Shown here: piece by piece, positions 1 to 24,764 of the stretch | Layout: every line of letters begins with the position of its first letter | Position numbering within the stretch: position 1 is the stretch's first letter | Assembly: GCA_039715015.1 (NCBI GenBank) | Contig: JBDLIE010000037.1 | Span: 1 to 24,764, forward strand | Length of the DNA: 24,764 nt | Reading direction: 5' to 3' | DNA from: Thermodesulfobacteriota bacterium | GTDB taxonomy: Bacteria; Desulfobacterota; Desulfobulbia; Desulfobulbales; SURF-16 | Notes under the pieces: model-generated | The model's database searches: none | What the model saw: the letters and a program-made list of their open reading frames with translations, nothing else | Told to the model about the DNA's origin: nothing | Translations under genes and position numbers: made by a program

Positions 1-1
1 G

Positions 2-154
2 CCAGGCGTGGTGGGCAAGCTGGCGGAAAAATCGACCCAGTTTGCCCAGAAACGCAGTCGCCCAGTCCAAAAGATTTATCAATATGAGCCTGTTGGGGAA
101 GTATTTTTTCTCCAGGCTAAAGAAAGGTGCAAAAGGCTGAAAAGAGTTCTTTGA
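2..154 (+). CDS. possible 3' end of an upstream CDS (partial, hypothetical)
   Basis: Frame 2 is open from the window edge (PGVVGKLAEKSTQFAQKRSRPVQKIYQYEPVGEVFFL...) to TGA 152-154, overlapping the convergent GATase stop. No motif recognised. Confidence 0.3.
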   Translation, partial: PGVVGKLAEKSTQFAQKRSRPVQKIYQYEPVGEVFFLQAKERCKRLKRVL

Positions 155-839
155 ACTGCGCCATGATTTTATCCTTTTCAAGGTCAAGGCGGGCGTGGAG
201 AAGTTTCTTGTCGATGGGCGCGGGCGTTAGAGAGTTTAACCACTCTTTGTCCTGGTCGTACCACGTTGCCGCATCATCAGGGTGGGCGGCATGGTTATCG
301 AATTGGATGCCGATTATATGGGGGCGGCCTTTAATGGCAAAGGCCTCAACCTGGCATTCCTGGGAGGTGGCTAAGATGTGAAAATAACGGGGAACAGGCG
401 GTATAACGGCCTGAGCATGCCATTTGAAGGTTGGAAAGGGTGATTCAATGCTCTTGAAGATAGGATGGTTGCGGCCGTTAGCTGTGAGAAAGGCCTTGGA
501 AACACCAATGGAGTGGCAGAAGTTGGGGCCGATTTGAGCACCCAAGACACTGGCCAGCAGTTGGTGGCCCAGGCAGATACCCAGGCAGGGCCTGTCAGCA
601 GTTAGGATCTCTTCAATGCTTTTTTTTTCAGGAACGAGAAAAGGGTAGCGGTTTTCCTCGTGAACATGGGCGCTGCCGCCCAGGAAGACAAAGCCGTGAT
701 AGGTCGCGGGTGAGGGAAAGATGCTCTCCCAGGCCTTGATGATGCAGAGTTCTATGTTGTTACTCTCAGCAGCCTGGAGCAGGAATCGCCCCGGACCTTC
801 CCAAGGGCTATGTTGGAAGAGTGCCAGTTTTTTGGTCAT
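117..839 (-). CDS. class I glutamine amidotransferase-like protein (GMP synthase/PuuD-like GATase1)
   Basis: FQH..EGPG, FLGG, nucleophile elbow CLGICLGHQLLA and WHAQ motifs. ATG 839 is preceded by GAGG. The usual QFHPE is QFDNH. Confidence 0.85.
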   Translation of the reverse strand: MTKKLALFQHSPWEGPGRFLLQAAESNNIELCIIKAWESIFPSPATYHGFVFLGGSAHVHEENRYPFLVPEKKSIEEILTADRPCLGICLGHQLLASVLGAQIGPNFCHSIGVSKAFLTANGRNHPIFKSIESPFPTFKWHAQAVIPPVPRYFHILATSQECQVEAFAIKGRPHIIGIQFDNHAAHPDDAATWYDQDKEWLNSLTPAPIDKKLLHARLDLEKDKIMAQFKELFSAFCTFL

Positions 840-866
840 GGTGTCTGCCTCTGAGTTGATCAAGTT

Positions 867-904
867 CCCCTGCCGGCTTCCAGGAGAAGGCCGCCGGCAG
901 GGGG
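867..904. other. GC-rich hairpin upstream of the GATase gene
   Basis: CCCCTGCCGGC-N15-GCCGGCAGGGG perfect 11-bp inverted repeat with no U-tract. Confidence 0.5.
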
Positions 905-930
905 GAAGAAGGGTGGCTTAAGGTTTATGG

Positions 931-970
931 AAAAGCCCGGGTAAGTTTAGGGGGAGTTTACGCCCGGGCT
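931..970 (-). terminator. rho-independent terminator after the porin gene
   Basis: AGCCCGGG...CCCGGGCT stem followed by TTTT on the minus strand, about 25 nt after the stop at 994. Confidence 0.6.
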
Positions 971-993
971 GGGTTATATCTGATTGTACTGTT

Positions 994-1785
994 TTAAAAG
1001 GAGAAGCTTGCTGAAACACCTCCGTAGAAGGTGGTTTCATCGTTGTCAAAGGCTGCGTTGTCAATTTCCAACAGGTCTTCGGCATCATCTGACAGGGCAA
1101 ATGAACAATAGGCCTCCGGAGTAATGGTCAGGTATTGGCCGACGCTGATGGGCAGGGCCACTGACAAGACACCGTCGAAGAAGTTGCTAAATTCGTCGGT
1201 TGGGTCTGAGGGGTCGGCATAGGTGGTCTCCTCGTCCGCCAAAAGATAGCTGGCCTTTGCTCCAATGTCGAGGGACATGGATTCTCCCAGGAGGAAAGAG
1301 TGCGAAATCTCGGCGGTAATGTACCAGCCAGGGAAAGAGTCATAGTCTCGGTAAATGGTCAGGGTGGGAGCCAGCAGAATATCCTTGCGCAGCGCAGCAT
1401 AAACTTCCTGGCTGTCATTGCCGCCATCTAAAGCATAATAGATATAGCCCGCTCCAAAGTCGAGACCGAACATGGACCAATCGTAGGAAAGGGTGAGGTC
1501 CGTCTCGTTCCAGTTATTGGTTTCCGAGGCAGTAGGGTCGTATTGCTCGGTGTCCAGGTTGCCCCAGAGATTGGCGGCAAATCCTTTGTAAGATACGGTC
1601 ATAGATGGCTGGATGACCAAACTGTCTTCACTTAAAGTCCAACCGCGCCAGACATATTGGCTGTATAGGCCCACGCTTAGATCGGCCTCGGGCTTTTCTT
1701 CTTCGGCCCCTGCCAGGGTGAAGGTGGCCAGAGCCATGGTGCCGCAAAGTAGGGATGTCATAATTTTTCTGGAAATACTTTTCAT
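994..1785 (-). CDS. putative outer-membrane beta-barrel/porin (TorF / Gcw_chp TIGR02001-like)
   Basis: Signal peptide (…LAGA), YSQYVWRG motif, alternating aromatic beta-strands, C-terminal Phe (SASFSF), SD AGAGGAG. This family is often found beside glnK-amtB. Confidence 0.75.
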   Translation of the reverse strand: MKSISRKIMTSLLCGTMALATFTLAGAEEEKPEADLSVGLYSQYVWRGWTLSEDSLVIQPSMTVSYKGFAANLWGNLDTEQYDPTASETNNWNETDLTLSYDWSMFGLDFGAGYIYYALDGGNDSQEVYAALRKDILLAPTLTIYRDYDSFPGWYITAEISHSFLLGESMSLDIGAKASYLLADEETTYADPSDPTDEFSNFFDGVLSVALPISVGQYLTITPEAYCSFALSDDAEDLLEIDNAAFDNDETTFYGGVSASFSF

Positions 1786-1821
1786 GTTACTTCTCCTCTC
1801 TTAAAAAAGATAAAAATGTGT

Positions 1822-1856
1822 AAAAAACCCGGCAGCGTCTGTCGCCGCTGCCGGGT
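1822..1856 (-). terminator. rho-independent terminator after amtB
   Basis: ACCCGGCAGCG-8 nt loop-CGCTGCCGGGT followed by a T-run on the minus strand. Confidence 0.75.
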
Positions 1857-1867
1857 GGTAAAGATGG

Positions 1868-3181
1868 TTACTTGGTGACAAAGTCGTGGTAGGCGTGGGC
1901 GCCATGCTCAACAATGTCAACACCGAGAAGCTCTTCTTCTTCAGTGATTCGCAGGCCAACGGTCACGTCGATCAGCTTGAAGAGGATGTAGGCGCAGCCA
2001 AAGGCCCAGATAAAGGCGGAACCGATACCAATGAGCTGGGTGGTGATGATTTTGGCAGTTACGCCTTCCATGTTAAAGAGCCCGGCTGCCAAGGTTCCCC
2101 AGGCGCCACAGACACCGTGCACGGAAACCGCACCAACAGGATCGTCGATATGCATACGGTCAATGGCCATGACGGACAGGACAACCAGGACACCGGAGGC
2201 AGCGCCGATGATCAAGGAGCTGGATGGGCTGACGTTAGCGCAACCAGCGGTGATACCTACCAGGCCTGCCAGGGCACCGTTTAGGCTCATGCCGATATCA
2301 GGCTTCTTGAAGATGAGCCAGGAGGTGAGCATGGCGGCAATGGCGCCGGTGGCGGCTGAAAGATTGGTGTTCACAAAAATCATGGCGATGGTCTTGTCGG
2401 CAGTGGTGGTGGAACCGGGGTTGAAGCCGAACCATCCGAGCCAGAGGATGAAAACACCCAGGGCTGCCATGGGAATGCTGTGGCCGGGGATGGCCTTAAC
2501 TTCGCCCTTGGGGCCATACTTGCCGATCCGCGGGCCGAGAACCATGGCACCGGCCAGGGCTGCCCAGCCGCCGACGGAGTGGACAACGGTGGAGCCGGCG
2601 AAATCTATAAAGCCGAGTCCTTCCAGCCAGCCATTACCGTTCAGTAAGCTGCCCCAGGCCCAAGAGCCGAAAACCGGGTAGATAAAGGCACAAAGAACAG
2701 CAGAATAGATAAGGTAGCCGGTGAACTTGGTACGCTCTGCTACCGCACCGGAAACGATGGTGGCGGCTGTGGCGGCGAACACACACTGAAACATCCAGAA
2801 GGCCAGGACCCATGGATCTCCATCAGGTGTCCAGCCGGACAGGAAAAAGTCACTGGTGCCGAACCAGCCTGTGCTGGTAGCGCCAAACATGATGCCAAAA
2901 CCAAAGGCCCAGAAGAAAAATGAACCCATGGAGAAATCCATCAGGTTTTTCATCATAATGTTGACAGCACTCTTGGCCCGGGTAAAGCCAGACTCAACCA
3001 TGGCAAAGCCAGCCTGCATGAAAAAGACCAAGGCAGCGGCAATGAGGGTCCAGAGATAGTTGGCATGGTCTTGGACAAGGGCGATGGCGTCAGCATTGCT
3101 GGCAATTGTTGGCGGCGCATCTTCGGCCAAAGCCAGGGAGGGCGCCAGGATTAGGGCGGTTAAAAGAATCTTTTTAAACAT
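1868..3181 (-). CDS. amtB: ammonium transporter AmtB
   Basis: FMQAGFAMVESG, FQCVFAATAATIVSGAVAER, DFAGSTVVH, WFGFNPGS and DDPVGAVSVHG (twin His intact), plus signal peptide. ATG 3181 follows GAGG. Confidence 0.97.
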   Translation of the reverse strand: MFKKILLTALILAPSLALAEDAPPTIASNADAIALVQDHANYLWTLIAAALVFFMQAGFAMVESGFTRAKSAVNIMMKNLMDFSMGSFFFWAFGFGIMFGATSTGWFGTSDFFLSGWTPDGDPWVLAFWMFQCVFAATAATIVSGAVAERTKFTGYLIYSAVLCAFIYPVFGSWAWGSLLNGNGWLEGLGFIDFAGSTVVHSVGGWAALAGAMVLGPRIGKYGPKGEVKAIPGHSIPMAALGVFILWLGWFGFNPGSTTTADKTIAMIFVNTNLSAATGAIAAMLTSWLIFKKPDIGMSLNGALAGLVGITAGCANVSPSSSLIIGAASGVLVVLSVMAIDRMHIDDPVGAVSVHGVCGAWGTLAAGLFNMEGVTAKIITTQLIGIGSAFIWAFGCAYILFKLIDVTVGLRITEEEELLGVDIVEHGAHAYHDFVTK

Positions 3182-3246
3182 GGGTAAAACCTCTTTTGGT
3201 GAGCCTTGCGGCGTGATTATTGTCATTTGCCTTGCTGTCTTGTCGC

Positions 3247-3735
<489 letters not shown>

Positions 3736-3736
3736 C

Positions 3737-3792
3737 TAAACCTTTCAAAATTGTAAAGGTTTATTTTTAGTTAATTACAATTTTGTAGTTAA
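3737..3792. promoter_or_regulatory. two palindromes, candidate enhancer (UAS) for the glnK sigma54 promoter
   Basis: TAAACCTTT-CAAAATTGT-AAAGGTTTA (3737-3763) and TTAATTACAA-TT-TTGTAGTTAA (3771-3792) share a CAAAATTGTA core in opposite orientations. Confidence 0.45.
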
Positions 3793-3835
3793 ATTAGGAA
3801 AGTCTGGGCTGCGAATGAAGAGAGGCCAGAGGGTA

Positions 3836-4282
3836 TTATCTGGCAGTTTGGAGGATAAAATCTTTAGCGTTGTCTCCCCGAAGATTTTCTGCCAGGCCGA
3901 TAAGGCCGTCTTTCAGATATTTGGTGCTGTATCCAAGAGTTGCTAAGTAGGTGCGAGCCATGATGGCCCTGTCTTTATGGGGGCAGGCAGTGACAATCAC
4001 CTTGGATTTATCAAGCTCTGAAAGTCTACCCGGCAGTTCATTAATGGGGATATTGCGGGCAATTGCCATGTGCCAGGCCTCATATTCTTCCTTGAATCGA
4101 ATGTCGATCAATTGGGCCTTTCCTTCTGTAAAGAGCTTAATAAATTCTTTGCTGCTTATTTTCATCTCTATCCGCTCTGCATAGTCAAAGGTGCGGAGAT
4201 AGCTGCCCAACTCCTCGGCACCATGGGCAAACGATACAAGGCTGCAAAGAAAAAAAAGAGGAAGGATGATGGTTTTTGTCAT
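3836..4282 (-). CDS. secreted single-domain rhodanese-like protein
   Basis: Signal peptide (…AHGA), LIDIR…EYEAWH…ARNIP, active-site loop CPHKDRA, YLKDGL. SD AGGAG. Confidence 0.85.
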   Translation of the reverse strand: MTKTIILPLFFLCSLVSFAHGAEELGSYLRTFDYAERIEMKISSKEFIKLFTEGKAQLIDIRFKEEYEAWHMAIARNIPINELPGRLSELDKSKVIVTACPHKDRAIMARTYLATLGYSTKYLKDGLIGLAENLRGDNAKDFILQTAR

Positions 4283-4615
4283 GTTCTGCTCCTGGGTATT
4301 AAGAGAATAATCAAGGGCTTTTGGGAAGCTTGAGTTCCAAGATGGCTGCTACAATGAAGTAAGAGCTTGATTGCCTGTGATAGTCAAGTTTATAGATTGT
4401 GGGCCTCAATTTAATTGCCGACAAGAAATTTCTATGAGAAATAGATCAGCACTCCATTTCATCCCCTTGCTTTTGAGCCCCATTGGGGTTGGCGATCTCC
4501 AGGGCCCATTCGCCTGTCCAGCATTGACAGAATCGGCAATGACATGGGATATATGAATGAGTATATTATTGAAATAGAATTAAATTCTAAGAATTTTAAG
4601 GGGCGATTCTTTACT

Positions 4616-6046
4616 ATGGCCAATGTGTTGATTGTTGATGACGATCCCGTCATCTGTCGGATTATGTCCCGGGCAATTGCTGAGATGAATCACCACGTCT
4701 CAGCTGTTCATACCCTTGCCGAAGGGCTTGCCGAGTCGCAGAAAACAGATTTTGACATTGTTCTTCTTGATGTATGCATGCCGGACGGCAATGGCATGGA
4801 ATTTGTCCCCCTCATCATGCAAACTCCATCACAGCCTGAAGTCATTATCATCACCGCCCTGGGTTCCTCAGGGGGGGCGGAAATAGCGATTAAAAACGGC
4901 GCGTGGGATTACCTGCAAAAACCCGTTTCCAAGCAGGATCTTGCCCTGGCCTTAAGACAGGCCCATCTCTACCGGAAGAGCCGGCAACAGGCGGCGCTCG
5001 AGCGTCCAACCCTCAAACGTCATGGCATCATCGGTGACAGCCCTCGAATCAGAGAATGCCGCGATGCCCTGGCCCAGGCAGCCCAGAGCAAGGCGAGCGT
5101 CTTGATCTGTGGCGAAACCGGCACTGGCAAAGAACTGTTTGCCCAGGCCATCCATTCCAACAGCCCCCGGGCCAAGAAAAATTTCGTGGTTGTCGATTGT
5201 GCCGCTTTACCTGCAAACCTGATTGAAAGCGCGCTGTTTGGCCATGAACGCGGAGCTTTCACTGGGGCGAACCGTGCCCAGGTCGGCCTTGTCAAACAGG
5301 CTGACGGCGGAACTCTTTTTTTGGACGAAATCGGCGAACTTCCTTTATCTCTTCAGAAAAACTTTCTTCGAGTCCTGCAGGAACACTGTTTTCGTCCGAT
5401 CGGCAGCGACCAGGAGCAGGAAAGTGACTTCAGGCTGGTGGCGGCAACCCACCGCAATCTCGACAGAATGGTGAGCGACGGGTTATTCCGTCAGGATCTG
5501 ATGTACCGTCTCCGGTCCATCAGCATTGAGTTGCCGGCTCTGCGGGAACGTCAAGAGGATATTGCCAACCTGGCCCAGAAGAAGGCGGACAAAATCTGCC
5601 ATGAAAATGGCATCCCCCCTAAAAGCTTTGCCAATGACGCCCTCGAAGCGCTCCATGCTTATGGCTGGCCCGGCAATGTCCGGGAGCTGATCAACACCCT
5701 GGAGGCGACAATTAATAAAGCCTTTAACGAGCAGGTGCTTTTTGCAAGACATCTTCCTCAGCAGCTCCGCATCCAGATAAAAAAGGAACAACTCGATGAC
5801 CTCCCTGCTGGCCAGATGCAGGAGTCACAGGTCAAGGGGGCTGTCCCGGCCTCTCCCCTTGGCCCTATGCCCTCCTTTCGTCAGCACCGAGAAGCAATCG
5901 TGCTGGAGGCTGAGAAAGAATACCTGGAAAACCTCCTGACCCTGACCAATGGCTCCAGAAAGGAAGCCTGCCGTATTGCCGATCTGGGACGGACCCGCCT
6001 CTATAACCTCCTAAAAAAGCACGGTTTGGGTCGTTCCCCTTTCTAG
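4616..6046 (+). CDS. sigma54-dependent response regulator / enhancer-binding protein (NtrC/AtoC family; REC-AAA+-HTH)
   Basis: VLIVDDD…LLDVCMPDGNG…KP receiver, GETGTGKE Walker A, ESALFGHERGAFTGA, FLDEIGEL, WPGNVREL and a C-terminal Fis-type HTH. ATG 4616 follows AAGGGG. Confidence 0.95.
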   Translation: MANVLIVDDDPVICRIMSRAIAEMNHHVSAVHTLAEGLAESQKTDFDIVLLDVCMPDGNGMEFVPLIMQTPSQPEVIIITALGSSGGAEIAIKNGAWDYLQKPVSKQDLALALRQAHLYRKSRQQAALERPTLKRHGIIGDSPRIRECRDALAQAAQSKASVLICGETGTGKELFAQAIHSNSPRAKKNFVVVDCAALPANLIESALFGHERGAFTGANRAQVGLVKQADGGTLFLDEIGELPLSLQKNFLRVLQEHCFRPIGSDQEQESDFRLVAATHRNLDRMVSDGLFRQDLMYRLRSISIELPALRERQEDIANLAQKKADKICHENGIPPKSFANDALEALHAYGWPGNVRELINTLEATINKAFNEQVLFARHLPQQLRIQIKKEQLDDLPAGQMQESQVKGAVPASPLGPMPSFRQHREAIVLEAEKEYLENLLTLTNGSRKEACRIADLGRTRLYNLLKKHGLGRSPF

Positions 6047-6070
6047 CCTCTCCGGTGGTTCTCCTGTGCT

Positions 6071-6129
6071 GTGTTTTATTTGTGAACATGGGCGTTCACT
6101 TTTTATGAACATGTTCGCCTCAAGAGAAC
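6071..6129. promoter_or_regulatory. tandem GTTC-N9-GAAC palindromes, candidate bEBP enhancer
   Basis: GTTC-N9-GAAC at 6094-6110 and 6113-6129, with an imperfect copy at 6071-6087, about 90-145 bp upstream of the -24 box. Confidence 0.6.
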
Positions 6130-6175
6130 TATTGTGGTGGCCGTTTAGAGCACCTCTCAATGCCGTAATCTCTTT

Positions 6176-6188
6176 AATCCCTTGAAAA
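6176..6188. promoter_or_regulatory. IHF-like binding site
   Basis: TAATCCCTTGAAA versus consensus YAAnnnnTTGATW (one mismatch), lying between the enhancer and the sigma54 promoter. Confidence 0.4.
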
Positions 6189-6215
6189 CAAAGTAAAAAA
6201 TATAATAAGTCAGTG

Positions 6216-6232
6216 TTGGCACAGCCTTTGCT
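6216..6232 (+). promoter_or_regulatory. sigma54 (RpoN) promoter
   Basis: TTGGCACAGCCTTTGCT matches TGGCAC-N5-TTGCW exactly. Confidence 0.85.
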
Positions 6233-6298
6233 AGCTCTTGCTGTTGCAACACTTCTGTGGCAGCACTGCGTACAAGCAAAAAAAGGGGGCTTTCCTAG

Positions 6299-6358
6299 GT
6301 GGTAATCCCCTGGATATTAAAGATGTTCCTCCTAATGATCATTTTTACCTATATTTAA
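6299..6358 (+). CDS. candidate 19-aa hydrophobic small protein (MVIPWILKMFLLMIIFTYI)
   Basis: GTG 6299 to TAA 6356-6358, with AAGGGGG 9 nt upstream, directly downstream of the sigma54 promoter. Too short for the ORF track. Confidence 0.4.
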   Translation: MVIPWILKMFLLMIIFTYI

Positions 6359-6385
6359 AGAATTCAAATGTCGATTTGCCAACAC

Positions 6386-6417
6386 AGGTAACAAAAAGAC
6401 CAACCCTTTTGTTACTT
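6386..6417. terminator. AT-rich hairpin between the convergent small transcript and pilZ
   Basis: GTAACAAAA-N10-TTTTGTTAC; weak, with no clear U-tract. Confidence 0.35.
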
Positions 6418-6468
6418 GAAGGACAGGGGGGGTGTAGGGGGGGAGAAAAGTCTCCGTCGGGCACATTT

Positions 6469-6870
6469 CTAAATGCCTAGGAATTTCTGTAAAGACTGAT
6501 AGTCATCATCATGGATATCGATAAACACTACACCGCACTCGTACTCATTGCCGTCGTCAGATGGTTTGCTCCAGACAACTTTGGCAAGCACGGTCAATGG
6601 TTTGCCCACAGATGAATCGTCAAGCTTGAAAGAAAGATTTTTTTTGTGAATGTGCCAGCCTGGAAGATGAATACTGAGGGTGAGAGTGGTGTTGGGTGCA
6701 AACATGGTGGCTGAGCGAAAGCAGATGCCGACAGGGCTGATGTCTTTACTGCGACCTAGGTCTTTGCTCTGGGGTGACAGTGGATAGGTCAATTCACTCA
6801 CACCGATAGTTGCCTCTTTGGGAAGGCGTGCAAAACGGCGCGATTTATTTTCGGCATCCTGAGTAGTCAT
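6469..6870 (-). CDS. PilZ domain-containing protein (c-di-GMP receptor)
   Basis: RRFAR (RxxxR) and DISPVG (D/NxSxxG) motifs, AKVVW…YECGVVF. ATG 6870 follows AAGGA. Confidence 0.9.
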   Translation of the reverse strand: MTTQDAENKSRRFARLPKEATIGVSELTYPLSPQSKDLGRSKDISPVGICFRSATMFAPNTTLTLSIHLPGWHIHKKNLSFKLDDSSVGKPLTVLAKVVWSKPSDDGNEYECGVVFIDIHDDDYQSLQKFLGI

Positions 6871-7170
6871 CGAATTGTATTTCCTTGTAGTTGAGAGGTG
6901 GTAAGTAGCCAAGATGTGAGGATTAATTTGTGAATATATTAGACATAATCTGCCTGATGATCAAGGCGTATGAATAACATATGCAACTATTAAAATAGAT
7001 TGTTTCCGGATCATTATTTATTCCTGCTTGCCGCAGGGGGCAAGATTTGGGCGGCTATAATTTTTTAAGGCAAAAATGAAATTATTTTTTACAACTAATT
7101 GCGATAGTGGGATTGAAGATGATAACCTGTTTAGGTGGCTATTAAGTTTACGAGCAAGAAGTCTAGCCGC

Positions 7171-7255
7171 TACGACGAGTTTACGACAACCTTACGACAA
7201 GTTTATTACGACAACTTTACGACAAGTTTATTGCGACACGTTTACGACAAGTTTA
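7171..7255 (+). repeat. direct tandem repeat array: 7 TACGAC cores, 25-bp super-unit x3
   Basis: Cores start at 7171, 7182, 7193, 7207, 7218, 7232 (TGCGAC) and 7243, spaced 11,11,14,11,14,11. Unit ~TTACGACAACTTTACGACAAGTTTA at 7181, 7206 and 7231. Confidence 0.95.
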
Positions 7256-9027
7256 TGAATAAAGTATTGATTGTAGATAAAGCTCTTGAGCATCTGAAGC
7301 TCATGGAGTCAAGACTTGATGGTGCAAACGTCAAGTTTGAGGTTCTAACTGCTTCTAGCGGCGAAGATGCCGTCAAAATTCTCAAGAAACATTCCATTGC
7401 CACTCTGGTGACGGGTCTGTATTTGTCCAAAATGAGCGGGCTTGATCTGCTGGATTACATGAGCCAGCAGCATAGCAAAACCCCCTGCGTTGTAATTAGC
7501 CAACATGGTGATCCGGAAATCCGGGCCATGCTGGGGCACCGCGGTATCTTCGCCTTCTTTGAAAAGCCTTGTGATCTTGAAATGCTGTCCGATGCCGTAA
7601 ATGACGCTCTTTTTCATTTTGAGCAGGCCGGTGGTGTTGATGGTTTATCTATTTCAGGATTTTTGCAGCTCATGGAAATGGAAGATAAAAGCTGCACACT
7701 AGAGGTGAGCCATCCACCCAATGAAGTGGGGAAGTTTTACTGTGTTGAAGGGCAGCTGCATGATGCCGAATTCGGTGATCTGAGAGGGGAAGAGGCCGCT
7801 CACACCATGATAGGCTGCTGGGAAAATGTCTCTCTCAGGCTCAAAAGCCTCCCTTCAAAACATATAGAGCGACGAATCAACGTAACCCTTCAGGCCCTTA
7901 TCTTAGACAGCGCCCGTCGCAAGGACGAGGTATGCCTACCCTCTGAAGATTCTGCTGAAAAGGTCAAAACATCTTGTCCGGATGATCAGCTTAGGCAGGC
8001 GATAAAAAAAGCGGAAAGCGGCGACTGCATGCTGGCCCATAAGATGCTGATCGCCCTGCTTCAAAATAATACCCAAAATTTTCAAGGATGGATCTGGTTT
8101 TCCCGGGTGGCCGGTACCATAAAGGCCGTCAAGGCCGCGCTCCATAATGCCAGTATTCTGGCCCCAGAGGATGCAGAAATTCAGGAACGTCAGAAGCAAT
8201 TGGCAAAAGCTCTGGAGGCCGGCTGTCCTGAGGTGGGGCCCATTGAGCATTGTCCCTTCTGCTGGACATCGGTTAGTAAGCGGAGTGCCATATGTCCCTG
8301 GTGCCACGGCATGCTCACTATCAGCAAAGAGAAACTGCTCAGCACAACCGGCGAAACTATAAATAGGGACATGCTTGACAAGGGTTTTCACCGTTATGTC
8401 AAGGTGACACTCCTTGACAGGAGTAACGTTAAGGCCCACTATAACCTCGCCCTGGCGTGCCTGAGTTTAGGGAAATACGATGATGCTCTTGAGCATCTGT
8501 ACACGGTTAGAAAGCTTGCCCCTAAAAATAAATTTTATAATGAACAGCTTGCAATTTTGCTCGATTATCTGGCATCCATGGAATCTTCGACTTCCATTGG
8601 CGGTGAGGAAAAGATTGCAGGAAAAAGGCAGGGCGGCACTGGCGGCCAGTCAAAAAGGATAATTTTGGTTGTTGAAGACAGTGCCACAACCCGCAAGGTC
8701 ATAACCTTAATGCTTGAGGAGCAGGATTTTGAGGTTGTCCAGGCCAAGAACGGTATTGATGCTTTAGCAAAGTTTAATGAGATAACCCCTGACCTGGTTC
8801 TCCTCGACATCATAATGCCGGGGATGGATGGCTATGAAGTTCTCTCGACCATAAAAAAGAATGAAATCTTAAAGGACATCCCGGTCATCATGTTGACCGC
8901 TAAAGATTCGTTAATGGATAAAATTAAAGGGAAGATGTCCGCTTCAAATGAATATCTGACCAAGCCTTTTACCTCGGAAGAATTGATGGTGAAAATAAAT
9001 AAATATTTACCAACGACTGGGTTTTAG
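7255..9027 (+). CDS. multidomain response regulator: pseudo-REC, DUF4388/PatA-N, TPR, CxxC-CxxC Zn ribbon, TPR, REC (PilG/PatA-like)
   Basis: MNKVLIVD receiver start, LSISGFLQLMEMEDKSCTLEV…GQLHDA (DUF4388-like), CPFC…CPWC, AHYNLALA…, and an intact C-terminal REC (VVEDS, LLDIIMPGMDG, YLTKPF). The frame is open back to GTG 7135. Confidence 0.85.
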   Translation: MNKVLIVDKALEHLKLMESRLDGANVKFEVLTASSGEDAVKILKKHSIATLVTGLYLSKMSGLDLLDYMSQQHSKTPCVVISQHGDPEIRAMLGHRGIFAFFEKPCDLEMLSDAVNDALFHFEQAGGVDGLSISGFLQLMEMEDKSCTLEVSHPPNEVGKFYCVEGQLHDAEFGDLRGEEAAHTMIGCWENVSLRLKSLPSKHIERRINVTLQALILDSARRKDEVCLPSEDSAEKVKTSCPDDQLRQAIKKAESGDCMLAHKMLIALLQNNTQNFQGWIWFSRVAGTIKAVKAALHNASILAPEDAEIQERQKQLAKALEAGCPEVGPIEHCPFCWTSVSKRSAICPWCHGMLTISKEKLLSTTGETINRDMLDKGFHRYVKVTLLDRSNVKAHYNLALACLSLGKYDDALEHLYTVRKLAPKNKFYNEQLAILLDYLASMESSTSIGGEEKIAGKRQGGTGGQSKRIILVVEDSATTRKVITLMLEEQDFEVVQAKNGIDALAKFNEITPDLVLLDIIMPGMDGYEVLSTIKKNEILKDIPVIMLTAKDSLMDKIKGKMSASNEYLTKPFTSEELMVKINKYLPTTGF

Positions 9028-9122
9028 ATGGTGTATTCCAGCACCAAGTTTTCTTCCTGCCCTGGAGTACGAAAGAATATTATTTTTCGTCCTGAAATGG
9101 GAAAATGACCTCGGTGTCCATT

Positions 9123-10163
9123 ATGAACAGTCAACCAATAAAAGTTTTCATCGTTGATGATTCAAAATTGATGCGACAAGCCGTCAGGAGAATTTGTGAA
9201 GATAATTGCTTAGAGGTGGTTGGCGAAGCGGAAAATGGCGTCGAGGCCTTGGAGTTGCTGGAAACACTCGATCCGAATGTCATTATTTTAGATGTGAATA
9301 TGCCGGTGATGGATGGTTTGACAACCCTTAAACACATGATGATCAAGAAACCTACACCAACAATAATGCTCAGTACCTTGACCAGGGAGGGGGCTGCCGT
9401 CACTTTTGATTCATTTAAATACGGCGCTGTTGATTTTGTCACCAAGCCATCATCGCTTGACGGCGGTGATCTTGGTGAGCAGTCAATGGAGCTTGTTCGC
9501 AAGGTTAGGGCGGCATCTGAAGTAAAGCTTGAGAAGATGCGGTACATCAGGGTCAAATCTCAGGGAGATAAGCCAAAGGATCAAACAGGAAACACGCCTG
9601 GCAGAATAGTCGCCATTGGCGCTGCCGAAGGAGGGTACGGTACCCTTCTTAAACTCATACCCGAACTTCCTGCCGATCTTCCCGTCGCTTATTTTATTGT
9701 GTTGCACGTTGCTAAAGATCACATTGATGCCTTTGTTGATTATCTGGGGCAATACAGCTCGGTTTTGATTGAGCGTGCCGTTGAAGATAAACCGGTCCAG
9801 AGCGGCACATGCTATCTTTGTTCAGGAGACGAATATACCACCATTCGTGAAGAAAATAGCTGTTTGTTTTTTCATGTCAGTCCTGCTCCCTTTGCCACGC
9901 GCCGGGGGGCGATAGATATGTTGATGTTCTCTGTGGCCGAACATGCCGGGCATAAGTCCATTGGCGTTATACTTTCTGGCTCAGACAGTGACGGAGCTGA
10001 GGGCCTGTGTGAGCTTGTGGCAACTGGCGGCAAGACCATCGTCCAGAAACCATCCAGTTGTCTCTATAGGAAAATGCCTGAGACCGCCCTTGAAAGATGC
10101 AAGGCCGGTTTCATTGTCTCAGATACCAGCATAGCAAACGCGATCAGCCTTTGTTGTGCATAA
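9123..10163 (+). CDS. cheB: CheB-family protein 1 (REC + methylesterase-like; catalytic Ser replaced)
   Basis: IVDDS…LDVNMPVMDG…GAVDFVTKP receiver. Esterase fold carries IGAAEGG, IVLHV and ILSGSDSDG. Alternative start at 9105. Confidence 0.88.
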   Translation: MNSQPIKVFIVDDSKLMRQAVRRICEDNCLEVVGEAENGVEALELLETLDPNVIILDVNMPVMDGLTTLKHMMIKKPTPTIMLSTLTREGAAVTFDSFKYGAVDFVTKPSSLDGGDLGEQSMELVRKVRAASEVKLEKMRYIRVKSQGDKPKDQTGNTPGRIVAIGAAEGGYGTLLKLIPELPADLPVAYFIVLHVAKDHIDAFVDYLGQYSSVLIERAVEDKPVQSGTCYLCSGDEYTTIREENSCLFFHVSPAPFATRRGAIDMLMFSVAEHAGHKSIGVILSGSDSDGAEGLCELVATGGKTIVQKPSSCLYRKMPETALERCKAGFIVSDTSIANAISLCCA

Positions 10164-10316
10164 CACCTGTAAATATAAAGAATAACAGGTGATAGAGTTT
10201 TGTATGATCTTTTTCCAGGGGCCTAGTCTGGGGAGAGTCAGAAACAAATTTGCTGCATACTAGAGCACGAGATTGTTAGTTTTTTTACTACTCACAAATA
10301 TGAGGAGGTCGCCGCC

Positions 10317-12869
10317 TTGAATTGGAAAAATTTAAAAATTCAGAAGAAGCTATTGTTTGGCTTTGTACCGGTAATTGTGGTGCTGCTTGTCATCGGTCTG
10401 CTCGGATATATGAATATCCAGGGGATCAGGGGCGGTATGGAGCAGGTCACCAAGTCAGCATCGGTGGCCGACGCATCTATGGAGATGGCGCTTGCTTTGA
10501 CCACTGATCGTCTGATCCTTATGGAGATCCTGACCACCGGTGATAAACCTGAGCTTGACCCCATGTGGGCGGAGCATCAGGAGGCCGACGCCGCTTTTGA
10601 TACATATGGCAAGGCGATCCTGAGCGGCGGCGAAACAGAAATGGGTTACATCCATCCTGTGGAGGACAAGGCTCTGGCTGATCTGGTAAGCAAAACCCTT
10701 GCCCAGCATGACGAGCAGTTCGCCCCTCAGATGGTGGAAGTGTACAAGAATATGACCTACAAGTTTAGCGCCGAGGCCGAAGAAGAGACCGGCATGAAGG
10801 CAATGGAATCCTCTTTTGAAGATATCAGCGCCGCTTTGGAAGAACTTGAAGAGTCTGTGGATCGGCTGATTGAAAGGGCCATCAAGGGTGGTGCGGCCAC
10901 CCAGTCCATGCAAAACAAGGAGAGCAAGTGGAAAGATATTTCCATGGAAATTGCTCTTTCAATCGCCGATGCCCGCTTGGTTGTTGAGGAATTCGCCCAG
11001 ACCATGGACTCTGAGATGCACTCGAAAATGAAAGATGAGTTTGAAGGTCACATAGGTCTTGCCTCATCATGGTTGAACAGCATGGTCAGGGGTGGATCCG
11101 ACAAACAAATGGGCAGGATAAAAGCTCTGACCGATAACACCGCCAAGGATCTTGCCAGAAAGGCATACGGCGATCTTACCAAGAAGTTCCAGCCCGCCGC
11201 TGAGCTCCTCATGGAAAAGCACGCCAACACTCTACAATTCAACAAGGCCCTTGATGATCTGGACACCTCCATCGATAACCTCGGTATCGCACTTACAGAC
11301 GAGATGGCCAAGGTAGAGACCGAAGCCAAGAAGATCATCGATAACGCCAACGCCGCGGCAAACACCACAGCTGCAGCGGCCACACTGCAGACGATTATTG
11401 CTGTTGTTTTAGGTACTGGCGTCGCCGTTTTTATCGCTTTCTTTATCGCCCGTGCCATTGCCGGGCCGGTAACAAATATTGCCGGTACCATCCAGAAAGT
11501 AGCCAGTGATCGTGACCTGACACTCACCGTACCAGTTTTAAGTGATGATGAGATCGGTTTGATGGCCGGTGATTTCAACAACATGATGGATCAGTTGAAG
11601 AGGTCTTTCATTGAGGTTACAAGTTCAGCCGACCAGGTTGCCACCGGTTCCCAGGAAATGGCGAAACGTGCTTCCGCCAATAAAGAGCGTGCCGAGCGTG
11701 AAGTTGAGCAGACCCAAAAAACAACCGAGATTATTACTTCGATGCGGGAGACTGCCGGTCAAGTTAATGAGGCCTCGCAGAACCAGAAAGATGCGGCGGA
11801 AAAATCGACCGTTACAGTTCGTTCCCTTGTTGATTCAATGAAAGAGGTGGCCGAATCGGCCAGCGTTCAGCTCCAGGAAGCGCAGGGCGCGGCTGAGCGT
11901 GTCGGTGAAATGGGTGAAACCGGTGGTAAGGTTGTGCAGACCGCGCGTGAGCAGGGTGAAGTGGTTGTCAAGGTAACCGATTCGTTTCATGATCTGGCAC
12001 AGGCAATGGATGAGATGAATAAAGCTGTTGAGCAGGCCACTGAGCATGGCAAAGCCTCTCTGCAAGCCGCCGAAGAAGGCAGCAAGTCGGTTAATGCGAC
12101 AGTTGAAGGTATGCGTGCCATTGCCGATTCATCTGAACAGATCTCTGAGATCATCGACGTTATTACTGAAATTGCCGAGCAGACAAACCTGCTGGCCTTG
12201 AACGCCGCCATTGAGGCTGCCCGTGCCGGCGCCCATGGTAAGGGTTTTGCGGTTGTTGCCGACGAGGTTGGTAAACTGGCCCAAAGATCATCCGAAGCTG
12301 CCAAGGAAATTACCCAGCTCATCAAAGACTCAAGTATACGGGTCGATGAGGGGAGCAAGCTTACGGATAGCTCATCTCTTGCCCTTAAAAAGATTGATGA
12401 GAGTGGTCAGGTAAACATGCAGGCTATTGAACAGATTTTCAATATCGCCGGAGTTTTTGCCAAGACGACCAAGGAAGTTCAGGAGTTCATGGAGGAACTC
12501 AATACCTTGGCCCAGACAATTGGTGGCATGGCCGGTGAACAGGGCGCTCGTCGCCAAGCTGCTCAAAAAGCACTTGATGCCCTTCAGGAAAAATCAACTG
12601 CCATTACCGGCTTGATTGACAAGGCCAACCAGGATGCTTCGGCGATTAGTAACGAGATGCAGGAAATTGTTGATCGTACCGTTGCCACGACAACCATGAC
12701 CGGTGAGCAGGCCACACGTTCACAGGCGGTAATGAAGATTACCGATGAGAGTGCGCAAGGCGCCCAGCTCACTGCAGAAGGCGCTGGTGTTGTTATGGGT
12801 ATTACTGACGAACTGCAGGATCAGTCACAAAATCTGACTGATCTTGTAAACCAGTTCAAGGTCGGTTAG
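10317..12869 (+). CDS. methyl-accepting chemotaxis protein (2 TM, large duplicated helical periplasmic domain, HAMP, very long signalling domain)
   Basis: TTG start after GAGGAGG, HAMP ([11 protein letters not shown]), [32 protein letters not shown]. Confidence 0.96.
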
Positions 12870-12943
12870 GCCCTTTTACGTTAAAGAGATTCCTCGCAGT
12901 TGAGATTTAAGAATAATGAAATCCACAATGGGAGATGCACGAT

Positions 12944-13456
12944 ATGGCTGACCATTTTGCAGCTGGCAAATTGGAAACCGAGCAGGAAATGCTCATGCAG
13001 CTTGTTGGTTTTAAAATAGGCAACGAGTTGTTCGGAGTAGATATTCTCTTGGTGCAGGAGATTATCCGTTCGGCGCCGATAACCGAGGTTCCAAATTCGC
13101 CGGATTTTGTCGAAGGGGTTATTAATCTGCGTGGTCACATTCTGCCGGTTATCGACCTGCGTAAACGTCTGAAATTAACAAGAAAAAGCTCTGACCTGCA
13201 GGACAAAACCTGGATTCTTATCCTTGATATTCACGGCAAGATAACCGGTTTTATCGTTGACTCGGTGACAAAGGTTCTCAAAATTCAGGAAGACACCATT
13301 GAGCCGCCGCCGGATGTCATTATGGCCGGGCTTGAAAGCCAATATCTGCGCGGGGTGTGTGATGTTGATGGGCAGCTTCTTATTCTGCTTGATTTTAAAC
13401 AAATTCTCCTCCAGGAAGAATTACAGAAACTGAAAGCAATCGATACCGGTGAATAA
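12944..13456 (+). CDS. cheW: chemotaxis coupling protein CheW
   Basis: LVGFKIGNELFGVDILLVQEII…VPNSPDFVEGVINLRGHILPVIDLR…GFIVDSV. ATG 12944 follows GGGAG. Confidence 0.95.
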   Translation: MADHFAAGKLETEQEMLMQLVGFKIGNELFGVDILLVQEIIRSAPITEVPNSPDFVEGVINLRGHILPVIDLRKRLKLTRKSSDLQDKTWILILDIHGKITGFIVDSVTKVLKIQEDTIEPPPDVIMAGLESQYLRGVCDVDGQLLILLDFKQILLQEELQKLKAIDTGE

Positions 13457-13613
13457 GAGGTGTTGAGGCTAGCTCCCTAGAAGTTGAGAGGGATATTCCC
13501 GCCTGTTGACGGATTGTGGAAACGCAGCTTGCGCCCTGCCGGCAAGCTGGAACATGCGGTGTGCATCCTGTATTACCGGTGGATTTGATTAAAAAATGCA
13601 AGAGGACAAAGTG

Positions 13614-13967
13614 ATGAGTAAGCGTATTTTGGTGGTTGATGATTCATCCATGATGCGGAAAATGATTTCCAAAATCTTGAGTCCACCGGGGCATATCGTG
13701 ATCGGCGAGGCCAAAAACGGCCAGGAATCAGTCGATATGTACAAGGAGCTCAAGCCTGATTTGGTTACCATGGACATCACCATGAAAGGGATGGACGGGA
13801 TCACGGCAGCCAAGGAGATCTTGAGTTTTGATAAAGACGCTCAGATTATTTTTCTATCCAACCTTAATGAGGCCAAGTATCGAGAAGATGTGGAAGAGCT
13901 TGGCGCTGTGGGTTTTGTCAATAAACATAAATCAAGCGAAATCCTTGACTTGATAGATGAAAGTTAG
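13614..13967 (+). CDS. cheY: single-domain response regulator (CheY-like)
   Basis: ILVVDDSSMMR…GEAKNG…PDLVTMDITMKGMDG…FVNK. SD AGAGGA. Confidence 0.85.
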   Translation: MSKRILVVDDSSMMRKMISKILSPPGHIVIGEAKNGQESVDMYKELKPDLVTMDITMKGMDGITAAKEILSFDKDAQIIFLSNLNEAKYREDVEELGAVGFVNKHKSSEILDLIDES

Positions 13968-14042
13968 GCGTGTCGACCGTTGCGTTCCATGGTTGTGCAT
14001 CGTGGTGAAAAAAATTTACTGAGCAGACGATATTTTTAAGGA

Positions 14043-14744
14043 GTGGGAAATATCATACTAGTCAATAACTCATTGCGGCGTAAATTTATCCTTATTTTTG
14101 TCGTGCTTATTTTGCTAACACTGGCCTTCAGTGCCGGTTTGAGCTGGCAAGTTGGTAAGCTTGCGGGGATGGTCGCCGATACGCAAAATACGGCTGTTGT
14201 CAGTACCCTCTCCGGCAGCGAGAGCGCAAGGGCATCAGGGGAATTTATTGCCGGTCTCCAGCAATACCTTGTGGTCATGGCCCTATCCCTGACAGGGGGG
14301 CTTTTTTTCTGCATGTGTTATTTTTTGCGTCTGGTGATTCTTCCCCTTGAGGAATTAAAAAGAGACACTTCCAGGCTGGCCGACGGCAAAATTGACGCCC
14401 TTGAGCATTTGGTTGCTACTACCAGTGGACCGATAAAAGCAATTGTTGAAAATATCCATGACCTGGCCATTAATTTACAGGAAGTGCTTTTGCTGGTCTG
14501 GAATTTTGGCGCTGAAGACCTTGATATCATTAAAAAAACTGTATCAATGCTCAAGGCTGATAACAAGGATGAACTCCATGATGAAATAGTAGAAAATCTT
14601 AGCGTATTAAATAAGAATCTGCTCGACAGACAGGATCTAGTGCAGCAATTCGATTTTTTTAACGTCAGTATCCAGGCGAAGAAAGTTTTTGCTGGAGATG
14701 ATTCGGCAGATTTTAATAATTGCGAGGAAAGTTGCCATGGTTGA
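14043..14744 (+). CDS. 2-TM, HAMP-like membrane protein of unknown function (mini-receptor-like)
   Basis: Two hydrophobic segments, then PLEELKRDTSRLADGKID (HAMP helix 1-like). Overlaps the cheA start. Start codon uncertain. Confidence 0.7.
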   Translation: MGNIILVNNSLRRKFILIFVVLILLTLAFSAGLSWQVGKLAGMVADTQNTAVVSTLSGSESARASGEFIAGLQQYLVVMALSLTGGLFFCMCYFLRLVILPLEELKRDTSRLADGKIDALEHLVATTSGPIKAIVENIHDLAINLQEVLLLVWNFGAEDLDIIKKTVSMLKADNKDELHDEIVENLSVLNKNLLDRQDLVQQFDFFNVSIQAKKVFAGDDSADFNNCEESCHG

Positions 14745-17700
14745 GCTGTCACTGCTTCAAGATTTCACAACAGAGGCCACGGAACATCTTGAGGAAATGG
14801 AGGCCAGCCTTCTGGCTCTGGAAAAAGATCCAGACAGCAATGAGGTACTCAATGATATCTTCAGGTCCATTCACACTATTAAAGGGGCCGCGCAGTTTGT
14901 CGGGCTGGAAAAGATTTCCGAGCTTTCACATAAGGTTGAAAATTTACTGGATCTTTTGCGGAAGGGCGAAAAAGAGCTTACGCCGGCGATCACCGATATT
15001 CTCATCGACACCAAAGACCGCCTGGCCCAGCTTACTTTAGAGCTGGAAGAAAATCAGGAGGAAATCAGCGAGGTTGCAGATCTTTTAAGCTCCATAGCCC
15101 TTTTGAGTGAGGATGACCAGGGCACAATCGATGAGATGGGTGGGGAAATCGGCCAGGAGATTGAGGATGGTGCCATATTGGTTGATGATCTTCAAGCCGC
15201 CCTCGACCAATCGATACTTGATGATGTGCCTGACGATGAATCTAGCTTAAGTTTCGAACCTGTTGATGACGATCTTATAGAAGAAGAAATATCTGGTGAG
15301 GCCTTTGACGAGGAGTTATTCGAAATTTTCCTGAGTCAGGTGAAAAGTAATTTTAAAACTGTCCAGACATTGGTGCAGGAATTTGCTGATTCGGATGACA
15401 AAGAGAACGTAATTAGTCAACTCCTAGACTGTCTGGGTAAGCTTCGTGTCTCTGCCAATTATATGGGGTACGTCTACCTGACTCGTTTCTATGATAACTG
15501 GTTGCAGCATCTGAAGTCCGTTGAGCAATCTAGCACTGTTGGGGAACGTGCATCCCTGGATTTTATGGGTGTCTATATTGAGCAGATTTTTCGGGTCCTG
15601 CCTCAGGTTGACGGTCTGGAGCCTGAAAGTCTCGTCCCTGGCGAAGAGGAAGCGGATTTAGGGCTGGACATCTCCGTCCTTGATGAAGTGGGGCCGGTGG
15701 AAGATGGTGAGGATAGCGAACCGCAGGCCAGCAAAGAAATTGACGATGATTTAGTCAAGAAAGAAATTTCAGGGGAAGTTTATGACGATGAACTCTTTCA
15801 AATCTTTATCAATCAGGTAAACACGAACCTTGCTGATCTTGATAATAGCGTGCAAGAATTTACAGCATCGCAAAATAAATCAGAGGTGCTGGAAAATTGT
15901 TTGAAAAGCATCGGCAATCTAAAATCTTCCGCCAATTATATGGAATACGATCTTCTGGTGGATCTTTATGAAAATATGCGCCTTGAAGTGGAGGCTGCCT
16001 GTGACAAATATGGGGGAGATCAGGAAGTCGATATAGATTTCATCAGCCCTTATATCGAACGGCTTCTCCGCATTATCCCAGGGGGGCAGCTGAAGAGTGA
16101 TCAAGATGGCCAAGAGGTGCGGGAATCCTTTAGCGAAGAAGACACAGCTGATGAGCAGCGCCAAGGACTGCTTGACTCTCTGGATACGTCAGTGCTTGAC
16201 GAAACGGGTGAGGATGACCTTTTCACAACTCTAAGCAGTTCGGTTGATGCGTCGATATCTGAAACATTGGTCTCTGACCCGGAACCCTTCAGCAATATTA
16301 TCGGGGAGATGCTTTTTGCAGACGATGATGACAAGGATGACACAGCTGAAACAGAGCAAGTCAAAGGGGACCATAAGGATGAAGATGTAACCCTGAGCCA
16401 ATCGAAATCGCCAGTCTCTGTGGTGGATGAAGCTATAACCACAGAAGAAGATGTCGAATCGATAAATAAGCAGGTCGAAAATCTTAAAAGCCAAGCGCGT
16501 TCCAGTGATGAAGCGGTTGCTGATCGCCGTAAAGTCGAACGTCGATCCGGGGACCGCCGCACCGGCGACGATGGTTCACGTGCATTCAAACAGAGCATCC
16601 GTGTTGATTCAAATAAAATTGATGCCTTGATGAACCAGGTCGGCGAACTGGTGGTGAGCAGGGCATATTTCTCTCAAATATTTAATGATATCAGAGAGGT
16701 ACAACAGGCCCTCAAAGAACAGGGTATTGGTCAGAAAAGTCAGAAGCCGATTCGGGAGCTGGCCTTTAAACTTGGTGAGGCAAATCTTGCCTTGAGCAGG
16801 GTGTCAAACGAGTTGCAGGAAGGTGTGATGAAGGTGAGAATGCTGCCTGTTGCCCAGCTTTTCAACCGTTATCCACGCCTGGTTCGTGATCTAACCCATA
16901 AAACCGACAAGCAGGTGGAAATCGTCATGCATGGCGAGGAAACCGAGCTTGATAAAATGGTTATCGAAGAAATTTCCGATCCGCTCATTCATATAATTAG
17001 AAATGCGGTGGACCACGGCATTGAGACAAACAAGGAGCGGCTGGCGGCTGGCAAACCTAAGAATGGTACCTTGAAACTCGAGGCATATCATGAAAGCAAT
17101 CATATTGTGATTGAAATTAGCGATGATGGACGTGGTATTGATATTGACCGGGTAAAGGAAAAGGCGGTTGAAAACGGGTTGATATCCCAGGAAGAAGTTG
17201 CCCGGATCTCTGACGCTGAAGCAAGGCGATTTATCATGATGCCAGGGTTTTCCACCGCTGACGTGGCCACCGAAACATCCGGCCGCGGCGTCGGCATGGA
17301 TGTCATTAAGACCAATATTGAAAAGCTCAATGGCACGGTGGAAATTGATTCACAGCTGGGTACACACACCCTGATTCGTATAAAGATACCTTTAACCCTG
17401 GCTATTATCCAGGCACTCATGGTCAAGGTCGGTGGTGATCTTTTTACAGTGTCACTCTCTGTCGTTGAAGAGACCCTGCGCGTTTTTGAACACGAAGTAT
17501 CGGTGATCGAGGGTGTTGAGGTCATTCATTTGCGTGATACCACCATGCCCATTTTCCGCCTCGCCGACATCTTTAACCTTCCTGAATCCAAGAAACAGGA
17601 TATTTCAAAATCCTTTGTTATTATCGTCTCCACCGGCATGCAGAGGGTCGGCCTGGTAGTTGATGAGTTGGTGGGGCAGGAGGAAGTCGTCATCAAGCCC

Positions 17701-17895
17701 CTGGTTGATTATCTGCGGGGAGATACGGGATTTTCCGGCGCCACAATTATTGGTGATGGTCGAATTTCGTTGATCCTTGATGTGTATGAGCTTGTGAAAA
17801 TGACCTCGGACCGGCAGATTGAGCGCTATAAAAAAGTTGGAGTGCTCGGCCAAGACACGATGGGCGAGCAAACCTCTGTTGAGGCTCCGTCCTAG
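14737..17895 (+). CDS. cheA: chemotaxis histidine kinase CheA with extra Hpt-like repeats and acidic linkers
   Basis: IFRSIHTIKG (P1 His), SIRVD…LMNQVGELV (P3), HIIRNAVDHGIE, DDGRGID, PGFSTA…SGRGVGMDV, PLTLAI and a P5 CheW-like domain. ATG 14737 follows GAGGA. Confidence 0.97.
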   Translation: MVELSLLQDFTTEATEHLEEMEASLLALEKDPDSNEVLNDIFRSIHTIKGAAQFVGLEKISELSHKVENLLDLLRKGEKELTPAITDILIDTKDRLAQLTLELEENQEEISEVADLLSSIALLSEDDQGTIDEMGGEIGQEIEDGAILVDDLQAALDQSILDDVPDDESSLSFEPVDDDLIEEEISGEAFDEELFEIFLSQVKSNFKTVQTLVQEFADSDDKENVISQLLDCLGKLRVSANYMGYVYLTRFYDNWLQHLKSVEQSSTVGERASLDFMGVYIEQIFRVLPQVDGLEPESLVPGEEEADLGLDISVLDEVGPVEDGEDSEPQASKEIDDDLVKKEISGEVYDDELFQIFINQVNTNLADLDNSVQEFTASQNKSEVLENCLKSIGNLKSSANYMEYDLLVDLYENMRLEVEAACDKYGGDQEVDIDFISPYIERLLRIIPGGQLKSDQDGQEVRESFSEEDTADEQRQGLLDSLDTSVLDETGEDDLFTTLSSSVDASISETLVSDPEPFSNIIGEMLFADDDDKDDTAETEQVKGDHKDEDVTLSQSKSPVSVVDEAITTEEDVESINKQVENLKSQARSSDEAVADRRKVERRSGDRRTGDDGSRAFKQSIRVDSNKIDALMNQVGELVVSRAYFSQIFNDIREVQQALKEQGIGQKSQKPIRELAFKLGEANLALSRVSNELQEGVMKVRMLPVAQLFNRYPRLVRDLTHKTDKQVEIVMHGEETELDKMVIEEISDPLIHIIRNAVDHGIETNKERLAAGKPKNGTLKLEAYHESNHIVIEISDDGRGIDIDRVKEKAVENGLISQEEVARISDAEARRFIMMPGFSTADVATETSGRGVGMDVIKTNIEKLNGTVEIDSQLGTHTLIRIKIPLTLAIIQALMVKVGGDLFTVSLSVVEETLRVFEHEVSVIEGVEVIHLRDTTMPIFRLADIFNLPESKKQDISKSFVIIVSTGMQRVGLVVDELVGQEEVVIKPLVDYLRGDTGFSGATIIGDGRISLILDVYELVKMTSDRQIERYKKVGVLGQDTMGEQTSVEAPS

Positions 17896-17981
17896 CCCGC
17901 ATTGTAAAAAGTATGTAAATCATCTGAAAAATTTCGGCAGCATGGCTCAAATGAGCCCGGAGTGCTTCCTGGAGAGCGGAT

Positions 17982-19022
17982 ATGGATGATAATTTGACAA
18001 AAGTAGTGGTTGTTGATGACGCTACTTTTATGTTAAAGGCCGTAACAGAAATTCTGGAGTCAGATCCAGATGTCAAGGTGGTGGGGACCGCTAAAAACGG
18101 TTTGGAAGGCCTGGAGCAAATCAAGGAACTTAACCCCGATGTCATTACCCTTGATATGGATATGCCGGTGATGGATGGACTCAGGGCCATCCGCCATATC
18201 ATGATTGAAGAACCTGTGCCTATTGTTGTCTTAAGCTCACTCTATAACGATGGAGCCATCACTTTTGAGGCATTACGCCTGGGGGTGGTAGATTTTATTC
18301 CCAAGCCTTCCGGGGCCGTCTCCCGTGATATACATACCGCCGGGCAGAAGATAATCGACCGCATCAAGATCGCCACCGCCGTCAATATTGACAATATTCG
18401 CCGGGTTCGCCTGAACGAACATGATGTGAAAGGAAATCTAAGCCAGCGCTACGGTTTTCAGCATCTTGATTACCTGCTGACAGTCGGCACAACTTTATCC
18501 GGGCCCAATACCTTTATCCGGTTGCTGGCCAGTCTTTCGCCCCAGTTGCCTGCATCCACCGTCATTGTGATGGATATTACGCCGCAGATTCTTGATTCAT
18601 TCGTCAAAAAGTTTGATGAAATGATCCCCTGGAAGATTGAGGTGGCTCGCGACAACATCGTTCTTGAACAAGGTGTCTGTTATATCGCTTCGGATGAATT
18701 TTCTGTGGAAATAGAGGCGAATGAAAATAACGAGGCGGTTCTCAAGGTCGGCGGCAAAGTCGAAAATCCGTTGAATCTATTATTTTCCACAGCAGCCAAG
18801 GTCTTCAAACGAAATACGGTTGGCCTGCTTTTGACCGGTATCGGTGATGACGGCGCTGAAGGGTTTGCCAAGATTCGCGATCAGTCAGGCACGACCATCG
18901 CCCAGAGTGTCAATACCTGCGTCTATCCGAACCTGACCCATCATGCCATAGAATTCGGTGCCGTTGATTTTGTCGTCGAGGAAACAGAGATCGCCGCAAA
19001 GCTTGAAGAGATTATGTCATAA
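17982..19022 (+). CDS. cheB: CheB-family protein 2 (REC + methylesterase-like; triad degenerate)
   Basis: VVVDDA…TLDMDMPVMDG…GVVDFIPKP receiver. Esterase fold carries VGTTLSGP, IVMDI and LLTGIGDDGAEG. SD GGAG. Confidence 0.88.
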   Translation: MDDNLTKVVVVDDATFMLKAVTEILESDPDVKVVGTAKNGLEGLEQIKELNPDVITLDMDMPVMDGLRAIRHIMIEEPVPIVVLSSLYNDGAITFEALRLGVVDFIPKPSGAVSRDIHTAGQKIIDRIKIATAVNIDNIRRVRLNEHDVKGNLSQRYGFQHLDYLLTVGTTLSGPNTFIRLLASLSPQLPASTVIVMDITPQILDSFVKKFDEMIPWKIEVARDNIVLEQGVCYIASDEFSVEIEANENNEAVLKVGGKVENPLNLLFSTAAKVFKRNTVGLLLTGIGDDGAEGFAKIRDQSGTTIAQSVNTCVYPNLTHHAIEFGAVDFVVEETEIAAKLEEIMS

Positions 19023-19064
19023 TAGGACGCCGGAACCCGGAGCTTCAGCATTTAGAGAAAATCT

Positions 19065-19994
19065 ATGATCATTATCTGCGAAAAATGCCAGGCGCGTTAT
19101 CGGCTTGCAGAAAATACCGATACCCCGCCTATTTTTAAGGCCAGGTGTTCTAAGTGCAGCCATGTCTTCACGGTTCATCGGACTGACACCGCTATTCAGC
19201 CCCTGGTGCTTGATGAAACATCTTTATTGCCGGAAGGACATAAGATTATCGCGGTGTGCAATCAAAAGGGCGGGGTTGGTAAAACCTCCACCGCCATGAA
19301 CCTCGGCATGTCTCTGGCCCTGATGAAAAAGCGCGTGCTGCTGGTAGATTTTGATATGCAGGCGAGTTTGAGCATTATTTTTGGCCTGAATAATCAGGCC
19401 AAATCATTTTATGATCTGATGCATACTCCTGAGATTAAATTTTCCGATGTGATCAAGAAAACAAAATACCCGAACCTGTGGTTGTTGCCCTCAAACCCCA
19501 ATCTGACCCTTTTAAACAAGAAAAATATTAATGAAAAAGATTTTGAGCATATTCTCCGCAACAAACTTGAAATCATTAAAGATGAAATTGACCATATAAT
19601 CATCGATACACCGCCCTCCATAGAGCTGTTTACCCTGAACGCCTTGATGGCCTCGGACGCGGTGATTATCCCAACCCAGTGTGAATTTCTTTCTATGCAT
19701 GGTGTTTCGCATATTGAAGAGGCGATTAAGACTGTCAGGAAAATTAAAGACAAAAAGATTAATTATAGAATTTTGGTCACCATGTTCAGCGGGGAAAACA
19801 CTGCTGCTAAGGTTATTTATAAAAAAATAAAAGACCGTTATCAGGACAGAGTTCTTGATACGATCATTGAGTTTGATGTGAAGATGCAGGAGGCGCAGAT
19901 CATGAATGCGCCGGTGGTCGAATACGATAAAAACAGCCCTTCGGCCCGACAATATTTAAGCCTGGCCAACGAGATCCTGGGCAAGACGTCCTAA
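19065..19994 (+). CDS. ParA/Soj-family ATPase with N-terminal MJ0042-type zinc ribbon
   Basis: CEKC…CSKC, deviant Walker A NQKGGVGKT, VLLVDFDMQ, IIIDTPP, NALMASD.VIIPTQCE. Confidence 0.92.
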   Translation: MIIICEKCQARYRLAENTDTPPIFKARCSKCSHVFTVHRTDTAIQPLVLDETSLLPEGHKIIAVCNQKGGVGKTSTAMNLGMSLALMKKRVLLVDFDMQASLSIIFGLNNQAKSFYDLMHTPEIKFSDVIKKTKYPNLWLLPSNPNLTLLNKKNINEKDFEHILRNKLEIIKDEIDHIIIDTPPSIELFTLNALMASDAVIIPTQCEFLSMHGVSHIEEAIKTVRKIKDKKINYRILVTMFSGENTAAKVIYKKIKDRYQDRVLDTIIEFDVKMQEAQIMNAPVVEYDKNSPSARQYLSLANEILGKTS

Positions 19995-20060
19995 ACCCTT
20001 TTAGGACATGAATTTTCAAGGACCACACATCTGTCAGTGATGGCTTGATAAGAAAATGCC

Positions 20061-20828
20061 ATGAACATCAATAATAAACCCCTGTTTCACGCAATTGGCT
20101 CATTTGTAGCGATAGGCATTGTCTGGCACTTAATCTCAGTTTACAGCGGTTGGAGCGCCCAGGTTTTTGCCGGGCCCTATGAAGTCTTTGCTGCATTATG
20201 GCAGCTGACTTTGGATGGCAGCCTTATCAAACATTCTGTGGCGAGCCTCTTTCGTGTCACCGCAGGTTTTTATCTGGCCATAGTTTTTGGCATTCCCCTT
20301 GGTATGTTGCTGGGCAGGATCACAACATTACGGCTTTTTATTAACCCGGTTATCAATTTTTTGCGGCCCATCTCGCCCCTGGCCTGGATCCCTCTGGCGA
20401 TGTTGTGGTTCGGGATTGGTGATATGCCGGCAATTTTTCTTATTTTCCTCTCAAGCTTTTTTCCGCTCGTTGTGGCAACCGCCGTTGCCGTTCGTTCGAT
20501 TAACCCGGTTTATTTCCAGGTGGCGGCCAATTTTAATTTCAGCCGCTATGAGATTGTTAAAAAAATTATCATCCCGGCCACTGTGCCTGCCATCGTTGTT
20601 GCCATCAGGCTTTCGATAACCATTGCCTGGCTGGTTGTGGTGGCGGCTGAAATGATCGCTGTCCAGTCAGGCCTCGGCTATCTGATCATTGACTCACGAA
20701 ACGCCCTGCGCATGGATTACGTGATGGTGGGCATGGTGGTAATCGGCATTATCGGCCTGCTGTTAGATTACCTTATGCGTCAGCTCGGCAAGTTTGAGTC
20801 CGCCTCGTGGGGATTTCATGCCCGCTAG
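20061..20828 (+). CDS. NitT/TauT-family ABC transporter permease (SsuC/TauC-like)
   Basis: SLFRV..GF.LA…GIPLG…LRPISPLAWIPLAMLWFGIG…AWLVVVAAEM…SGLGYLI. Confidence 0.93.
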   Translation: MNINNKPLFHAIGSFVAIGIVWHLISVYSGWSAQVFAGPYEVFAALWQLTLDGSLIKHSVASLFRVTAGFYLAIVFGIPLGMLLGRITTLRLFINPVINFLRPISPLAWIPLAMLWFGIGDMPAIFLIFLSSFFPLVVATAVAVRSINPVYFQVAANFNFSRYEIVKKIIIPATVPAIVVAIRLSITIAWLVVVAAEMIAVQSGLGYLIIDSRNALRMDYVMVGMVVIGIIGLLLDYLMRQLGKFESASWGFHAR

Positions 20829-20867
20829 CTGTTTTTGTCCACTTTCATAATAAATATTCGAAAAAAT

Positions 20868-21662
20868 ATGGGACATATTCTGATAAAAAATCTCAGCAAA
20901 GACTTTGTTGATAGGCGGCGCTCGAACCGCCCCCCTGATGGATCATCGCCAAAGCATCGGAGAGTGGAGGTGCTTGAAAATCTTAATCTGGAGTTCCAGG
21001 AAGGTGACCTTACCTGCATTCTTGGCGCCTCAGGCTGCGGTAAATCGACTCTGTTGCGAATTATCGCCGGCTTTGATCAGCCCACTTCCGGCGCGGTCTA
21101 CCAGAACGGCCGGCAGCTCATAAAACCCAGTTCCGACAATATATTTGTCTATCAGCATAATGGTCTGCTGCCTTGGATGACCGTCTGGCAGAATGTTGAA
21201 CTTGGATTGCGGCATATGGAAGAAGGTGAGGCAAAGGTAGAGCATATCCAGGAATACATTGAAATGGTTGATCTTGAAGGCTTTGAACATCATTATCCCC
21301 ATCAGCTTTCTGGTGGCATGCAGCGCCGGGCCGAGCTCGCCAGGGGCCTTGCCGTCAATCCCAACATGTTGATTTTGGATGAGCCATTCAGCGGCCTGGA
21401 CTTTCTGACCCACATGAAAATGCGGGAAGAGGTGGTCAATATGCACCAGTTTTTTCAGAAAACGATGATTATGGTCACCCATAATATCGATGATGCTTTG
21501 ATCATGGGAGACAGGGTTGTTATTTTGGGTGATCGTCCGGCCCAGGTGAAGTTGGATCAGAAACTTGAATTTGAACACCCGCGAAACCCTGAAGTTGAAC
21601 CGGCCTTGCAAGAACTCCGTGATGAGATTTTCCTGATGCTCGGGGTCAGCTATGCCGTTTAA
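20868..21662 (+). CDS. NitT/TauT-family ABC transporter ATP-binding protein (SsuB/TauB-like)
   Basis: GASGCGKST, LLPWMTV..NV, LSGGMQRR, ILDEPFSGLD, MVTHNIDDA. Confidence 0.94.
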   Translation: MGHILIKNLSKDFVDRRRSNRPPDGSSPKHRRVEVLENLNLEFQEGDLTCILGASGCGKSTLLRIIAGFDQPTSGAVYQNGRQLIKPSSDNIFVYQHNGLLPWMTVWQNVELGLRHMEEGEAKVEHIQEYIEMVDLEGFEHHYPHQLSGGMQRRAELARGLAVNPNMLILDEPFSGLDFLTHMKMREEVVNMHQFFQKTMIMVTHNIDDALIMGDRVVILGDRPAQVKLDQKLEFEHPRNPEVEPALQELRDEIFLMLGVSYAV

Positions 21663-22692
21663 TTTCTGCAAAAAAGAAGGGTCTCTTGTTTGGTGTAGAG
21701 CGCTTGCTGCCATCTGCTGGCTTCTTTTAATCTCAGGCCTTCATTACTGGCTTAACATCCGTTCTGACAACCGCCGGGAAGTACTGCTCGGATATATGCC
21801 GGTTATCAGTAACATTGCCGCACCTCTGCTTGATTATGCCAGCCGTAGCGGTAGCGGGGTGCGGTTCAAGGCCCTGAAGTTCGCCTCCTTTGCTGAAATG
21901 GCTGAAGCACTGAGGAACGATCAAATAGAGGCGGCTTTTATTATTGCCCCACTGGCAATTGTTTTACGGCAGCAGGACGTTGATATAAAGGTCGTCTATA
22001 TCGGCAATCGCCATGAAAGCACCATGGTTGCAGATAAAAATTTGCAGGTGAAATCGTTAGATGATCTGGTTGGCCGGACTGTTGCGATTCCCATGCGTTA
22101 TTCCGGCCATAATATCGCACTTCTTGAACAGCTCGAGGCAAAGGGACTTGCCGGGAGGGTGAAAATTGTTGAGATGTTTCCGCCTGATATGGCGGCGGCA
22201 CTGGCAACAGGGAGACTCGATGCCTATTTTGTCGGTGAACCTTTCGCGGCAACCACCTTGAAAACCGGCGACGCATCAGTGGTTTTCTATGCTGAGGATG
22301 TATGGGAAAATTTTATCTGTAATCTGGTTATCATCAAACAAACGATGATTGAAAATGATCCTGCAGTTGTAGAAACCTTGGTGCGAGGGGCGGCCCGGTC
22401 CGGAATATGGGCCAATGAACATATTGGTGATGCTGCTGCTGTGGCATCAAAATATTGGAATCAGCCGGTTGATGTGATCAAATACGCCATGGACACGCCC
22501 AAGAGCAGGATAGTTTTTGATCGTTATATTCCCCGTGAGGAGGAATTGCAGAAGCTTGCCGACCTTATGGTTCAGTACAAGCTGAGCGAGTCAAAGGATG
22601 TTTCCGGGCTGATAGATGATCGTTTTGCCAAAGCTGTCGGGTTTGGTAACATTACTGACATAAACAGTATCTTCACTAAGGACAGTCAATAG
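21652..22692 (+). CDS. NitT/TauT-family ABC substrate-binding protein (NMT1/SsuA/NrtA-like)
   Basis: N-terminal TM anchor, LGYMPV…, DLVGRTVAIP, PPDMAAALATGRLDAYFVGEPF. Completes the permease/ATPase triad. Confidence 0.88.
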   Translation: MPFNFCKKEGSLVWCRALAAICWLLLISGLHYWLNIRSDNRREVLLGYMPVISNIAAPLLDYASRSGSGVRFKALKFASFAEMAEALRNDQIEAAFIIAPLAIVLRQQDVDIKVVYIGNRHESTMVADKNLQVKSLDDLVGRTVAIPMRYSGHNIALLEQLEAKGLAGRVKIVEMFPPDMAAALATGRLDAYFVGEPFAATTLKTGDASVVFYAEDVWENFICNLVIIKQTMIENDPAVVETLVRGAARSGIWANEHIGDAAAVASKYWNQPVDVIKYAMDTPKSRIVFDRYIPREEELQKLADLMVQYKLSESKDVSGLIDDRFAKAVGFGNITDINSIFTKDSQ

Positions 22693-22806
22693 GCCAGGTT
22701 TCTTGCCGGAAGCTGGCAACGATCTATGTGAAAAAAATGGCATAGAACTTCTGGGGCACCCTTTGTGCCTTGACAAAGGGGCAAGCTTCCCCTTGTGATA
22801 TAACTT

Positions 22807-24764
22807 ATGCAAATCCTTTACCTTCTTGCCATTGACGGGCTGAGATACGGAGTCTGGAAGGATGAGATAGAATCTGTCCAACGGCTTGAAACTATTCATC
22901 AAATTCCCTTTAGTCCGCCCCATGTTTCTGGTATGGTCATGCTGGATAAACGGGGCACTGCCCTTGTTGATTTGGCCTTCATCCTGGGGCAGCAGGAGTT
23001 TGACCGCGATGGCGCAGGTTTTTTTTTCCAGGTGGCCGGCCAGGATCTGCAGACCGGTTTTGTCGTTGCAGAAGAGATGACTGAGCTGGAGGTCAACGAA
23101 CAAGGAATTGTAGAATTATCCGACTTCATCAAAACGCCGCATATATCAACATGTATTATTAATGGCCAACAAGCTATTCCGGTCATAAACATTGCCACAC
23201 TCTATCAGGATGTGCTGAGCGGCAATGTCGAGCCTGTCAGTCCATCATTTTCTCTTTCCCTCCAGACATCTGAAAAAGACAAGGCACCGGCCGCTATCCG
23301 GCTATTTGAAGTCGGCGGGGAGCTGTTTGCCTTCAATGCCGAGCATGTAAAAGCTGACCTTGCTTCGCCGACGCATATCTTCCCTATTGCCAATGCGCCC
23401 ACATTCCTGTTGGGGTTGGCTGCGGTGGGCAACTCTGTGCTGCCCATCATTGATACGGCAGGACGCCTTGCCTTGCCCCTTGATCGGCAGGCCTGTCAAA
23501 TAGTCATCGCTGAAGTGGATGATCAGCAATTCGGTTTTTTGATCAGTGAAGATCTGGGCATAAAAAGAGAAGATGATTTCACTATCAAAATGCTTACCCC
23601 TTTGGCCGAATCTGTTTGGATCACCTCACTTGCCGTCACGGAAGAGGCAATTATCCCCATCTTAAAGGCGCCGGAACTTGTTCATAGTAAAGAGGAAGGC
23701 CGCCAGTCCATCCTGGCGGAGCGCTATGAGCCGGATTTCACATTCATTGATAAGTTTGAACATGAAGAGGTCGAGGTTGCCGAATTTCTCCTGCTTGGTG
23801 CCATTCATGCCCTCCCCAAGCTGGAAGTAAGGGATGTGATGGCGGTGGGGTCGGTCCGCAGATTGCCGAATTTGCAGACCCTTGTCATCGGGGTGGTGCA
23901 GAGTGGTGATGAGATTGTGCCGGTGCTTGATCTTGCCATGGTATTTGGCCGCCGATCTATAATCGGGCCGGACTGGCAGATGCTTTTTGTGCACAACGGC
24001 GATTTCAAGGCCTTTGTGGTTACGGAAGAGGTGATCGGTGAGCGGACGATACCTAAGAATTCTCAAAAAGACATGCCGATTAGTCTGCCGCAAAAGTTGG
24101 TCTATGGCTGTTATCCGGATAAGAATATTGCCCGGTTGATCCTTAATATTGAGGCCATTGCCGTCCATTTCGACAAGGTGATTGTTGAAGAGTTCATCAA
24201 TACCTTGACCAAGGAGATGATGACGGCACCTGCTGAGATAGTGCATGCCCTGCTGCCTGACCCGCATAAGGAGCGTGTGGTCGTTCAAGAGACTTCCTGG
24301 AAGCAGGATGAGAGTGATGCTGGACACCTGACAGAAGATGGGCCAGAGGTTGAAGAGTTTATCGACGAGACGGCAATGGTTGTTGATGAGAGTGATGCTG
24401 GAATCGGCGATGTGATTGTCAGGCATGAGGAAAAAAGCGATGTTCTTGGAGAGGATACCGTTTTAGTCTTGGATTCCTCTTTGGAAATTGAGGATGAGGA
24501 GTTTGCTCAAGCTGAAGAGCTGACTCTTCAGAGTAAATTGCTTGAGAAACTGGGTTCAGAGGAAGATGGCGAAGGAGAGCGGATGGAGGAGGCTTGCGAT
24601 TTCGAGGTAGCACCTCTCCTTCATGAAATAGAAATAGGCGATGATGAGGAGCCAGAATTAAAGGCCCGTAAGCAGGCCGAGGCAGAAGAAGCCGCCCAAG
24701 CCGAGGAAGAACGCCAGCGCCAGGAACGGGAAGAGCAGAAACGGCAGGAAGAAGAGGCCCGTAA
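22807..24764 (+). CDS. triple-CheW-domain protein with acidic linker and E/R/Q/A-rich helical tail (partial, runs off the window)
   Basis: Hand translation: ATG 22807 follows an in-frame TAA and is open for >650 codons. Three CheW-like repeats: IPFSPPHVSGMV…ALVDL; FEVGGELFA…NAPTFLLGL…LPIID…FGF; LPNLQTLVIGVV…IVPVLDLA. Confidence 0.9.
   Translation, partial: MQILYLLAIDGLRYGVWKDEIESVQRLETIHQIPFSPPHVSGMVMLDKRGTALVDLAFILGQQEFDRDGAGFFFQVAGQDLQTGFVVAEEMTELEVNEQGIVELSDFIKTPHISTCIINGQQAIPVINIATLYQDVLSGNVEPVSPSFSLSLQTSEKDKAPAAIRLFEVGGELFAFNAEHVKADLASPTHIFPIANAPTFLLGLAAVGNSVLPIIDTAGRLALPLDRQACQIVIAEVDDQQFGFLISEDLGIKREDDFTIKMLTPLAESVWITSLAVTEEAIIPILKAPELVHSKEEGRQSILAERYEPDFTFIDKFEHEEVEVAEFLLLGAIHALPKLEVRDVMAVGSVRRLPNLQTLVIGVVQSGDEIVPVLDLAMVFGRRSIIGPDWQMLFVHNGDFKAFVVTEEVIGERTIPKNSQKDMPISLPQKLVYGCYPDKNIARLILNIEAIAVHFDKVIVEEFINTLTKEMMTAPAEIVHALLPDPHKERVVVQETSWKQDESDAGHLTEDGPEVEEFIDETAMVVDESDAGIGDVIVRHEEKSDVLGEDTVLVLDSSLEIEDEEFAQAEELTLQSKLLEKLGSEEDGEGERMEEACDFEVAPLLHEIEIGDDEEPELKARKQAEAEEAAQAEEERQRQEREEQKRQEEEAR

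Follow-up and report, generated by a model that had tools for sequence, protein, structure and literature searches.

The 24,764-nt stretch of DNA analysed here (the window) carries, in the intergenic region between the end of a bEBP gene at 6046 and the convergent stop codon of a pilZ-domain gene at 6469-6471, a σ54 promoter cassette that is, judged from its motifs, complete and that has no protein gene behind it. This is probably an orphaned promoter, which has lost its cargo by rearrangement and now faces debris. The sequence-only reading of the window had recognised the cassette and had proposed as its output an RNA of ~175 nt: an sRNA, the message of a small protein or an antisense RNA to the 3' end of pilZ.

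Promoter, enhancers and regulator

The host genome (G000) has a size of 3.0 Mb in 100 contigs, with a completeness of 99.99% and a contamination of 0.53%. The bEBP gene (4544-6046, + strand) encodes a response regulator of REC-AAA-HTH architecture with an intact GAFTGA motif, which is the likely activator of the σ54 promoter that follows, and its branch length of 0.45 is ordinary for the clade (range 0.40-0.66). Literature on this locus or its bEBP clade was not found in the limited paper collection searched. On the other side of the bEBP gene, at 994-3660 on the - strand, lie glnK/amtB-like ammonium-uptake genes, named by reading their translations, with their own σ54-like box at 3642 (9/10).

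The promoter, TGGCAC-N5-TTGCT, is located at 6217-6232 on the + strand right behind the bEBP gene, as earlier reported; it contains the GG-N10-GC (-24/-12) boxes, matches the consensus at 10/10 positions and is the only σ54 box of at least 7/10 in 6000-7300. The same sequence occurs nine times genome-wide versus zero times in the reversed genome. The start is predicted at 6243-6244, in agreement with the earlier placement at ~6244. The tandem GTTC-N9-GAAC palindromes of the sequence-only reading are likewise present, at 6094-6110 and 6113-6129, and as a pair they are unique in the genome. They form the cores of UAS site 2 (6093-6111, at -124 from the -24 box) and site 3 (6112-6130, at -105). 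The pair thus stands, and what had been missed is a third enhancer, site 1, a 19-bp sequence of the TGT-N13-ACA type at 6070-6088 (-147). A palindrome matrix derived from 109 loci, the window not among them, gives as its top three sites in 6040-6470 those starting at 6112, 6070 and 6093. The hairpin at 6386-6417, considered as a further enhancer palindrome, found no support from the family matrices, and enhancer-like matches on contigs C45 and C66 of the same genome appear to be in coding sequence. Between enhancers and promoter there is an A/T-rich, IHF-like bending region (6166-6210), whose match is loose (two mismatches, at 6166 or 6175, to the IHF consensus) and whose A-rich block is common to the window, the related locus of genome G005 and a paralog on contig C62.

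In the host genome, paired UAS sites of the clade type were found at just two places, this one and the C62 paralog, and the promoter at 6217-6232 is the only apparent target of the adjacent bEBP. Co-location of regulator and promoter across the family (see below) suggests that the adjacent bEBP likely activates this promoter, which agrees with the frequent co-localisation of bEBPs and their targets in Desulfovibrio (PMC4641369). In Desulfovibrio vulgaris, bEBP genes are co-localised with the target σ54 promoter, e.g., DVU0118-DVU0123 (PMC4641369; PMC3333781 and its supplementary Tables S7-S9). The DVU0118 type resembles the window in that the regulator adjoins the promoter, in its tGGcacg/tTGCt boxes and in its TGT...ACA palindromes. 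This likeness is one of layout and motif, the spacer in the window (N9) being one base longer than in the DVU0118 site TGTTC-N8-GAACA. Unlike the DVU0118 type as there described, however, the window has no target gene behind the promoter, as the sequence-only reading had observed: within 600 nt there is no ORF of at least 80 aa with an ATG or a Shine-Dalgarno sequence.

Cargo genes at homologous loci

The cassette was compared with 183 sequences around bEBP homologues, of which 172 include the C-terminus and which represent 151 distinct proteins. Downstream sequence of 300 nt or more is available for 136 loci, one of them the window. In 110 of these a σ54 site, defined as at least 8/10 in the first 450 nt, follows the bEBP gene, compared with 6/136 on the reverse strand and 10/102 further downstream. 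Of the loci with a promoter, 98 have sufficient sequence behind it for an ORF to be sought. In 85 of them a co-oriented ORF of 80 aa or longer begins no more than 120 nt from the predicted start; the first ORF lies within 250 nt in three others and within 600 nt in five, and five loci, the window among these, have none within 600 nt. These ORF calls are mechanical; 47 of them fall in one family of ~125-aa proteins, which is thus the first gene behind 47/98 family promoters, and the others in clear clusters. The one member of the ~125-aa family that was scanned has no Pfam match, and a profile of the family found nothing in the three + frames of the window. Members precede cheW/MCP genes in several loci, and one member is encoded on contig C52 of the host genome. 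Co-oriented MCP/CheW genes are present within 3 kb of at least 13 of 77 family promoters.

The window groups in the tree with G005, G004, G003 and the paralog on C62 (support 1.0), and no bEBP relative closer than ~60% identity was found in genome or metagenome scans. In G005 (L007), the nearest relative, the enhancer triad at -148/-125/-105 is followed by an operon with the gene of a 126-aa member of the ~125-aa family, then that of a binding protein of the ABC type and an MCP-like ORF. The window resembles G005 across the enhancers and the -12 box and no further. The sequence-only reading had itself named a full-length gene at this place in relatives as the observation that would speak against an RNA module; relatives usually carry a protein gene behind the promoter (85/98 loci, G005 included). 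Behind the paralogous bEBP on C62 (3642-5066), the same cassette is followed by a 263-nt leader before the first ORF.

Sequence behind the -12 box

At 6241-6267, on top of the predicted start, there are ~1.5 copies of a second motif, GCnACA-N4-TGTnGC, with a full site at 6246-6261 and the right half alone of a preceding one. Positions 6241-6266 are identical in 25/26 bases to sequence that closely follows another bEBP gene in G248, and similarity to that cluster of sites starts mid-site, at 6241. In its longer form (TGCnACA-N4-TGTnGCA) the motif occurs six times in the host genome versus zero times in the reversed genome, in clusters upstream of σ54 promoters. Such clusters precede hmc/tmc-like and NrfD-like electron-transfer genes on contig C7, and the motif also immediately follows the gene for the C7 ortholog of the G248 regulator. 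With a matrix built from nine non-window sites, 6246-6261 ranks third genome-wide (21.6 bits), while above a lower cut-off 44 sites were counted in the real genome versus 21 in the reversed one. Among the seven top-scoring sites, those of the others that have a promoter nearby are mostly 67-200 bp upstream, whereas 6246-6261 covers about +3 to +18. A σ54 box followed by the motif within 5-25 nt was found in one of 171 genomes, G000 itself. The motif is thus likely, by its position and its abrupt left border, the cut edge of another activator's enhancer cluster, although it may alternatively be a repressor site. Its likely ligand, to judge from the position of the other sites, is the bEBP encoded at ~74.8-76.5 kb on C7, in a cluster that also contains a second bEBP. 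Sites of the form GCnACA-N4-TGTnGC at C7 ~54-77 kb, C14 ~64.3 kb and C24 ~30.4 kb outline the likely regulon of a bEBP with REC-PAS domains. A σ54 promoter on the - strand that could be served by the second motif was sought and not found; the only look-alike, near 6150-6166, carries an extra base between its boxes.

Beyond this motif, the region resembles a transposon end. The best DNA matches among relatives are the 3' ends of IS1595-family transposase genes, including decayed copies in G004 and G007 of the same genus. A run of seven A residues (6278-6284), which could be the A-rich flank typical of an IS1016 insertion or the U-tail of a decayed - strand terminator, is followed on the + strand by a left terminal inverted repeat of the IS1016 type (6286-6298, 12/13), a sequence that is similar, too, to the 5' arm of groEL-type terminators. 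The decayed, frameshifted 3' end of an IS1016-type transposase gene (IS1595 family) occupies 6312-6403 on the + strand, in the orientation expected from the left repeat, and contains the anti-SD-like stretch TTCCTCCT at 6326-6333. Possible remains of the right repeat are weak (6412-6426, + strand, with AGGACAG at 6420-6426).

Several comparisons bear on this assignment. Positions 6286-6437 align along a natural 202-bp mini-IS1016 with a score of 93.5, whereas 2000 shuffles reached at most 68 and 17,143 genome windows at most 71.5; this test is partly circular, because the 202-bp element was first found by this query. Independent IS copies, found by protein search, beat all 100 shuffles in 8/8 cases. 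A protein profile made without G048 and G004 gives the X-bridged read-through 16.6 bits versus a maximum of 9.8 in 200,000 controls, and 9/15 mismatches in the IS-homologous stretch fall at third codon positions. DNA profiles give a weaker result, with E 0.43 at rank 2 genome-wide for the non-circular profile and E 0.011 at rank 1 for the circular one. The 13-nt left repeat alone is not rare (five real versus five reversed matches), and 6278-6310, which resembles a groEL terminator, folds no better than shuffles. Matches that dissolved on inspection include a candidate gene between enhancer and terminator in G008 (L003), in which the enhancer-like match is groEL coding sequence and the hairpin the groEL terminator, and matches in G703 and G117, which appear to be in coding DNA and were taken as chance.

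The intact reference copies match, in their repeats, ~710-bp length and 8-bp duplications, the IS1016 subgroup as described for ISApl4 (PMC12561309). With this subgroup the window shares a terminal repeat of the GGGGCTGT type, an A/T-rich flank and a transposase tail of the KECE(F/W)RFN type. In contrast to the elements described there, it is ~140 bp rather than ~710 bp long and frameshifted, it has no catalytic domain, its right end is decayed and it shows no target-site duplication. Read directly, the flanks of the window element differ, and an 8-bp duplication is present in 3/8 among the reference copies listed. Neither an intact IS1016 copy nor a PF12762 match was found in G000. Positions 6286 to ~6426 are thus likely, on the strength of these resemblances, a decayed miniature IS1016-type element, a remnant and not an active member, since an intact DDE transposase and the ~710-bp length are both absent. 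The natural 202-bp mini-IS1016 (L002:1423-1624, G048), with both repeats and an internal deletion, sits amid toxin-antitoxin-like genes, and another IS1016-type left end in the host genome (C18 ~3223-3262) stops after ~40 bp in repeat-like sequence, forming a second scar. Plasmid and phage blastn searches with the region returned best E-values of 0.7 and 0.8, respectively.

The scar borders a convergent pilZ-domain gene (6469-6912, - strand), which lies just before a chemotaxis cluster. The pilZ protein has matches at E ≤1e-8 in one of 60 relatives. The first regulator of the chemotaxis cluster has matches in 24 of 170 other genomes and in 0/4 of the same genus, the best of them at 48-49% identity and in another family. 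Neither pilZ nor this bEBP is present in seven stretches upstream of orthologs of the chemotaxis regulator (0/7), and no relative searched was found to have the pilZ-chemotaxis block next to this bEBP. This distribution fits a block that would have been acquired or relocated, the IS scar marking its edge. About seven 11-bp direct repeats (TACGACAAGTT) lie at 7171-7256, directly upstream of the likely start of the chemotaxis regulator, a possible protein-binding array that is unique in the genome and absent upstream of seven homologue loci checked. One marginal likeness to the leader of chemotaxis-regulator orthologs (one of 12 comparisons, 37 versus a shuffle maximum of 36) was taken as chance.

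The proposed RNA output and rival explanations

Layouts in which a bEBP drives an sRNA are known, e.g., for CrcZ and Qrr1. The sequence behind the present promoter has few of the properties that would be expected of a discrete sRNA gene of ~175 nt: about 140 nt of it is IS1016-type debris, folding of 6244-6420 is no better than chance (z -1.34), and in 400 other genomes of the order no match to the region exceeds 55 nt, in a search that scored two candidates per genome and failed to recover an IS match already known from G004. The proposed RNA has no match at the 109 other promoter-bearing homologue loci either, where the nearest bEBP relatives are at ~60% identity, and none of the relatives searched yielded most of this sequence as one unit. 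Rfam gave nothing at gathering score in the window or in three sister loci, and scans by E-value returned chance matches alone. The hairpin at 6386-6417, which had been proposed as the 3' end of the RNA, does exist; it is AU-rich, its low-coordinate arm overlaps IS-homologous sequence, and it is stable on the pilZ strand, with a z of -3.46 on the - strand versus -1.33 on the + strand, significant on the former only. No U-tail follows hairpins on the + strand, where a weak hairpin-U candidate at 6466 (~6431-6470) is predicted. A role for this hairpin as the end of a + strand RNA is thus disfavoured.

A more convincing RNA is found elsewhere in the clade. Behind sister bEBPs and a σ54 promoter in G001, G003 and G004, of the same genus, there is a conserved structured RNA of ~130-150 nt (L222:1187-1340 in G001; L009 in G003, C40 ~3830-3970, - strand; L008 in G004, C89 ~51930-52090, + strand), with a CU-rich, anti-SD-like 5' end, a 26-bp hairpin and a U-rich tail. 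Its folding z ranges from -4.0 to -6.0, one of 32 pairs is changed on both sides, and it has no Rfam match. The RNA is present in 3/301 genomes, and a homology search in five genomes, run without a positive control genome, gave no match. It is followed by a cellulose-synthase-like gene in G001 and G004 and by an unrelated ORF in G003, and because the downstream gene differs in G003 it could be an sRNA or a portable leader. RNA outputs thus occur in this bEBP clade, and the sister RNA is a better sRNA candidate than the window locus. The window (6243-6470, filters off, covariance model included) shows no similarity to it, and its model gives only a non-significant match at the C62 leader (E 1.2).

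Under the preferred reading of cargo loss, the promoter would have driven a protein operon in the ancestor, as in G005. A deletion or block exchange would then have brought the -12 box up against the interior of an enhancer cluster foreign to it, beside the IS scar that borders the pilZ-chemotaxis block. Should the bEBP still be firing, it would produce a poorly terminated RNA running towards pilZ and into its antisense strand, with no selected function. Against this reading, the promoter and enhancers have not decayed, all three enhancers score well, the bEBP is normal in its GAFTGA motif and branch length, and this is its sole apparent target. These features fit continued selection or recent loss: either the cargo was lost recently or the promoter is still useful.

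A continued use is the premise of two rival explanations. The promoter might be kept for unterminated antisense read-through over pilZ, perhaps into the co-oriented chemotaxis cluster ~1 kb downstream. Through the second-activator site, the bEBP that is the likely regulator of the hmc/tmc-like electron-transfer operons would then repress it. We regard this as unlikely. It is helped by the intact state of regulator and promoter, by the uniqueness of the σ54 box between 6000 and 7300, by the MCP/CheW genes at other family promoters and by the lack of any predicted strong + strand terminator between 6243 and 7260, where weak hairpin-U structures occur at 6466, 6484 and 6844. Noncontiguous operons and excludons are on record (PMC7154746), and as in these a gene of opposite orientation separates the promoter from a co-oriented operon, and no strong terminator intervenes; unlike these, the arrangement in the window is a prediction from sequence, and it is found in no other genome searched. 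The second motif is near-perfect as a site but looks truncated as a cluster, and the separate 11-bp repeat array suggests that the first chemotaxis gene has its own local control. Still less probable is a newborn trans-acting sRNA of ~175-225 nt, derived from the IS remnant and driven by the bEBP, in which an anti-SD loop at 6326-6333 would block translation of targets. This stretch is predicted to be mostly unpaired (6/8 positions >0.9) and contains a 3-nt addition relative to several IS copies, the hairpin-U at ~6431-6470 could end the RNA, and a CU-rich structured RNA exists at sister loci. Perfect 12-nt complements to start regions are in slight excess (six versus a mean of 2.2 and a maximum of five in 30 shuffles). 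However, seed duplex energies are no better than in CCTCCT-keeping shuffles (best -24.0 versus a mean best of -24.4; 139 versus 132 targets below -16), and the folding, the dissimilarity to the sister RNA and the lack of conservation in the genomes searched also speak against it, as does the absence of a detectable Hfq (PF17209) in this 99.99%-complete genome. CsrA is present in G000, but the proposed RNA is not a CsrA sponge of the CsrB/Rsm type, because it has only three GGA triplets (one ANGGA).

Two published systems are precedents for such an sRNA. In the Dv_sRNA2 system of D. vulgaris, a σ54 response regulator, DVU0679, likewise has a non-coding target directly downstream. The DVU0679 motif, of the CGTGC-N6-GCACG type, is unlike the sites in the window, and Dv_sRNA2 is expressed and its layout recurs in orthologs, whereas the RNA in the window is a prediction (PMC3333781 and supplement). 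The pxrR (nla19)-Pxr locus of Myxococcus xanthus also combines an NtrC-like gene, an enhancer, a σ54 promoter and non-coding sequence; the stem-loops of Pxr are conserved and a cognate kinase gene lies upstream (PMC5684412), while the window shows no conserved structure, Rfam match or adjacent kinase. The remaining explanations are remote. An assembly chimera at the junction behind the -12 box is very improbable: modules of different affinities do meet there within a few bases in a genome of 100 contigs, but the junction has no long repeat, contamination is low and both motifs match regulators of the same genome. It is hardly credible that the output is a small hydrophobic peptide encoded by one of two short ORFs, of 11 codons at 6323 and of 19 codons at 6299. 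Both are open on the + strand and hydrophobic, but neither has a good Shine-Dalgarno sequence, both sit in another frame of transposase-derived DNA and no conservation was seen in the genomes searched; nor did the two other + frames, including an 80-aa ORF, give a Pfam match. Neither the discrete ~175-nt sRNA nor the small-protein gene that the sequence-only reading had offered as options is supported; its antisense option may still hold.

In all, the comparison defines a widespread, self-contained cassette of bEBP, enhancer and promoter with interchangeable cargo. The best reading of the locus in the window is ordinary genome debris, and it carries the caution that a perfect σ54 cassette that no gene follows does not on its own count as evidence for an sRNA. 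It is conceivable, if rather doubtful, that a regulatory RNA is at birth here: the rearrangement would have placed a signal-responsive σ54 promoter and the site of a second activator before transposon debris, and the RNA would silence pilZ by antisense read-through or act in trans via its new anti-SD loop, linking an electron-transfer regulator to a c-di-GMP/chemotaxis block. Should the promoter be active and selected, the locus would show a regulatory RNA in the course of emerging from an IS scar under dual control.
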